From NCBI GenBank assembly GCA_963741955.1, contig CAVUKB010000007.1, positions 672,001 through 736,000 of the forward strand: a DNA stretch of 64,000 nt. Reading direction: 5' to 3'. A program made the position numbers and the translations under genes. The notes under the pieces are model-generated. The model made no database searches. It was not told the DNA's origin and saw only the letters and a program-made list of their open reading frames with translations. Every line of letters begins with the position of its first letter. The first letter of the stretch is position 1. This stretch comes from an uncultured Acidobacteriota bacterium (lineage in GTDB: Bacteria; Acidobacteriota; Thermoanaerobaculia; Gp7-AA8). Below are positions 1 through 64,000 of the stretch, in pieces.

Positions 1-1046
1 TCGCCAGTCATCTCGGCCGGCCCAAGGGTCAACGGAACGAGAAGTATTCTCTCGCTCCGGTGCGTGAGAAGCTGGCGGAGATCCTCGGGCGCGACGTGAA
101 GTGGGCCAGCGACTGCGTCGGCGAAGAAGCCGAGCGGCTGTCGGCGGAGCTCTCGCCGGGGGAGATTCTCCTTCTCGAGAATCTCCGCTTTCATCCCGGT
201 GAGGAGAAGAACGATCAGGAGTTCGCGAAGGGTCTGCGCAAGCTTGCCGACTACTACGTGAACGACGCGTTCGGCGCGTCTCATCGCGCCCATGCGTCGA
301 TCGTCGCTCTGCCGGAGCTCTTTCCGGCGAACTGCATCGCCGGCGGATTGCTCCTGGCGAAGGAGCTCGAGTTTCTCGAACGGGTGGTGAAGGTCGAAGA
401 GTCCGATCGTCCTTTCGTCGCGGTGCTCGGCGGAGCGAAGATCGCCGGGAAGATCGAGCCGCTCGAGGCGATGGTGAAGATCGCCGACACTCTTCTTATC
501 GGTGGAGGGATGGCGAACACGTTTCTCGCGGCGAGAGGTGTCGCGATGGGAGCGTCGCTCGTCGACGCCGACTCGCTGGAGATCGCGAAACGTCTGCTCG
601 AAGGGAAGAGCCGCGCCACGATCATTCTGCCGCAGGACGTGGTGGTGACCGACTCGCTCGATGCCCCCACCGCGATCCGGACTCTCGACGTCGAGGCAGG
701 TCTCGACCCGGGACAGATGGCGGTCGACATCGGCATGCGGACGGTGATGGCGTTCGACGACGTCATCGCTGGTGCGAAGACGCTCTTCTGGAATGGTCCG
801 ATGGGAGTGTTCGAGCGAGAGCAGTTCGCCGAAGGGACTCGCTCGATCGCGAAAGCGGTCGCGCAGTCGGATGCCATCTCCATCGTCGGAGGGGGCGAAT
901 CGGTCGAAGCGGTCAAGGAGAGCGGATACGCCGACAGGATCAGCCACATCTCGACCGGGGGAGGCGCGTCGCTGGAATTCATCTCCGGGGCCTCCCTCCC
1001 CGGCGTGGAGGTGCTGCGGAAGGCGGCGAATGGCGCAGGAGATTGA
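1..1046 (+). CDS. pgk: Phosphoglycerate kinase, 5'-truncated by window edge
   Basis: In-frame ASHLGRPKG from position 3; motifs LLENLRF, VNDAFG, GGAKI, FWNGPMGVFE, HISTGGGASLE. Confidence 0.97.
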   Translation, partial: ASHLGRPKGQRNEKYSLAPVREKLAEILGRDVKWASDCVGEEAERLSAELSPGEILLLENLRFHPGEEKNDQEFAKGLRKLADYYVNDAFGASHRAHASIVALPELFPANCIAGGLLLAKELEFLERVVKVEESDRPFVAVLGGAKIAGKIEPLEAMVKIADTLLIGGGMANTFLAARGVAMGASLVDADSLEIAKRLLEGKSRATIILPQDVVVTDSLDAPTAIRTLDVEAGLDPGQMAVDIGMRTVMAFDDVIAGAKTLFWNGPMGVFEREQFAEGTRSIAKAVAQSDAISIVGGGESVEAVKESGYADRISHISTGGGASLEFISGASLPGVEVLRKAANGAGD

Positions 1047-1596
1047 GGTCAAGTTCTCCCTGCAGGATCGCTCGAGTCTGATCTCCCGGCTGGTCGAGCT
1101 CGGTGGAGATCAGCTCTACCCGGAGACTTTCGAGGACAACATCATTCTCGACCGGAGAGGTGAGCTGCGCACGCGAGGCTCGGTTCTCCGGATCCGCAAG
1201 TTCGGGAAATACGTTCTCGTCACGTACAAAGGGCCCGTCTCGTTCGAGAGCGGCGTCAAGTCGCGCGAAGAGGTTCAGACCGGCATCGAGAGCTTCGAGC
1301 GTGCCATCGCTCTCTTCGAAGCGCTCGGCTTCCGTCCCGTTTTCCGCTATCAGAAGTTCCGTGAGGTATGGCGCGTGCAGGGAGTGGAAGTGGTGCTCGA
1401 CCGGACTCCGATCGGCGATTACTTCGAGATCGAAGGTCCGCTCGAGCTGATCCGGAACGTGGTCGGAACTCTCGGGTTGAACATGGACGACGCGATTCGC
1501 GCGACGTACGCTGATCTGTATCGGCAGCAGCGGAGGACTCGTGGCGATCTTCCCGGGAACATGATCTTCGATCCGAAGGACTTCCCGACGGCATGA
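1030..1596 (+). CDS. CYTH-family protein (class IV adenylate cyclase / triphosphatase-like)
   Basis: N-terminal EIEVKF (ExExK), LRIR, TYKGP, KSREE, EIEG; ATG overlaps the pgk end. Confidence 0.88.
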   Translation: MAQEIEVKFSLQDRSSLISRLVELGGDQLYPETFEDNIILDRRGELRTRGSVLRIRKFGKYVLVTYKGPVSFESGVKSREEVQTGIESFERAIALFEALGFRPVFRYQKFREVWRVQGVEVVLDRTPIGDYFEIEGPLELIRNVVGTLGLNMDDAIRATYADLYRQQRRTRGDLPGNMIFDPKDFPTA

Positions 1597-2651
1597 GAGC
1601 AATGATCCTCGCGGCAGGGTACGGAACGCGCTTCCGTCCGGTCACCCATCAGTATCCGAAGCCGATGCTTCCGCTCTGCCTCCGGCCTCTGATCTCGTGG
1701 GCAATCGAGCCCCTCCTCGCGGCGGGGGTGAAAGAGATCGCCGTCAACCTCCACCACCTTCCCGACTTCATCGAGCGTTATCTGCGCGGCCGGTACGCGA
1801 GCTGCTGTGAGCTGTACTTCTCTCGCGAGGAGGAGATTCTGGGGACTGGCGGCGGAATCCGCCGCGCGCGCCCGTTTCTCGACCGTGGGGATTCCTTCTT
1901 CGTGGTCAACGGCGATACGATCCAGTTTCCCCCGTGGAACGAGCTCGAAGCCTCGCGCAGACGGCAAGATGCGATCTCGGCACTCTGCCTGAGACATCCG
2001 CCGGAGGACGACCGCTTCACGCCGGTCTGGTTCGATGGAGAAGAAGTCACCGGGTTCGGCGAAGGAAGAGGTCGAGCTCTGATGTTCTCCGGCTCGCACG
2101 CTCTCTCGACGCGCGTGTTCGATCTTCTTCCCGATCGCGACTTCTCCGGCATCACCGAGCACGTCTACGCGCCGGTCACGAGGAATGGCTCGGAGCGGCT
2201 CGCGGGCGTGGTGGATGACGGGCTCTGGTTCGACATCGGAACGCCGCGGAGATATCTCGAGGCTTCGGATCGGATCCGTGCACTCACGGTGAGCGGATCA
2301 CTCGCACTTCCTCCCGCGGCGCGTGTCGATCACGAAACGGAGAGCGTCGTGGCGGACAATGCAGTCCTCTCGCGACAGTCACGCAGAGTCACCGCAGGGG
2401 TCGGGGCACGGGTCGAAGAGGGAGCGGAGCTCACCGGGAGCGTGATCTGGAGAGGCGTCTCGATCGGCAGGGGCGCGCGCGTGCATGGATGCATCATCAC
2501 CGACGACGTGGTGATCCCCCCCGGACGACGGATGGAGAACGCGCTGGTCTGCTGCACCGATGGGCTCGACGATCTTCCCCCCGAAGCGACGCTCTGCGAC
2601 GAGCTGGTGGTGCAACCGATCGATCCTGCCTGCCCGATGATCTGCGACTGA
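1593..2651 (+). CDS. NDP-sugar pyrophosphorylase / nucleotidyltransferase with C-terminal beta-helix
   Basis: MILAAGYGTRFRPVT..PKPM, LGTGGG, VNGD, WFDIGTP; ATGA coupling. Confidence 0.88.
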   Translation: MRAMILAAGYGTRFRPVTHQYPKPMLPLCLRPLISWAIEPLLAAGVKEIAVNLHHLPDFIERYLRGRYASCCELYFSREEEILGTGGGIRRARPFLDRGDSFFVVNGDTIQFPPWNELEASRRRQDAISALCLRHPPEDDRFTPVWFDGEEVTGFGEGRGRALMFSGSHALSTRVFDLLPDRDFSGITEHVYAPVTRNGSERLAGVVDDGLWFDIGTPRRYLEASDRIRALTVSGSLALPPAARVDHETESVVADNAVLSRQSRRVTAGVGARVEEGAELTGSVIWRGVSIGRGARVHGCIITDDVVIPPGRRMENALVCCTDGLDDLPPEATLCDELVVQPIDPACPMICD

Positions 2652-2701
2652 TTCCGTGGCTCACATGTTGCACCCTCGCGCGACAGGAAAGGGGGCATCC
2701 T

Positions 2702-3433
2702 GTGAGCGAAACGCGCGCGGAACCGCGAACCGAAGCAGTGTCTTTCACCAGGGACGACGTGCTGAAAATCTTCAGCGTCCTTTCGCACGATCTGAAATCC
2801 CCGATCTTTTCGATCGACGGATTCAGCGATCTCCTTCTTTCCGATTACGAAGAGAAGCTCGACGAAGAAGGAATCGATTTTCTTCGACGCATCCGCGCCA
2901 GCGCGCAGCAGATGCGGAAGATCGTCGACGAGATGTCGTCGCTCCTGAAAATTCTCGCTCGCCCCGACGCGAAAACCGTAGTCAGCCTCGGCGAGATCGT
3001 CCGTGCGGTGAGAATGAAATGCAACTATCAGATCGAAGAGGGAGGGGTCGAATTCAGCTACCCCGAGGATCTTCCCGACATCTACGGTGACCCGGAGAAG
3101 ATCCAGGCAGTGATCACCGCGCTGGTCTCGAACGCCCTCACGTTCAGCGACAGGGAGCCCGGCGACCGGCGGATCACTCTCACCTACGACCGATTCGGTG
3201 AAGAAGACCGCCTCTGCGTCATCGACAACGGAATCGGAATCGACGAGCGTTTCCAGGCGCAGATTTTCGACCTCGGACTCAAGCTCGACAAGAGCCGCGG
3301 CGACGGACCGGGTTACGGCCTCTTCCTCGCGCGCAAGATCGCCGAGGGCCACGGAGGCTCACTCACGGTCGACTCGAAGCCCGGAGAAGGAGCCCGCTTC
3401 TGCATCCTCCTTCCTGCCGAACCCGCGGAGTGA
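2702..3433 (+). CDS. Histidine kinase with HisKA and HATPase domains only
   Basis: LSHDLKSP H-box, NAL, DNGIGI, GYGL; GTG start after a purine-rich RBS. Confidence 0.88.
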   Translation: MSETRAEPRTEAVSFTRDDVLKIFSVLSHDLKSPIFSIDGFSDLLLSDYEEKLDEEGIDFLRRIRASAQQMRKIVDEMSSLLKILARPDAKTVVSLGEIVRAVRMKCNYQIEEGGVEFSYPEDLPDIYGDPEKIQAVITALVSNALTFSDREPGDRRITLTYDRFGEEDRLCVIDNGIGIDERFQAQIFDLGLKLDKSRGDGPGYGLFLARKIAEGHGGSLTVDSKPGEGARFCILLPAEPAE

Positions 3434-4380
3434 CCCGCCCCAAGAAAGATTACCGCCGTGATGTGGTGCGGATCCTCTGATCCGCCGCGCAGATCATGTT
3501 CGGAAGGGATCGAGAGGATGTGTGAGGCAGCAGCGAAGCCGGCGCCGCCACGACCCGCCCCACAGAAGATTACCGCCGTGATGTGGTGCGGATCCTCCGA
3601 TCCGCGGCCGGGATCACGTTCGGAGCGGATCGAGAGGAGGCGTTGAAGCAGCAGCGAAGCCGGCGCCGCCACGACTCGCCCCAAAAAAAATTACCGCCGT
3701 GATGTGGTGCGGATCCTCTGATCCGCCGCAGGGATCACGTTCGGAGCGGATCGAGAGGATGTGTGAGGCAGCAGCGAAGCCGGCGCCGCCACGAGCCGCC
3801 CCACAGAAGATTACCGCCGTGATGGGGTGCGGATCCTCTGATCCGCCGCCGGGATCACGTTCGGAGCGGATCGAGAGGATGTGTGAGGCAGCAGCGAAGC
3901 CGGCACTCCGCGCTCGCGCGAATCCACGCCGTGATGGGGTGCGGATCCTCTGATCCGCCGCGCAGATCATGTTCGGAGCGGATCGAGAGGATGTGTGAGG
4001 CAGCAGCGAAGCCGGCGCCGCCACGACCCGCCCCTCAGAAGATTACCGCCGTGATGTGGTGCGGATCCTCTGATCCGCCGCGCAGATCACGTTCGGAGCG
4101 GATCGAGAGGATGTGTGAGGCAGCAGCGAAGCCGGCACTCCGCGCTCGCGCGAATCCACGCCGTGATGGGGTGCGGATCCTCTGATCCGCCGCGCAGATC
4201 ACGTTCGGAGCGGATCGAGAGGAGGCGTTGAAGCAGCAGCGAAGCCGGCACTCCGCGCTCGCGCGAATCCACGCCGTGATGGGGTGCGGATCCTCTGATC
4301 CGCCGCGCAGATCACGTTCGGAGCGGATCGAGAGGAGGCGTTGATGTAGCAGCGAAGCCGGCACTGACGCTCCGCGCTCG
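3432..4380. repeat. Tandem array of 8 REP/BIME-like units (112-121 bp)
   Basis: Core cgccgtgatg(t/g)ggtGCGGATC-ctct-GATCCGC...gcagcgaagccggc at about 3454, 3574, 3695, 3815, 3927, 4047, 4159, 4272, joined by two alternative linkers. Confidence 0.92.
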
Positions 4381-4435
4381 GGAACGCGCACGCTGTTCGT
4401 CGCATACGACACGATCTTCGCCGTGCAGATCACCG

Positions 4436-4972
4436 TCATTCCGCCTCGTCGTCACCCTGATCCACGATCCGGATCCGCACTCTCCTGTTCGCCGCCCGGT
4501 CGACTCCGATCGCGTGAGCGGCCCGTCTCGACAGATCGATCACGAACCCGCCGGTGAACGGACCACGGTCATTTACCCGCACGCGGACTTTCCTGTGTGT
4601 CGCCTCCGACTCCACCTCGAGAACCGTCCCGAACGGCAGCGTCCGGTGCGCCGCAGTCAGCCGGTTCTGCCGGAATACCTCCCCACTCGCGGTTCTCCGC
4701 CCCTCGAGCGAGTCGGAGTAGTAGGAGGCTCTTCCTTCGAAGTCCCACGCCGGGGGAGCGATCTCTTCCGCGGGAGGCGCCATTCGGGGCCGCTCCCGGT
4801 TCTTCTTCTCGAGGTCATCCGGCGACAGAGGGTCCAGCCAGTAAGGATTCCCGCAGCCGATCTCGATCATCGGACGCGTTCCTGAATGGCAGAGCGATGG
4901 CGGGGCCGCGAAGGAAAAGGCCGAGCTCGACGCGACTGCCACTCCGATCAACGCGAGCCTGGCGGGAATCAT
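4436..4972 (-). CDS. rlpA: RlpA-family septal ring lytic transglycosylase (DPBB domain)
   Basis: GRASYY, TASGE, TAAHRTLPFGT, VRVNDRGPF, IDLS. Confidence 0.9.
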   Translation of the reverse strand: MIPARLALIGVAVASSSAFSFAAPPSLCHSGTRPMIEIGCGNPYWLDPLSPDDLEKKNRERPRMAPPAEEIAPPAWDFEGRASYYSDSLEGRRTASGEVFRQNRLTAAHRTLPFGTVLEVESEATHRKVRVRVNDRGPFTGGFVIDLSRRAAHAIGVDRAANRRVRIRIVDQGDDEAE

Positions 4973-5104
4973 GCGAGTGATTGTACTTCGGGTCCGGGCG
5001 GCGGTTCGTGAATCCAGCTGTAAATATCTGAAAAAACGTGTCTTGCATTCTCTCTCTGGCGCATGCCTTGCAAGTTATTAGAGCTTGATGAGGGGAGGTG
5101 TCGA

Positions 5105-5899
5105 ATGAACGAACCGAGGACAAGACGCAGCTTCAAGCAGCGAGTCCTCGACGGCTTCGATCGCTCGAGGCTCCATGCCGAGGTGCGCAGTGTCCGCGGA
5201 GGGAGGAAGCGGACGGATCTCCGCAAGCGCTACGGCGCGATCGCCGTCGGCGCGATCGCGGTAGGGAGCGGTATGGCCGTTCCACTGCTGCAGCACGGAC
5301 AGGCGGGCGTCCAGACCCCGGAGATCCAGCCGCAGCCGGAGCAGACCGCGACCACGATCATCCAGCAGGTGACGAACGAGATTCCGAAGCCGAAACTCAC
5401 GCCGGAGCACCTGACGATCATTACCGAGAATACGAAGGAGAACTTCTTCAAGACCGAGATCCCGTTCGGCTCGATCATCTATCACGAGGCGAAGAAGAAT
5501 GATCTTCCGCCGGAACTGGTCGCGGCGGTCGTGCAGACCGAATCGCAGTTCAAGCCGACCGCACGCTCCGACCGGGGAGCGGTCGGTCTGATGCAGATGC
5601 TGCCTCGAACCGGGCGATGGATGGGCGCGAACAATCTCACCGATCCGGCCCAGAACGTGAAGGCCGGGGCGAAGTACCTCAAGTATCTGTCGGAGCGTTT
5701 CGATGGAAACGAGCGGAAGATGATCGCCGCTTACAATGCCGGCGAAGGTAACGTACGACGGTTCGGCGGAATCCCGCCATTCAAGGAGACGCGGGATTAC
5801 GTGCGGAAGGTTTTCGATGCACGGGAGGACTTTTCCAGCCAGGTTCAGGACCGCGTCGCGGATAACGTCAGCCGCGCGTTTCCCATCCTCGAACGATAG
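5105..5899 (+). CDS. Membrane-anchored SLT-family lytic transglycosylase
   Basis: VQTESQF, GAVGLMQ, GAKYLK, AAYNAGEG, ETRDYV; one hydrophobic segment; GGGGAGG RBS. Confidence 0.9.
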   Translation: MNEPRTRRSFKQRVLDGFDRSRLHAEVRSVRGGRKRTDLRKRYGAIAVGAIAVGSGMAVPLLQHGQAGVQTPEIQPQPEQTATTIIQQVTNEIPKPKLTPEHLTIITENTKENFFKTEIPFGSIIYHEAKKNDLPPELVAAVVQTESQFKPTARSDRGAVGLMQMLPRTGRWMGANNLTDPAQNVKAGAKYLKYLSERFDGNERKMIAAYNAGEGNVRRFGGIPPFKETRDYVRKVFDAREDFSSQVQDRVADNVSRAFPILER

Positions 5900-6020
5900 G
5901 ATTCTACGTGGCGGAAGAGAGTCCCGCCGCTCCTCTTTCTCGCGGCCGCCACCGAGCGGACACCCTGGGCGCGGAATTGGTCACTGACGCCGGGAGGCGG
6001 AATGTGCTGAAATAGAGCCC

Positions 6021-6272
6021 ATGTCGGGACTGAGACTGGTGGTCGGCTTCGTGGTGATGGGTATTGCAGTGCCCATCGCCCTCTTCTATCTCCTCGCGCT
6101 CCACACCCTCAGCGAACTTTTCACGCTGGCGGCTACGACTTTCCTCGGGTGGGGAGTCGCGGAGCTCGCCGGAACGATTCTCTCCCGTACCCGTCTCGCC
6201 GATCGCAGCCCTTCCGGAGCCCTGCGCCAATGGGAGGTGCAGCAGGACGAAGAGCAGAAGAAAGAGAGTTGA
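6021..6272 (+). CDS. Small membrane protein, 2 TM segments
   Basis: 83-aa ORF with two hydrophobic segments and a charged tail. Confidence 0.6.
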   Translation: MSGLRLVVGFVVMGIAVPIALFYLLALHTLSELFTLAATTFLGWGVAELAGTILSRTRLADRSPSGALRQWEVQQDEEQKKES

Positions 6273-6443
6273 CCGCGTCCGGAATCTTCGGGAACCTCGA
6301 GCGGCTGGCGTCCTGGGGCGCCGGCATCCCTGCCGGCTCGTGACGAGCGCCCCGCGCTCGTCACTCCTCTCATCAATACGAACGCGAGAATCGAACCCGT
6401 CGCGAGATCGAAGGCCGATCAGACCTCGGCGCCCGCCGGCGAA

Positions 6444-7295
6444 TCACTCCCCGTCCAACTTCTCCCGCTCCCACGGCCGGACCCACCGGTCCTCGTCCTG
6501 GTCGAGCGAAGGAAGCGGCACGGGACGACCGAGCTTCTTCAGCTGGTTGAACTCCCACAGCTTCGCGTACTTCCAGAACGCGTAGTACGTGTGCATCCCG
6601 ACGGTGATCAGTCCCGGCACTCCGTCGAGAAACCCGAGGTTGATGACGTAGTCCCGGAAGAAGCGGGCGAACGCGTGGCCGAAGATGTCGAGGAATCCAC
6701 TTTTCTTCCCGTGGATGAACTGCTGTGTCGCACCCCACATCCCGTAGCGGGTCATCTTCTCGATCATGTGGTCGAACGAGCGGATGTAGTTGTGCAGGAA
6801 CGTTCCGTTCAGACGCCCGATCGTGCCGTCGACGTCGAGGTCGGCGTGCACCCGGCGGTTTGGATAACGGGCGTGCCGTCGATGGAAAAAGCGCGTGACG
6901 CGGTCGCGCTGCAGGCCACTGTGGCGGACCGGCTTGCCGAGAATGAAGTTTTCCCGGCGGATCGAATAGCCCCAGAGGTCGGGTCCCTTCTCGAGCAGCC
7001 GCTCCACTTCCTTCCGCAGAGGCGGAGTCACTCTCTCGTCGGCGTCGACGAAGAGAATCCAATCGTGCTGCGCGTGATCGATGGCGAAGTTCTTCTGGGA
7101 CGCCGCGCCGAAGTATTCGTGCTGCTCGATGACGACGCCGGGGAACTTCTCCCGGACGAGCTCGACCGTGCCGTCCGTGGAGAACGAGTCCAGCAGGTAC
7201 ACCTCGTCGGCCCATTCGACCGAGCGGATGCACTCCTCGATCTGGTCGATCTCGTTGAACGTGGTGATCAGAGCGGAAACCGGAGTCCTGGCCAT
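6444..7295 (-). CDS. Glycosyltransferase family 2 (WaaE/LgtF-like)
   Basis: ITTFNE, DSFSTDGT, QKNFA, WILFVDADE, GFLDG. Confidence 0.9.
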   Translation of the reverse strand: MARTPVSALITTFNEIDQIEECIRSVEWADEVYLLDSFSTDGTVELVREKFPGVVIEQHEYFGAASQKNFAIDHAQHDWILFVDADERVTPPLRKEVERLLEKGPDLWGYSIRRENFILGKPVRHSGLQRDRVTRFFHRRHARYPNRRVHADLDVDGTIGRLNGTFLHNYIRSFDHMIEKMTRYGMWGATQQFIHGKKSGFLDIFGHAFARFFRDYVINLGFLDGVPGLITVGMHTYYAFWKYAKLWEFNQLKKLGRPVPLPSLDQDEDRWVRPWEREKLDGE

Positions 7296-7350
7296 CGGGC
7301 GCGTATTGTAGCGGGATGGAACCCGACCCGCCACCTGCTCCAGCCTTCGG

Positions 7351-8115
7351 CTAGAACGTGTACTGCTTCTCCACCAGGATCCTTGCCCTTCGATCCCTGA
7401 TGTTCTTGATCTCCGATTCGATCTTGGTCTCGAACGGGACTTTTCGGTGGCTTGCGTACACGGGCACATCGAGGGTGATCTTTCGCAGTTCCGCGGCGAG
7501 CGATTGCGGAGTGAGGTGGCCGCTGTCGTCCGCCATCTGTTGCAGATCGTTCGGGAAAGACGCCTCGGTGATCACCGAGACGATCGACCCGACCTTGTTC
7601 GCACGCTTCCAGATTTCGGAGGTCGGACCGGTGTCGCCGGTGAAGGCGATCGCCTGCGGTCCGGTCTGGAGGATGAGCCCCGCTGCGGGGACGGTGTGCT
7701 CGACCTTGACCGGGGTCAGCTGCATGCCGTCGATGGTCGCTTTCCTCCCCGCCTTGAGCGCGCGATATTCGATCGCCTGCCGTCCAGTCGCAGGAGAGCG
7801 GAATTTCTGGAAATCCGGCCACACTTCATCATTGAAGACATGACGGATCAGCATCTCCATCACTTCTTCTTCCGCCGCGACGATCAGCGGCTTCGCCTCC
7901 TGATGGAAGCGGTTGAGGATCAGATGGGGAAGATCACGGGTGTGGTCGGCATGCGCGTGAGTGACGTAGATGATCTCGACGCGCGCCTGCTGGGCGAGAG
8001 TCAGCTTCGAAGTGAGCGTACCGGCATCGACCGCGACGACGTCGTCGACCAGGTATCCCGTCAGGTGATGGGTCGCGTCGGATGTGCCGTAGGCTCCAAG
8101 TACCTTCAGTCTCAT
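7351..8115 (-). CDS. MBL-fold class II cyclic nucleotide phosphodiesterase-like protein
   Basis: VDAG, THAHADH, WPDF, VEHTVP, GDTGPT, EASFPN, GHLTP. Confidence 0.85.
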   Translation of the reverse strand: MRLKVLGAYGTSDATHHLTGYLVDDVVAVDAGTLTSKLTLAQQARVEIIYVTHAHADHTRDLPHLILNRFHQEAKPLIVAAEEEVMEMLIRHVFNDEVWPDFQKFRSPATGRQAIEYRALKAGRKATIDGMQLTPVKVEHTVPAAGLILQTGPQAIAFTGDTGPTSEIWKRANKVGSIVSVITEASFPNDLQQMADDSGHLTPQSLAAELRKITLDVPVYASHRKVPFETKIESEIKNIRDRRARILVEKQYTF

Positions 8116-8247
8116 TCGGTTCCGGCCTGACCTTTCGGGTCTGATTCGAGAGTGCGACTATTGTTGCAGCCGCAATGGCCGGCTGTCCAGCGCCGCCGGC
8201 CGCGAGCAGGGTCAAAGGAGCATTCGTCTGGAGATCGGATTCCGAAC

Positions 8248-11200
8248 TTGAGCCAGAAATCGCATGATCGCGGGAGAGAACGAATCTTCCATCCGGCCGT
8301 GACCGAATGGTTCGAGGCGTCGTTTTCCGCTCCGACCGAAGCTCAGCGGCTCGGCTGGCAGGCGATCGCTGCCGGCGAATCGACACTGATCAGTGCGCCG
8401 ACCGGTAGCGGGAAGACTCTTGCCGCCTTCCTCTGGAGCATCGAGCGGCTGATGTTCTCGCCAGCGCCGGCGAAGGAGCGGCGCTGCCGGGTGGTTTACG
8501 TCTCTCCGCTCAAGGCGCTGGCCGTCGATGTCGAGCGCAATCTCCGCGCGCCCGCGGCCGGCATCGCGCGGATTGCCTCCGCGCGGGGAGAATCGTGCAT
8601 TCCCCCGACGATCGCGGTGCGCACCGGCGACACCCCGTCGCGCGAGCGCGCTGCCTTCCAGAGACGGCCGGCCGACATTCTCATCACCACGCCGGAATCT
8701 CTCTACCTTCTCCTGACCTCGAAGGCGCGCGAGGTGCTCCGTTCCGTCGACACCATCATCATCGACGAGATCCACGCGCTCGTACCGACCAAGCGCGGCT
8801 CCCACCTCGCACTCTCCGTCGAGCGGCTCGAAGAGCTCGCCGACGCTCCCCTCCAGCGCATCGGCCTCTCGGCGACGCAGCGACCTCTCGAGGAGGTCGC
8901 GCGCTTCCTCGGTGGGACCACGATCGCCTCCGATGACGCGGAAGATGCGGCAGTCCGGTTTCGTCCGGTCACCATCATCGAATCGGGCGAGAAGAAGAAA
9001 CTCCAGCTCGAGGTCGAAGTCCCGGTCGACGACATGTCGAACCTCGGTGAGGTGATCGAGATCCCGAGCGGCTCCGCTTCGCAGCCCGTGGTTCGGTCTT
9101 CCATCTGGCCGGCGATCCACCCGCGGCTCCTCGAGCTGATCCACGCCCATCGGTCGACACTGATCTTCGTCAACAGCCGCCGTCTCGCCGAGCGACTCGC
9201 CGCGGCGCTCAACGAGCTCGCCGGCGAGATCGTCGCGCACGCGCACCACGGCTCTCTCGCGCGACCGCAACGCATCGAGATCGAAGACCGGCTCAAATCG
9301 GGCGAGCTCCCCGCGCTGGTCGCGACCTCATCCCTCGAGCTCGGGATCGACATGGGCGCGATCGACCTCGTGATCCAGATCGAAGCCCCTCCCTCCGTCG
9401 CGAGCGGGATGCAGCGCATCGGCCGCGCTGGTCACCACGTCGGCAGCCCCAGCGAGGGAACGATCTTTCCCAAGCACCGGGCCGACCTCCTCGCCTGCGC
9501 CGCGGTCACACGCGCCATGCACCGCGGCGAGATCGAGCCGATCCGCTATCCGCGCAATCCGCTCGACGTCCTCGCGCAGCAGATCGTCGCGATCGTAGCG
9601 ATGGAGGAGCGCGAGCTCGACTCTCTCTACCAACTGGTGCGCCGCGCCGCTCCCTTCGCCCGCCTCACCCGCAACACCTTCGAAGGGGTTCTCGACATGC
9701 TCGCCGGCGTCTATCCCGCGGAGGATTTCGCGGAGCTGCGCGCGCGCATCAACTGGGATCGCCTCTCGAACCTCATCTCCGCACGCGCCGGTGCACGCAA
9801 TCTCGCAGTGGTGAACGGCGGGACGATTCCCGACCGTGGACTGTACGGAGTCTTTCTCGCCGGAGCGGAGAAAGGCGCCGCGCGGGTCGGTGAGCTCGAC
9901 GAAGAGATGGTCTTCGAGAGCGAGAGCGGCGAGACCTTCGTCCTCGGCGCGTCGACCTGGCGCATCGAAGAGATCACCCACGACCGGGTGATCGTCTCTC
10001 CCGCGCCGGGTCAGCCGGGGAAGGTCCCTTTCTGGCACGGCGACGGTGCAGGACGCAGCTACGAGTTCGGCGTCGCAATCGGAGCGCTCACGCGGACGCT
10101 CTCGACCGAGCCGCCCGATCGCGTGCAACGCACTCTCGTCGACGAGCACGACCTCGACGCGCGCGCGGCCGCGAATCTCCTCCAGTTCGTCGCGGATCAG
10201 AGGAGCGCTACCGAGGCCGTGCCGGACGACCGGACGGTGGTGATCGAGAGATGCATCGATGAGCTGGGCGACTGGCGCCTCTGCATCCTCTCGCCGTTCG
10301 GCGCGCGAGTTCATGCGCCATGGGCCATGGCCGCGGTGGCGAAGGCTCGAGAGCAGCGCGGCATCGACGTCGAGGCGATGTGGAGCGACGAAGGACTGGT
10401 GCTCCGCTTTCCGGAGACCGAAGAGCCGCCGGACAGCGTCATCGTGGTCCCGGAACCGGACGAGCTCGAGCCTCTCCTGATGCGACAACTCGGCGGGAGC
10501 TCCCTGTTCGCTTCACGTTTCCGCGAGGCAGCGGCACGGGCGCTCCTCCTTCCGCGGCGGCGTCCGGGTGCGCGTGCACCACTGTGGCAGCAGCGGAAAC
10601 GCGCGCACGGTCTGCTGCAGGTCGCTGCGCGCTTCGGCTCGTTCCCGATCATCCTCGAGGCGTACCGCGAATGCCTCCAGGACGTCTTCGACCTCGGCGC
10701 GCTGCGTCAGGTGATCGGCGGGATCTCGAACCGCAGCATCCGTATCGCCACCGTCGATACCGACCAGCCATCGCCGTTCGCCGCATCCATCCTCTTCCGC
10801 TACGTCGCGAACTACATCTACGACGGGGATGCCCCTCTCGCGGAACGCCGCGCCCAGGCGCTCGCTCTCGATCAGTCCCAGCTCCGCGAGCTCCTCGGCG
10901 AGGCCGAGCTCCGCGATCTCCTCGACGAGGACGTGATCGCGGAGACGGGATACGAGCTCCAGTGCCTCGCTCCGGAGCGGAAAGCGAAGAACACCGACGG
11001 CGTGCACGACCTCCTGGTTCGACTCGGCGCCCTCTCCCATCAGGAGATCGAAGAACGTTCGATGATCGCGCCGATCGATGACGTCCTTGCGGATCTCCTG
11101 CGCGCGAGGCGGATCATCTCGATCGGTGGGACGCATGGCGAAGCGGGAGAGCGATTCATCGCGGTCGAGGACGCGGCGCGCTACCGCGACGCCCTCGGCA

Positions 11201-12738
11201 TCCCCATTCCGGCGGGGATTCCGGAGCGCTTCCTCCTCCCGGTGCCGGATCCGCTCGGGGATCTGGTTCTCCGCTACGCGCGGACGCACGGGCCCTTCAC
11301 CGCCGGTGAGCTCGCGGCCCGGCTCGGGCTGACCCGCGCGGTGGCCGACCTCGCGCTCGCGCCTCTGGTGGAGAGCGGCCGGCTGGTGGAGGGAGAGTTC
11401 CGCCCTCGGGGGTCAGGTCATGAGTTATGCGAGCGCGAGATCCTGCGCCGGATCCGGCGCAGGACGCTCGCTGCACTGCGAAAGGAGATCGAGCCGGTCG
11501 CCCCATCGATCTTCGGACGATTCGAGACGGCATGGCATGGCGTGATGGAGAAGCGGAGCGGGATGAGCGCGGTCCTGGAGACGCTCGAGATGCTGCAGGG
11601 ATATCCGATCGCCGCGTCGATTCTGGAGAGCGAAATCCTCTCCTCGCGCATCGCCGGGTATGACGAGACTCAGCTCGATCGCCTCGCCGCGGCGGGAGAG
11701 CTCGTCTGGATCGGCACCGAGCCTCTCGGTGAGAAGGACGGACGGGTCGCGCTCTACTTCACCGATCATCTCCCGCTCCTCCACGAGCCGCGGCCGGCGG
11801 AAGACCTGACCCCGCGCGAGACCGCGGTGGTCGAGCTGCTCCGGAGGAGGGGAGCGTCGTTCTTCCGCGCCATTCACGAGGCGTGCGGCGGCGGATTCGA
11901 GAACGACACCGTCGACGCGGTCTGGAACCTGGTCTGGAAAGGCCTGGTCACGAACGACACTCTCGAGCCGCTGCGCGCGTTCACCCGTCCTCCGCGACGA
12001 CGCCGGCGCGCCGACTTTCGAAGCCGCCTCGACGTGCCGCCAGCGGTGGTGGGGCGCTGGTCCCTCGTCGAACAACTGATCGGGCGCGACGTTTCACGCA
12101 CCGAGAGGATGACCGCCGTCGCGCAGCAGCTCCTCGCGCGCTACGGTGTGGTAACGAGGGAGAGCGGCGCTGCGGAGTCCATTCCCGGAGGATTCTCCGC
12201 GGTCTACGACCTCCTCAAGCAGATGGAAGAGCGCGGCCGGGTGCGCCGCGGCTACTTCATCGCCGGCGTCGCGGCGACGCAGTTCGCCCTCCCCCCCGCG
12301 CTCGACCGGCTGCGCGCGGCGAAGAGTCAGCCCGACCAGCCGGAGTCGGTGATCCTCGCCGCGACCGATCCTGCCAATCCATACGGCAGCCTTCTTCCCT
12401 GGCCGGAGAGCGGGCGCCAGCTTTCCCGTTCCGTCGGCGCGCGGGTGATCCTGGTCGACGGTGCGCTCGCTCTCTACGTCTCGCGCGGGGAGGGACAGAT
12501 GCTCGCATTTCTCCCCGAGGACGAGCCGGACCGCGGACGGACGGCGGCAGCGGTCGCGAGGGAGCTCGCGCGCTGGGTCGAAGAATCGGGCCGCCGGACA
12601 CTCCTGATCCCGCAGATCGATGAGAAGCCCGCCGGGGACCATCCGCTCGCAGCGGCACTGATCGAAGAGGGGTTCGTCGCTACCGCCATGGGGCTGCAGT
12701 TCCGCAGAGGGTTCGCGTCCGGAGTGCGTCATGCCTGA
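8248..12738 (+). CDS. lhr: Lhr ATP-dependent helicase, long form; start uncertain (8152 or 8248)
   Basis: APTGSGKT, SPLKAL, DEIH, SAT, HHGSL, TSSLELGID, QRIGRAGH, GTIPD; about 1500 aa with C-terminal domain (ATDPANPYG). Confidence 0.93.
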   Translation: MSQKSHDRGRERIFHPAVTEWFEASFSAPTEAQRLGWQAIAAGESTLISAPTGSGKTLAAFLWSIERLMFSPAPAKERRCRVVYVSPLKALAVDVERNLRAPAAGIARIASARGESCIPPTIAVRTGDTPSRERAAFQRRPADILITTPESLYLLLTSKAREVLRSVDTIIIDEIHALVPTKRGSHLALSVERLEELADAPLQRIGLSATQRPLEEVARFLGGTTIASDDAEDAAVRFRPVTIIESGEKKKLQLEVEVPVDDMSNLGEVIEIPSGSASQPVVRSSIWPAIHPRLLELIHAHRSTLIFVNSRRLAERLAAALNELAGEIVAHAHHGSLARPQRIEIEDRLKSGELPALVATSSLELGIDMGAIDLVIQIEAPPSVASGMQRIGRAGHHVGSPSEGTIFPKHRADLLACAAVTRAMHRGEIEPIRYPRNPLDVLAQQIVAIVAMEERELDSLYQLVRRAAPFARLTRNTFEGVLDMLAGVYPAEDFAELRARINWDRLSNLISARAGARNLAVVNGGTIPDRGLYGVFLAGAEKGAARVGELDEEMVFESESGETFVLGASTWRIEEITHDRVIVSPAPGQPGKVPFWHGDGAGRSYEFGVAIGALTRTLSTEPPDRVQRTLVDEHDLDARAAANLLQFVADQRSATEAVPDDRTVVIERCIDELGDWRLCILSPFGARVHAPWAMAAVAKAREQRGIDVEAMWSDEGLVLRFPETEEPPDSVIVVPEPDELEPLLMRQLGGSSLFASRFREAAARALLLPRRRPGARAPLWQQRKRAHGLLQVAARFGSFPIILEAYRECLQDVFDLGALRQVIGGISNRSIRIATVDTDQPSPFAASILFRYVANYIYDGDAPLAERRAQALALDQSQLRELLGEAELRDLLDEDVIAETGYELQCLAPERKAKNTDGVHDLLVRLGALSHQEIEERSMIAPIDDVLADLLRARRIISIGGTHGEAGERFIAVEDAARYRDALGIPIPAGIPERFLLPVPDPLGDLVLRYARTHGPFTAGELAARLGLTRAVADLALAPLVESGRLVEGEFRPRGSGHELCEREILRRIRRRTLAALRKEIEPVAPSIFGRFETAWHGVMEKRSGMSAVLETLEMLQGYPIAASILESEILSSRIAGYDETQLDRLAAAGELVWIGTEPLGEKDGRVALYFTDHLPLLHEPRPAEDLTPRETAVVELLRRRGASFFRAIHEACGGGFENDTVDAVWNLVWKGLVTNDTLEPLRAFTRPPRRRRRADFRSRLDVPPAVVGRWSLVEQLIGRDVSRTERMTAVAQQLLARYGVVTRESGAAESIPGGFSAVYDLLKQMEERGRVRRGYFIAGVAATQFALPPALDRLRAAKSQPDQPESVILAATDPANPYGSLLPWPESGRQLSRSVGARVILVDGALALYVSRGEGQMLAFLPEDEPDRGRTAAAVARELARWVEESGRRTLLIPQIDEKPAGDHPLAAALIEEGFVATAMGLQFRRGFASGVRHA

Positions 12739-13561
12739 GGGCGACACCATCTTCCGTGCCGCGCGCACCCTGCAGCTCGCATTGGGCGGGAAGAGCGTGA
12801 CTGATTTCCAGACCGTCCTCCCGGCGCTCTCCCGGATCGACGAGGACGAACCGCTCCGCGGGAGAACGGTGCTGCGGGTCGAGCCGCGAGGGAAGAACCT
12901 CCTGATCCACTTGTCAGGAGACCTGACCCTCTACAGCCATCTCAGAATGAATGGCGCCTGGCACGTCTACCGGAGCGGAGAGCGGTGGCAGCGGAGAAGC
13001 GACGACATGCGGGTGGTGATCGGAACGGAGGAGTGGAGCGCGGTCGGCTTCCGCATTCCGGTCCTGGAGTTCCGCCGCACCACGGAACTCGCGCGGCACC
13101 CCGTTCTTCGCGCCCTGGGGCCGGACCTTCTCGGCGACGAGCCGGACGTCGACGCTGCGCTGGCGAACCTCCGTGCACGAGCCGAGGTGGTGATCGCGGA
13201 CGCCCTTCTCGACCAGCACGTGGCGGCGGGAATCGGGAACGTCTTCAAATCCGAAGTTCTCTTCGTGCGTGGCGTGGCTCCGCAGCGCCGGGTGGCGGAT
13301 CTCTCCGAAGAGCAGCTGCGCGGCCTTCTGGAGACCGCGCGAAAGATGCTCCGGTCCAACGTCTCCGACCGGACCGACGGACGTCTGGTGTACGGCGGAC
13401 CGCGCCGCACCGCCGGAGGGCTCCGGCCGACGGAGAGACTGTGGGTGTACGGTCGCCGCGATCGTCCCTGCCGCCGCTGTGGCACTCCGATCGCTTGGCA
13501 GCGCCTCGGCCGCGACGCCCGATCGACCTACTGGTGCCCTCGCTGCCAGCCGGACGGGTGA
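12731..13561 (+). CDS. nei: Fpg/Nei-family DNA glycosylase (Nei2-like)
   Basis: N-terminal PEG, GKNL, HLRMNG, AGIGNVFKSE, zinc finger CRRC...CPRCQ; overlaps the lhr stop. Confidence 0.92.
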   Translation: MPEGDTIFRAARTLQLALGGKSVTDFQTVLPALSRIDEDEPLRGRTVLRVEPRGKNLLIHLSGDLTLYSHLRMNGAWHVYRSGERWQRRSDDMRVVIGTEEWSAVGFRIPVLEFRRTTELARHPVLRALGPDLLGDEPDVDAALANLRARAEVVIADALLDQHVAAGIGNVFKSEVLFVRGVAPQRRVADLSEEQLRGLLETARKMLRSNVSDRTDGRLVYGGPRRTAGGLRPTERLWVYGRRDRPCRRCGTPIAWQRLGRDARSTYWCPRCQPDG

Positions 13562-13737
13562 CCGCGCGTCGCCGAGCAACCGAACGACGAGCGAGAGCTT
13601 GTCGCCTGCGCCCGATCGGAGCTCACCGATGAAGGCGTCACGTTCCGTCGTTCCACCGAGGCACGCGGGTGCGTGATTGCGATCACGGACATGCATCGTC
13701 CGACAGATCGAGTCTGGCCAGACGGGAGACGTTGCTC

Positions 13738-15024
13738 ATGAGAACGCTTGCCTTCCTTCGACCGTGGATGCTCCTCACCCGGACGATCCTCGTCGTCCTG
13801 ATCGCCCTCGCCTCGACGACCACGATCGTCGGCCGGGCCGTCGCTTCGGACTGGCAGGAGGATCTCGATCGTCTGGCTAAGGAGTTGCCCGCCCGGCACG
13901 CCAACGCGTTCTTCCACGTGAGCGAGGAAGACTTCGATGCCGCCGTTGCAGCGCTGGGTCACGACATTCCCTCGCTGACCGACGCACAGATCGTGGTCCG
14001 CTTGATGCGTCTGGTGGGGATGATCGGCGACAGCCATACGACCGTCAGTGGATACGGATTCCGTCGGCTTCCAATCGATCTCGAATGGTTCCCCGATGGG
14101 ATCTACGTGGTCCGTGCGACGGACGAGCATAGGGACCTGCTTGGTTCGCGTCTGATCGCGATTGATGAGACTCCGATCGATGAAGCCGAGTCTCTCGTCG
14201 GTGCAGTGATTCCGCACGAGAATCAGGAATGGCTTCGGGCTCGAATTACCGAATTTCTCATTCTGCCGGAGGTTCTCCAGGCGACGGGTGTGAGCGCCAC
14301 TGTCGAGAGTACGAGCGTCGAGCTGGAGACGCGCGGGGGCCAGCGTGTCGAACGGCTCCTCCGTCCACTCGCTGCTTCGTGGAACGGTCCGTGGCGGACC
14401 CTCCCGGATCCCTCGTGGACGCGATTGCCGCTGTACCGGACGAATCCCGCTCTGAACTACTGGTACGTGTACCTCCCGGAGAAGAGGGCGATCTATCTGA
14501 AGTACAACGTGTGCCGGGATACGCCGTCCCATCCCTTCAACAGCGTCGGGGAGGAACTGATGCAGCTGATGGCGACCGAGCCGGTGGAGAAGCTCGTCCT
14601 CGACATGCGGGACAACGGCGGAGGGGACTCCCGAGTGCTGCAGCCGCTGATCAGCGGAATCCAGTCGTTCACGGAGCTCAACCGGCCGGATCGCTTCTTC
14701 GTCGTCACCGGCCGGAGTACGTTTTCCTCTGCGATGATCAACGCCATCGAGCTTCGGAAGCAGACCAACGCAACTTTTGTCGGCGAGCCGACCGGTGGAA
14801 AGCCGAATTCGTATGGAGAGGTCCTGAGTTTCACGCTCCCTCATTCGGGGCTTCGCATCACGTATTCGACGCGTTACTTCGAGATGCTTCCCGGCGAGAA
14901 TCCGCCGTCCTTCGAACCTGATCTCGAGATTCGCACGTCGGCGAAAGAGTATTTCGCGGGTCGGGATGCGGTGATGGAGTGGATCTTCCCTCCGCCGCCC
15001 CGGCACCGTGCCGTCTCCCGCTGA
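13738..15024 (+). CDS. Secreted S41-family peptidase-like protein
   Basis: Signal-like N-terminus; GDSHT, LDMRDNGGG, TFSSA, VGEPTGG, EPD. Confidence 0.8.
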   Translation: MRTLAFLRPWMLLTRTILVVLIALASTTTIVGRAVASDWQEDLDRLAKELPARHANAFFHVSEEDFDAAVAALGHDIPSLTDAQIVVRLMRLVGMIGDSHTTVSGYGFRRLPIDLEWFPDGIYVVRATDEHRDLLGSRLIAIDETPIDEAESLVGAVIPHENQEWLRARITEFLILPEVLQATGVSATVESTSVELETRGGQRVERLLRPLAASWNGPWRTLPDPSWTRLPLYRTNPALNYWYVYLPEKRAIYLKYNVCRDTPSHPFNSVGEELMQLMATEPVEKLVLDMRDNGGGDSRVLQPLISGIQSFTELNRPDRFFVVTGRSTFSSAMINAIELRKQTNATFVGEPTGGKPNSYGEVLSFTLPHSGLRITYSTRYFEMLPGENPPSFEPDLEIRTSAKEYFAGRDAVMEWIFPPPPRHRAVSR

Positions 15025-15174
15025 GGATGGAGCCGACCTGGACTTCTCTCCCTCTCTCTGTCGTGCGCCCTCTCTTGTTGGGCTCCGCGACGGTCATCCC
15101 GATGCCTGCGTCGACGGAGCTGTGTGCGCGTTGGCTCCGGGCGACGCGCGCGTCTGAGGTATCATGAGAGCACC

Positions 15175-16077
15175 TTGAAACGCCTCCTCTCGGGGATCTT
15201 TCTCGCCCTGGTGGCGCCGGTTGGACTCTTCGCGCAGAGCCTGCCACTCGGCGACGGACATGTCTCCGACCATCCCGCGGTGGGCAACGTCTATTCCTGC
15301 CGGACCATTTTCCGCGGCGGTGGCGCGCGCCACGACGGTCCCTGGTTTCACGGTGACAGCTGGAACCCTCTCGAGAAGCCGCACGTGGAAGGCCATCTCC
15401 TCTGGCCCGAGGCGAAGTTCACTTTCACACTCCACGGGAACGCTTTCACATTCCTCGGCAATGGACTTCCCGTCGAGGAGCCGACCGGAATCTTTCCCAT
15501 CCTTCGAAGCGATCCTGCGTATCAGTTCGACACCAACCCGAATCGCATTGCGGCACAGAATCTGTCGTTCGAGATTCCCGCTCATCCTCTGCTCGCCGAC
15601 GAGCCGGGATGTCTGCCGATGGGAATGATCGGGTTCACGGTGAGTGGAGTCGCCCTCTACAACGCACTCGACGACGCCGGTCGCGACGCAGCGGCTCACG
15701 AAATACAGGACGACTGCGACGGACACCCTCAGGCGAATTCGCAGTACCACTATCACAACGCGTCGCCGTGCATTCCGGGTGTGGAAACGAGCGGGTTGGT
15801 CGGATGGGCCCTGGACGGTTTTCCGATCCTCGGGCTGAAGGACGCCGTTGGAAACGACCTGACGGATGGCGATCTCGATGCCTGCCACGGACGCCGCGAG
15901 ACCGTCATGGTCGAAGGACGCACATACCCTTACGCCTACCACATGACCCGCGAGTATCCGTACACGCTCGGCTGCTTTGCCGGCGCACTTCTCGAGAACA
16001 CTCTCCAGGATATTCGCGATGGCCTCCAGCCGCCGGTCGTCCATCGACGGCGCGGGATTCGACCGGTACATCGCTGA
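15175..16077 (+). CDS. Secreted YHYH-domain protein
   Basis: TTG start with signal peptide; DDCDGHP..QYHYH, GWALDGFPI, LDACHG, YAYH..EYPY..GCF. Confidence 0.85.
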   Translation: MKRLLSGIFLALVAPVGLFAQSLPLGDGHVSDHPAVGNVYSCRTIFRGGGARHDGPWFHGDSWNPLEKPHVEGHLLWPEAKFTFTLHGNAFTFLGNGLPVEEPTGIFPILRSDPAYQFDTNPNRIAAQNLSFEIPAHPLLADEPGCLPMGMIGFTVSGVALYNALDDAGRDAAAHEIQDDCDGHPQANSQYHYHNASPCIPGVETSGLVGWALDGFPILGLKDAVGNDLTDGDLDACHGRRETVMVEGRTYPYAYHMTREYPYTLGCFAGALLENTLQDIRDGLQPPVVHRRRGIRPVHR

Positions 16078-16264
16078 GGCGTGGACGGGATCTCGGAGAT
16101 CCCGAGAAGCTCGAGCTCACGGCTCGCTCCTTTCGGCGCGACGTTCCGGGATATTCGTGGGAGGAAAGTGCAGCCGGACCGCTGACCCGGCGGGGGAGAT
16201 CATCGTCTTTCCCGTCGGAACGCGGTCAGGCACGACGCGAGCTGCGCGGCCGCTGTGGCAGAGA

Positions 16265-16747
16265 TCAGGAATCTTCGCCGTTGCGGATCTGCTGGGCGAG
16301 ATAGTTCGCGATCCCGACCTGCTTGATCTGGTCGAGTTGCGCCTCGATCCAGTCGACGTGCTCTTCTTCTTCCTCGAGGATCTCTTCCAGGAGATGCCTG
16401 GTGTTGTGGTCGCCGGATTCGTGGCAGCTCTCGATTCCCTTCCTGAGTCTGGGGAGCGCGTCCATTTCGAGAGCGAGATCGACTTTGAGCTGTTCCTCAA
16501 CGCTCTCGCCGATGTTGATCTTTCCAAGCTTCTGGACGTTCGGGATTCCTTCCAGAAAGAGAATCCTCTCGATCACCTGCTCGGCGTGTTTCATCTCGCC
16601 GATGGAGTGAGCCCGGATCGCGTGCTGGAGCCGCTCGTAGCCCCAGTTCTCGCACATCTCACTGTGGACGAAGTACTGGTTGATCGCCGTGAGCTCCGCC
16701 GTGAGAACGTCGTTCAGAATGGAGATGACCTCTTTCGTGCCCTTCAT
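16265..16747 (-). CDS. bfr: Bacterioferritin
   Basis: ELTAINQYFVH, EMKHA, ERILFLEGIPN, EEEHVDWIE. Confidence 0.96.
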   Translation of the reverse strand: MKGTKEVISILNDVLTAELTAINQYFVHSEMCENWGYERLQHAIRAHSIGEMKHAEQVIERILFLEGIPNVQKLGKINIGESVEEQLKVDLALEMDALPRLRKGIESCHESGDHNTRHLLEEILEEEEEHVDWIEAQLDQIKQVGIANYLAQQIRNGEDS

Positions 16748-16773
16748 TGATTTCCTCCCACCTGAATGGCCTT

Positions 16774-16947
16774 GCCCGCATTTCTCACATCGTCTCTGCT
16801 GCGGCGCCGGATAGCGGCCTGTCTGCTACGTTGCGCCCGGCTTCGGCTCCTCGACATCCACTATGCCTTCGTTGCCGAAGCCGGGCGCGCCTTGCATCCA
16901 GGCCACTCTCCGCCTCCTCGCGACGAGACGGTGTGAGAAATGCGGGC
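16774..16947. mobile_element. MITE-like element, copy 1 (16-bp terminal inverted repeats)
   Basis: GCCCGCATTTCTCACA...TGTGAGAAATGCGGGC; internal 15-bp stem; related copies at about 37027, 47215, 51625. Confidence 0.8.
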
Positions 16948-17119
16948 CAGGAGTCTGCGCGGTAGAAACTGTCCTACTGCGAAAGCGGATCAACGGTCCA
17001 AATCCGCCCGGATTTTCGGCGAGTAGCCACCGCTACGCACCTCATATCCGAACGAATTTGGCCTCGGTGCTCCGCTTTCTCGCTACGGACGTTTCTATCG
17101 CGCAAACTCCTAGAGGCTA

Positions 17120-17344
17120 TCACAGCGTAGGGAGAGGTGAGGTGGCCGCTTCACTGTCCCGGCCGCCGGGCGGCGCGGGCGCAGCCGCGGTCGCTCTGGC
17201 GAGCATCTGGCGCAGCATGTCGTGGCAGGAACCGCACTCGGTGCCGATGCCGCATCGACGGAGATCGCTCACGGAGCGGGCTCCCTCCTCGATCGCTTCG
17301 AGGACATCACGGTCGGATTTTGCGCGGCAGAGACAGACGATCAA
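17120..17344 (-). CDS. bfd: Bacterioferritin-associated ferredoxin
   Basis: IVCLC...GTECGSC; AGGAG RBS, TTG start; upstream of bfr. Confidence 0.9.
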   Translation of the reverse strand: MIVCLCRAKSDRDVLEAIEEGARSVSDLRRCGIGTECGSCHDMLRQMLARATAAAPAPPGGRDSEAATSPLPTL

Positions 17345-17360
17345 AGACGGCTCCTTCGCT

Positions 17361-17383
17361 CAATTGAGACCTTATCTCAATTG
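17361..17383. promoter_or_regulatory. Fur-box-like palindrome upstream of bfd
   Basis: Perfect 9-5-9 palindrome CAATTGAGA-CCTTA-TCTCAATTG immediately 5' of the bfd RBS. Confidence 0.7.
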
Positions 17384-17495
17384 GCCGTCTCTCACAACCC
17401 GCCGCCCGCTTCGGTTCTTCCCGCGCTCCCGATTTCGAGGCGCGCCCGTCGGCAGCACCGTCGAGCTTCGGCTTCCAGCCGGCCGCGCGGAGTGG

Positions 17496-18887
17496 TCATG
17501 AATCGAGTCTCATGAAAAGGTTGTTCAGCGACTCGCTGAGCGTCGGATGGGCGAAGATGGCTTCCCGGATGGCCGGGTACTCGAGGCCGCCAATCATCGC
17601 GGTCTGCAGGACCGACATTACTTCACCCCCTTCCACGCCCAGGATGGCGCAGCCGAGAATCTCTCGCGTCTTCTCATCCACCACGGCCTTCATGAATCCG
17701 CGGGTCTCGTCCATCTCGATGGCCCGCGCGACATGTGTCATCGGGAGCTTTGCCACGCGGAACGGGCGGCCGCTCCTCTCCGCTTCCGTTTCGCTCATTC
17801 CCACCCGCCCCAGTTGCGGATCGATGAAGACGGTATACGGCACGAGCCGGCCGGCCGTGGTTGCGGATCCTCCGCTCAGGAGGTTCTCCCGCACGATCCG
17901 ATAATCGTCGTAGGAGATGTGCGTGAACGCGGGACCGCCGTTGACGTCGCCGAGCGCGTAGACGTCCGGCGCGGTCGTGGCGAGGCGCGAATCGACGCGT
18001 ATGAAGCCGCGGGTGTCGGTCTCGATCCCGCCGAGGTCCGCGCGCAGGTCGTCGGTATTGGGATTGCGCCCGGTTGCGACGAGGAGATGGGAGCCCTCGA
18101 GCTGGCGAGGTCCTCCGGGTGTCGAGACCTGCATTCGCAGCGCTCCACCCTCTGAATCGACGCCCGTGGCCCGGGAGCTCAGAAGCACTTCGATTCCATC
18201 TTCCTGGAGAATCTCTCGCACGGCCTCGGCCACGTCAGCGTCCTCACGGGTAAGCAGCTGGGCATTCTGTTGAATGATCGTCACCTCGGATCCGAACCGT
18301 CTGAACATCTGTCCGAATTCGAGACCCACGTAGCCGCCGCCCAGTACCAGAAGGTGTCGTGGCACATGTTCTAGCTCCATGATCGAGGTGTTGTCGAGAA
18401 ATGGGACGCCAGCGAGCCCCGGCAGCGAAGGGACGGAAGCCCGGGTACCGGTGTTGATGAAGACATGGCCCCCGTGGAGGCGGCGGGTACCGCCGCCCGA
18501 CAGCTCGACGACGATCTCCTTCTCTCCCGAAAATCGGCCTTCCCCCCGAATCAGCTCGACGCCGGGCGTCGTCTCGAGGCTCCTCTCGATCCCGTCTCGG
18601 AAACTCGTGACGACGCGCTCTTTTCTGAGCCTGATCGCGGCGAGATCGACCGCAACTGGTCCGGTCGAGATCCCATAGTCCGCCGCCCGCCGAGCGAGAT
18701 GCGCAACACGGGCGCTCGCCACCATCGTCTTGGTCGGCGTGCAGCCGAAGTTCACGCAACTGCCGCCGACTGCATCACGCTCGATGACGGCCACACTCCA
18801 TCCCGCGCGAGCGAGGGCCACCGCGAGCGGTTTTCCAGCCTGCCCGGTGCCGATGATCACCGCGTCCCGTTCTTCTGTCACGGACAT
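17496..18887 (-). CDS. Pyridine nucleotide-disulfide oxidoreductase (RclA/YkgC-like, 'mercuric reductase' family)
   Basis: [46 protein letters not shown]; no C-terminal Cys pair. Confidence 0.9.
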
Positions 18888-19280
18888 CCGTCTCTCTCCT
18901 TCTCTGATTCCGATTGCCCCTGGTGATGGAGATGGGCGGCACGCGCTCGTCCCGCCGATGTGGCATTCCGGAACAATGTTAGTGAGTGCAGCAAGGAGAG
19001 CAACTCTTACATCCGATCCGAAGAGAGGACCGGCGAGAGCTGGAGGAGAGCGCACCCTTGCATGCGAGTCCTGTCGGTGCCGAGGCCGTGAGGAGTTCGC
19101 AGATCGTGCGACGCATGCGCAGTGCTTCGCGGTTCCTCACATCGCGTGCTTCGAAAGGGAGGAGAGGGTCTTCCGCTCACGGAGTCGTTCGCGACGGTCC
19201 CGGATACGTGCAGCTTCTTCGGGCTGGGAAGCTGGCCGATGCCTCGATCCCGATGAGGAAATATCCACGGCCTCGTATCA

Positions 19281-19326
19281 CTCGCTCGTCGCTCGCCTCT
19301 CGTCGCTCGTCGCTCGTCGCTCGCCT
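19281..19326. repeat. Short heptamer tandem repeat (TCGTCGC-like)
   Basis: ctcgctcgtcgctcgcctctcgtcgctcgtcgctcgtcgctcgcc just after the response regulator stop. Confidence 0.6.
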
Positions 19327-19700
19327 CACGCGACCGCTTCGTGCACCTCACCGATCGCGAGCTGCAGTTTCTGCGGTGTCATCGGCTTGAAGAGATAACA
19401 GTCGATCCCGTACTTCAGTTTCGCGTATTTCTGGTACTGGTTCTTCTTGTAGATGGCGGTCATCAGAGCGATTCGTGGATGATAGTCGTCTCTCCGCGTT
19501 CGGAGATGACGGGCGATCTCGAATCCATGCATCTCGGGAAGAAGCCCGTCGAGGATGATCACGGGGGGGTGGTGAATCTCGGCGAGGCGGATCGCCTCCA
19601 GGCCGGTACGGGCGGTGATGGGCGAGTGGCCCATCGATTCGAGCATCTGAGTGAGCGTCTGGCGAACTCGGTTATCGTCATCGACGACTAGAATGTCCAT
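19326..19700 (-). CDS. Single-domain response regulator
   Basis: ILVVDDD, ILDGLLPEMHGFE, MTA, LFKP. Confidence 0.9.
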   Translation of the reverse strand: MDILVVDDDNRVRQTLTQMLESMGHSPITARTGLEAIRLAEIHHPPVIILDGLLPEMHGFEIARHLRTRRDDYHPRIALMTAIYKKNQYQKYAKLKYGIDCYLFKPMTPQKLQLAIGEVHEAVA

Positions 19701-19775
19701 TGATCTCGGCTCCTGAGCTTCAGTCCGCCACGGGTGGTGAAAAATACAGAAGCAAGGGAGCCGGTCGGGAGCTCG

Positions 19776-20459
19776 ATGACGATCACGCACGAAGACGTCG
19801 GAATTCTCCTCTTCACCCTCGAGGCTGCAGCGGTCGCGACGGTGCTGATCTTCCCGCTCGCGCTCGTCCTCGCGGGGGGAATGCGGAAGCTCCCGTCCGC
19901 GGTGCGGCCGTTCGCGGAGGCCGTCCTCTCGCTTCCGCTGGTGCTGCCGCCCACCGCGGTGGGCTTTCTTCTACTCGTCATCCTCTCGCGACGCGGCTCG
20001 GTCGGCGCGCTTCTCGAGCGTGCGGGGATCGAGATCGTCTTCACGCCCGCGGCAGTAGTGATCGCGGCGGCAGTGATGGCGTTCCCGCTCATGTTCCGCT
20101 CCTTCCGCGTTGCGATCGACGCGGCGGAGTTCCGCTACTTCGACATCGCCCGGACTCTCGGCGCCGGCCCGGTGAAGGCGTTCGTTCGCGTGGTCCTTCC
20201 GCTCTCGTGGCGGGGACTCCTCGCCGGTGTGGTCCTCGCGTACTGCCGCGCGATTGGAGAATTCGGTGCGACCATGCTCATCGCCGGCAACATCCCCGGC
20301 CGCACGCAGACCATCGCTCTCGGTATTTTCCAGCGGGTCGAGAGCGGTCATGAAGAGAAAGCGGTGATCCTTCTCCTCTTTGCGGTCGCCATCGCGCTCG
20401 GCGCGATGGCAGCGAGCGAATGGCTGATGCGGAGCCATCAGAGGAGAGTGAGCCGGTGA
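19776..20459 (+). CDS. modB: Molybdate ABC transporter permease
   Basis: LPLVLPPTAVGF, ARTLGA, RAIGEFGAT..AGNIPGRTQT. Confidence 0.93.
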   Translation: MTITHEDVGILLFTLEAAAVATVLIFPLALVLAGGMRKLPSAVRPFAEAVLSLPLVLPPTAVGFLLLVILSRRGSVGALLERAGIEIVFTPAAVVIAAAVMAFPLMFRSFRVAIDAAEFRYFDIARTLGAGPVKAFVRVVLPLSWRGLLAGVVLAYCRAIGEFGATMLIAGNIPGRTQTIALGIFQRVESGHEEKAVILLLFAVAIALGAMAASEWLMRSHQRRVSR

Positions 20460-21505
20460 TCGAGCTTTCTCTGAACGTGCCGCTCTCCGAATTCGACCTG
20501 CGGGTCGACACGACGCTCAGCGGCTCGGTAACCGCCGTGGTGGGTCCTTCGGGTGCGGGAAAGACCTCTCTGCTCGAGACGATCGCAGGGCTTCGACCTC
20601 TTGCGACGGGACGCATCGCGGTCGGAGGGAGAACGGTCATGGACTCGGCTCGAGGGGTGGACGTCCCGCCGGAGCGGAGGAGGTTCGGCTACGTCCCGCA
20701 GGACGTCGCTCTCTTCCCGCATCTCGACGTCCGACGGAACATACTCTTCGGGGCGAAGAAGGGCGCCGAGCCCGCCGAGCTGATCGCGATCCTCGGGCTC
20801 GAGCCGCTTCTCCACCGCTATCCGTCGAGGCTCTCCGGGGGCGAGAAGCAGCGGGTGGCGCTCGCGCGTGCGTTGATGACTGCTCCGGATCTCCTCCTTC
20901 TCGACGAGCCGCTCGCCGCGCTCGACCCTTCTCTCAAGGAGCGCGTCGTCCGGCATCTCCGGAAGATCCGCGAGCACGTACGGATTCCGATGATCTACGT
21001 CACGCACCAGATCGTCGAAGCGCTCGCCCTGAGCGACGAGACGATCGTCCTTTCGCGAGGAGAAGTGGTCGCTGCCGGCAAATCGAGCGAGGTGTTGCGG
21101 CGGGCTTCGGTCGCCGGAAGCGAAGCGCTGGAGAATGTCTTCGAGGTCGACGATCCGGTGTCGGAGCCGGAGGGAGGAACGGTGAGGGTGCGGACGCGCG
21201 AAGGAGTCTCTCTCGTCCTTCCGTCGGATCTGGTGAGTGCGGCCGAATTTCCGATCGCGGTCCGGATCAGCGGGGAGGAAGTTCTGCTGTTCGCCGAGGA
21301 GCCGAGGGCGGTCTCCGCGCGCAACGTCCTGAGCGGTATCATTCTCGGAATCGAATCCAGCGACGGAATTGCGGACGTGACGATCGATGCCGTCTCCCTC
21401 CTGCGAGTCCGGATCACGGCCTCCGCGGCCGCGGATCTCCGGTTGGAGGAGGGGAAGAGAGTGTGGGTGGCGTTGCGGAGCCGTTCGTTCCGGATCGTCG
21501 GTTGA
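20456..21505 (+). CDS. modC: Molybdate ABC transporter ATPase with TOBE domain
   Basis: GPSGAGKT, GYVPQD..LFPHL, LSGGEKQRVA, LLLLDEP, SARN. Confidence 0.93.
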   Translation: MIELSLNVPLSEFDLRVDTTLSGSVTAVVGPSGAGKTSLLETIAGLRPLATGRIAVGGRTVMDSARGVDVPPERRRFGYVPQDVALFPHLDVRRNILFGAKKGAEPAELIAILGLEPLLHRYPSRLSGGEKQRVALARALMTAPDLLLLDEPLAALDPSLKERVVRHLRKIREHVRIPMIYVTHQIVEALALSDETIVLSRGEVVAAGKSSEVLRRASVAGSEALENVFEVDDPVSEPEGGTVRVRTREGVSLVLPSDLVSAAEFPIAVRISGEEVLLFAEEPRAVSARNVLSGIILGIESSDGIADVTIDAVSLLRVRITASAAADLRLEEGKRVWVALRSRSFRIVG

Positions 21506-21524
21506 GGTGGAGGAGGAGAGTGCC

Positions 21525-21764
21525 ATGAAGCTCCCGTGGAATCTGACCAGCGATGAGATCAGGGTGATGCAGGAGTTCCGGCTGCGGAAGAGCGAAGAGC
21601 TGTCACCGGACGAGATCGCTGCGATCAGACACCCGGCCGGAGGAGGGGTTGCTCCTGCGCAGTCGCTGGTCCGGAAGGGGTACCTGGACGAAGACGAAGA
21701 AAGTGGGCATTTTCGGCTCCGGCAGAGAGCGAAGGACTTTCTGGCAATCGATTACGTGCCGTGA
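21525..21764 (+). CDS. Small hypothetical protein, possibly winged-helix
   Basis: Strong GGAGGAG RBS; 79 aa ending SLVRKGYL...FRL. Confidence 0.65.
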   Translation: MKLPWNLTSDEIRVMQEFRLRKSEELSPDEIAAIRHPAGGGVAPAQSLVRKGYLDEDEESGHFRLRQRAKDFLAIDYVP

Positions 21765-21879
21765 AGTGGCAGGTCTGCAGATTCGTTTCACCGGATACGT
21801 GCGCCAAATGCTTGATGACATGGCACTTACGGGCGCAGGTGGAGCGCACTCCAGCCGGGCTCGCTTCCGCTAAGGCTTG

Positions 21880-21908
21880 TTGACGGAAGGACTTATCCGG
21901 TTTACGAT
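21880..21908 (+). promoter_or_regulatory. Sigma70-type promoter
   Basis: TTGACG-N17-TACGAT, followed by GAGGT RBS and ATG at 21926. Confidence 0.6.
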
Positions 21909-21925
21909 GAGTGCGAGGTTTCCAG

Positions 21926-22384
21926 ATGAAAGGTGGCCAGAAGTCGGAGAGGCAATCAGGCAAATCCGTAAAGAAAGCATCCGATGAAAAAAGCCGAAAA
22001 AACGAAAACCTCCGCCAGAAAAGCTCCAAAGAAGCCGGCAAAAGCGGCAGCAAAAAAGGCCGTAGCGGCCAGGCCGTCTCGGCCAAAAGCGGCCCGGCCG
22101 GCAAAAAAAGCGCCCGCAAAGCCAGCCCGAAAGGCGGCAGCAAAGCCGGCAAAGAAAGCAGCCGCAAAAAAGCAGCCGCAAAAGCAACCGGCCAAGGCGG
22201 CGCCTCGAAAGGCCGCACCAAAAAAAGCGCGGCCGGTGGCAGCCGAACCGTCGCAGCAGCCGCCGGCCGAACGACGAAGCGAAGCGCCGCCGAAACCCCA
22301 GGCTTCAGTAATCCAGCGATCGCCGCAGCATTCAAGCGTGCAATCCGAAAGTACCCCGCCGCCTTTCGACGGCTCACGGACTAA
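21926..22384 (+). CDS. Basic low-complexity protein with C-terminal Phd/antitoxin-like helix
   Basis: RBS and promoter upstream; ends AFKRAIRKYPAAFRRLTD directly before a Doc domain; overlaps the next ORF in another frame. Confidence 0.55.
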   Translation: MKGGQKSERQSGKSVKKASDEKSRKNENLRQKSSKEAGKSGSKKGRSGQAVSAKSGPAGKKSARKASPKGGSKAGKESSRKKAAAKATGQGGASKGRTKKSAAGGSRTVAAAAGRTTKRSAAETPGFSNPAIAAAFKRAIRKYPAAFRRLTD

Positions 22385-22826
22385 TGCCGCTGCGGTTCGC
22401 TATCTCACTCCTCAGGACGTGATCGAGCTGCATCGAGCGGTCTCCACCGAGTACGGTGGAACGCACGCACAGCCTGGTGCGCTCGCTTCGCAGTTCGGAC
22501 TCCAGAACGCCATCCAGCGACCGCAAGCGACCATCATGGGCCGCGATGCGTACGCCACGCTTCCGGAAAAGGCAGCGGCGTTCTTCTTCGCGCTCCTTCA
22601 GAACACGCCGTTCGAGACGGGAAACCGGCGTGTCGCTCTGGCATCGCTGGTCGCATTCTGTGAGGTGAACCGCTGTCAGATCGACGGACGGGCGATCGAC
22701 GAGAAATCGCTCGAGAATCTCGTCAAACGCGGTGCGAGCTACCGCGAGCAGGGTGTTCCGCCCGAGGTCGTGTTCGCGGAGATCCGGGAGGCGATGTCGC
22801 GCGCGATCGTACCGATGAGCTCCTGA
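21984..22826 (+). CDS. Histone-H1-like Lys/Ala/Pro region in frame with a Doc/Fic domain (domain from about 22395) carrying a degenerate active site
   Basis: AKKAPAKPARKAAAK repeats; RYLTPQDVIELH, LQNAIQRP, YATLPEKAAA, NTPFETGNRRVA versus canonical NHPFxDGNKR. Confidence 0.75.
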   Translation: MKKAEKTKTSARKAPKKPAKAAAKKAVAARPSRPKAARPAKKAPAKPARKAAAKPAKKAAAKKQPQKQPAKAAPRKAAPKKARPVAAEPSQQPPAERRSEAPPKPQASVIQRSPQHSSVQSESTPPPFDGSRTNAAAVRYLTPQDVIELHRAVSTEYGGTHAQPGALASQFGLQNAIQRPQATIMGRDAYATLPEKAAAFFFALLQNTPFETGNRRVALASLVAFCEVNRCQIDGRAIDEKSLENLVKRGASYREQGVPPEVVFAEIREAMSRAIVPMSS

Positions 22827-22906
22827 CTGGCCGAATCGGTGCGTCGAATGCGGCGCGAGTTTCCCTGGCGGGCTGGAGTGGTCCATAATTCGGTACGGGT
22901 GAACCC

Positions 22907-24301
22907 ATGTCCGATTCCACGTCCTTGCCGGCGCGACTGATCCCACTGTTGATCGCCTTGAGCCTTCTCTTTCCCCTCTCCGGGATTGCGAAGGTCATCA
23001 GGATCACCATCGACGGCCCGATTCATCCCATCGTCGAGGAGTACGTGGAGCGTGCGGTTGCGGCGGCGGAACGTGAGAAAGCGGATGCGCTTCTGATCGA
23101 GCTGCGTACGCCCGGCGGACTCGAGTCATCGACGCGGAAGATCGTCCACCAGATCGTGAGCTCGCCGGTGCCGGTCATCATCTGGGTGACTCCGAGCGGA
23201 AGCCGCGCCGCATCGGCGGGATTCTTCATTCTCGAATCGGCAGACGTGGCTGCCATGGCGCCCGGGACGAACACCGGAGCCGCGCACCCGGTCCTTCTCG
23301 TCGGTCAGGACAAGATCGACGACGTGATGAAAAAGAAGATCGAGAACGACTCGGCGGCTTTCATGCGCTCGATCGCCTCGAAACGCGGCCGGAACGTGAA
23401 GATAGCCGAGAGCGCGGTGCGTGAGTCGACTTCGATGACTGACGAGGAAGCGCTGAAGGACGGCGTGATCGACTACGTCGCCCGCGATCAGAAGGAGCTG
23501 TTCGCGAAGGTCTCCTCGAGACCGGTGCGGCGGTTCGATGGATCGACGGTGAAACTCTCGCTGGTCGGAGATCCGGTCGAAGATCGCGGGATGACGCTCA
23601 AGCAGCGGCTCCTCGCATATCTGATGGATCCGAACATCGCGTTCATCCTATTCTCGGTGGGGATGCTCGGCATCTGGGCGGAGCTGAGCCATCCGGGCGC
23701 CATCTTCCCCGGAGTGGTGGGAGGGATCGCGATCCTCCTCTCCGTCTTCGCCTTCAATCTGCTTCCGACCAGTTACGCCGCCGTCCTGCTCATCGTCGCG
23801 GCGTTCGTCCTCTTCGCTCTCGAAGCGAAGTTCGCCAGTCACGGAGTGCTCGGAATCGGAGGAGTCGTCTGCATGGTCTTCGGTGCGCTGCTGCTCGTTG
23901 ACGGACCGATTCCGGAGATGCGGGTGAAGCTGATCACCGCGCTCGCCGTGAGCATTCCCTTCGGTATCATTGCCGTCTTCCTGATGAGTCTCGCGTTGAG
24001 GGCGAGACGGGGACGGGTGGTCACCGGCGAACAGGGGATGATCGGCGAAGTGGGTGTGGCCCGCACTCCGCTCGATCCGTCGGGCAGAATTTTCGTTCAC
24101 GGAGAGCTCTGGAATGCGCGCTCGATTCAACCCGTCGGAACCGGATCGAAGGTGATCGTCACCGCGATCGAGGGACTCGAACTGACTGTCGCGCCGCTCA
24201 TCGAAACCATTCCCGCGGCCGGAGGAGGGGAAACTTCCTCGAAACCCCCGCAGCCCCCGGCGGAAGCGCATCCGTCGTCGGGAACTTCCGGTCCTAACTG
24301 A
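22907..24301 (+). CDS. nfeD: NfeD-family membrane-bound serine protease, long form
   Basis: LRTPGG, RAASAG, MAPGTNTGAAHPV, multi-TM core, C-terminal GELWNA. Confidence 0.92.
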   Translation: MSDSTSLPARLIPLLIALSLLFPLSGIAKVIRITIDGPIHPIVEEYVERAVAAAEREKADALLIELRTPGGLESSTRKIVHQIVSSPVPVIIWVTPSGSRAASAGFFILESADVAAMAPGTNTGAAHPVLLVGQDKIDDVMKKKIENDSAAFMRSIASKRGRNVKIAESAVRESTSMTDEEALKDGVIDYVARDQKELFAKVSSRPVRRFDGSTVKLSLVGDPVEDRGMTLKQRLLAYLMDPNIAFILFSVGMLGIWAELSHPGAIFPGVVGGIAILLSVFAFNLLPTSYAAVLLIVAAFVLFALEAKFASHGVLGIGGVVCMVFGALLLVDGPIPEMRVKLITALAVSIPFGIIAVFLMSLALRARRGRVVTGEQGMIGEVGVARTPLDPSGRIFVHGELWNARSIQPVGTGSKVIVTAIEGLELTVAPLIETIPAAGGGETSSKPPQPPAEAHPSSGTSGPN

Positions 24302-24390
24302 ATCCGTCCCGCTCCCATGGCCGCCATCGCGCGGCCGATACGTGAAACGGGGTTGCCTCGCGCAATGCGATCCCGAACAGAGGAGGTTTC

Positions 24391-25167
24391 ATGCCGCTCG
24401 GATTGCTGGTCTTCTTTTTCATCCTGTTTCTCTATCTGGTCAGCTCGATCAAGATCCTCGCGGAGTACGAGCGCGGGGTCATCTTCCGCCTCGGACGTCT
24501 GCTCGGTGCCCCAAAAGGTCCAGGTCTGATCCTGGTGTTCGCTCCGATCGACCGGATGGTGCGCATCTCCCTGCGTCAGGAGGCGCTCGAGGTTCCACCT
24601 CAGGACGTGATCACCCGCGACAACGTGACGATCAAAGTCAACGCGGTCATCTTTCTGCGGGTCATCGATCCGAGCAAGGCGGTGGTCGAGGTCTCGAATT
24701 ACGTCTATCAGACCTCGCAGTTCGCGCAGACGACGCTCCGTTCCGTGCTCGGGGAAGTCGAGCTCGACGAGCTCCTCTCGAACCGCGAAGCGTTGAACGT
24801 GAGGATCCAGGCGATTCTCGACATGCACACCGCCCCCTGGGGCGTGAAGGTGATCAACGTCGAGGTCAAGCAGGTCGATCTTCCGGAGCAGATGACGCGT
24901 GCGATGGCCAAGCAGGCCGAAGCCGAGCGTGAGAAGCGATCGAAGATCATCCACGCCGAGGGTGAGTTCATGGCCGCTCAGCGCCTCGCCGACGCAGCGA
25001 AGGTACTCGCCACCGAGCCGATCACCATCCAGCTCCGGTATCTGCAGACGCTGACGGAGATCGGGGTGGAGAAGAACACCACCATCGTCTTCCCTCTCCC
25101 GGTCGACCTTCTGGCGGGACTCTCGAATCTCGGAGTTTCGAACGCCGACGGCACGTCCAGGACCTGA
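24391..25167 (+). CDS. SPFH / stomatin-like (slipin) protein
   Basis: [51 protein letters not shown]. Confidence 0.94.
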
Positions 25168-25267
25168 ACATCGTTTCGCGAGTTGGCGGAGCATTCGCCC
25201 GTTGCGGTCCGGCGTTCGCGCCGGACCGCGTGCGCTCTCGCGCCGCTCTCATCCGCGCACCGGTTGA

Positions 25268-25606
25268 TCAGCTCTGAGTCGTTCTCTTGCGGCTTTCGTA
25301 GAGAATCATCAGGTTCCGTGCGTACAGGAACGGGAGGAAGAGATACCCGAGGATCACCGGCAGCTTGTCGACGTGGAAACCGTAGACGAGCGAGATCAGG
25401 CTCCCCCATAGGCTCAGGTGCCAGAAAATCGGAGGGACGATCAGTTCCTTCTTCTTCTCCGAATGCAGCCATTGAATGATGAAGCGGGAACTGAAGAGGA
25501 AATTGCCGAGCAGACCGAAGACGGTCCACCAGAGCGAGTCGCGATAGAACCATTGAAAATGCGGTCCGATGAGCGGTTCGAGAAAGCCGCCGGGTCCTGC
25601 CTGCAT
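25268..25606 (-). CDS. Lipid A biosynthesis N-terminal (LAB_N) domain membrane protein
   Basis: GLLGNFLFSSRFIIQWLHSEKK..VPPIFWHLSLWGS..YARNL. Confidence 0.85.
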   Translation of the reverse strand: MQAGPGGFLEPLIGPHFQWFYRDSLWWTVFGLLGNFLFSSRFIIQWLHSEKKKELIVPPIFWHLSLWGSLISLVYGFHVDKLPVILGYLFLPFLYARNLMILYESRKRTTQS

Positions 25607-25728
25607 GTGGGATCCTCCGTCGAGATTCGGGAGATGGTATCGGATTTGTCCCCGACGGCGCACTCGGGTATCCCTTCGCCGACTCGACATTTTGGGCGCG
25701 TAATGTGCAGGAAAGCGGGCGGAACATC

Positions 25729-27723
25729 ATGTCCGAGCGACCTTCTTCCCGTCTCTCCGCGCCCGAAGAGCTCAGTCTCTTCGTCGTGAACGTGCTCGAC
25801 TATGCGGTGGTTCTCCTCTCTCCGGACGGTGAGATCCGTTCGTGGAACGCGGGCGCCACCCGCATCATGGGATACGAGGCGACCGAGGCGCACGGACGGA
25901 ACTTTTCGATCTTCTACGGACCGGAGGACCTTGCCCGGAGAAAGCCCGAGAACGAGCTCCGGGATGCCGCGGAATTCGGACGGATCGAGGACGAAGGGTG
26001 GCGCATCCGGAAGGACGGCACCCGCTTCTGGGCCAACACCACCATCACTGCGCTGAAGAACAGTGATGGGAGTGTCCGGGGATACCTGAAGATCACGCGC
26101 GACCTGACCGAGCGCCGCGAAGCGGAGGAGCAGCTCCGGCGGAGCGAGGAGATGTTCCGCCTCCTGGTGGACAGCGTCCAGGACTACGCGATCTTCATGC
26201 TCGACCCGGAGGGGAACATCAACAGCTGGAACCACGGAGCGCAGCGCATCAAGGGATACCGACCCGAGGAGATCATCGGCAGGCATTTTTCCGTCTTCTA
26301 CACTCCTGAAGACCGGAAGGCTCGAAAGCCGGAGCGGAATCTCGAGAACGCAATCAGGCACGGCCGCTTCGAAGAGGAAGGATTGCGGGTCCGGAAGGAC
26401 GGCACACGCTTCTGGGCCAATGTCGTCATCACTGCGGTACACGACGACACGGGAGTGCTTCGAGGGTTCGCGAAGGTGACTCGTGACGTGACGGCGCGGC
26501 GCGAGGCTGAAGAGACGCGGCGCCGCCTTCTCGAGCAGCACGAGGCGCGTCTCCTCGCGGAGGAGGAGAAAAATCACGCCGAGACCGCATACCGGGCGGC
26601 CTCCGAGGCGAACCGCGCCAAGGACGAGTTCCTGATGACTCTCTCCCACGAGTTGCGGACGCCGATGACCGCGATCCTCGGCTGGTCCCGGATGCTCCCG
26701 GCCATGAAGCAGGGCGATCCGATGTTTCGCGAAGCGATCCAGTCGATTGCACGGAGCGCGACCCTGCAGGCGAAGCTGATCGACGACGTCCTCGACGTCT
26801 CGCGCATCGTTTCAGGCAAGCTGCAGTTGTCTCCCGAGAACGTGGAGATCGTGCCGATCCTGAAGGCTTCGATCGACGCCGTCCGGCCAAGTGCGGAGGC
26901 ACGAGGAATCGATCTGGTGAGCACGTTCTCGCCTGACGTCGGAATGGCCACGGTCGATCCGGTCCGGCTTCAGCAGATCGTCTGGAATCTCCTGGCGAAC
27001 GCGGTGAAGTTCACCCCGAAGGGGGGGCGGGTCGAGCTCGCCGCCTCGCGCACCGATCCCGATCTCCGGATCGACGTCAGCGATTCGGGAGAGGGAATCG
27101 ATCCCGAGTTTCTTCCCCACATGTTCGAGCCGTTCCGACAGGCCGAGACTCCGTCGACGCGCGTGCATGGAGGTCTGGGACTCGGCCTCTCCATCGTGCG
27201 CTACCTCACCGAGGCGCACGGAGGAAGGGTGTGGGCGGAGAGTGATGGACACGGGAAAGGGGCGCGTTTCTCCGTCGCGCTTCCGATCCGGGCCGTCCAG
27301 TCCGGAGCACCCGAGGAACCTTCCGGACCGCCTGTCGAAGAGTCGACTCCCCTCTCCGGTCGGCGGATTCTGGTCGTGGACGACGACAGAGAAGGGCGGA
27401 TGCTGGTCGCCACGGCGCTCCGACTCGCGGGAGCGGATGTAGAGGCGGTCGACTCGGCGTACGTGGCCATCGAGTACCTCGAGAAGCAGCGGCCGGACGT
27501 GGTCATCACGGACATCGCAATGCCCATGATGGATGGGCATACACTGCGAAAGGAGATCCGGAGCCGCGAACATCTCGCCGGAATGAAGATTGTTGCACTC
27601 ACCGCGTTCCCGCCCACGAAGTCGGGAAGTGACGAGAGCGACTTCGACGAGTATCTACGGAAGCCGATCGACCCGTACGAGCTGTCGGAGCGTATCCGCC
27701 AGTTGCTGCTGCGCTCCGCGTGA
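25729..27723 (+). CDS. PAS-PAS hybrid histidine kinase with receiver domain
   Basis: Two DYA..L.P.G.I.SWN.GA / RKDGTRFWAN repeats; LSHELRTP, NAVKFT, GGLGLGL, VVDDD, TDIAMP. Confidence 0.94.
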   Translation: MSERPSSRLSAPEELSLFVVNVLDYAVVLLSPDGEIRSWNAGATRIMGYEATEAHGRNFSIFYGPEDLARRKPENELRDAAEFGRIEDEGWRIRKDGTRFWANTTITALKNSDGSVRGYLKITRDLTERREAEEQLRRSEEMFRLLVDSVQDYAIFMLDPEGNINSWNHGAQRIKGYRPEEIIGRHFSVFYTPEDRKARKPERNLENAIRHGRFEEEGLRVRKDGTRFWANVVITAVHDDTGVLRGFAKVTRDVTARREAEETRRRLLEQHEARLLAEEEKNHAETAYRAASEANRAKDEFLMTLSHELRTPMTAILGWSRMLPAMKQGDPMFREAIQSIARSATLQAKLIDDVLDVSRIVSGKLQLSPENVEIVPILKASIDAVRPSAEARGIDLVSTFSPDVGMATVDPVRLQQIVWNLLANAVKFTPKGGRVELAASRTDPDLRIDVSDSGEGIDPEFLPHMFEPFRQAETPSTRVHGGLGLGLSIVRYLTEAHGGRVWAESDGHGKGARFSVALPIRAVQSGAPEEPSGPPVEESTPLSGRRILVVDDDREGRMLVATALRLAGADVEAVDSAYVAIEYLEKQRPDVVITDIAMPMMDGHTLRKEIRSREHLAGMKIVALTAFPPTKSGSDESDFDEYLRKPIDPYELSERIRQLLLRSA

Positions 27724-28399
27724 AGCCCGCGAGCCGCGAGCGCAGCGACCGGCGAAGACATCCCTCACATCGCGGGGCTCTCCGCACCGTACGTTCGCTC
27801 CACAGATCGTGTCGAGAGGCATTCCACCGACTGTGCTCATTTGTAGGCGGGAGAGCTCTGACCGCGGTACCTCACATTTCAACGTGACGCTCGCATCACG
27901 CACAGAGGTGATGCGGCGACAATGGGCGGCCGATTCGTCGGAAGTATCGACCGGCGAACCGACGTAACCCTCGCGACGCCCGGAAGATGGGCGATATCGA
28001 TGTGTGAAGACGTGCCGCCGCGCGCACCTGAAGCGGGTCGCTTCCCGCCGTTGTGCAATGCAGCGGGTCCCCCTCGTTTCGGTTGCGTGATGCATTTGGA
28101 TCAATACAATCGACTCTTCGGGATGCCGTAGCGCATAGCTTCCGACTCGGCGTGCGTGTTGATCGACAGGACACAGGACTCATGAGTCTCCCGCCTTCAA
28201 CGGTTTTGAATCCGGTGAGCGACTGGACCCGCTCGCATCGGACAAACGACTCCTGCCGGACCTCGCACCCTCCAACGTTCGACACCTTCACCTTCGTCTC
28301 ACGGACTGCCGCGCCCTCCCGTCGCGGCCTGCTGTCGGAGAGGCTCTCGCGTATGTGACGAGCACAATAAGGACGAAGAAACAATCAGGAGACTCGGAC

Positions 28400-29029
28400 A
28401 TGGGAGAAAGCAAGACGGAAACGATCACCATCACCGACACGACGGCCAACCCCGCGCCACTCGGTCTACTCGCATTCGGCGTCACGACAGTTCTGCTGAA
28501 CATGCACAATGCCGGCTGGTTCGGCATGTCCAGCATGATCCTGTCGATGGGAATCTTCTACGGCGGAATGGCCCAGGTCTTCGCCGGCTGGATGGAATGG
28601 AAGAAGGGCAATACTTTCGGCACGGTCGCGTTCACTTCGTACGGCCTGTTCTGGTTGTCGCTGGTTTTCCTGCTTCTCGCGCCGAAGTGGGGATGGACCG
28701 ACGCCCCCGCAGGAATGATCGAATACCTGTTCATGTGGGGACTCTTCACGTTCGTCCTCTGGATCGCGACGCTGAAGCACAATCGCGGATTACAGGTCGT
28801 CTTCTTCACTCTATTCATTCTCTTCTGGCTTCTCGCTCTCGGTGATTACACCGGCAACGCGGCGCTGAAGACGTTCACCGGATACGAAGGAATCTTCTGC
28901 GGACTCTCCGCGATGTATCTCGGCTTCGCACAGGTACTGAACGAGACGTACGGGAGGACGGTCCTCCCGATCGGCATGCCGAAAGCCGCAGCCGCTCCGA
29001 TCCCTGCGCCTGCAGCGGGCAACGCCTGA
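28400..29029 (+). CDS. satP: Acetate uptake transporter (SatP/YaaH/GPR1 family)
   Basis: [29 protein letters not shown]. Confidence 0.9.
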
Positions 29030-29170
29030 CGAGCGGCGATAGTCGGCAATGTCTGACGGTCACGTCGCCCGGCTCGATTCCGGACGGACCAACCGGACAG
29101 GCCCGGGGTCTGCACGAATGCGGGGGCGGAACGCTCTCCGCTCCCGCATTTCGGCCAAGTGGCACGAGGC

Positions 29171-29227
29171 CATGCTGCGGTCGCGCATGTGCCGTGATCC
29201 GCGCGGCGGATTACGAATCCGCACTCC
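29171..29227. repeat. Isolated copy of the REP-like hairpin family
   Basis: GCGGATT-acg-AATCCGC-actcc, with flank matching about 47156-47213. Confidence 0.65.
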
Positions 29228-29575
29228 AACGGGGCGGGAGTGTGGAAGCTGCCGAGGAGCGAGAAACGGAGCGTGACCGGCTCGGTGGTCTCGTAGCGCG
29301 AGCTCCGAGACGAGATCTCGGACGGAGCTCCGCCAATGGAGGCTTGCGGATCGCATCTCGTCCGGGGAACGCGTTGACGTCAGAACGGCGGTGGCCCGTG
29401 CAGGATCGTTTCCTGTCTGCTGCGGCTCGGGGGCACGTCTCGCGCCGCCTGGCTGGGATTCCGTGGCTCTGAGCAGCCAATTCCCCAATGCGCGAACTCG
29501 CCGAAGTGGACATAATGCACTCGACGGAACCCGCGACCGGCCATTCCGTCGACTTCGTCGATTCCGAGGAGCTTC

Positions 29576-31756
29576 ATGCGCAAGACCGTTCTCATTCTCC
29601 TTCTCGTCCTCGTCTCTGGAACCGCCTTCGCCTCTGAAGGGAAGTGGACTCCGGCCCAGGTGCTGGAGATCGATCCGGCCTGGCTGAAGAGCCAGGGGCT
29701 CGAAGTGCCACCGTCGCGATTGTGGGACGCGCGTACCGGCACGGGCCTTCTCTCGGCCGCGGTGAAGGTCGGCGGCTGCTCGGCCGGATTCATCTCGCCC
29801 GACGGCCTGCTGATCACGAACCACCACTGCCTCTTTTCGCTTCTCCAGCAACACAGCACGCCGGAGAACGACATCATCACCCACGGTTTCGTCGCGCGCG
29901 ACCGGAACGCCGAGTTGCCGGGCCAGTCGATCCGCGTCGCGGTGCCGCAACGGTTCGTCGACGTGACGAAGGAAGTCCTCGCCGCCGTTCCGCACGGAGC
30001 CAGTGATCTCGAGCGGGCGCGATCGATCGACCACGAACGCTCCGATCTCGTCGCGTCGTGTGAGAAGCAGCCGTCGCACCGATGCAATGTCGCAGTGTTC
30101 GAGGGGGGACTGCAGTACGTCCTCGTCGACACAGTCGAGTATCCCGACGTCCGTCTCGTCTACGCGCCACCTCGCGCGATCGGCGAGTACGGTGGCGAGA
30201 CAGACAACTGGATGTGGCCACGCCACACCGGCGACTTTTCCATCGCCCGCGTCTACACCGCTCCGGACGGCGCCGCCGCTCCCTATGGTGCGAACAACAT
30301 CCCGTATCATCCGGCCTTCCACTTTCCCATCGCGAAGGGAGACCTCAGTCCACGCGACTTCGTCATGGTCCTCGGCTATCCGGGCGTGACCTATCGCTCC
30401 CTCGTCGCGGCGGAGATGGCGCAGAAGCGCAACCTCTATTTCCCGCGTCGGGTGGAGGTATACGGAGAATGGATTCGAGCGCTCGAGGAGTCGACGAAGG
30501 AGAGCGCGGAAGGACGGATCGCCGTCGCGGATACTTTGAAGTCGCTTCTCAACCGGTACAAGAACGCGCAGGGGCAGATCGCGGGGCTCGATCGAGGCGA
30601 CATCGTAGCGAAGCAGAAGGCGCAGGACGAGCGCGTGCTCCGGTGGATCACGAACCATCCGAAGTACGCCGGCGCGGCGCGTGCTCATGCGGATCTGGAG
30701 AAGCTCGAAGCCGAACAGCGCAGCAGCTGGGAGCGGGATTTTCTTCTCGAGCAGCTCCCGATCGGCGAGAGTGTGGATCGCTCGTTTTCCGGACCGAAGC
30801 TCCTCTCCGCGGGGACGCTCATCGCGCGCGCCGCAGCGGCGCAGCAGAAGCCCGATGACGAGCGCCCCGAGGCGTTCCGGGATCGGAATCTCGCGCGACT
30901 GCGCGAGCGGCTGAAGCGGGAAGAGAAGAGCTTCTACGCACCGGCGGACCGCGCCGTGCTCGCGTCATGGATTCGACGTGCGCTCGCGCTGCCGGAGGGT
31001 CAGAAGATCGAATCCGTGGAGAAGGCATTCAGCGGACTCACTCCGCAGCAACTGGACGCGAAGATCGGGCTCCTGATGGACGAGACGACGCTCGACGAGC
31101 CGGAGACGCGGCAGGCGATGTTCGGCGAAACACGCGCTCAGCTCCGGGCCCGAAAGGATCCGCTGCTGGATCTGTCGATCGGAGTCGCTGAGGCCCTCGA
31201 CCGGCTGGACGAGAAGAAGGAAGGGTGGGAAGGAACGATCTCGCGGCTGCGGCCACAGTGGCGGCGTGCGGTGATTGCCGAAGCCGGAAAGCCGGTCGCG
31301 CCGGATGCGAACTCCACTCTGCGCGTCAGCTTCGCGCACGTGGAAGGATACGAGCCGCGCGATGCGGTGTTCTATCAGCCCCAGACGACGCTCTCCGGCG
31401 TCGTGGAGAAGAACACCGGTGAAGAGCCGTTCAACGCGCCGGAGCTTCTCCTGAAAGCCGCCGCCGCCCGTGACCTCGGCGCGTTTGCTGATCCCGATCT
31501 GAAGGACGTCCCGATCGATTTTCTGGCCGACGCCGATACCACCGGAGGGAACTCGGGAAGTCCGGTGGTGAACGGCCGGGGTGAGCTGGTGGGGGTGAAC
31601 TTCGACCGGGTGTGGGAGAACGTGGCGAACGACTTCGGCTTCAACCCGGACATCGCCCGGAATGTCAGCGTCGACGTGCGATACCTCCTCTGGCTGCTGG
31701 AGCGGACTCCGGGGGCGCAGTCGCTGATGGAGGAGATCAGGGGCGGGACCGAGTAG
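29576..31756 (+). CDS. S46-family dipeptidyl peptidase (DPP7/DAP BII-like)
   Basis: Signal peptide, EGKW, GCSAGFIS, TNHHC, DNWMWPRHTGDF, PDANSTLR, TGGNSGSP. Confidence 0.93.
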   Translation: MRKTVLILLLVLVSGTAFASEGKWTPAQVLEIDPAWLKSQGLEVPPSRLWDARTGTGLLSAAVKVGGCSAGFISPDGLLITNHHCLFSLLQQHSTPENDIITHGFVARDRNAELPGQSIRVAVPQRFVDVTKEVLAAVPHGASDLERARSIDHERSDLVASCEKQPSHRCNVAVFEGGLQYVLVDTVEYPDVRLVYAPPRAIGEYGGETDNWMWPRHTGDFSIARVYTAPDGAAAPYGANNIPYHPAFHFPIAKGDLSPRDFVMVLGYPGVTYRSLVAAEMAQKRNLYFPRRVEVYGEWIRALEESTKESAEGRIAVADTLKSLLNRYKNAQGQIAGLDRGDIVAKQKAQDERVLRWITNHPKYAGAARAHADLEKLEAEQRSSWERDFLLEQLPIGESVDRSFSGPKLLSAGTLIARAAAAQQKPDDERPEAFRDRNLARLRERLKREEKSFYAPADRAVLASWIRRALALPEGQKIESVEKAFSGLTPQQLDAKIGLLMDETTLDEPETRQAMFGETRAQLRARKDPLLDLSIGVAEALDRLDEKKEGWEGTISRLRPQWRRAVIAEAGKPVAPDANSTLRVSFAHVEGYEPRDAVFYQPQTTLSGVVEKNTGEEPFNAPELLLKAAAARDLGAFADPDLKDVPIDFLADADTTGGNSGSPVVNGRGELVGVNFDRVWENVANDFGFNPDIARNVSVDVRYLLWLLERTPGAQSLMEEIRGGTE

Positions 31757-31789
31757 CCCGCATTGCTCGCCTCGTCCCGGAACCGCGGA

Positions 31790-34714
31790 CTATTCCGTCC
31801 GGAGACTCGAATCTCCCGTCCCGTTGTCGGTGGACGAAACGTAGACCGATACCGCGCCGTCGCCGCCGGTCACCGCGAACTCCACTTCGAGGTTCTGCAG
31901 ATCTCCGAGTTGGCTGCGCACGTCGCCGAGGATCTCCTTCGCGATGTTGTTCAGTTGCCGGAACTCGTGCGGATTGAGCTGATAGCTCTTGCTGATCGAT
32001 CCGTGTGCGGTGGTCCGGGATCCGGCCGGATAGGAGAAGTACAGCGTGGCCTGCACCGTCGCTGGCGCGCCCGCGGTCTCGATCAGCGCGAAGTTCGTGC
32101 GCAACGAGCCGGGCTTCTGCTTCTGGATCGATTCGATCGACGAATCATCGATGCCGCCGATGCGCTGCACCTGGCCGATCCTGAGGCTTCCCGAAAGGGG
32201 GAGCGTCGCGACGCCGGTTCCGTACGATGCAGGGTTTCCCGCTGCGCTGGTGAACGTTCGGCTGGTTACGTGGAAGTCGCCGGAATCGGGAGTGAAGACG
32301 AGATAGCCGAGGGAGTCGCCGCTGACGCCGAACACGGTGGTGATCACGTCGTCGTACACCGCGGTCTGCCCGGCTCCCACCGTCACGCGCCTGTCGTACA
32401 TCTCGCCGCTCCGGGTGTAATAGCGAAGGGTCCCCGTGGCAATCGCGTTGGAGGCGTTCATCAGCGACAGATCGGTGCGGAAGAAGGTCTGGTTCGCGCC
32501 ATGCACCGAGCCGGCGACGGGAATCAGCATCGGAGCGGTGCCGGAGAACCCGAGCTGGCGGTTCCAGTCCACCACGGACCAGAAGTCGCGGCTGGCCGAA
32601 TCGTTGGGTGTGGCGTACGCCGAGAACGCGCCGGTGGAGTCGCCGGTGGCGGTCATCGTGGCGCTCACCGCGCCCGCGGGCACTTCGTTGATCACCTGAA
32701 CGCTCTGGAAGGGGCCGAGCTGGTCGGTGCGTCCTCCCACCGGACTTCCGTTCGTGTCGAAGAACTCCGTCGCCACCGAAACGTTCCCCCCGCGGGTTTC
32801 CTGCAGGAAGAGATTGGTGTGGAAGTTCGCGTCCTGTCGCAGGCCGGCGAGGTCGAGCGACTGGCCGGGCTCGGCGCTCCGATCCGAACGGAGGACCGGG
32901 ATCGTCGTTCCGTACGTTCCCTTCGGATCGCTCACATTGAGTATGTTCGCATTCAGGGTGAGAGTGCGTGGATCGCTCACGCGCACCTGAAGACTTCCGA
33001 CGTCGTTCGGGTTTCCGAAGACCGATCTGACCACGTCCGCGAGTGCGACCGGCTGCCGCGGAGCGATTCCGCTGACCTTCGTCACCAGGGCCGACGAAGC
33101 CGTGCTCGCCCGTCCCGTGTAGTAGAGATTCACATCTCCGGTCGTGGAGCTGTCGGAGAGATTGATCACCGAGACGTCGGAGAGAAAGAGCCCCGTGCTT
33201 CCGAGAACGTGCCCGACGCCGGGGAGAAAGAGGGCCACCTCTCCAGTTTTGAGAGGTGGAAGGGAGGTACTCGACACCGACGGCCTGGATGTGTCGACCA
33301 CGGTCACCGTTGCGAGGCCGGACGGAACGGTGCCGGCAAGGCGGAGCGCCGCGTCCGAGAGCTTGCCAGCGCTCGTGCTCCGGAACGCGAGCCCCAGCTC
33401 GCCGCTGAGGGATCCGACGTCGGCGGAGCCGCCCGGCCGCTTCGACCGGTCGATGGTGAAGGAGACGCTCTTCGATGCGCCGGGCGCGATCTCGACCAGC
33501 GCAGCGTCCGGAATGATCCAGGGGACGCTGGAGAGAGCGATTCCGGTCAGCGTCGCCGCTCCGGTGTTTCTGAACGAGACCGATCCGCTCGGGTTGGTTC
33601 CGGTCGCGGCAACCACGTCGACGCGACTCGACTCTCCTGCGGCGGAGGTGGGCCCGGACGGAGCCGGCGTCGCCAGCAGACGCACCGGAACGGACAGCCC
33701 CGACGGGACTCCGGCGCCCGCCGGAGTCGAGGTTCCGTCGTATCGCCCCGCCGCCACCGGGTTCCCGGTGATCGTGACCACCTGACTCGCCCCCGGTGCG
33801 AGCGTGAAGCTCGTCGGGGATTGCGAAAAGAAGCTCCCCTGCTGCGAAACGGTGATGGTGGTCGACCCTCCGCCGTTGTTGGTCAGCACGTAGCTCGTCG
33901 TCGCACCTCCCGACTGGACGTCCTGGACCAGCGCCGCGGGAAGTGAGGAGACGGCAACCGCCGGCGACGTATCGACTTCGACCGTCGTCGTCGCGGTCGT
34001 GCTCCCGCTCCCGATTGCGGTGAGCGTGTACGTTGTCGTCGACGCCGGCGAGACCTGGAGCGACCCGCTGGCGGGGCCGCTCCCGACGCCGTTGTCGATG
34101 TCGACCGAGCTGGCGTTGACCGTCGACCAGAGAAGCGTGGTGCTCTGACCGGTCCGGATGCGGAGCGGCGTTGCCGAGAACTGCAGGATCTCGGGAGCGG
34201 TACTGGAGGAGGTCCGCGTCAACACGAACGATCCCGTTCCGAGACTCGGATCGTTGATCGAGCCGCTCATCGTCGCACCCGTTACGGTGGCCGAGAACGC
34301 TCCGCCGACGAACTGCAACGATGCCTGATCGACGGCGAAGAGATAGCCGGAGATGTTCGGAGCGTTTCCCTGGATCGCGATGCTCCCCTGGAGCGTCGTG
34401 GTTCCGGAGACGGTACACGTCGCGTCGCTGTTCCGGATCACTTTCGCCACTCCCTCGAACTTCGCCGGCCCGGCGTAGTCGTACTGGGGATCGTCGATCG
34501 GAGAGATGTCGAGCGTCACCTTCGCGGACTGCGTGACGCCGTTCAGATTCGAGCACTGCGGCGTCGTGGACGCCATGTCGAGGCTTCCCGTCCAGTGGCC
34601 GACGAGCGGATCGGTTGCTGCCGCGAGGGGGCCTGCTCCTGCCGCGACGCCGAAGAGGAGAAGAAACGAGACGCGGAGCGTTTGCAGCGCGAGCGAGTAC
34701 GGTCGTCGAGACAT
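31790..34714 (-). CDS. Large secreted beta-rich multidomain protein
   Basis: GGAGGA RBS, signal peptide, Ser/Thr/Gly-rich Ig-like segments, duplicated C-terminal module. Confidence 0.8.
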   Translation of the reverse strand: MSRRPYSLALQTLRVSFLLLFGVAAGAGPLAAATDPLVGHWTGSLDMASTTPQCSNLNGVTQSAKVTLDISPIDDPQYDYAGPAKFEGVAKVIRNSDATCTVSGTTTLQGSIAIQGNAPNISGYLFAVDQASLQFVGGAFSATVTGATMSGSINDPSLGTGSFVLTRTSSSTAPEILQFSATPLRIRTGQSTTLLWSTVNASSVDIDNGVGSGPASGSLQVSPASTTTYTLTAIGSGSTTATTTVEVDTSPAVAVSSLPAALVQDVQSGGATTSYVLTNNGGGSTTITVSQQGSFFSQSPTSFTLAPGASQVVTITGNPVAAGRYDGTSTPAGAGVPSGLSVPVRLLATPAPSGPTSAAGESSRVDVVAATGTNPSGSVSFRNTGAATLTGIALSSVPWIIPDAALVEIAPGASKSVSFTIDRSKRPGGSADVGSLSGELGLAFRSTSAGKLSDAALRLAGTVPSGLATVTVVDTSRPSVSSTSLPPLKTGEVALFLPGVGHVLGSTGLFLSDVSVINLSDSSTTGDVNLYYTGRASTASSALVTKVSGIAPRQPVALADVVRSVFGNPNDVGSLQVRVSDPRTLTLNANILNVSDPKGTYGTTIPVLRSDRSAEPGQSLDLAGLRQDANFHTNLFLQETRGGNVSVATEFFDTNGSPVGGRTDQLGPFQSVQVINEVPAGAVSATMTATGDSTGAFSAYATPNDSASRDFWSVVDWNRQLGFSGTAPMLIPVAGSVHGANQTFFRTDLSLMNASNAIATGTLRYYTRSGEMYDRRVTVGAGQTAVYDDVITTVFGVSGDSLGYLVFTPDSGDFHVTSRTFTSAAGNPASYGTGVATLPLSGSLRIGQVQRIGGIDDSSIESIQKQKPGSLRTNFALIETAGAPATVQATLYFSYPAGSRTTAHGSISKSYQLNPHEFRQLNNIAKEILGDVRSQLGDLQNLEVEFAVTGGDGAVSVYVSSTDNGTGDSSLRTE

Positions 34715-34924
34715 CGATGTCCTCCAGAGAATGGTGGGTGATCCGCAGATTTTCCCGGTAAATCCATGCTAACGCGTTCACCGGTGCGGCTTCAACGGGA
34801 CCGGCTCACTCGACCGGGCTGCGGGCGAGAGGAGTTTGCGCGGCAGAAATGTTTGAAGCGTGGAAAGCGGAGCAGCGACGGTTTCTATCGCGCAGACTCC
34901 TGGGTGAGGCGGGTCGGGGAAGAT

Positions 34925-34998
34925 TGGCTGGGAGACAGGGAGTCGAACCCCGATTCACTGGTCCAGAGCCAGTTGTCCTACCATTGAACGATCTCCCA
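34925..34998 (-). tRNA. tRNA-Gln(CTG)
   Basis: Minus strand TGGGAGA...ACTGG-CT-CTG-GA-CCAGT...GGTTCGACTCC...TCTCCCA-GCCA; cloverleaf with encoded CCA. Confidence 0.96.
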
Positions 34999-35105
34999 GC
35001 ACTCCGAACGGGGGGGAATGCTACACGGCAGCAAACGGCACGGTCAAGAGTGGAATTCCCACTTTCAGGGCCTGTTTTCATGCGCGACTCGGAGGATCCG
35101 CCAAC

Positions 35106-35435
35106 GTGCTCCCGGAAGTGTTCGAATGTCCGAAGTGCCAGCGCCAGTTCGTCGTCGAGATGGTCGACGATGCGCCGGAGCACTCCATCTACTGCCCGCA
35201 GTGCAAGCAGTATCTGGGAGAAAAGGACGTCCACTTCATCCTCCGCTCCGAGATCGAAGAGCTCTCCGAGCGTCTCCGCTTCGAGCGCGACCGGCTCGAG
35301 CGGGACGAGGCACTCTACACCATGACCGAGTGCGACCCCGAGCTCCGGATGTTCGGCTCCGAGGTGCACAAGGTCGTGGCGATCCTCCGGCGGGCGATCC
35401 GGGAGCTCGAAGTCCTGAAGAGCGATTTCGAGTAA
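35106..35435 (+). CDS. Zinc-ribbon plus coiled-coil hypothetical protein
   Basis: CPKC...CPQC followed by an amphipathic helical tail. Confidence 0.7.
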   Translation: MLPEVFECPKCQRQFVVEMVDDAPEHSIYCPQCKQYLGEKDVHFILRSEIEELSERLRFERDRLERDEALYTMTECDPELRMFGSEVHKVVAILRRAIRELEVLKSDFE

Positions 35436-35444
35436 GGCCCCGAA

Positions 35445-35645
35445 GGATTTCGAATTTCGGATTTGTGACGGCGGACGAATCGCGCTCCGCCTGATCGGGG
35501 GTGGTCACGACGCAGCTCGGTCTGCCGCGCCGGATCGATCCGATTCCCGTTCGAAATCCGAAATTCGAGATCATCCTCGATCCCCGATTCTCGATTCTCG
35601 ACCTCGATCCTCGACCTCGATCCTCGATCCACGATCCACGATCCC
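35445..35645. repeat. Low-complexity inverted pair plus heptamer-like tandem repeats
   Basis: gatttcgaatttcggattt / aaatccgaaattcgagatc, then an imperfect (TCGATCC)n run. Confidence 0.6.
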
Positions 35646-35664
35646 CCTGCTATTCTTGGCTCCG

Positions 35665-36855
35665 ATGCCACGCGCCATCGTCTCTCCGTTCGCCGGGCTT
35701 CTCGTCGCGGACTTCTCGCGCGTCCTCGCCGGGCCGCTCTGCACGATGCTCCTCGCCGATGCGGGCGCACGGGTGATCAAGATCGAGGAGCCGCGGGGCG
35801 ACGAGACGCGGCGCTGGGGGCCGCCGTTCGCCGGGGAAGAGAGCGCGTACTTCCTCGCGCTCAACCGAAACAAGGAGTCGATCGCTCTCGACCTGAAGAC
35901 GAGAGAGGGGCGCGAGGTCGCGCGGCGGCTGGTCGCGAAGGCCGACGTCGTGGTGGAGAATTTCCGGTCGCCGCAGAAGAAGGCGTTCGGACTGACGCCG
36001 CGAGCGATACGCCGAATCAATCCGCGCGCGGTGATCTGCTCGATCGTCGGGTTCGAGCAGGACGGGCCGGACGCGGATCTTCCCGGATACGACCTCCTCG
36101 CGCAGGCGGCGGGAGGGCTGATGGCGATCACCGGACCGGCGGCCGGCGAGCCGTCGAAGGTGGGTGTCGCGCTCTCGGATGTGCTGACCGCGCACTACGC
36201 GTACGGCGCGATCGCGTCGTCGCTCTTCGCGCGCGAGCGGACGGGGCGTGGTGCCGCGCTCGAGATCTCGCTCCTCGGCGCGACGGTGGCGTCACTGGTC
36301 AATGTCGCCCAGGGGTATCTGGTCACCGGGAAGGAACCGAAGCGGTGGGGGAACGCGCACCCGTCGATCGTTCCGTATCAGGCGTTCAGGGCGAAGGATC
36401 GTACGTTCGTTCTCGCCGCGGGGACGGACCGGCATTTTGCGGCGCTCGCGGAAAACGTCATCGGACGGCCGGAGCTCGCGACGGACCGGCGGTTCGCGAC
36501 GAATGCGGCGCGGGTGGAGCATCGACGTGCGCTGGTGAAGATTCTCGAAGAGATTTTCGTCACCTCGCCGGCGCGGAGCTGGGTACGCCGCTGCCGGAAG
36601 GAAGGAATTCCGGCCTCGCTGGTGGAAGGATTCGGGGAGATCTTTTCCGGATCCGCGGCGGGGCTGCTGCAGACGGTCGTGCATCCGACCGCTGGAGCGC
36701 TGCGGCTGGTGGGGAATCCGGTGCGGCGCGACGGGAAGCGGACGCCGGTTCGGAGCGCGCCGCCGCTGCTCGGCGGACAGACGAGGAAGATTCTCCGCGA
36801 ACTGGGCTATGCGGCGGGCGAGATTCGAGGGCTGCGCGAGAGCGGCGTGGTGTGA
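35665..36855 (+). CDS. CoA-transferase family III (CaiB/BaiF)
   Basis: DFSRVLAGP, DAGARVIKIE, NRNKESI, ADVVVENF, PGYD..QA, GNAHPSIVPY. Confidence 0.93.
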   Translation: MPRAIVSPFAGLLVADFSRVLAGPLCTMLLADAGARVIKIEEPRGDETRRWGPPFAGEESAYFLALNRNKESIALDLKTREGREVARRLVAKADVVVENFRSPQKKAFGLTPRAIRRINPRAVICSIVGFEQDGPDADLPGYDLLAQAAGGLMAITGPAAGEPSKVGVALSDVLTAHYAYGAIASSLFARERTGRGAALEISLLGATVASLVNVAQGYLVTGKEPKRWGNAHPSIVPYQAFRAKDRTFVLAAGTDRHFAALAENVIGRPELATDRRFATNAARVEHRRALVKILEEIFVTSPARSWVRRCRKEGIPASLVEGFGEIFSGSAAGLLQTVVHPTAGALRLVGNPVRRDGKRTPVRSAPPLLGGQTRKILRELGYAAGEIRGLRESGVV

Positions 36856-37225
36856 GGTGGTGCGACCGTCCCGGTCGCACTGAGGGGCGGATGTTTATTC
36901 TGTTTCTGGCTGTTATCTCTGAATTTTATTCTCTTTTTGCAGGAACCGCAGAATAATCTGCGCTGGAACGGCGCCTTTTGAGAACTTTATTCTCGTCTTG
37001 CTGGAGCGGTCGTCTCTGGGAACTGTCCAGGAGTCTGCTGCGTTGCGCCCGGCTTCGGCTCCTCGACATAGTCACCACGATGCCTTCGTTGCCGAAGCCG
37101 GGCGCGCCTTGCACCGCGCAGACTCCTGGGCGGCTCGCTGCGCTCGCGGTTGCGACCGAGACGGTCGCACCACCCGACGACCGAGACGGTCGCACCACCC
37201 GACGATCGACACAGTCGCACCACCG
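36856..37225. repeat. Second REP-like family: inverted pair plus degenerate 25-bp tandem copies
   Basis: GGTGGTGCGACCG-TCC-CGGTCGCAC at 36856 and its near reverse complement at about 37151-37225. Confidence 0.65.
37027..37129. mobile_element. MITE-like element, copy 2 (same core, different outer stem)
   Basis: CCAGGAGTCTGC...GCAGACTCCTGG enclosing the shared core. Confidence 0.7.
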
Positions 37226-37249
37226 GGCGGCCTGCGGTCGCCATGGAGG

Positions 37250-38632
37250 TCAGGCGTAGCCGGCGGGCTCGGGCTCGTAGTCGAAGAACTTCGTCAGTTC
37301 GTTGCGGAAGACGAGCTTGAAGTCACCGATCGGACCGTTCCTCTGCTTGGAGATGATGATCTCGGCGATCCCCTTGTCCTCGGTGTCCTTGTTGTAGACC
37401 TCATCCCGGTAGATGAAGAAGACGAGGTCCGCGTCCTGTTCGATCGAACCGGACTCGCGGAGGTCGGCGAGTTGTGGACGATGGTCGCCGGTGCGTTGTT
37501 CCGGCCGGCGCGAGAGCTGCGAGAGCGACAGGAGCGGAACGTTGAGCTCCTTGGCGATGGCCTTGAGGCCGCGGGAGATCTGGGAGATCTCCTGGTTCCG
37601 CGACTCGACTCTTCCCCCGCCGTGCATCAGCTGGAGGTAGTCGACCATCAACATGTCGAGTCCATGCTCGCGCTGGAGGCGTCGTGCCTTGGCGCGCATC
37701 TCCACGATGTCGAGGCTGGCGGTGTCGTCGATGAAGATCGGGGCGCGTGCGATCCGCGCCGAGGCCTCGGCGAGGTCGCGCCAATTCTTCTCCGAGAGCA
37801 TCCCGGAGCGGATCAGGTGACTGGCCACCCCCGATCCGGAGGAGAGGATACGGAGACCGAGCTGCTCACGCGACATTTCGAGGGAGAAGATCCCGATGTT
37901 GTAGAGCCGTTCCTGCGTCTTGACTTTGTCGGGGATGGCGATCGCCTCTGCGATGTTGAGCATCAGCGAGGTCTTTCCCATCGACGGGCGGGCGGCGAGG
38001 ATCACCAGATCCTGCGGCTGGAATCCGGACGTGAACTCGTTGAAGCGGTCGAACCCCGTCGGGACGCCGGTGATCAGGCCTCCCGCCTGGTGGAGCTTTT
38101 CGATCGACTCCATGTTCCGGTGGGTGATCCGGTTGAGCGGCTCGAAACCGGTCACCAGGTTCTGCTCGGCGATCTCGTGAAGCTTCTTCTCCGCCTCGCT
38201 GAGGACGTCGGTGGGTTCGCCGGAGCTCTCGAACGCGGAGCGGATGACGTGATTCCCCATCAGAATGAGCCGGCGGAGGACCGACTTTTCCTTCACGATC
38301 CCCGCATAGCGCTCGACGTTCCCGATGTCGGGAATCGCGTCGACGAGCGAGCCGATGTACGCGGCGCCGCCGACCTGGTCGAGGTGCTGCCGTTTTCCGA
38401 GCTCTTCCTTCAGAGTGAGGAGGTCGATCGCGCGACTCTGTCCGGCGAGGTTGAGCATCGCCGCGAAGATGGTCCGGTGGGCGTCCTTGTAGAAGTCGTC
38501 CGTCTGGATGGTGGAGAGGACGCGATCGAGTGCCTGGTTGTCGATCAGAATCGAGCCGAGCACCGAGCGCTCCGCCTCCGGATTCTGGGGGAGCGGTTTG
38601 TCGATCGAGAATTCAACAGGGGATGCACTCAT
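37250..38632 (-). CDS. dnaB: Replicative DNA helicase
   Basis: AERSVLG, AARPSMGKT, FSLEMS, VDYLQLM, LSQLSR, DLRESGSIEQDAD, KQRNGP. Confidence 0.97.
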   Translation of the reverse strand: MSASPVEFSIDKPLPQNPEAERSVLGSILIDNQALDRVLSTIQTDDFYKDAHRTIFAAMLNLAGQSRAIDLLTLKEELGKRQHLDQVGGAAYIGSLVDAIPDIGNVERYAGIVKEKSVLRRLILMGNHVIRSAFESSGEPTDVLSEAEKKLHEIAEQNLVTGFEPLNRITHRNMESIEKLHQAGGLITGVPTGFDRFNEFTSGFQPQDLVILAARPSMGKTSLMLNIAEAIAIPDKVKTQERLYNIGIFSLEMSREQLGLRILSSGSGVASHLIRSGMLSEKNWRDLAEASARIARAPIFIDDTASLDIVEMRAKARRLQREHGLDMLMVDYLQLMHGGGRVESRNQEISQISRGLKAIAKELNVPLLSLSQLSRRPEQRTGDHRPQLADLRESGSIEQDADLVFFIYRDEVYNKDTEDKGIAEIIISKQRNGPIGDFKLVFRNELTKFFDYEPEPAGYA

Positions 38633-38873
38633 GGTCGTTACGGATGTCGAATCATAGCGGAGTCTCGAGGAGTGGTCGCGCAATCTCTTTCGAATGAGAC
38701 GGCAACGCTCTTGACAGAGAAGAGCGGAGGAGCCGGGCGCTGGTTCGGAATGGTGGGGCGGGAGAGCGCTGTTCCACTCGCCGGCGCATCACGTGACTTC
38801 CGGGAGGTCGGTGCGTCTAAAGGTCGAATCGGCGGCGACTCGTCGCCTCGCCTGAATGATGCCCTCTGGAGGA

Positions 38874-39791
38874 ATGATGAGACGGTCTGGTGTTCTGTTT
38901 TTTGTAATCCTGCTGTCGGTGGGAACGCTCTTCGCCGCCGATGCGAAAACCGAGTCGGCTGAGAAGACGGCCCCGAAGATCGTCGCGGTGATCAACGGGG
39001 AGACTCTGACTGCGGACGAGTTCAATCGTCAGTGGATGCGTCTCACTCCCACCCTGAGGGAAAACTACGAGAGAAACGGCGGGAAGCTCCAGTTTCTCGA
39101 TACCTACATCCGGAAGCGTCTGCTGGTCCAGGAGGCGCTGAAGCACAACTTCGACAAGCGTCCCGACGTGGCGTACGAGATGAAGTCGGCAGCCGAAGGG
39201 GCGCTCTTCGACCAGTACGTCAAGGACGTGGTGGCGGCGAACGTGGTCACCGAGGCGGATGAGAAGGCGTATTACGAGAAGAACAAGGCCGAATTCCAGT
39301 ATCCGGCGATGATCAAGGCCCGCCACATCATCATCACCCCGCAGATGGGCGCGGTGGTGAACACGACCAGGAGCGACGCGAAGTCGAAGGCGGAGGCGGA
39401 GAAAGAGATCAACGAGCTCCGGAAGCAGCTGGACGGAACGGTGGCCAATTTCTCGGATCTCGCATCGAAGTACTCCGAAGATGGCTCGGCTTCATCGGGT
39501 GGAGACCTCGGCTGGATTCCGAGGGGGAAGATGGTTCCCGAATTCGAAAAGGTGGCCTTCTCTCTCGAGAAGGGGCAGATCAGCGAGCCGTTCGAGACGC
39601 AGTTCGGCTACCACATCGTAATGGTCGAGGACAAGAAGCCAGCCGGGGTTCATTCGTTCGACGAAGTGAAGGATCAGATCCGGGAGAAGCTCCTCGCGGA
39701 GCACGCGGACAAGATCATGGCCGCGGTGAGCGAGTTGATGCGCGACCTCCGGAAAGAGAGCTCGATCACGATCTACCGCGAAAACCTGTAG
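38874..39791 (+). CDS. Periplasmic parvulin-type PPIase (PrsA/SurA-like)
   Basis: Signal peptide, ARHII, FSDLASKYSED, GGDLGW, MVPEFE, TQFGYHI. Confidence 0.92.
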   Translation: MMRRSGVLFFVILLSVGTLFAADAKTESAEKTAPKIVAVINGETLTADEFNRQWMRLTPTLRENYERNGGKLQFLDTYIRKRLLVQEALKHNFDKRPDVAYEMKSAAEGALFDQYVKDVVAANVVTEADEKAYYEKNKAEFQYPAMIKARHIIITPQMGAVVNTTRSDAKSKAEAEKEINELRKQLDGTVANFSDLASKYSEDGSASSGGDLGWIPRGKMVPEFEKVAFSLEKGQISEPFETQFGYHIVMVEDKKPAGVHSFDEVKDQIREKLLAEHADKIMAAVSELMRDLRKESSITIYRENL

Positions 39792-39815
39792 CCCGGTTGA
39801 AGGGTATCGATTCGA

Positions 39816-39842
39816 AAAGGCGCGCTGCGGCGCGCCTTTCTG
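39816..39842 (+). terminator. Putative intrinsic terminator
   Basis: AAAGGCGCGC-TGCG-GCGCGCCTTT. Confidence 0.55.
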
Positions 39843-40145
39843 CGTTTCAGGCGGAGTGCCACGGGCGCGACCTCGCGCATTTCCGCATTGTCCATGGTCG
39901 CGGAGAACCCGCCGCCCGGCCTCCATCGGCAGAAACGTTCGAGGCGTGCGGCGGTGGCTGCTCGCCGGGAATCCGAACGGATCCGGACCGCTGATCGCCT
40001 CTGCAGCAGGAGTGTTTCTGCCTCGCGGGCTCGTGCCGCTCGCCGTTTCGATCGAGGTTACGGATTTCGTCGTTCGGGGGGATCGAAGACGAGTGGTATC
40101 GCATTCGCATTTTTTCCGGGCGGCCCCAACGTATAATCCGGAGAG

Positions 40146-40805
40146 ATGGCTTTCCTGAAAGCGACGGGGCTTTCGAAGAGTTACCGGAACGCGGAAGTTC
40201 CTGTGGAAGTTTTCGACGCGCTCGACCTCGAGCTGGAAGAGGGAGAGATGCTCGCAGTCGTTGGTCCATCGGGAGTGGGCAAGTCGACGCTCCTCCATCT
40301 GCTCGGAGGCCTCGACCGTCCCGATTCGGGAGCTCTCCGAATCGATGGAGAGGAGCTGACGGGGATGACCAACGACGACCTGGCGCGATTCCGGAACCGC
40401 AATATCGGGTTCGTGTTCCAGTTCCATCATCTGCTGCCCGAGTTCACCGCGATCGAGAACGTGGCGATGCCCGGCTGGATTGGAAGAATCGAAAAATCGG
40501 CCGCGTTGCAGAAAGCGTCGAGCCTGCTGGGTGAGCTCGGTCTCTCGGAGCGGGTCCGGCATTTTCCGAATCAGCTTTCGGGAGGCGAGCAGCAGAGAGT
40601 TGCGATCGCCCGTGCGCTTCTTCCGGACCCGGTTCTGTTCCTGGCGGACGAGCCGACCGGAAATCTCGACACGGAAACGAGTGAACGAGTATTCGAGTTG
40701 ATGAGGGAGTGTCATTCAAAACGCCGACTGACATCGATTATCGTGACCCACAATCGGGAGCTGGCATCCCGTTGCGACAGGGTGTTCGAGATGACGCACC
40801 GGTGA
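40146..40805 (+). CDS. lolD: Lipoprotein-release ABC ATPase
   Basis: [38 protein letters not shown]. Confidence 0.88.
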
Positions 40806-40816
40806 CCAGGTAGACC

Positions 40817-43246
40817 ATGTTCGAGAAATACAACGAGAAGGCACGTCGCGCACTTTTCTTCGCCCGTTACGAAGCATCCAAGCTCGGCTCCAGGGTGATC
40901 GAGTCGGAGCACATCCTGCTCGGGGTTCTCCGGGAGGGAGAGGACATCATCAAAGAAGTCCTCTCGCGCTTCAATGTGAAGCCGGAGCAGATCCGGCGGG
41001 AGGTGGAGGGCGACCGTCTTTTCGTCGACCGGATCTCGTCGTCCGCCGAGCTCCCGCTCTCCGAGGAATCGAAGAAGATTCTCGCCTACGCATCCCACGA
41101 AGCGGAGTCGATGCTCCATCAGTACGTGGGTACCGAACATCTGCTGATCGGAATCCTGCGAGTGGAGTCGTGCGCAGCGGCCCGAATTCTCGCGGGGAAA
41201 GGACTGAACGTCTACAGCGTCCGGGAAGAGACGATCTCGATCCTGAAGGAACGCGAAGCGGACAAGCAGAAGAAGGAACTGCCGTTCCTCTCCGAATACG
41301 CGCGGGACCTGACCCAGATGGCGCAGCAGACGCTGTTCGATCCGCTGATCGGCCGGGAAAAGGAAGTCGACCGGATCATCCAGATCCTCTCCCGCCGTAC
41401 CAAGAACAACCCCATTCTTCTCGGCGAGCCGGGAGTCGGAAAGACGGCGATCGTCGAGGGTCTGGCGCAACGGATCGTCGACGGCAACGTTCCGCTCTTC
41501 ATCGCGAACAAGCGGATTCTCTCGCTCGATCTTTCGCTGATCGTGGCCGGGACCAAGTACCGCGGGCAGTTCGAAGAGCGGCTGAAGGGAATCATCAAGG
41601 AACTGCGCGAGAACAGCGAGATCATCATCTTCATCGACGAGATCCACTCCCTGATCGGAGCGGGATCGGCCGAGGGGTCGCTGGATGCTGCGAACATTCT
41701 GAAGCCCGCGCTCTCCCGGGGGGAGATCTCCTGCATCGGTGCGACCACGATTCGTGAGTACCGGCGCTACATCGAGAAGGACCGCTCGCTGCTCCGCCGC
41801 TTCCAGGCCATCAACGTGGCGCCGCCCAGCGAGGACGAAACGTTCCAGATCCTCGAGGGCGTGAAGGAGCGGTACGAGTCGTTCCACAAGGTGAAGTATT
41901 CGGATCAGGCCATCCGCTCCGCGGTGTACCAGTCCAACCGCTACATCACGGACCGTTTCTTCCCCGACAAGGCGATCGACATCCTGGACGAGGCAGGAGC
42001 GAAGGTGAAGCTCCGCCGCGTGGCGGACACGCAGAACCTCCGCCGGCTCGAGTCGGAGACTCGCTCCATCGTGAAGGAGATGAAGAAGGCGATCTCGGAC
42101 AAAGATTTCGAGAAGGCCGTTTTTCTCCGGGAGCGAGAGATCGAGCTGAAGGAAGAGATCGAGCGCCTCAAGCAGGAGCGCGAGACGTCCGCCGACGAGA
42201 CGATGGAAGTCACCCAGCACGACGTCGAAGAGATCATCGCGTCGTGGACCGACATCCCGGTCACCGCTCTCGAGGCGGACGAGGCGGCGAAGCTGATCAA
42301 CATGGAAGAGAGCCTGATGCGGCGGATCGTCGGTCAGGACAAGTCGATTCGGGCGATCTCGCGCGCGATCCGCCGCTCGCGTCTCGGTGTCGCTTCGCCG
42401 AACCGTCCGATGGGATCATTCATCTTCCTCGGCTCCTCCGGCGTCGGAAAGACGGAAGTCGCCCGGCGGCTGGCGGAGTTCCTCTTCGGCTCACAGCGAC
42501 ACCTGATCCGCTTCGACATGTCGGAGTACATGGAGAAGCATGCGGTGTCGAAGCTGATCGGATCGCCTCCCGGTTACGTCGGACATGAAGAGGGAGGCCA
42601 GCTCACCGAACGAGTGCGCCGGAGCCCTTACGCGGTGGTCCTTCTCGATGAGATCGAGAAGGCGCATCCGGACATCACCAATATCCTCCTCCAGATCCTG
42701 GAAGATGGAATCCTCACCGATTCGATCGGCAATCAGGTGGATTTCCGGAACACTCTGATCATCATGACCTCGAATCTCGGCACCCGGCACCTCGCCACCA
42801 AGGCGAGACTCGGGTTCCAGGAGCAGAGTACGGATGCCGAGCAGCGTCAGATCGAGCTGCTGATCCTGCAGGAGCTCAAGCGGGAGTTCTCGCCGGAGTT
42901 CATCAACCGGATCGACGAGGTGATCGTCTTCAACCCGCTCACCCGGACCGAGCTTCGCGAGATCTGCCAACTCCTGATCGACGACGTGAATCAGGCGCTC
43001 GCACCGAAGGGGATGCAGATCTCGGTCGACGAGGCGGTGGTGGACTGGCTGCTCGAGCGCGCCGCCGAGGAGAGCAATTCCGGGGCGAGGCCTCTTCGAC
43101 GTGCCATCCAGCGCTTCATCGAGGACGAGCTGTCGGAATTCATGATCCGGCAGAAGGAGAACGTTCCCGAGCACGTCGAGTTCTCCATTCAGGACGGCGT
43201 GGTCACGCTGGTGTCCCGCGATGACCTGATCCCGAATCCGCAATAA
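40817..43246 (+). CDS. clpC: ClpC-type AAA+ chaperone
   Basis: Clp N repeats, two Walker A motifs (GEPGVGKT, GSSGVGKT), UVR-like middle domain, PPGYVG. Confidence 0.93.
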   Translation: MFEKYNEKARRALFFARYEASKLGSRVIESEHILLGVLREGEDIIKEVLSRFNVKPEQIRREVEGDRLFVDRISSSAELPLSEESKKILAYASHEAESMLHQYVGTEHLLIGILRVESCAAARILAGKGLNVYSVREETISILKEREADKQKKELPFLSEYARDLTQMAQQTLFDPLIGREKEVDRIIQILSRRTKNNPILLGEPGVGKTAIVEGLAQRIVDGNVPLFIANKRILSLDLSLIVAGTKYRGQFEERLKGIIKELRENSEIIIFIDEIHSLIGAGSAEGSLDAANILKPALSRGEISCIGATTIREYRRYIEKDRSLLRRFQAINVAPPSEDETFQILEGVKERYESFHKVKYSDQAIRSAVYQSNRYITDRFFPDKAIDILDEAGAKVKLRRVADTQNLRRLESETRSIVKEMKKAISDKDFEKAVFLREREIELKEEIERLKQERETSADETMEVTQHDVEEIIASWTDIPVTALEADEAAKLINMEESLMRRIVGQDKSIRAISRAIRRSRLGVASPNRPMGSFIFLGSSGVGKTEVARRLAEFLFGSQRHLIRFDMSEYMEKHAVSKLIGSPPGYVGHEEGGQLTERVRRSPYAVVLLDEIEKAHPDITNILLQILEDGILTDSIGNQVDFRNTLIIMTSNLGTRHLATKARLGFQEQSTDAEQRQIELLILQELKREFSPEFINRIDEVIVFNPLTRTELREICQLLIDDVNQALAPKGMQISVDEAVVDWLLERAAEESNSGARPLRRAIQRFIEDELSEFMIRQKENVPEHVEFSIQDGVVTLVSRDDLIPNPQ

Positions 43247-43270
43247 TGACGGCGAAATCGCTCGTTTCGA

Positions 43271-43295
43271 AGGCGGTGGATCTCCACCACCTTTT
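43271..43295 (+). terminator. Putative terminator after clpC
   Basis: AGGCGGTGGA-TC-TCCACCACCT followed by TTT. Confidence 0.4.
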
Positions 43296-43467
43296 CGTTT
43301 GAATGCGCGATCGCCTCGTTCGTAACCTTCATTGGTGGAATCTTTTCCGTCCGGGAGGGATTGCTCTGCTACAATTCGGCGATTTTTTGCCGGTCCTCTG
43401 GCGCACCGAAACCTCCGGCGCGTCGCATTCGTCACAGGAAAGTCATTCGGTTGGTCGACGAACACTT

Positions 43468-45855
43468 ATGAATCGATTTCTCCGCGTAGGACTCTTCGCG
43501 CTGCTGCTGATCGTCCCTCTTTCCGCCCATGCGCAAGGGTCTTCGAATCAGGACTCTCTCGCCGGTCAGCCGGTCGAGCGCTTCGAAGTCGTCGGAAACT
43601 CGTCGGTGGCTGCGGACACGATCCGTGTGTACCTCGGCGTGGTGCCTGGCGAGCCGTACAACCCAACAGCGATCCAGAAGAACTTCCTGAATCTGTGGCA
43701 GACCGGGCTTTTCGACGACATCCGGATCGAGGCAGAGAAGGGCGAGAAGGGGGTGATCGTCAAGGCGATCGTCAAGGAACGCCCCCGGATCGGCTCCGTA
43801 CTCTACAAGGGGAACAAGAACCTCACCGTCGCCAAGATCCAGGAGGCTCTGGAGAAGGAAAAGATCGATCTGCACGTCGGGAACACCATCGAGCAGACTC
43901 AGGTCCAGCGGGCGGCCGAGGCGATCAAGAAGGCGTACGCGGAGAACGGATACGAGGGAGTCACGGTCGCGCCGACCATGGAGGACACCTCCGTTCCCGC
44001 CGAAAAGAAGATCGTCTTCAACATCAACGAAGGAATCAAGGCGCGGGTCGCTGCGATCGACTTCGTCGGCAACAAGCGCTTCTCGAACCGTCGTCTGCGG
44101 AAAGCGATGAAAGAGGTCAAGAAGCACAACCTCTACACGCAGCTCCGGAAGCGGGACCTCTACATCCCGTCCAAACTCGACGAGGACCTCGAAAAGGTCA
44201 GGAATCTCTACCTCGATTACGGTTATCGCGACATCGAGATCGGTGACCCGAAGATCACCACGGTTCGCCGCGGCAAGCGACCGCGGGTGAAGATCACCAT
44301 CCCGATCTCCGAGGGTCAGGTCCACAAGTTCGACAGCATCTCCGTTTCCGGAAACACGGTCTTCACCACTGACCAGATGATCGGAGGCATTCCGCTCAAG
44401 AAAGGCGACGTGCTGAGCCGGAAGCCGATCCAGGACCGCGTCGACGCGTTCGAGGACGCGTACCGCCGCCGTGGCTACATCTACGCGTACATCAATCCGG
44501 TGTACGAGTCGGTCGGCGAACGGACGGACAAGGTCAAGCTCGAGGTCTACGAAGGCGATCAGTTCCGCCTCGGGCAGCTGGAGTTCGAAGGAAATACCGT
44601 CACCAAGGACAAGGTGCTCCGTCGCGAAGTCCTGTTCAACGAGGGTGACGTGATGGACATGGAGGCATTCAAGGCTTCCATGTACAAGCTCGGTCAGCTC
44701 GGGTACTTCAAGATCACCGACAACCCCGATTTCAAGGTGAACCCCGACTCGAAGACGGTCGATGTCACGGTGAAGGGAGAGGAACAAGGGAAGAACGACA
44801 TCCAGTTCGGCGGCGGATACTCCGAAGCCTACGGGTTCTTCGCCCAGTTCCAGTTCGCGACGCGGAACTTCCTCGGTGAGGGTGAGAGCCTCGGTGCGAG
44901 CTTCCAGCGCGGCGCACGGCAGAACTTCTTCAGCCTTTCGTACTCCGATCCGTGGTTCCTCGACAAACCGAACAGCTTCGCGGTGTCGATCTTCAACCGC
45001 GACACCACACTTCCCCCCGCGTTCGGCTACAACAGCAGCAGCAAGGGTGGCAGCATCGGGTACGGCTTCCGGGTGGGCCGATTCGAGAACATCTCCTTCC
45101 TCTACGGTCTCGAAGACCGGAAGGATCACTACGAGTTCTCCCCGGTTCCCGATTCCGAGGGAACGATTCCTCTCCCCGAGGTGCAGGATCTCGCGTACCG
45201 GAGCTCGACCTTCGCGCCCTCCTATCGCTACGACTCGCGCGACAATCCCTTCGACACCATGCGTGGAGCGAAGTTCTCCCTCTCGGTCGGATTCAGCGGG
45301 GGTCCGCTGGGCGGAACGATCGATCTGACCAAACCGGTGCTGAACTACTCGATCTTCCACCCACTGTCGAGAAAGAGCACGGTCAGCTTCAACGCCGAAG
45401 CCGGAAAGATCTTTTCGCGTGGCAAGGACTGCGCGGAGCTCTTTTCGCAGTTGACCAAGACTCTGAACCAGCTTTGCGTCCCGCAATCGGAGCGCTTCTA
45501 CGTAGGTGGCGAGCAATCGGTCCGCGGGTTCCGGTGGGGAACGATCGGCGGGAAAGAGACGGTGAACGGCCGCGAGGTTCCGGTCGGAGGCGAGTCGTAC
45601 ACGGTCTTCAATTCGGAATACATCTACAAGATCAACGATCCGTTGAGATTCGTCCTCTTCGCCGATGGGGGTGCGGCATACGCTCACGGCCAGCAGATCG
45701 ACTTCGGACAGCTCCGGTACTCGGCGGGAGCCGAGCTGCGGATCTTCCTCCCGGTGTTCCAGTTTCCGCTCCGGTTCATTTACTCGTTCAATCCCGACTC
45801 CCATCCTGGCGATCAGTTCGAAACGTTCCAGTTCTCGGTCGGGAATACGTTCTGA
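43468..45855 (+). CDS. bamA: Outer membrane protein assembly factor BamA
   Basis: Signal peptide, POTRA repeats (GNTVTKDKVLRRE), SVRGF, C-terminal FQFSVGNTF. Confidence 0.95.
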   Translation: MNRFLRVGLFALLLIVPLSAHAQGSSNQDSLAGQPVERFEVVGNSSVAADTIRVYLGVVPGEPYNPTAIQKNFLNLWQTGLFDDIRIEAEKGEKGVIVKAIVKERPRIGSVLYKGNKNLTVAKIQEALEKEKIDLHVGNTIEQTQVQRAAEAIKKAYAENGYEGVTVAPTMEDTSVPAEKKIVFNINEGIKARVAAIDFVGNKRFSNRRLRKAMKEVKKHNLYTQLRKRDLYIPSKLDEDLEKVRNLYLDYGYRDIEIGDPKITTVRRGKRPRVKITIPISEGQVHKFDSISVSGNTVFTTDQMIGGIPLKKGDVLSRKPIQDRVDAFEDAYRRRGYIYAYINPVYESVGERTDKVKLEVYEGDQFRLGQLEFEGNTVTKDKVLRREVLFNEGDVMDMEAFKASMYKLGQLGYFKITDNPDFKVNPDSKTVDVTVKGEEQGKNDIQFGGGYSEAYGFFAQFQFATRNFLGEGESLGASFQRGARQNFFSLSYSDPWFLDKPNSFAVSIFNRDTTLPPAFGYNSSSKGGSIGYGFRVGRFENISFLYGLEDRKDHYEFSPVPDSEGTIPLPEVQDLAYRSSTFAPSYRYDSRDNPFDTMRGAKFSLSVGFSGGPLGGTIDLTKPVLNYSIFHPLSRKSTVSFNAEAGKIFSRGKDCAELFSQLTKTLNQLCVPQSERFYVGGEQSVRGFRWGTIGGKETVNGREVPVGGESYTVFNSEYIYKINDPLRFVLFADGGAAYAHGQQIDFGQLRYSAGAELRIFLPVFQFPLRFIYSFNPDSHPGDQFETFQFSVGNTF

Positions 45856-45944
45856 CACAGCGTCCATTCAACCGTTCGTAAGAATGACCAACAACAGAAA
45901 GAACCCGCGGAACGATCCGGCGGGAGAGTGACAAAGGAGATTCG

Positions 45945-46490
45945 ATGAAGAAGGCGTTGGTTGGATTGATGCTTTCCGTGTTCGCCGTTCCGATGTTTGC
46001 CCAGACGGCGCCTGCACGGCTGGCGGTGATCAATGTTCCGAAGGTGCTTGCCGAGTCGACCGCGGGCAAAGCCGCTTTCGAGAAGCTCAAGACGATGCAG
46101 GACGAGCACGCGGCGAAGCTCAAGAAAATGGACGACGAGCTCAAGACGCTCGACGCTCAGATCAACGAGAAGAAGATGTCGCTCAGCGCGGACAAGCTCG
46201 CCGATCTGAGCAAGGACTTCGATGCGAAGAAGATCGCCGAGCAGCGGTACGCGCAGGACGCCCAACGCGATCTCGAGCAGGCACGCGACGCCGCGCTTCA
46301 GGAGATCGAAAAGCAGCTTCGTCCGGTGATCGACCAGATCGGCAAAGAGATGGGATTCGCGGCGATCTTCAACAAGTTCGAGTCGGGGATCATCTACGCT
46401 TCGGACGCGATCGACATCACCGACACCGTGATCAAGCGGTTCGACGAGTCGACGGCCGCCAAGGGCGGCGCCGCGGCCCCCAAGAAGTAA
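45945..46490 (+). CDS. skp: Skp/OmpH chaperone
   Basis: Signal peptide, LAVIN, coiled coil, IDITDTVIK; follows bamA. Confidence 0.92.
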   Translation: MKKALVGLMLSVFAVPMFAQTAPARLAVINVPKVLAESTAGKAAFEKLKTMQDEHAAKLKKMDDELKTLDAQINEKKMSLSADKLADLSKDFDAKKIAEQRYAQDAQRDLEQARDAALQEIEKQLRPVIDQIGKEMGFAAIFNKFESGIIYASDAIDITDTVIKRFDESTAAKGGAAAPKK

Positions 46491-46513
46491 TCAGCGACAG
46501 TCGCGACTGATTC

Positions 46514-46552
46514 AAGAGCCTCCGCGGATGACGCGGAGGCTCTTTGTCTTTC
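46514..46552 (+). terminator. Intrinsic terminator
   Basis: AAGAGCCTCCGCG-GATGA-CGCGGAGGCTCTT then TGTCTTTC. Confidence 0.75.
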
Positions 46553-46559
46553 TGTTCCG

Positions 46560-47214
46560 CCGAGGGCGCCGAGGGCGCCGAGGGGCGGACCCCGCTCTGA
46601 GGAGTGCGAATCCCGCCGAGGAGTGCGAATCCCGCCGAGGGGTGCGAATCCCGCCGAGGGGTGCGGATCATCCGATCCGCCGCGCGAATCGTGTTATCCG
46701 CGATGAAGACGGAGGCTTTGGGCTTTCGCGGAGCGTCGGCCTTGCGAAGAGCTTCGCTTCTGCCGCGGAGGGGTGCGGATCATCCGATCCGCCGCGAGGA
46801 TCGTGTTGTACGCGATGAAGACGGAGGCTTTGGGCTTTCGCGGAGCGTCGGCCGTTTTTGCGAGGAGCTTCACTTCTGCCGCGGATTGGCTTGATGCTGC
46901 TGTCGCGCACGCGCCGAAATCCGCGGGGCGGATTGCGAATCCGCACTCCACGAAACGCGAAAGCGGAGCTCCGCGAGGGGGGCGGACCCCGCTCTGGACG
47001 GTGCGAATCCCGCCGAGGGGTGCGGATCCCGCCGAGGGGTGCGGATCATCCGATCCGCCGCGAGGATCGTGTTGTACGCGATGAAGACGGAGGCTTTGGG
47101 CTTTCGCGGAGCGTCGGCCTTGCGAAGAGCTTCGCTTCTGCCGCGGATTGGCTTGATGCTGCTGTCGCGCACGTGCCGCGATTCGCGCGGCGGGGCGGAT
47201 TAGAAATCCGCACT
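46560..47214. repeat. Second REP/BIME-like cluster
   Basis: Three units of about 113 bp starting GGGGTGCGGATC-ATCC-GATCCGC (about 46658, 46771, 47036), inverted GCGGATT..AATCCGCAC copies, short GTGCGAATCCCGCCGAGG repeats. Confidence 0.85.
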
Positions 47215-47399
47215 TAGCCCGCATATCTCACACCATCTCTGCTGCGGAGACGGATAGCGGCCTGTCTGCTGCGTTGCACCCCGCTTCGGCTCCTCAACAT
47301 AGTCACCACTATGCCTTCGTCGCCGAAGCGGGGTGCGCCTTGCATCCAGGGCTGCTCTCCGCCTTCTCGCGACGAGATGATGTGAGAAATGCGGGTTAG
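47215..47399. mobile_element. MITE-like element, copy 3 (full length)
   Basis: TAGCCCGCATATCTCACA...TGTGAGAAATGCGGGTTAG. Confidence 0.8.
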
Positions 47400-47470
47400 C
47401 CGCTCGAGCCGCCGCCGCGGTATCACCCAGGAGAGCGCATCGGTAGCCGGACTGCTACAATGCGCGGCCG

Positions 47471-48514
47471 ATGGCAGAGGTGCGGATCGGTGACATCGTC
47501 GAGCTCCTCGGCGCCTCGTACGAAGGCGACCGGGAGAAGCTCATTCGCGGAGTTCGCCCCATTTCGGAGGCGGGCCCGGACGAGCTGACGTTCCTCTCGA
47601 ATCCGAAGTACGCGGGTGAGCTCGAGACGTCGAATGCCGCCGCGGTGCTGGTCGACACGAAGCTCCCGGGAACGTCGGACCGCTGGATCCGCGTCCCCGA
47701 TCCTTACTATGCGCTGGCCCTGGTGCTTCAGCGTTGGTTCGCCGGGATTCCGCGACCTTCCGGCATCTCCGCAAACTCGTTCATCGCCGCGTCGGCGAGA
47801 GTGGGCGAAGACGTTCGGATCGGCGACCGGGTGACCGTCGGCGAGAACGTGGTCATTGGTAACGGTGTCACCATCTTCGACGGAACGTTCGTCGGAGCCG
47901 GTACGACGATCGGCGAGGGTACCCTGATCCACCCGAACGTCACGATCTATCACCGGACCCGGATCGGACGGCGGTGCGTGATCCAGGGGGGAGCGGTCAT
48001 CGGTTCGGACGGGTTCGGATTCGCCACGGCCGAGGGGCGCCATCACAAGATTCCGCAGATCGGGATCGTGAGGATCGAAGACGACGTGGAGATCGGCGCG
48101 AACACCACCATCGATCGCGCCGCACTGGGTGAGACGGTGATCGGCGAGGGGACCAAGATCGACAACCTCGTACAGATCGCGCACAACGTGAAGATCGGCC
48201 GGCACTGCTTCATCGTTTCTCAGGTGGGGATTGCGGGATCGACCGAGATCGGAGACTATTCCGTCTTCGCCGGCCAGTCGGGCGCGGCCGGACACCTCGA
48301 GATCGGTTCCCGGGTGCAGGTGGCGGCCCAGGCTGCGGTGATGAAGGGCTTCGACGGCCCGCTCACCATTGCCGGAAGTCCGGCCCGTCCTTTGCGGGAG
48401 CATCTCCGGAGCGAGGCGTTGATACGACGCCTTCCCGAGATCCGCAGGCGCCTCGAGCGGATCGAGAAGAGACTCGGGATCACCAGAGCCGACGAGGACG
48501 GCGAAGAAAGGTAG
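47471..48514 (+). CDS. lpxD: UDP-3-O-acyl-glucosamine N-acyltransferase
   Basis: LTFL, DPY, hexapeptide repeats, [26 protein letters not shown]. Confidence 0.96.
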
Positions 48515-48517
48515 TCG

Positions 48518-48955
48518 ATGCTCAATATCAACGAGATCATGCGGATCCTTCCGCACCGTTATCCACTTCTCCTGATCGACAGGATTCTGGAGATCGACGG
48601 AGACGATCGGATCGTCGGGCTGAAGAACGTCACGGCGAACGAACAATTCTTCCAGGGGCACTTTCCGGGAAACCCGGTGATGCCGGGAGTGCTGATCGTC
48701 GAGGCGATGGCGCAATGCGGAGCGGTTCTGTTCACCCGCGACGTTCCGGACCGGGAGAAGAAGCTCTTCTTCTTCGGTGGCATCGACAAGGCGCGATTCC
48801 GGCGCCCGGTGATTCCGGGGGACCAGGTGGTGATCGAAGTGACGGTCATGCAGCGCCGTGCTAGCTCAGCGCGATTCAAGGGAGTGGCGAAGGTGGAAGG
48901 ACAGGTCGTGGCGGAAGCGGAGCTGATGACGGTGATGGTGGAGAGGCCCGAGTAG
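48518..48955 (+). CDS. fabZ: 3-hydroxyacyl-ACP dehydratase
   Basis: LPHRYPLLLIDR, KNVTANE.FF.GHFP..PVMPGVL.EAMAQ. Confidence 0.97.
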   Translation: MLNINEIMRILPHRYPLLLIDRILEIDGDDRIVGLKNVTANEQFFQGHFPGNPVMPGVLIVEAMAQCGAVLFTRDVPDREKKLFFFGGIDKARFRRPVIPGDQVVIEVTVMQRRASSARFKGVAKVEGQVVAEAELMTVMVERPE

Positions 48956-48957
48956 AG

Positions 48958-49740
48958 ATGGCGACGCGAGTTCATCCCACTGCAATCATCGACGGGAACG
49001 CGGTTCTCGGCGAGGACGTCGAGGTTGGTCCGTGGTGCATCATCGGCGACGGCGTGGTCGTCGGAGCAGGCAGCCGAATCGGTCCCCACACCCGCATCGA
49101 AGGGCCGACCAAGTTCGGTGAGCGGAATCGGATCTTCGGACAGAGCTCGTTCGGCACCGAGCCGCAGGACCTGAAGTTCGGAGGAGAACGGACCGAGCTC
49201 GTGATCGGGAACGACAACACTTTCCGGGAGTTCGTGACCATAAACCGCGGAACCGTGGGTGGAGGAGGAATCACCACCATCGGCTCGAACAACTTCTTCA
49301 TGGTCAGTGCGCACGTCGCGCACGACTGCCACGTCGGTTCATCGACGATCTTCGCCAACGCGGCGACCCTCGCCGGTCACGTGACCGTCGGAGACTTCGC
49401 CACGATCGGCGCGTTCGCTGCGGTCCATCAGTTCTGCCGGGTCGGAGACCACGCGTTCATGGGAGGGTTCACCGTCGCGACGCAGGACGTCCTGCCGTAC
49501 GCGAAGACGGTGGGAAACCGCCCTGCGAAGACGTACGGCATCAACACCATCGGCCTGCGGCGAAAGGATTTTCAGCCGGAGACCATTACCGCCCTCGAGC
49601 GAGCCTACCGGATCCTCGTCCGATCGAAGATGAAGCTCGAACAGGCACTGGAAAAAATCGAGGCCGATCTCGCCCTCTACCCGGAGGTGCGTTACCTGGT
49701 CGATTTCGTACGGGCCTCGGAGCGCGGATTCATCCGCTGA
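48958..49740 (+). CDS. lpxA: UDP-N-acetylglucosamine acyltransferase
   Basis: VHPTAII, PQDLKF, REFVTINRGT, HVAHDC, LAGHV, VHQFCR. Confidence 0.96.
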   Translation: MATRVHPTAIIDGNAVLGEDVEVGPWCIIGDGVVVGAGSRIGPHTRIEGPTKFGERNRIFGQSSFGTEPQDLKFGGERTELVIGNDNTFREFVTINRGTVGGGGITTIGSNNFFMVSAHVAHDCHVGSSTIFANAATLAGHVTVGDFATIGAFAAVHQFCRVGDHAFMGGFTVATQDVLPYAKTVGNRPAKTYGINTIGLRRKDFQPETITALERAYRILVRSKMKLEQALEKIEADLALYPEVRYLVDFVRASERGFIR

Positions 49741-49752
49741 TCGGAACGGGAG

Positions 49753-50724
49753 ATGGACGAGCCTAAGAAGATTCGCATCGGAATCGTCGGTACCGGTTAC
49801 CTCGGGCGGCTTCATGCGCGTGTGCTGACGGAGATGCCGGAAGTGGATGTCGCCGGCTTCGTCGAGCCGGACGACGGCACTGCGGCCGAGGTGGAGAAGA
49901 GTCTCGGGTTGAAGCGGGTCGGATCGGCGTCGGAGCTCGCGGACCTCGCGGAATGCGCGGTGATCGCCACACCGACCACTCATCACGCGGAGGTGGCGAC
50001 GCTGATGATGCGTGCCGGCTGCGACGTGATGATCGAAAAGCCGATTGCGACCACAGTGGAAGAAGCGCAGGGGCTGATCGAGCTCGCCGCGACCGAGAAG
50101 CGCATCGTGCAGGTCGGTCACGTCGAGCGCTACAACCCCGCAATCGTCGCACTCGCCGAAGTCCTCGAGCCTCCGCGCTACATCGAGGCGGACCGGCTGG
50201 GGGTCTTCTCGGCTCGCTCGCTCGACATCGACGTTCTGCTCGACCTGATGATCCACGACCTGAACCTCGTGCTCTCGCTGGGGGGATCGGATGTCGAGGA
50301 GATCCGCGCAGTAGGCGTGCCGGTGCTGACGGACAAGGTGGACATGGCGAACGTCCGCCTGCAGCTCGCGAACGGCGCAGTGGCCAATCTCACCGCGAGC
50401 CGGGTCTCGAGCGAGCGGGTGAGAAAGCTCCGCATCTTCAGCCGCGACTCTTACGCGTCGGTCGACACACGGGAGCAGGAGGTCAAGCTCTTCCGGCTTC
50501 GTTCGGGTGGCGCGTCGAGGGAGATCGAGCCGGTGGAACTGGCGGTCGAACGGAAGGAGCCGCTCCGCGCCGAGCTCGAATCGTTCGTCCACTGCGTCCG
50601 TACGCGGCGGGAGCCGCTGGTCACGGGAGCGGACGGACTGAAGGCTCTCGACCTGGCAGTCCGCGTCCGCGCGGCCATCGAGGAATCGCTCCGGGCGTTC
50701 GACCGGGCGGGAACGACGAGGTGA
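49753..50724 (+). CDS. Gfo/Idh/MocA oxidoreductase (GnnA-like)
   Basis: GTGYLG, IEKPI, QVGHVERYNP, DVLLDLMIHD, LTASRVS; directly after lpxA. Confidence 0.88.
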   Translation: MDEPKKIRIGIVGTGYLGRLHARVLTEMPEVDVAGFVEPDDGTAAEVEKSLGLKRVGSASELADLAECAVIATPTTHHAEVATLMMRAGCDVMIEKPIATTVEEAQGLIELAATEKRIVQVGHVERYNPAIVALAEVLEPPRYIEADRLGVFSARSLDIDVLLDLMIHDLNLVLSLGGSDVEEIRAVGVPVLTDKVDMANVRLQLANGAVANLTASRVSSERVRKLRIFSRDSYASVDTREQEVKLFRLRSGGASREIEPVELAVERKEPLRAELESFVHCVRTRREPLVTGADGLKALDLAVRVRAAIEESLRAFDRAGTTR

Positions 50725-51590
50725 TGATGGATCTGAAGGTCGGTGTCATCGGGGGGTCAGGTCTTTATCAGATGAAGGGACTGGAGGTGATCGAAGAGCG
50801 GAGCATCTCCACTCCGTTCGGAGAGCCTTCGGATCGCTTCGTGCTCGGGACCATCGACGGGACGGGCGTCGCGTTTCTCGCCCGTCACGGACGAGGGCAT
50901 CGCATCCTTCCGGGCGAGATCAATTTCCGCGCGAATCTCTACGCGTTCAAGACGCTCGGAGTGGAGAGCATCCTCTCGGTCTCCGCGGTCGGCTCGATGC
51001 GGGAAGACCTTCATCCGACCGACATCCTCTTTCCCGATCAGTTCATCGACCGGACCCGGCAGCGGCCGGACACGTTCTTCGGCAACGGGATCGCCGCGCA
51101 CGTCGCGTTCGCGGAGCCGACGTGCACCGAAGTGGCGCGCGCGGCGGCGGAAGTTGCGACGCGAACCGGAGCCACGAATCGGATGGGCGGAACGTACATC
51201 TGCATCGAAGGTCCGCAGTTCTCGACCCGGGCGGAGTCGCTTCTCTATCGCTCGTGGGGAGTCGACGTGATCGGGATGACCAATCTCCAGGAAGCGAAGC
51301 TGGCGCGCGAAGCGGAGATCTGCTACGCGACGATGGCGATGGTCACCGACTACGACTGCTGGCACGAGACGGAAGAAGCGGTGAACGTCGAGCAGGTGGT
51401 GGAGTATCTGAACCGGAACGCCGATACGGCGACCGCGATCATCCGTGAGACGGTTCCAAAGCTCGCGGCGCGCGAGCGAACCTGTCCCTGCGCCACCGCT
51501 CTTCGTTTCGGTATTCTCACCCAACCGGCGGCGATTCCGGAATCGGTGAAACGGGACCTGGCGCCGATCATCGGCAAGTACGTGTCATAG
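50724..51590 (+). CDS. mtnP: S-methyl-5'-thioadenosine phosphorylase
   Basis: GVIGGSGLY, TPFGEPS, RHGRGH, SAVGS, EGPQFSTRAES, GMT, TDYDCW. Confidence 0.94.
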   Translation: MMDLKVGVIGGSGLYQMKGLEVIEERSISTPFGEPSDRFVLGTIDGTGVAFLARHGRGHRILPGEINFRANLYAFKTLGVESILSVSAVGSMREDLHPTDILFPDQFIDRTRQRPDTFFGNGIAAHVAFAEPTCTEVARAAAEVATRTGATNRMGGTYICIEGPQFSTRAESLLYRSWGVDVIGMTNLQEAKLAREAEICYATMAMVTDYDCWHETEEAVNVEQVVEYLNRNADTATAIIRETVPKLAARERTCPCATALRFGILTQPAAIPESVKRDLAPIIGKYVS

Positions 51591-51624
51591 GGGCGGGAGC
51601 GCAGGGGCCCGACCTCGAGAGGCG

Positions 51625-51728
51625 TCCTCGACATAGTCCCACTATGCCTTCGTGGCCGAAGCGAGGCGCGCCTTGCATCCAGGCCACTCTCCGCCTCCTC
51701 GCGACGAGATGGTGTGAGACATGCGGGC
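51625..51728. mobile_element. MITE-like element, copy 4 (left end missing)
   Basis: TCCTCGACATAGTCCCACTATGCC...TGTGAGACATGCGGGC. Confidence 0.75.
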
Positions 51729-51788
51729 TGGCGGCGTCTGTCACAAACTGATAAGTTCCGCCCAGCATTTCTCGTGGAGGGGAAGACC

Positions 51789-52715
51789 GTGTCCATTCTC
51801 GTCGTCGGCAGTGTGGCATTCGATAGCATCGAAACTCCGTTCGGGCGCGCACAGCGCGCGATCGGCGGAAGCGCAACGTACTTTTCCGTCGCTGCATCTT
51901 TCTTCTCGGAAGTCCAGCTGGTCGGAGTGGTCGGTGACGATTTCACCGACCGCGACATGGAAGTCTTCGAGGGGCGGACGATCGACACCAGTGGCCTGGC
52001 TCGCGTGTCGGGGGCGAAGACCTTCTTCTGGAGCGGTGAGTACGGGTTCGATCTGAATACGGCGAAAACCCGCGAGACGCAGCTCAACGTCTTCGCCGAT
52101 TTCCGGCCCGTCCTTCCGGCCGCATTCCGGGAGCCTCAAGTCGTGTTTCTGGCGAACATCGATCCGGATCTTCAGCTCGAGGTTCTCGACCAGGTCGAGG
52201 GAATGCCGCTGGTCGCTCTCGATACCATGAACTTCTGGATCGCCTCGAAACGGGCGTCACTCGAAAAGGTGCTCGAGCGCGTGCATCTGGTGGTGATCAA
52301 CGAAGGAGAGGCGCGCCAGTTCACGAGCGAGCCGAACCTGGTGCGTGCCGCCCGGAAGATCCTGGAGCGCGGACCGGAGCGGGTGGTGATCAAGCGAGGG
52401 GAGTACGGAGTGCTGATGATCTCTCGCGACCACGTTTTCGCGGCGCCGGCATATCCGTTGGAGAACGTCTTCGACCCGACCGGAGCGGGAGATACGTTCG
52501 CCGGAGGCTTTCTCGGATATCTCGCCTCCACCGGCGAGTTCGACGATCGCGAAGTACGACGGGCGCTCGTGTTCGGGAGCGTGCTGGCGTCGTACAACGT
52601 CGAGTCGTTCTCGCTCGACCGGCTTCGCGAGATCTCCATCGGCGACATCGAGCGCCGTTATCGCGAGTTCAGGTCCCTGACTCACTTCGAAGACATCGTT
52701 GCGGCGCGCGCCTGA
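51789..52715 (+). CDS. PfkB-family carbohydrate/nucleoside kinase
   Basis: VGSVAFD, GGSA, DTMNFWI, KRGEYG, DPTGAGDTFAGG. Confidence 0.92.
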   Translation: MSILVVGSVAFDSIETPFGRAQRAIGGSATYFSVAASFFSEVQLVGVVGDDFTDRDMEVFEGRTIDTSGLARVSGAKTFFWSGEYGFDLNTAKTRETQLNVFADFRPVLPAAFREPQVVFLANIDPDLQLEVLDQVEGMPLVALDTMNFWIASKRASLEKVLERVHLVVINEGEARQFTSEPNLVRAARKILERGPERVVIKRGEYGVLMISRDHVFAAPAYPLENVFDPTGAGDTFAGGFLGYLASTGEFDDREVRRALVFGSVLASYNVESFSLDRLREISIGDIERRYREFRSLTHFEDIVAARA

Positions 52716-54397
52716 TACACTGCGCGTCCGCCGACGATCGTCTCCTCGACCTTCGTAGAGAAGAGCGTCGACGGATCGCGCTGGAAGAGATCTCCGTCGA
52801 CGATGGTGAAGTCGGCGAGTTTCCCCGGCTCGATCGTTCCGCGACTCTTCTCCTGGAATGACGCGAACGCCGCTCCCTGAGTGAACGCGTCGATCGCCTC
52901 GCGCAGCGTGAGACGCTCCTCCGGATGCCATCCGCCCGCGGGCCAACCCTTCTGGTCCTGACGGGTGACCGCGGCGTGGATGCCGAAGAAGGGATTGACC
53001 GCTTCGACCGGGAAGTCCGACCCGAATGCGAGTGGAATTCCGTGATCGAGCACCTTGCGCCATGCGTAGGCGCCCTTGATCCGTTCCTTTCCAATCCGGG
53101 TCTCGGCCCACTCCATGTCGGACGTGGCGTGAGTCGGCTGCATCGACGCGATGATGCCGCGAGCCGCGACCCGCGGGAGATCCTCGAGTGCGATCACCTG
53201 AAGATGCTCGATCCTGAAGCGGTCGGCCGGAGTGACGCCGGCTTCTTCGTACGCCTCGATGGTGCGGCGGTTGCCGCGATCGCCGATGGCGTGCGTGTTC
53301 ACCTGGAATCCCGCGGCCCGGGCGCGTCGCGCGACGTCGAGGATGTGCTCGGGAGTGGTGGTGAGGAGTCCGGTATTGTCCGGATCGTCGTCGTACGGCG
53401 CGAGGAGCGCGGCGCCGCGGCTGCCGAGCGCTCCGTCCGCATACATCTTCACGGAGCGGACCGTCAGACGTCCGCCGTAATCGATCAGCGGCCCCTTCGC
53501 GAACCAGCGGTCTTCCAGCCATTCGCCGCCGGGAAGCTCCTGATCCGAGACCATGGCGTAGACGCGGATCGGCATCCGCCCTTCGTCGATCAGCTCGCGA
53601 TAAAGGTCGATGGTCTCCTGATCGACGCCCGCGTCGTGAACTTCGACCAAACCGTTGCGGGCGATGTCGTGAAGAGCATTTTCCAGACGGCTCTTCCGGG
53701 TGGCGCGGCTGGGAGGAGGGATGATCCGATCGACGAGCGCCATCGCGTTGTCGACGAAGACTCCGGTGGGGTGACCGTTCGCGTCCCGGATGATCTTTCC
53801 ACCTTCGGGATCCTTCGTTTCGGCGGTGATCCCGGCGGCGAGGAGCGCAGCGGTGTTCGCCACGCCGGCGTGACCATCGACGCGGCGGAGCCAGACCGGA
53901 TGAGTGGTGGTCGCGGCGTCGAGTTGCGATGCGGTCGGGAAACGCTTCTCGGCCCAGTCGTTCTGATCCCATCCGCGTCCGAGGATCCATTCGGTCTTCG
54001 GTGTGGAAGGGGCCCGTTCGGAGACGCGCTGCACGACTTGATCGAACGACTCCGTTCCGACCAGGTCGACGTTCGCGAGCGCCTCTCCCAGACCCATGAC
54101 GTGGACGTGCGCGTCGGTGAGGCCCGGGAGAACGGTCATGTCGCGGGCATCGATCACCCGGGCGGCGGGCCACTTCGCCGCCGCTTCCTCCGGAGAGACG
54201 ACGGCTTCGATCCGGTCGCCCCGGACGATCACGCTTCGATCGTGGAGCACGTCGTGCCCGGTGTAGATGGTGCCGCCGTCGATCCTCAGAAGGTCGGGCG
54301 CGGCCGGAGAGCCGGCGGACGGAAGAGACTGGTTCATCGTGCCTCCGGCGCAGGCGACGAAAATGAGGGTAAGAGCGGCGAAAAATGGGCTGCGCAT
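52682..54397 (-). CDS. Amidohydrolase 3 (YtcJ-like), probable lipoprotein
   Basis: Lipobox-like FVAC, PGLTDAHVH, DGALGSRGA, HAIGD, RIEH, GSDFPVE, GKLADF. Confidence 0.9.
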   Translation of the reverse strand: MRSPFFAALTLIFVACAGGTMNQSLPSAGSPAAPDLLRIDGGTIYTGHDVLHDRSVIVRGDRIEAVVSPEEAAAKWPAARVIDARDMTVLPGLTDAHVHVMGLGEALANVDLVGTESFDQVVQRVSERAPSTPKTEWILGRGWDQNDWAEKRFPTASQLDAATTTHPVWLRRVDGHAGVANTAALLAAGITAETKDPEGGKIIRDANGHPTGVFVDNAMALVDRIIPPPSRATRKSRLENALHDIARNGLVEVHDAGVDQETIDLYRELIDEGRMPIRVYAMVSDQELPGGEWLEDRWFAKGPLIDYGGRLTVRSVKMYADGALGSRGAALLAPYDDDPDNTGLLTTTPEHILDVARRARAAGFQVNTHAIGDRGNRRTIEAYEEAGVTPADRFRIEHLQVIALEDLPRVAARGIIASMQPTHATSDMEWAETRIGKERIKGAYAWRKVLDHGIPLAFGSDFPVEAVNPFFGIHAAVTRQDQKGWPAGGWHPEERLTLREAIDAFTQGAAFASFQEKSRGTIEPGKLADFTIVDGDLFQRDPSTLFSTKVEETIVGGRAVYQARAATMSSK

Positions 54398-54518
54398 CGG
54401 TTCTCCATCGAGTTTTTCGTCCTTCGGAGTCGTGACGGCTGTCACGCTGGCCAGGAATGAAGTAACATTATCTTATTCCGGAATCGAAGAGTTGCGAATG
54501 TGGTTCGAGAGTACACAG

Positions 54519-55181
54519 ATGAAACGCATCGTGATCATGTCCCTCGCCCTCGGAATGGCGCTGCCTCTGGCGGCGTCGGACCGGAAGTTCGCGGCGAGCA
54601 CGCTTTCCGGCGTCCGGATCCAGCAGAGCGGGCGGATCGTGATCACGAACGAGCGCAATTCGATCGTGGCGTACCAGTTCGACGGGGATATCCGGCACGC
54701 CCTGGTACGGCTGCGATCGACATCCGGGACTCTCCACTACCGTCCCTTCGGGAGCGTGATCTACGAGTCGGATGCATCCGTGCCGGGGAGTGTCCCTCCG
54801 CAGGTCGCGAAGCTGATCGCCGAAGCGTCCCGCGAGCATGGAATCGACCCGCGTCTGGTGACCGCTCTCGCGCGTCAGGAGTCGGGGTTCGATCCCTCCG
54901 CGGTCTCGCGGGTGGGAGCGCGCGGGGTGATGCAGCTGATGCCACAGACCGCGCAGTACCTCGGCGTGAAGGACGTGAACGACGTCCGGCAGAACATTTT
55001 CGGAGGAGTCCGGTATCTTCGCCAGCTGCTGGACGTCTTCAAGGGCGACCTCGATCTGACGCTCGCCGCGTACAACGCGGGGCCTGGCGCGGTCGAGCAC
55101 TACGGCGGCGTCCCTCCGTATGGCGAGACGGTCGCCTACGTCGCGTCGGTGCGGCGGATGTACGAAGCGTTCATCCGGTAG
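54519..55181 (+). CDS. Secreted SLT-family lytic transglycosylase
   Basis: Signal peptide; QESGFDP, GARGVMQLMP, AAYNAGPG, ETVAYV. Confidence 0.9.
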   Translation: MKRIVIMSLALGMALPLAASDRKFAASTLSGVRIQQSGRIVITNERNSIVAYQFDGDIRHALVRLRSTSGTLHYRPFGSVIYESDASVPGSVPPQVAKLIAEASREHGIDPRLVTALARQESGFDPSAVSRVGARGVMQLMPQTAQYLGVKDVNDVRQNIFGGVRYLRQLLDVFKGDLDLTLAAYNAGPGAVEHYGGVPPYGETVAYVASVRRMYEAFIR

Positions 55182-55259
55182 CGGACGAGGAAGGCTCGCG
55201 CCGGTTCATGGCGGCATTCAGGCCGGTTCCCGGCAGGTTACGACAGGATCGACGTGGAA

Positions 55260-55567
55260 ATGGCCGATTTAGCGATCGATGTTCCTCGCGAGCGGCTGGC
55301 GGAACTCGCCGAACGGTGGAGAATCACGGAGCTATCGCGGTGTTCGGCTCTGTCACGCGTGCGGATTTTCGGCCGGACAGCGACATCGACATCCTGGTCA
55401 CGTTTGCGACGGACGCGCGATGGAGCTTATGGGATTTCATCGATCTGAAGACTGAGCTGCAGTCACTGCTCGGCCATTCCGTCGATCTCATCGAAAAGCG
55501 AGCGCTGAAGAATCCCTATCGTCGGCGCGGCATCCTCGAATCCGCCAGAGTGATCTATGCGGCCTGA
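55260..55567 (+). pseudogene. MNT antitoxin (minimal nucleotidyltransferase), frameshifted near 55335
   Basis: MADLAID...ITEL in one frame; VFGSV..DFRPDSDIDILV...VDL...ILESARVIYAA in another (2 extra nt). Confidence 0.8.
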
Positions 55568-55906
55568 TAACGCGGATCTCGGCTACGTCTGGGACATGCT
55601 CCAGGCCGCGCACGAGGTGGTCGAGTTCATCCACGACGTTGACTACGAGAATTACGTGGGGAATCTCATGCTGGTGCCGTTGAGCGTTCGGTCCAGATTA
55701 TCGGCGAGGCCGCGAACCGCGTAAGTTCCGAATTCCGCCGAGGAAATCCGGAGATCCCGTGGCAGAAAATCGCCGACCAGCGGCACGTTCTGGTTCACGA
55801 CTATGGAGAAATCGACCAGTCCCGGATCTGGAATCTCGTTCGCAGCCGGATTCCGGCCCTCATCCCGTCGCTTCAGGCGATCGTCGACCGCAATCCTCCG
55901 CGATAG
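55557..55906 (+). pseudogene. HepT/DUF86 HEPN toxin, frameshifted near 55674
   Basis: YVWDMLQAA.. then frame change to AVERSVQIIGEAA..PEIPW..RHVLVHDY (RxxxxH). Confidence 0.8.
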
Positions 55907-55931
55907 CCGCGGCTCCTGATCTCCCTCACGT

Positions 55932-57125
55932 TCACACGTCGCTCGTCATGATGAAGACCGGCTGACGGTAGAAGTCGTAGACCGGACGGAGACGTTCGGT
56001 GTTGTAGTAGCGGAGCACGTCGACGACCTTCTTGCGGCCAGTGACCACGTCGATCGGCACGTTGTCGTAGACGCCGTTCCGCAGGCTCACCAGACGTCCG
56101 TTCACCTTCCGCAGGACCAGGTCGAGGGCGAGGTTGCCGAACGCCATCGGGACGATGGAATCGAGCGCGTCGGGATCACCGGAGCGGACCAGATATCCGA
56201 GCCGCTGGTTCACGACGTTGATCCTTCGCCCGTTGTTGAACTTCGGCGAGACTTCCTTGAGCTGCGTCGCGACCTTGTCGCCGATCCCGCCGAGCTTCTT
56301 GTGACCGTACTGGTCGACCTCTTCCCCCTCGAACGACATCTCTTCGTGCTCCAGCATCCTCGCGCCTTCAGAGACGAGGACGACGCTGTAGTGGCTCGGA
56401 TGACGATTCCGGTCGTAGATCAGGAGATCGGTCAGGAGCTCGACGTCGAACGGCGACTCGGGGATCACGCAGCGATCCGCGGCGCCGGCCATGGTGGGGA
56501 GAAGCGCGGTGTAACCGGCGTAGCGCCCGAAGACTTCGATGACGAGGAACCGCTCGTGAGAGCCGGCGGTGGTACGCAGCTTGTGCGCGAGCTCGATGGT
56601 TCGGGTGACGCAGGTGCTGAATCCGATGCAGTAATCGGTACCCGGGACGTCGTTGTCCATCGTCTTGGGGATCGCGACGACGTTCACTCCCTCACGGTGC
56701 AGGCGCTGTGCGTAGCTGAGGGTGTCGTCGCCGCCGATCGGGATCAGGTAGTCGATTCCGAGGTACTCGATGTTCTTGAGGATGTCCGGGGTGACGTCGT
56801 TGATCTCGGAGGTGTAGCGATCCCGAAGGTGATGCGGTACGACCGGCTCAGGGAGATGGCTCGGGCGCGTTCTCGACGTGTGAAGAAACGTGCCGCCGGT
56901 TCGTCCGGCGCGGTTGACGATGTCCTCGCTCAGCACCTGGACGTTGTCGCCGTTGTCGGCGTCCTTCTCCGGGATCAGATCGACCAGCCCGGCCCAGCCA
57001 CGCCGGATGCCGAGGACCCGGTATCCCTCGCGGATCGCGCGGATGGTGATGGCGCGGATCGCAGGATTGAGACCGGGGACGTCACCTCCCCCGGTGAGAA
57101 TCGCAATGGTGCCTTTGGATGCCAT
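55932..57125 (-). CDS. pfkA: 6-phosphofructokinase (PfkA family, PPi-type signature)
   Basis: TGGGDVPGLN, GGTFLHTSR, IGGDDT, PKTMDND, EVFGRYAG, LGYLVRSG. Confidence 0.93.
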   Translation of the reverse strand: MASKGTIAILTGGGDVPGLNPAIRAITIRAIREGYRVLGIRRGWAGLVDLIPEKDADNGDNVQVLSEDIVNRAGRTGGTFLHTSRTRPSHLPEPVVPHHLRDRYTSEINDVTPDILKNIEYLGIDYLIPIGGDDTLSYAQRLHREGVNVVAIPKTMDNDVPGTDYCIGFSTCVTRTIELAHKLRTTAGSHERFLVIEVFGRYAGYTALLPTMAGAADRCVIPESPFDVELLTDLLIYDRNRHPSHYSVVLVSEGARMLEHEEMSFEGEEVDQYGHKKLGGIGDKVATQLKEVSPKFNNGRRINVVNQRLGYLVRSGDPDALDSIVPMAFGNLALDLVLRKVNGRLVSLRNGVYDNVPIDVVTGRKKVVDVLRYYNTERLRPVYDFYRQPVFIMTSDV

Positions 57126-57451
57126 GAGCTCCTCCTGGATGGCCCCGATGTTCCGGGGCAGCCGCCGTCTCCCGGCGGTCCGACAGCGGGTCACGATAGC
57201 ACTTTCGCGCGGATCCGCGTACCCGTTCGGTCAAAGCCCTCCGATAGGATTTCCGGCGACCGGGGGCGCTGATGCCCGGGACATCAAATCGCGAGCCAAC
57301 CGCTCGCGGCCTATTCGACGGGTCTCGCACGAATTCCGGCCTGCGGGAAAAGCGGCGTGTCGTCCCGGTTGCGAGCTGAACCTCAGTCACCAAGTGGTTA
57401 CGAATCGCATCGTGCCGGGTACCGATTTCCGCCGCCCCAGGCACTCCTGAA

Positions 57452-57937
57452 GTGGAAGGGTCAAACATGCACGGACTTCGATCTGCGTGCGCGCGGGCAA
57501 ACTGGGCACACCACTCGTGTCCCGCCTCCACCTGCAGAAAGCACTCCGGCGAGTGTAACGTCGTTGGTGGAGTTATCACCGATCCAGGTTCGAATTTCGG
57601 CCTCTGCGTCAGCATTGATGCACCGGCGCACTATCTGCGTGTCGCTCACATGAATTCCGACGGTGGTGCATATCCTCAATGGAGCGGATATCGAACTGAC
57701 GTGACGCAGAGATCGGGTACGTCCTTCGCTGTTCCATTCGTCGCCGGGATGGTTGCCAGACTCCTGGAGAAGTACCCGGGGCTGCCCGCAGCCCCGGAAC
57801 TCAACCCGAGCAACCCGAGCTTGAATGTGTGGACCTACTTGAAGAACCGGGCTCTTGCGAGGAACCCACAACCAGCCGACATCGACCCATCATCCAACAT
57901 AAACCACCTGCTCGTATACATGTCGGATCTCGACTAG
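57452..57937 (+). pseudogene. C-terminal fragment of an S8 subtilase
   Basis: SNFGLCVSIDAPA and SGTSFAVPFVAG present; catalytic Asp/His region and signal peptide absent. Confidence 0.7.
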
Positions 57938-57945
57938 GAGGAGCT

Positions 57946-58764
57946 GTGAAACGACTCGTCATGCTGATACTTGCGGCGACGCTCGGATCGTCCGTCGTGT
58001 ACGCCCAGGAACTGAGCTATCAGAAGATACTATTACCGCTGAGGCCGCGCGGTGTGGTGAACGGAGCTTATGGGTCGCAGTGGCGGACCTCACTGATCGT
58101 ATTGAATCGGTCCGGGGAGCCCGTGATGATCGTTCCGCCTCTGAGTGGATGTCAGATCCTTTGTCCCCCTGAGGGAGAGGGTCCACCGACGCTGCCCGGA
58201 GTCAGCTTCAACCCCTATATATTCACGCTTCCGGATACGCTCTCGGGGGAAGGCTTTTTCGTCTATGTCGATCGTGCTCACGCGGCCGACGTGGCGTTTC
58301 AGCTCAACACAAGGGACCTGTCCCGAGAGGCCGAAACCCGAGGAACTGAAGTTCCCGTCGTGCGTGAAGGGGAGTTCTTCACCGGTACGAGGTCCCTTCT
58401 CGGCATTCCGGTCGATGCGCGGTTCCGGGTATCTCTGCGGATTTACGACGGCGATAATTCCGACGCCGATGCAAGCGCCACCGTTCGATTCTTTGAAGAA
58501 TACGGAGCTCAGGTCGATTCCGGGGAGCCGGATCGGTTGCTACTCGAGGAGACGATCCCGTTTCAATATCCGACGTCCGCGGAGAGCCGACGCGCGCAGC
58601 CTGGGTACATCTACCTCCCGGACTTGGCAATGATACCGGAATTGGCAGGGATATCCACGATCCGGATCGACGTCGAGTCGGCGCAGTCGGGACGTCATCT
58701 GTGGACATTCGCGAGTGTGACGAATAATCAGACGCAACACGTCACACTGATCACGCCTCAGTAG
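57946..58764 (+). CDS. Secreted hypothetical protein with a two-part beta module
   Basis: AGGAGG RBS, GTG start, signal peptide; GAYGSQWRTSL..N, FRVSLRIY, ASVTNN. Confidence 0.8.
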   Translation: MKRLVMLILAATLGSSVVYAQELSYQKILLPLRPRGVVNGAYGSQWRTSLIVLNRSGEPVMIVPPLSGCQILCPPEGEGPPTLPGVSFNPYIFTLPDTLSGEGFFVYVDRAHAADVAFQLNTRDLSREAETRGTEVPVVREGEFFTGTRSLLGIPVDARFRVSLRIYDGDNSDADASATVRFFEEYGAQVDSGEPDRLLLEETIPFQYPTSAESRRAQPGYIYLPDLAMIPELAGISTIRIDVESAQSGRHLWTFASVTNNQTQHVTLITPQ

Positions 58765-59090
58765 TATCGGAGCGGACCTATGGAATGAATGCAGGGCACC
58801 AGTGCCGAGATACGTCCCGGCATCGGCGCTCTGCGTCATTAGTGGTTCTGGCCACGTGATCCTCCAACACGGCTCCTCGACCGGGAGAGGCTGTGCGATG
58901 CGACGCCACTTCCTGAACATCGCTGCGATCTCTCGAGCCAGAGAGAATTCATGTTCGAGGTGCGCTCTCGTGCGGCACGATTCTCCCTCCAATGGAAAAG
59001 CAGACCGGGATACTTGGAAAGACGTCGAGAGTCAGGCTGAGACCGCGGTCGAAACGGCAAATCGTTCCAATCGCGCAAATCGATCCTCGT

Positions 59091-59945
59091 CTACTCTCCC
59101 CACTTGAGCTTCCTGCGCAGGACGTCGAAGTAGTTCTTGTTCGGCGATTGGACGAGAAGCACCGGTTCCTCCGAGCGGCGGATCCGCACCCGGCTCCGGT
59201 CGTTGATCGGGAGACCTTCCTGCCCGTCGAGGGTGAGGTAGATCTCCGGCTGGTCGGTCAGGAGGCCGATCTCGATCTCCAGCGAATCGGGAAGGACGAG
59301 AGGTCGATTGGTGAGTGTGTGTGGACAGATCGGAGTGATCAGGACCGCGCGCATGGTCGGATAGACGATCGGCCCTCCGGCGGAGAGGTTGTATGCCGTG
59401 GAGCCGGTGGGGGTGGAGACGATCAGGCCGTCCGCCCGGAACGTGGAGACGAACTGCCCGGCCACCTCGACCCGCATCTCGATGATTCGGGCGAGGGCGC
59501 TCTTGTTGATCACCGCGTCGTTGAGAACCCGGAAATGAAGGTCACGCGGACCGTGTCCACTGAGCGCGATGTCGAACGTCACCCGGGGCTCGGCTTCGAA
59601 GTTCCCTTCCAGGACGTCTTGCAGAAGAGTGGGGAACTCCTCCACCCGGATCTCGGTGAGAAAGCCGAGGGTTCCCATGTTCACGCCGATGATCGGGACG
59701 TCGCGCGGCGCGTAGCGGGCGACGGAGAGAAGCGTCCCGTCTCCTCCGAACGTGACGAGAATCTGACTCGCTGCGCCGAGCTCGGATTTCGGATGACATT
59801 CGGCGCTGCCGAGGCCGAGAGCTTCGGCGGTCATCGGATCGAAGCAGATCGAGTGTCCCTGCGCGCGGAGATCGTCGGCGGTCTTCGCCGCGTAGAGGAG
59901 GGCCTTCTGCGAGTTGATCTTCGCGGAGATACCGATGGTGGTCAT
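59091..59945 (-). CDS. nadK: NAD kinase
   Basis: GGDGTLL, GVNMGTLGFL, LND, DGLIVSTPTGSTAYNLSAGGP. Confidence 0.96.
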   Translation of the reverse strand: MTTIGISAKINSQKALLYAAKTADDLRAQGHSICFDPMTAEALGLGSAECHPKSELGAASQILVTFGGDGTLLSVARYAPRDVPIIGVNMGTLGFLTEIRVEEFPTLLQDVLEGNFEAEPRVTFDIALSGHGPRDLHFRVLNDAVINKSALARIIEMRVEVAGQFVSTFRADGLIVSTPTGSTAYNLSAGGPIVYPTMRAVLITPICPHTLTNRPLVLPDSLEIEIGLLTDQPEIYLTLDGQEGLPINDRSRVRIRRSEEPVLLVQSPNKNYFDVLRRKLKWGE

Positions 59946-60577
59946 GCGCCGCTCTCCCGGATACCGTCCCAGCGCAGTTCCCGCTTCTCGATCTCGATTC
60001 CGAAGAGGTCGAGGACCCGGAGCGCGAAGTGGTCGAGGAAATTCTCCCAGCTCTCACCGGCGTAGAAGGCGGGGATCGGAGGCATCACGATCGCTCCCGC
60101 GCGGGTGACCGCGACGATGTTCTCCGCGTGGATGAGGGAGAAGGGAGTCTCCCGCAGAGCGAGAACCAGGGGGCGCCGCTCCTTCAGGGTCAGGTCTGCA
60201 GCGCGCTGGATCAGCCCGCGCGAGGTGCCGTGGGCGATGGAAGCGAGCGTACCGGACGAACAGGGGACCACCGCCATTCCATCGACCGGGTAGGATCCGG
60301 AAGCGATGGTCGCGCCGATGTCGGAGATGGGGTGGTGGATGACCTTCGCGGCCGCGTCACTTCCGAGACCGCTCCGCTCGACGATCGCAGCCGGACTGCC
60401 GGCGGGGGGGTCGAGCTCGGAGGCCGCGACGCGGAGGGCGTTCGGGCTGACCACCAGGTGAATGCGCTCGACCTCTTCGGCATTCGCGGCCGCTCGCACG
60501 AGATGCACCGCGAGCGAGATGCCGGAGGCGCCGGAGATCCCGATGACGATCCGTTTCTTTCGCCCTTCTGACTTCAT
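59942..60577 (-). CDS. ubiX: Flavin prenyltransferase
   Basis: GISGASG, IASGS, VPCSSGTL, RAAD..LKERR, RETP, PPIPAFY. Confidence 0.93.
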   Translation of the reverse strand: MKSEGRKKRIVIGISGASGISLAVHLVRAAANAEEVERIHLVVSPNALRVAASELDPPAGSPAAIVERSGLGSDAAAKVIHHPISDIGATIASGSYPVDGMAVVPCSSGTLASIAHGTSRGLIQRAADLTLKERRPLVLALRETPFSLIHAENIVAVTRAGAIVMPPIPAFYAGESWENFLDHFALRVLDLFGIEIEKRELRWDGIRESGA

Positions 60578-60616
60578 GGCTCCAGCGGAGGGACTATATC
60601 ACCGGCGCGAACGCCC

Positions 60617-61663
60617 TCAGATCGGCTCGCTTCCGATGGCGACCCGCACGTCGTCGGGTTGCACGGTGATGCGCTCGCCGGCGCGCTCGGGTCCCTGGAA
60701 GAGGATCGGATGAAGGACCCGTTCGATGATCGCGCGGAGTCCGCGGGCGCCGAGCTTCTGTCGCAGCGCCATCCGGGCGATCTCGTAAAGAGCTTCCGGT
60801 GAGAACTCGAGCTGGATCTGATCGAGGGCGCAGAGCCGCTGGTACTCGGGGATCAGCGCCTCCCGCGGCTCGGTGAGAATGGTCACCAGGTCGTCCGCGG
60901 TGAGGGCATCCAGCTCGACCCGGACAGGGATCCGGCCGAGGAGCTCGGGGAGGAAGCCGTATCGGATGAGCTGCTCGGTGGTGAGCGCCTGACGTTTCCG
61001 CTCTTCTTCGCTGAAGAAGCCGACCGAGTGTCCTTCGTCCGACTCGTCGAAATCGGAGAACGCGCCGGCACAGACGAAGAGGACGTTCGAGATGTCGATC
61101 TCGACGTAGTCGTATTTGTTCCAGTGCGCGGTGACGTTGAGTGGAACGAAGAGCTTGTCTCCTTCCAGAATCTTCAGGAGCGCCTGCTGGACCCCTTCGC
61201 CTCCGATGTCGCGCGTTCCCGCGCCGGTGCGTGCGCCTCCCGAGCGGCGGGCGATCTTGTCGATCTCGTCGATGAAGACGATGCCGTTCTCCGCGGCATC
61301 GACGTTCTGGTTGGTGGAGTAGAGAAGGCGGCCGATCGCCACTTCGACGTCCTCGCCGTAGTAGCCCGCTTCGGTGAATGCGGTCGCGTCGTTGTAGGCG
61401 AAGGGGACATCGAGCACTCTGGCCAGGGTCCGGGCGAGGTAGCTCTTCCCGGAGCCGGTCGGGCCGATCAGGAGGACGTTCGACTTCCGGATGGAGGGAT
61501 CGTTCCCGAACTTGAGGTACTCGATGCGTTTGAGGTGATTGTACGCGGCGATGGCCAGGACTTCCTTGGCCCGCCGCTGCCCGACCACGAACTGGTCGAG
61601 CTGCTCGAAGATCCGCCGCGGCGTGATGTGAAGAAAGCGATAGATATCGCGTTTTTCCTTCAT
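60617..61663 (-). CDS. clpX: ClpX-like AAA+ ATPase lacking the N-terminal zinc-binding domain
   Basis: VVGQ..AK, YNH.KR, GPTGSGKS, TEAGYYGEDVE, FIDEIDK, GEGVQQALLK, LGARGLR. Confidence 0.82.
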   Translation of the reverse strand: MKEKRDIYRFLHITPRRIFEQLDQFVVGQRRAKEVLAIAAYNHLKRIEYLKFGNDPSIRKSNVLLIGPTGSGKSYLARTLARVLDVPFAYNDATAFTEAGYYGEDVEVAIGRLLYSTNQNVDAAENGIVFIDEIDKIARRSGGARTGAGTRDIGGEGVQQALLKILEGDKLFVPLNVTAHWNKYDYVEIDISNVLFVCAGAFSDFDESDEGHSVGFFSEEERKRQALTTEQLIRYGFLPELLGRIPVRVELDALTADDLVTILTEPREALIPEYQRLCALDQIQLEFSPEALYEIARMALRQKLGARGLRAIIERVLHPILFQGPERAGERITVQPDDVRVAIGSEPI

Positions 61664-61888
61664 TCAGCGGCTCTCCGTCGAGTATAGCACGCGCCGCGCA
61701 GCGACCCCGGTGGACGCCCGATCCGCGAGCGCGACGTCACCCGCGGGTCGGCTGAATGCCGCCCCGGCGCAAGTTTTCTTTCACCTTCCCCCTCCCCGCA
61801 ACGTTTCTTGACGCTCGCCATCCGTCGCCCTCGAGGCCGAACTCCAGTCCGTGGAGAGAGTTGCGTCCTCGCCGCCAGGTCGGCCGCT

Positions 61889-61968
61889 CGCTTGAAGTCT
61901 GCTGTCTGCCGAAAGGAGGTGATGCAGGGGGAAAGCCAAAAGGAAAACGAAGACCAGACAGTCAAGCG
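61889..61968 (+). promoter_or_regulatory. Candidate structured leader RNA upstream of comEA
   Basis: CGCTTGA and CTGTCTG pair with contiguous CAGACAG-TCAAGCG; loop holds CC-GAAA-GG and AAAGGAGGTGAT. Confidence 0.5.
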
Positions 61969-62041
61969 GGAAATATCAGCCAATTGGAAACGAACAAGAC
62001 AACAACCAGAAACTCAACGATGTGAAAGAAAGATAGGAGGA

Positions 62042-62419
62042 ATGGCTTTGCGTAAGTCCCACAGTTTCATTGCACTGATCTCCATGCTCCTGATGCTCGG
62101 CGTGAGCACCGCCTTCGCGGCGGATCAGGCACCAGCGCCAGCCAAGGCAGGTGTGGTCAACATCAACACGGCCGATGCCGGCCAGCTCTCTCTTCTTCCG
62201 CGTATCGGGCCGAAGGCCGCACAGCGGATCGTCGACTACCGGAAGGCCAACGGTCCTTTCAAGACGACGACGGACCTGATGCAGGTCAAAGGGATCGGGG
62301 ACAAGACGTTCCAGCTCCTGAGTCCCTACCTCACCACCGATGGCGACACCACGCTGACCGCCAAACAGCACGGGCCGCGGAAGGCGAAATCCTCACCCTC
62401 CACCAAGGCGCAGCAGTAA
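62042..62419 (+). CDS. comEA: ComEA-family helix-hairpin-helix DNA-binding protein
   Basis: Signal peptide, VNINTA, LPRIGP.AA.RIV.YR..NGPF, VKGIG; GGAGG RBS. Confidence 0.9.
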   Translation: MALRKSHSFIALISMLLMLGVSTAFAADQAPAPAKAGVVNINTADAGQLSLLPRIGPKAAQRIVDYRKANGPFKTTTDLMQVKGIGDKTFQLLSPYLTTDGDTTLTAKQHGPRKAKSSPSTKAQQ

Positions 62420-62435
62420 CGCGCTCCCTTCCCCC

Positions 62436-62470
62436 GGGGCCGTCCACGGACGGCCCCCCTCCACCTCTTT
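62436..62470 (+). terminator. Hairpin after comEA
   Basis: GGGGCCGTCC-AC-GGACGGCCCC with a pyrimidine-rich tail. Confidence 0.45.
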
Positions 62471-62536
62471 CCGCAGTCCGGATCGCAGCAGCATCGAAGC
62501 GCCGCCGTCCGGAGTGTCGAACGAGGAGGAAAACAG

Positions 62537-63124
62537 ATGCGAAAACCGAGGGGATTCACGCTGATGGAGCTTCTCACCGTGGTGGCGATCATCGGAATCA
62601 TCGTCGCGGTCGCGGTGCCGGCTTTCGACTCGATGAGGCGGCGGAGCGGCGCCCGTGCCGCGGCCGCGGACATCCGCGCGGTGATTCGCAACGCGCGGAG
62701 CCACGCCATCGCCACCGGAAGGAACACGGCGATCCGGTTCATCGACGCAGGGCCGACCTGGTACTACGCGATCTTCGAAGACTGCAATGGCAACGGAGTC
62801 CGGAACAAAGAGATCGATCGAGGGATCGACCGGTTGATCGCTCCTCCCACGCGGCTGCTTCAGACCACGGATCTGGTGAGAGTCGCGTTTCCCGACTGGC
62901 CCATCCGCGATCCGGACACCCACCGGCTCATTTCGAAGGAGAGCTCTCCGGTCCGGTTCAATCGCTCGCACCTCTGCTCGTTCTCTCTGAACGGCGGCGG
63001 GACGGCAGGGTCGCTCTTCCTGACCGACGGACGCGAAGCCGCTTGGATCGTGCGGGTTTACGGCGCCACCGGAAAAGTCCGTCTGCTTCGATATGACCGG
63101 GCTTCAGGGAGGTGGGTGGAATGA
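62537..63124 (+). CDS. FimT/GspH-type prepilin
   Basis: RGFTLMELL cleavage/methylation motif, ARSHAI, C-terminal TGKVR. Confidence 0.88.
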   Translation: MRKPRGFTLMELLTVVAIIGIIVAVAVPAFDSMRRRSGARAAAADIRAVIRNARSHAIATGRNTAIRFIDAGPTWYYAIFEDCNGNGVRNKEIDRGIDRLIAPPTRLLQTTDLVRVAFPDWPIRDPDTHRLISKESSPVRFNRSHLCSFSLNGGGTAGSLFLTDGREAAWIVRVYGATGKVRLLRYDRASGRWVE

Positions 63125-63126
63125 GA

Positions 63127-64000
63127 TCAGCGGAGCTCGGGAGCCGGTCTGCGGATCACCAGCTGCTTTGCCTCGTACGTCTGGATCAGCGACAGGCTCC
63201 TCCGGAGGAACGCGTCGTCGAACGCCGCAGTGGCGACGATCCCGTCCATGTCGCGGCCGATCGGAAGGCCCGCTGCGAAAAGGGTGGTCGGAACGACGTC
63301 GACCACCTGGGACGACGGCGGATTCTCCTCGCTTCGGATTCCCGCACCCTCCAGTCTGATGAATCCATCGAAGCTTCCGGGATCCTCGGTGACCAGCAAA
63401 GCCCGGACGAACGAGATCGGGTCCGCCGGAAAGGGAGGAGGATTGAATGCGGAGGGAGAGACGACCACGAAGAGTGCGTCGGGATTCTCTTCGCGGATCT
63501 TTGCGAGCTCGCCGTCGATCAGGTTGACGTAGGCACGCATCGCCCGCCCCGCTGCGGACGAACTGGCCGGGAGAGCGTTGTGGGCGATTCCGATCGTCTG
63601 CGCTGCTTCGGTCAATCCCTCGAGTGCGAGGATGGTGACCGGATCGCGCCGCTGCTCGAGAAGCTTCCTCGTGATGCGCGCGGCAGTCAGATCCTGAGCG
63701 ACCAGGGAAAGGACCTTCTCCTTCCGGACGTGGCCCACTCCATCGAAGCGGGAGGAGGTCGCGGCATCGAGCGACTGCGGCGTCACCCGAAGAGAGCGGG
63801 CTTCTGCCGTCACCGCCGGCGGGCTCCCCTCGTTCGGATCCTGACCATCGATCAGGCGGGTCCCGACTGCTCTGGAGGCACGGATGGGAAGGCTCGCCGC
63901 GGTCGAGGGCCAGTTCACCACAGTCGAGGGAAGTCTCAGGCGCTCGTACATCTGCCAGAGGGGAAGCGAGTCTCCGGAGGGGAGAGAAGCCGAGATCCTC
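63127..64000 (-). CDS. Alkaline phosphatase / phosphodiesterase-superfamily protein, 5'-truncated by window edge
   Basis: VVNWP, FVVVS, DGFI..G.GI, VDVVPT.L..GLP...MDG. Confidence 0.65.
   Translation of the reverse strand, partial: RISASLPSGDSLPLWQMYERLRLPSTVVNWPSTAASLPIRASRAVGTRLIDGQDPNEGSPPAVTAEARSLRVTPQSLDAATSSRFDGVGHVRKEKVLSLVAQDLTAARITRKLLEQRRDPVTILALEGLTEAAQTIGIAHNALPASSSAAGRAMRAYVNLIDGELAKIREENPDALFVVVSPSAFNPPPFPADPISFVRALLVTEDPGSFDGFIRLEGAGIRSEENPPSSQVVDVVPTTLFAAGLPIGRDMDGIVATAAFDDAFLRRSLSLIQTYEAKQLVIRRPAPELR

Follow-up and report, generated by a model that had tools for sequence, protein, structure and literature searches.

A conserved locus of Thermoanaerobaculia with overlapping reading frames for an antitoxin-like protein and a Doc domain lacking the catalytic histidine

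The window analyzed in the present study is a 64,000-nucleotide stretch of a contig from an uncultured acidobacterium of the class Thermoanaerobaculia. All of the features described below are located on its plus strand. A sigma-70-like promoter, TTGACG-N17-TACGAT (21880..21908; -35 element at 21880-21885 and -10 element at 21903-21908), is followed by the Shine-Dalgarno (SD) sequence GAGG (21915..21918), 7 nt before an ATG at 21926. This ATG opens ORF B (21926..22384), which encodes an antitoxin-like protein of 152 aa with a basic low-complexity region and a conserved C-terminal helix. ORF A (21984..22826; 280 aa) overlaps ORF B by about 400 nt in the window and encodes a Lys/Ala/Pro-rich tail, a linker, and a Doc/Fic domain with the degenerate motif TPFETGNRR (22605..22631). 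Upstream of ORF A, a frame-A GTG is followed by 12 codons and a TAA (21933..21971), which is the window's remnant of a second start codon conserved in relatives. A small winged-helix-like protein, orf80 (21522..21764), is the conserved upstream neighbor. An earlier sequence-only reading of this DNA described a promoter, a ribosome-binding site, a very basic ORF ending in AFKRAIRKYPAAFRRLTD, and a Doc domain with TPFETGNRR, and all of these features are present where it placed them.

The promoter was the only sigma-70-like site found between 21400 and 23000 (one site versus 0.2 expected from shuffled sequences). A TTGACT-N17/18-TAnnnT element was present in 71 of 73 related loci and ended 16-20 nt before the first ATG. 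The predicted leader is only about 11-12 nt long. The SD sequence was also conserved in the 73 relatives, with an invariant G at -8 (73/73) and the consensus G[A/G]GG from -10 to -7. A tblastn search found orf80 upstream in 20/20 and then in 76/80 loci, the four misses being loci cut at a contig end; in all 73 measured loci, it was on the same strand, with a gap of 105-234 nt. No Pfam family matched orf80. Its AF2 model had a pLDDT of 84, and its best Foldseek rows in the PDB were winged-helix/MarR/SarA-type proteins; the assignment of this fold is weak because E values were 0.013-0.1 and TM scores reached only 0.71. Among sequencing runs, the stretch was recovered in only two, both DNA metagenomes of one study and one of them possibly its source, and in no RNA run; the contigs showed zero differences, and no independent support was gained.

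ORF A is composed of the tail (about 21984-22283), the linker (about 22284-22388), which is the B helix region read out of frame, and the Doc/Fic domain (22389-22823). The tail begins with MATK... in relatives, as does a free-standing Lys/Ala/Pro ORF elsewhere in this genome (G000:C1:153228). The sequence-only reading assigned an H1/AlgP-like Lys-Ala-Pro tail to the antitoxin. However, this tail is in the other frame and is continuous with Doc, with no stop between them; therefore, it belongs to the Doc protein and not to the antitoxin. Bacteria have Lys/Ala/Pro-rich proteins that resemble histone H1, for example, AlgP, Hc1, and an H1-like family of Burkholderia. In its composition (A 32%, K 25%, and P 16%; pI 12), the ORF A tail is similar to them, but the proposed H1-like identity extends no further than composition. 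When compared with hist_H1_lk_Burk (NCBIfam NF038053), ORF B showed no significant match (E 0.5; 10.6 bits, the cut-off being 80); ORF A gave no match at E<=1. The tail also differs from these proteins in being fused to Doc and in having codons constrained by a second frame. Public gene calls at the locus vary between a fusion of 225-262 aa beginning with MATK, a Doc protein of 160 aa (many are 159-167 aa), and the small B protein; in the genome from which the window comes, the Doc call (P0049) is a fragment of 96 aa.

The Doc domain belongs to Pfam PF02661 Fic/DOC (E 2.4e-10; 41.5 bits, above the cut-off of 24) and scored 23.7 bits with TIGR01550 DOC_P1, below the cut-off of 38.65. Its profile matches in the PDB included the Doc protein 9vzc_A (E 8e-7) and P1 Doc 3k33 (E 0.006), in which HcFynaNKR and HiFnDaNKR, respectively, align with TPFETGNRR. 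The canonical Doc motif is H-x-F-x-[DN]-[AG]-N-K-R, and its catalytic His is needed for competence. This His is a T in the window and was kept in only 2/120 database homologues and 3/78 GTDB loci; the other homologues had S, R, M, L, A, T, G, V, K, or N. This position is hypervariable and, therefore, not under selection. At motif position +4, the acidic residue was replaced with G, T, S, or A (G in 105 of the 120 homologues). Nevertheless, G-N-R-R, at the position of the G/A-N-K/R-R anion hole, was nearly invariant, as were P-F..G-N-R-R as a whole, the helix after the motif, and many Doc core residues, and the domain was under purifying selection (nonsynonymous 0.051 versus synonymous 0.363 in 29 pairs). 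The absence of the catalytic His noted in the sequence-only reading is a feature of the whole family. Since the His and the acidic residue were lost while P-F..G-N-R-R was kept, Doc probably serves as a binding module that either has no catalytic activity or has a different one.

ORF B has a pI of 11.7, consists of 21% K, 17% S, 17% A, and 15% G, and ends with GFSNPAIAAAFKRAIRKYPAAFRRLTD. It may be extended to a GTG at 21911; however, this codon is upstream of the likely transcript start. Its last 27 codons (22301..22381), which are strongly selected in frame B, encode F-[ST]-N-P-x-V-A-x-A-F-K-R-A-V-K-K-Y-P-x-A-F-[RK]-R-L-T-D. The C-terminal 26 aa, previously recognized as a helix pattern, are conserved (alignment A1), and their pattern of change is that of coding DNA in frame B. 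A profile search identified 195 cluster representatives of the ORF B family at E<=0.001; among the 150 representatives listed, all but two were 44-171 aa long with the motif at the C-terminus. The usual N-terminus was MKHGDK or MTHGDK, and in 11 of the 13 members inspected, the low-complexity sequence ran right up to the helix. ORF B matched no Pfam or NCBIfam domain; thus, no folded DNA-binding domain of the Phd/YefM, AbrB/MazE, or RHH type was detected by these searches. A homologue search with the C-terminal 53 aa of B gave 323 candidates, none of which reached E<=0.001; the query was probably too short for a database this large. A 277-aa protein (P0248) considered to be a B-Doc fusion was rejected as a wrong-frame read-through of Doc.

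In relatives, a second ATG, in frame A, is located exactly 7 nt after the ORF B ATG, with one SD sequence for both (the canonical sequence in orthologous loci is ATGAAGCATGG). The ATG at +7 was present in 75/80 GTDB loci and in 18/19 loci in a smaller test, and the ATGGC block from +7 to +11 was invariant in 73/73 relatives. This block holds two sites that are synonymous in B and are always CAT/GAT and GGC (genome usage: CAT 0.30, GAT 0.34, and GGC 0.36), whereas neighboring synonymous sites vary; the second ATG is, thus, preserved through rare CAT/GAT codons in B. The ORF B ATG was also invariant among relatives and had the best SD spacing. The window departs from this arrangement: its +7 block is GTGGC, a stop at 21969-21971 ends frame A 12 codons later, and no clear SD sequence precedes the frame-A ATG at 21984. 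One locus (L014) was an exception with a B-type start in frame with Doc, which may be due to an indel or assembly error.

The sequence-only reading treated the locus as two simply adjacent genes. In such an arrangement, B would be an antitoxin gene, Doc would be translated by termination-reinitiation or from a start near the B stop (in the window, GTG 22338), and the openness of the upstream frame would be a by-product of low T content. GTG or TTG was present 57-81 nt before Doc in 8/20 loci, and the many database gene calls of 159-167 aa are consistent with this arrangement. However, no conserved start codon of its own was found upstream of Doc, and in five loci (L005, L009, L010, L017, and L019), the ATG at +7 was the only frame-A ATG, GTG, or TTG upstream of Doc. 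The residues V-R-Y-L-T, which align with M-R-H-I-S at the Doc N-terminus (3k33), are encoded 7-25 nt past the B stop. The invariance of the frame-A ATGGC across B-synonymous sites also argues against this arrangement. The 5' part of the Doc ORF contains the whole antitoxin-like ORF in another frame, and the description of two simply adjacent genes was not supported.

The openness of the frames was assessed in 25 loci from a genome search and in 80 GTDB loci, 75 of which were parsed; selection was assessed in 29 phylogenetically independent close pairs. Frame A was open from the upstream ATG into Doc in 25/25 and 75/80 loci, respectively, both frames were open in 75/80 related Thermoanaerobaculia species representatives, and the overlap (233-497 nt, median 344) was stop-free in both A and B in 75/75 parsed loci, although these genomes are kin and all counts, except those of the 29 pairs, overstate independence. 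The third frame (C) contained a total of 81 stops and was stop-free in 30/75 parsed loci; among the first 20 loci, A was stop-free in 20, B in 19, and C in 10. The overlap region is T-poor (6-12% T); therefore, open frames are cheaper than usual, as indicated by a third frame that is open in 40-50% of loci, and this favors adjacent genes to some extent.

Codon usage was abnormal only within the overlap. Lysine was encoded by AAA 328 times and by AAG 53 times in the low-complexity part of B, versus 13 and 49 times in its C-terminal 27 codons; in 11 K-rich stretches at other loci of the window's genome (G000), AAG exceeded AAA. NTG accounted for 1 of the 235 NTN codons in B versus about 31-36% in genome usage. 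Since NTG was avoided in every context in B and not only before A, this depletion alone does not prove the avoidance of frame-A stops; selection on the protein encoded in frame A would account for it just as well. GC content by codon position did not separate the frames in the low-complexity part. The synonymous shuffling of B within the gene was uninformative for 14/19 loci because their B genes contain zero NTR codons; we therefore relied on the pair analysis and on a null based on genome usage.

Substitutions in the 29 pairs revealed a switch in the selected frame. In the low-complexity part, the rate of changes synonymous in A (0.255) was higher than that of changes synonymous in B (0.139; bootstrap CI of the difference, 0.077-0.159; 24/29 pairs agreed), with the reservation that low-complexity alignments are error-prone and that position-specific constraints confound substitution classes. 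This order was reversed in the last 27 codons of B (0.127 in A versus 0.29 in B; 24/29 pairs), in which doubly nonsynonymous changes occurred at 0.069 versus 0.29 for changes synonymous in B, and positional entropy at B1/B2/B3 was 0.59/0.48/1.04. Using S for synonymous and N for nonsynonymous, with the first letter for frame A and the second for frame B, the ratio for frame A in the low-complexity part (NN/SN) was 0.44 (CI 0.375-0.513), whereas that for frame B (NN/NS) was 0.81 (CI 0.67-0.99) in the low-complexity part and 0.24 (CI 0.19-0.29) in the helix part. Therefore, the selected frame is A in the low-complexity part of the overlap, B in its last 27 codons, and A again in Doc. Both frames are open beyond chance and purifying selection is detectable in each, which is what dual coding entails. 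The expectation of purifying selection at the locus was confirmed in Doc and in both frames of the overlap.

These rates bear on the reading of two adjacent genes, which we regard as improbable. Changes that stop A and are silent in B were absent from the B helix region (0 over 51.7 site-equivalents; about 15 expected at 0.29). Furthermore, B third positions were the slowest in the low-complexity part (0.102 versus 0.174 and 0.132), a pattern that a single-frame gene cannot produce. The converse, namely, a single fusion gene with ORF A only and ORF B as an untranslated shadow frame, is very hard to reconcile with the data, and we consider it to be highly improbable. Many database entries are fusions beginning with MATK, which favors this reading, and a Lys/Ala/Pro-rich frame without T at the second codon position keeps a further frame stop-free; however, that frame is C and not B. 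When the codons of ORF A were reshuffled, frame B was open in only 1-53% of trials per locus. Over 153 site-equivalents, at which about 39 changes that stop B and are silent in A were expected (rate 0.255), 0 were observed. In addition, the last 27 codons show coding evolution in frame B, and the ORF B ATG is invariant with the best SD spacing.

A switch of the selected frame from A to B just before the helix would also fit recoding, either by a -1 frameshift from A to B at A_AAA_AAG-type sites, joining the Lys/Ala/Pro tail to the helix, or by a +1 shift or transcriptional slippage (A6-A8 runs) from B to A, giving B-Doc hybrids. A -1 shift from A lands in B and a +1 shift from B lands in A, the overlap contains many runs of the GCA AAA AAG or A7 kind, from which some frameshifted hybrid products may arise, and the B-type N-terminus of L014 is in frame with Doc. 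However, both ATGs are invariant and both frames are open throughout the overlap, neither of which a shift requires, and an unsystematic look revealed no conserved slippery site at a fixed position. In addition, the B stop is preceded by GAC or GAT, and neither of these codons allows re-pairing following a +1 slip. Recoding is, thus, a doubtful explanation, and we consider it to be quite unlikely. Two overlapping frames with separate starts remain our preferred reading.

The sequence-only reading proposed that the helix of the upstream protein docks on Doc, and structure prediction agreed with this proposal. A complex model of the Doc domain with the C-terminal 40 aa of B gave an ipSAE of 0.89 versus 0.35 for the best of three controls, contacts agreed by at least 92% across runs, and the pLDDT of the partner was at least 73. 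During calibration, 58/80 solved complexes but only 2/110 mismatched pairs had attained this mark. The predicted interface comprises residues 14-40 of A1 and, on the Doc side, includes residues 73 and 77-81, which correspond to the motif; the model was built on custom alignments, and its passing may reflect likeness to solved Phd-Doc complexes. A canonical AbrB/MazE-Doc pair is encoded in the same genome (G000:C5, about 869934-870554; L106), with a gap of 3 nt. The tail of its antitoxin, Y-x-x-x-F-R-R-L-A-E, resembles that of B, Y-x-x-x-F-[RK]-R-L-[AT]-[DE]-stop. However, hhalign comparisons gave E values of only 0.009-0.016 with a probability under 5%. We set aside the candidate view of the B helix as a demonstrated homologue of this AbrB/MazE-type tail (E 0.016 and 0.009), and homology between them, which is only weakly indicated, is reported here as a resemblance.

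The locus shares several features with Phd-Doc of phage P1 and AbrB/MazE-Doc: a small protein is encoded ahead of a Doc/Fic-fold protein on the same strand, and the C-terminus of the former is predicted to lie over the Fic motif. In contrast to these systems, B has no folded DNA-binding domain and is nested out of frame rather than abutting, and Doc lacks the catalytic His, the acidic residue, and its own start, and carries a Lys/Ala/Pro tail of 100-170 aa. A still-toxic type II toxin-antitoxin pair, in which Doc is active with a non-canonical site, B is a labile antitoxin, and the overlap merely couples synthesis, would be compatible with the invariant P-F..G-N-R-R, following helix, and core residues of Doc, the strongly conserved B helix and its predicted position over the motif, and the similar tail of the canonical antitoxin in the same genome. 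However, the hypervariable His position and the replacement of the acidic residue do not favor activity, and neither does the distribution of the locus. It was present in 21/24 genomes of the family, usually as one copy, syntenic, and always next to orf80, and the arrangement appears to be kept across an order-level clade of soil Acidobacteriota. This vertical-looking, single-copy, syntenic distribution is unlike that of a mobile addiction module, and we consider a still-toxic pair to be unlikely. The distribution fits the idea of domestication put forward from the sequence.

We consider it likely that the locus is a vertically inherited, Doc-derived two-protein module with two overlapping frames on one short-leader mRNA, from which both proteins are predicted to be translated. 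The open frames, switch in the selected frame, conserved starts, Doc membership, loss of the His, and conservation of the helix were all observed by computation, and from these we infer the following scheme. The conserved promoter would set the 5' end of the transcript about 11-12 nt before the first ATG, and a single SD sequence would serve two start codons in different frames. Initiation at ATG 21926, which has optimal spacing, would give protein B, with a disordered basic Lys/Ser/Gly/Ala linker and then the 26-aa C-terminal helix. Initiation at the second start, an ATG 7 nt downstream in relatives and ATG 21984 in its place in the window, would give protein A, with its H1-like disordered tail rich in Lys/Ala/Pro, linker, and Doc/Fic-fold domain. 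Since Doc has lost its own start, it may only be made as a tail fusion. With the second ATG located 7 nt after the first, a ribosome initiating at either of them would block the other, and an excess of B over A may be hard-wired in this manner. In the cell, the B helix would lie across the Doc motif loop in the fashion of an antitoxin, and Doc, presumably without kinase activity, would be a non-catalytic or differently catalytic binding module on a polycationic tail that may bind nucleic acids.

It is also plausible, albeit more tentatively, that the module descended from a toxin-antitoxin system in which the antitoxin gene came to lie wholly inside the toxin gene and the choice of start fixes the ratio of the products, and that, in Thermoanaerobaculia, it now forms a regulatory complex associated with the chromosome or with RNA instead of an addiction module. 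The overlap probably arose by a 5' extension of the toxin ORF across its antitoxin gene. Two papers (PMC5651007, PMC8401265) reportedly deal with degenerate Fic-domain proteins ("pseudo-Fic"). The present Doc similarly keeps the Fic/Doc fold without the catalytic His; however, its loss is clade-wide, the residue is hypervariable, and an antitoxin-like partner is retained.

Embedded same-strand overlapping genes include lambda Rz/Rz1 and phiX174 gene pairs. Long overlaps between genes on one strand are generally considered to be rare in the genomes of cells, and annotation pipelines do not permit them. Long overlapping genes have been reported in bacteria (PMC8850804, PMC4683798, PMC2542354). 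As in all of these cases, one ORF lies inside another in a shifted frame, both are open, selection signatures are present in both frames, and the overlap encodes disordered, low-complexity protein. In contrast, the present locus is chromosomal, its overlap of about 230-500 nt is conserved across an order-level clade, its products are predicted binding partners, and its starts are 7 nt apart behind one SD sequence. A literature search, which cannot exclude such a case, found no description of a toxin-antitoxin pair in overlapping frames in the texts available.

If the proposed scheme is correct, each initiating ribosome commits either to an antitoxin-like protein or to a Doc pseudoenzyme with an H1-like tail, and the same stretch of about 350 nt encodes two polycationic disordered regions, with selection handed between the frames. 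Since it is a clean and deeply conserved case (75/80) in which selection is measurable per frame and the products are predicted partners, the locus is a useful test bed for the origin of overlapping genes and for start-codon choice, which possibly sets protein stoichiometry. Moreover, a Doc that is catalytically degenerate throughout a clade but has kept an antitoxin-like partner bears on the domestication of toxin-antitoxin systems.

The locus in the window contains two overlapping reading frames. A sigma-70-like promoter (TTGACG-N17-TACGAT; 21880-21908, +), the sole such site in a scan of 21400-23000, is followed by a Shine-Dalgarno sequence (GAGG; 21915-21918, +) and an ATG at 21926. From this conserved ATG, ORF B (21926-22384, +) encodes 152 aa; its start in the ORF listing is GTG 21911. 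The predicted protein is strongly basic (pI 11.7), with first 125 residues rich in K (21%), S (17%), A (17%), and G (15%), and its C-terminus reads GFSNPAIAAAFKRAIRKYPAAFRRLTD. A search of Pfam and NCBIfam profiles gave no family match for ORF B; an H1-like NCBIfam model scored 10.6 bits (E 0.5), below its cut-off of 80. ORF A (21984-22826, +; 280 aa in the ORF listing) is read 1 nt further on, and each of its codons comprises positions 2 and 3 of a B codon and position 1 of the next. Its first 100 residues (A 32%, K 25%, P 16%) form a tail that reads without a stop into a Doc/Fic domain carrying the motif TPFETGNRR (22605-22631, +). The promoter, ribosome-binding site, basic ORF, and Doc motif described in the sequence-only reading are all present. 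However, that reading placed the Lys-Ala-Pro tail and the antitoxin-like helix in one protein, and they belong to different reading frames. Within the overlap, a terminator scan also returned four minus-strand sites with a hairpin and T-run (22058-22245, -), which are probably meaningless, being the complement of the A-runs in Lys codons.

A genome search gave matches in 27 of 41 related genomes. Close orthologues occupied 25 places, including that in the window's genome; within the same family 21 of 24 genomes had one, as did all three genomes of two sister families, and none was found in 13 genomes of other families in the class. The Doc frame was open for 231-379 codons in all 20 loci first fetched, which also have a +2 frame ORF ending F-[ST]-N-P-x-V-A-x-A-F-K-R-A-V-K-K-Y-P-x-A-F-[RK]-R-L-[TS]-D, and this layout recurs in five loci of greater divergence (Doc identity 47-59%). 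Scanning GTDB species representatives returned 107 relatives, 80 of which were kept, all MAGs labelled Thermoanaerobaculia, Acidobacteriota, or Acidobacteria. Apart from two loci cut by a contig end and three regex or parse failures, 75 parsed cleanly; every one has both ORFs, B encoding 79-167 aa and A 222-317 aa, with a median overlap of 344 nt (range 233-497). The first-fetched and GTDB sets share one genome collection and overlap each other, and no conclusion depends on L010, one of the first 20 loci (genome G022, flagged as unpublished), as each count stands when it is left out. Across the overlap, frames A and B were stop-free in 75/75 loci and the third frame in 30/75 (81 stops in total), the respective figures for the first 20 loci being 20, 19, and 10; the region is T-poor (6-12% T), so this open-frame test alone is only moderately strong. 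At the related locus L021 (G023:C27), an expanded 18-nt tandem repeat within the dual-coding region encodes (VVAKTG)n in frame B and (KQALSP)n in A, so growth of a repeat there is tolerated by either frame.

The evidence that both frames are translated is evolutionary rather than direct. Differences between the members of 29 non-overlapping locus pairs (80-96% identity in Doc DNA) were each classed by what they change in frame A and in frame B. Across the low-complexity part, the rate was 0.255 for changes synonymous in A only, 0.139 for those synonymous in B only, and 0.113 for those nonsynonymous in both; the corresponding values in the last 27 codons of B were 0.127, 0.29, and 0.069, and the Doc reference rates were 0.363 (synonymous) and 0.051 (nonsynonymous). 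The difference between the A- and B-synonymous rates in the low-complexity part had a bootstrap CI of 0.077-0.159, with 24/29 pairs in agreement, and the order was reversed in the last 27 B codons (likewise 24/29 pairs). Selection is thus handed over along the locus: it acts in frame A over the tail, in frame B over the helix, and in frame A once more over Doc. The third position of B was the slowest in the low-complexity part (0.102 vs 0.174 and 0.132), which is impossible if the region is read in frame B only. With S and N denoting synonymous and nonsynonymous, first in frame A and second in frame B, the tail shows constraint on frame A (NN/SN 0.44) and only weak constraint on frame B (NN/NS 0.81), and the helix shows strong constraint on frame B (NN/NS 0.24); in the helix region, frame A serves as a linker close to neutrality that needs only to remain free of stops. 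Silent-in-A changes that stop B numbered 0 over 153 site-equivalents (approximately 39 expected), and silent-in-B changes that stop A in the helix region 0 over 51.7 (approximately 15 expected). A small number of low-complexity differences flagged as "stop" were rejected as multi-hit codons; both members of each pair are always open there.

Codon usage in the overlap is likewise unusual. Lys codons were AAA 328 : AAG 53 in the low-complexity part of B and 13 : 49 in its last 27 codons, and AAG exceeded AAA in 11 K-rich stretches at other loci of the window's genome, several of which are genuine Lys/Ala/Pro-rich ORFs. Third positions in the overlap were C 53%, A 30%, and G 12% in frame B and equally abnormal in frame A (A 39%, C 11%); those of the Doc domain were G 39% and C 44%. 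Each frame determines the "silent" position of the other. Further ORFs rich in Lys/Ala/Pro or Lys/Ser lie outside the window at C1:153228, C1:174311, C7:544420, and C10:217175 of the same genome (all +). One, of 91 codons, starts MATKAKKAAKRPAKK, an N-terminus of the ORF A kind seen in relatives; Lys is AAG in all of them, unlike in the overlap.

Conservation marks ORF B as a genuine gene. The alignment of its last 27 codons is gap-free, with variation mainly at B third positions (entropy 0.59/0.48/1.04 for B1/B2/B3), matching the pattern of the Doc core in frame A (0.63/0.30/1.21). Of 1.84 billion cluster representatives, 195 matched a profile of its C-terminal 40 aa at E<=0.001, 150 of them at 1e-10 or better. 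Among these 150 matches listed, all but two are 44-171 aa long with the motif at the very end, the exceptions being P0133 (a 1250-aa repeat match) and P0248; the latter starts MKHGDK, but was rejected as a wrong-frame read-through. The N-terminus is MKHGDK, MTHGDK, or a near variant in 10 of 13 family members inspected and unrelated in two (P0145 and P0264). A single fusion gene, with ORF A alone translated and ORF B a mere shadow frame, is highly improbable. At the related locus L014 (G025:C2; approximately 817-1953 in the Doc-sense, reverse-complement orientation), a B-type start (MNDGQK...) lies in the Doc frame for approximately 100 codons and the frame carrying the B helix is without a start. 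An indel or a misassembled A-run is suggested; the locus is either a natural B-tail-Doc fusion or the product of a single-base assembly error.

In 18/19 loci tested and 75/80 GTDB loci, the ORF B ATG is followed at exactly 7 nt by an ATG in frame A (ATGAAGCATGG). ATGGC at +7 to +11 was unvarying across 73 loci, a block that includes two sites synonymous in B: codon 3 of B was CAT or GAT in all 73 and never CAC or GAC, and codon 4 was always GGC (genome codon usage: CAT 30%, GAT 34%, GGC 36%). The adjacent synonymous site B2.3 does vary. The canonical Doc N-terminus (residue 2 of 3k33, residue 3 of 9vzc) aligns to V-R-Y-L-T, which begins 7-25 nt past the ORF B stop. The layout resembles that of an originally abutting toxin gene whose start codon has been lost. 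Adjacent genes, with Doc still translated from an unrecognised start there, appear improbable: no conserved ATG/GTG/TTG was found near Doc in frame A in the loci compared, and five loci have none in this frame between the +7 ATG and Doc. Since A_AAA_AAG-like runs are frequent, frameshifted hybrids may coexist with two-start expression; recoding by frameshift or slippage in place of two starts is, given the fixed +7 ATG, equally improbable. In the window, the +7 codon is GTG (GGT in B), unlike the ATG of relatives. Frame A then runs for 12 codons to TAA (21969-21971) and reopens at ATG 21984, which has no obvious Shine-Dalgarno sequence. The approximately 400-nt overlap and all downstream parts are intact, and initiation of ORF A in this genome is possible by reinitiation after the 12-codon mini-ORF or from a weak internal start.

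The Doc domain belongs to the Fic/Doc family by profile (PF02661, E 2.4e-10, 41.5 bits vs a cut-off of 24), with 9vzc_A (E 8e-7) and P1 Doc 3k33 (E 0.006) as the nearest solved relatives. The motif His aligns to T in the window; this position was S 90, R 7, M 6, A 6, L 3, T 2, H 2, and 4 others in 120 database homologues and S 34, R 34, H 3, M 3, L 3, and A 1 in 78 GTDB loci. The proposed loss of the catalytic His thus holds for all but these two and three sequences, respectively. The Asp/Asn position of the motif is G in 105/120 homologues. P-F, G-N, and R-R are nearly invariant, and the domain has 31 invariant columns. In P1 Doc, His and Asp are needed for EF-Tu phosphorylation. The hypervariable residue at the His position argues that this chemistry is gone, with the fold and phosphate-binding loop kept. 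That the toxin is still active is unlikely.

The suggestion that the helix docks on Doc was followed up with a complex model of the Doc domain (A2) and the last 40 aa of B (A1). The ipSAE was 0.89 (0.88-0.89 in three runs) vs 0.35 for the best of three controls, with contact agreement of at least 92% and partner pLDDT of at least 73; 58/80 solved complexes and 2/110 mismatched pairs reached the calibration mark, counts that hold only approximately here because custom alignments were used. In the model, B residues 14-40 (the conserved motif) face Doc residues 6-23, 73, 77-93, and 98-116, a surface made up of the N-terminal helix together with the degenerate motif loop and its following helix. 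Structures of Phd-Doc complexes have been solved and the result may reflect likeness to them; the model supports, but does not show, binding of the B helix to Doc. The same genome has a canonical antitoxin-Doc pair (G000:C5, approximately 869934-870554; L106: 135-362, 366-755). A 75-aa AbrB/MazE-type antitoxin ending ...YAGVFRRLAE (PF04014 match E 0.0028, below cut-off; relatives named AbrB/MazE/SpoVT in sources) is followed after 3 nt by a 129-aa Doc with HPFIDGNKR intact. Its tail resembles the ...KYPAAFRRLTD of B (hhalign E 0.016 by sequence, 0.009 by profile; probability <5%), a resemblance for which homology is not demonstrated.

Upstream, orf80 (21522-21764, +; 80 aa, no Pfam family) lies on the same strand in 20/20 first loci and 76/80 GTDB loci, the four misses being cut contigs, at 105-234 nt from the module. 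Its model (helix-helix-helix-wing-helix, pLDDT 84) had winged-helix/MarR/SarA proteins as its best PDB rows, weakly (E 0.013-0.1; TM up to 0.71), and we speculate that orf80 may supply the DNA-binding function missing from B. The window's copy is without the acidic C-terminal tail found in relatives of orf80 (e.g. ...EFEEAGS...AE). Conserved in 71/73 loci, the promoter stops 16-20 nt short of the first ATG, leaving a leader of only approximately 11-12 nt. In relatives, ACTTA[AG]C is conserved in its spacer just upstream of the -10 hexamer (approximately -36 to -30 before the first ATG); the window's equivalent is GACTTAT (approximately 21891-21897). This element could be an operator, for example for orf80 or the B-Doc complex. 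ModC is upstream in 7/20 loci, and the window's ORFs at 19734-21505 (+), molybdate ABC transporter-like by sequence appearance, are presumably permease/ATPase genes. An NfeD-family membrane protease and its stomatin/SPFH partner (22907-24301 and 24391-25167, +) lie downstream only at the window's own locus among the first 20.

The simplest account of these results is a dual-coding module. One mRNA and one Shine-Dalgarno sequence would serve two ATGs in different frames, the first, at ideal spacing, yielding protein B and the second, at approximately 13 nt, the tail-Doc protein. The start sites are too close for joint occupancy, and we infer that the B:A ratio is set by start choice. The overlap would be tolerable because both products are disordered there and constraints are partitioned. 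The data are consistent with derivation from an AbrB/MazE-Doc-type pair: the toxin would have lost its start codon and gained an upstream in-frame ATG, its ORF thereby overprinting the antitoxin gene, the N-terminal part of the antitoxin would have degenerated to a spacer, and Doc would have lost catalysis; no order of antitoxin degeneration, catalysis loss, and start change is implied.

The locus is annotated inconsistently, and Doc is called as a 96-aa fragment (P0049) in the window's genome. The listings and abstract openings of the literature searched contained no description of this arrangement. The Doc fold, antitoxin-like helix, Lys/Ala/Pro tail, and overlapping genes are each of known kinds. 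The arrangement itself combines an antitoxin-like ORF nested out of frame in a toxin-like ORF, paired starts 7 nt apart, and a Doc that is without the His across the clade and carries an H1-like tail.
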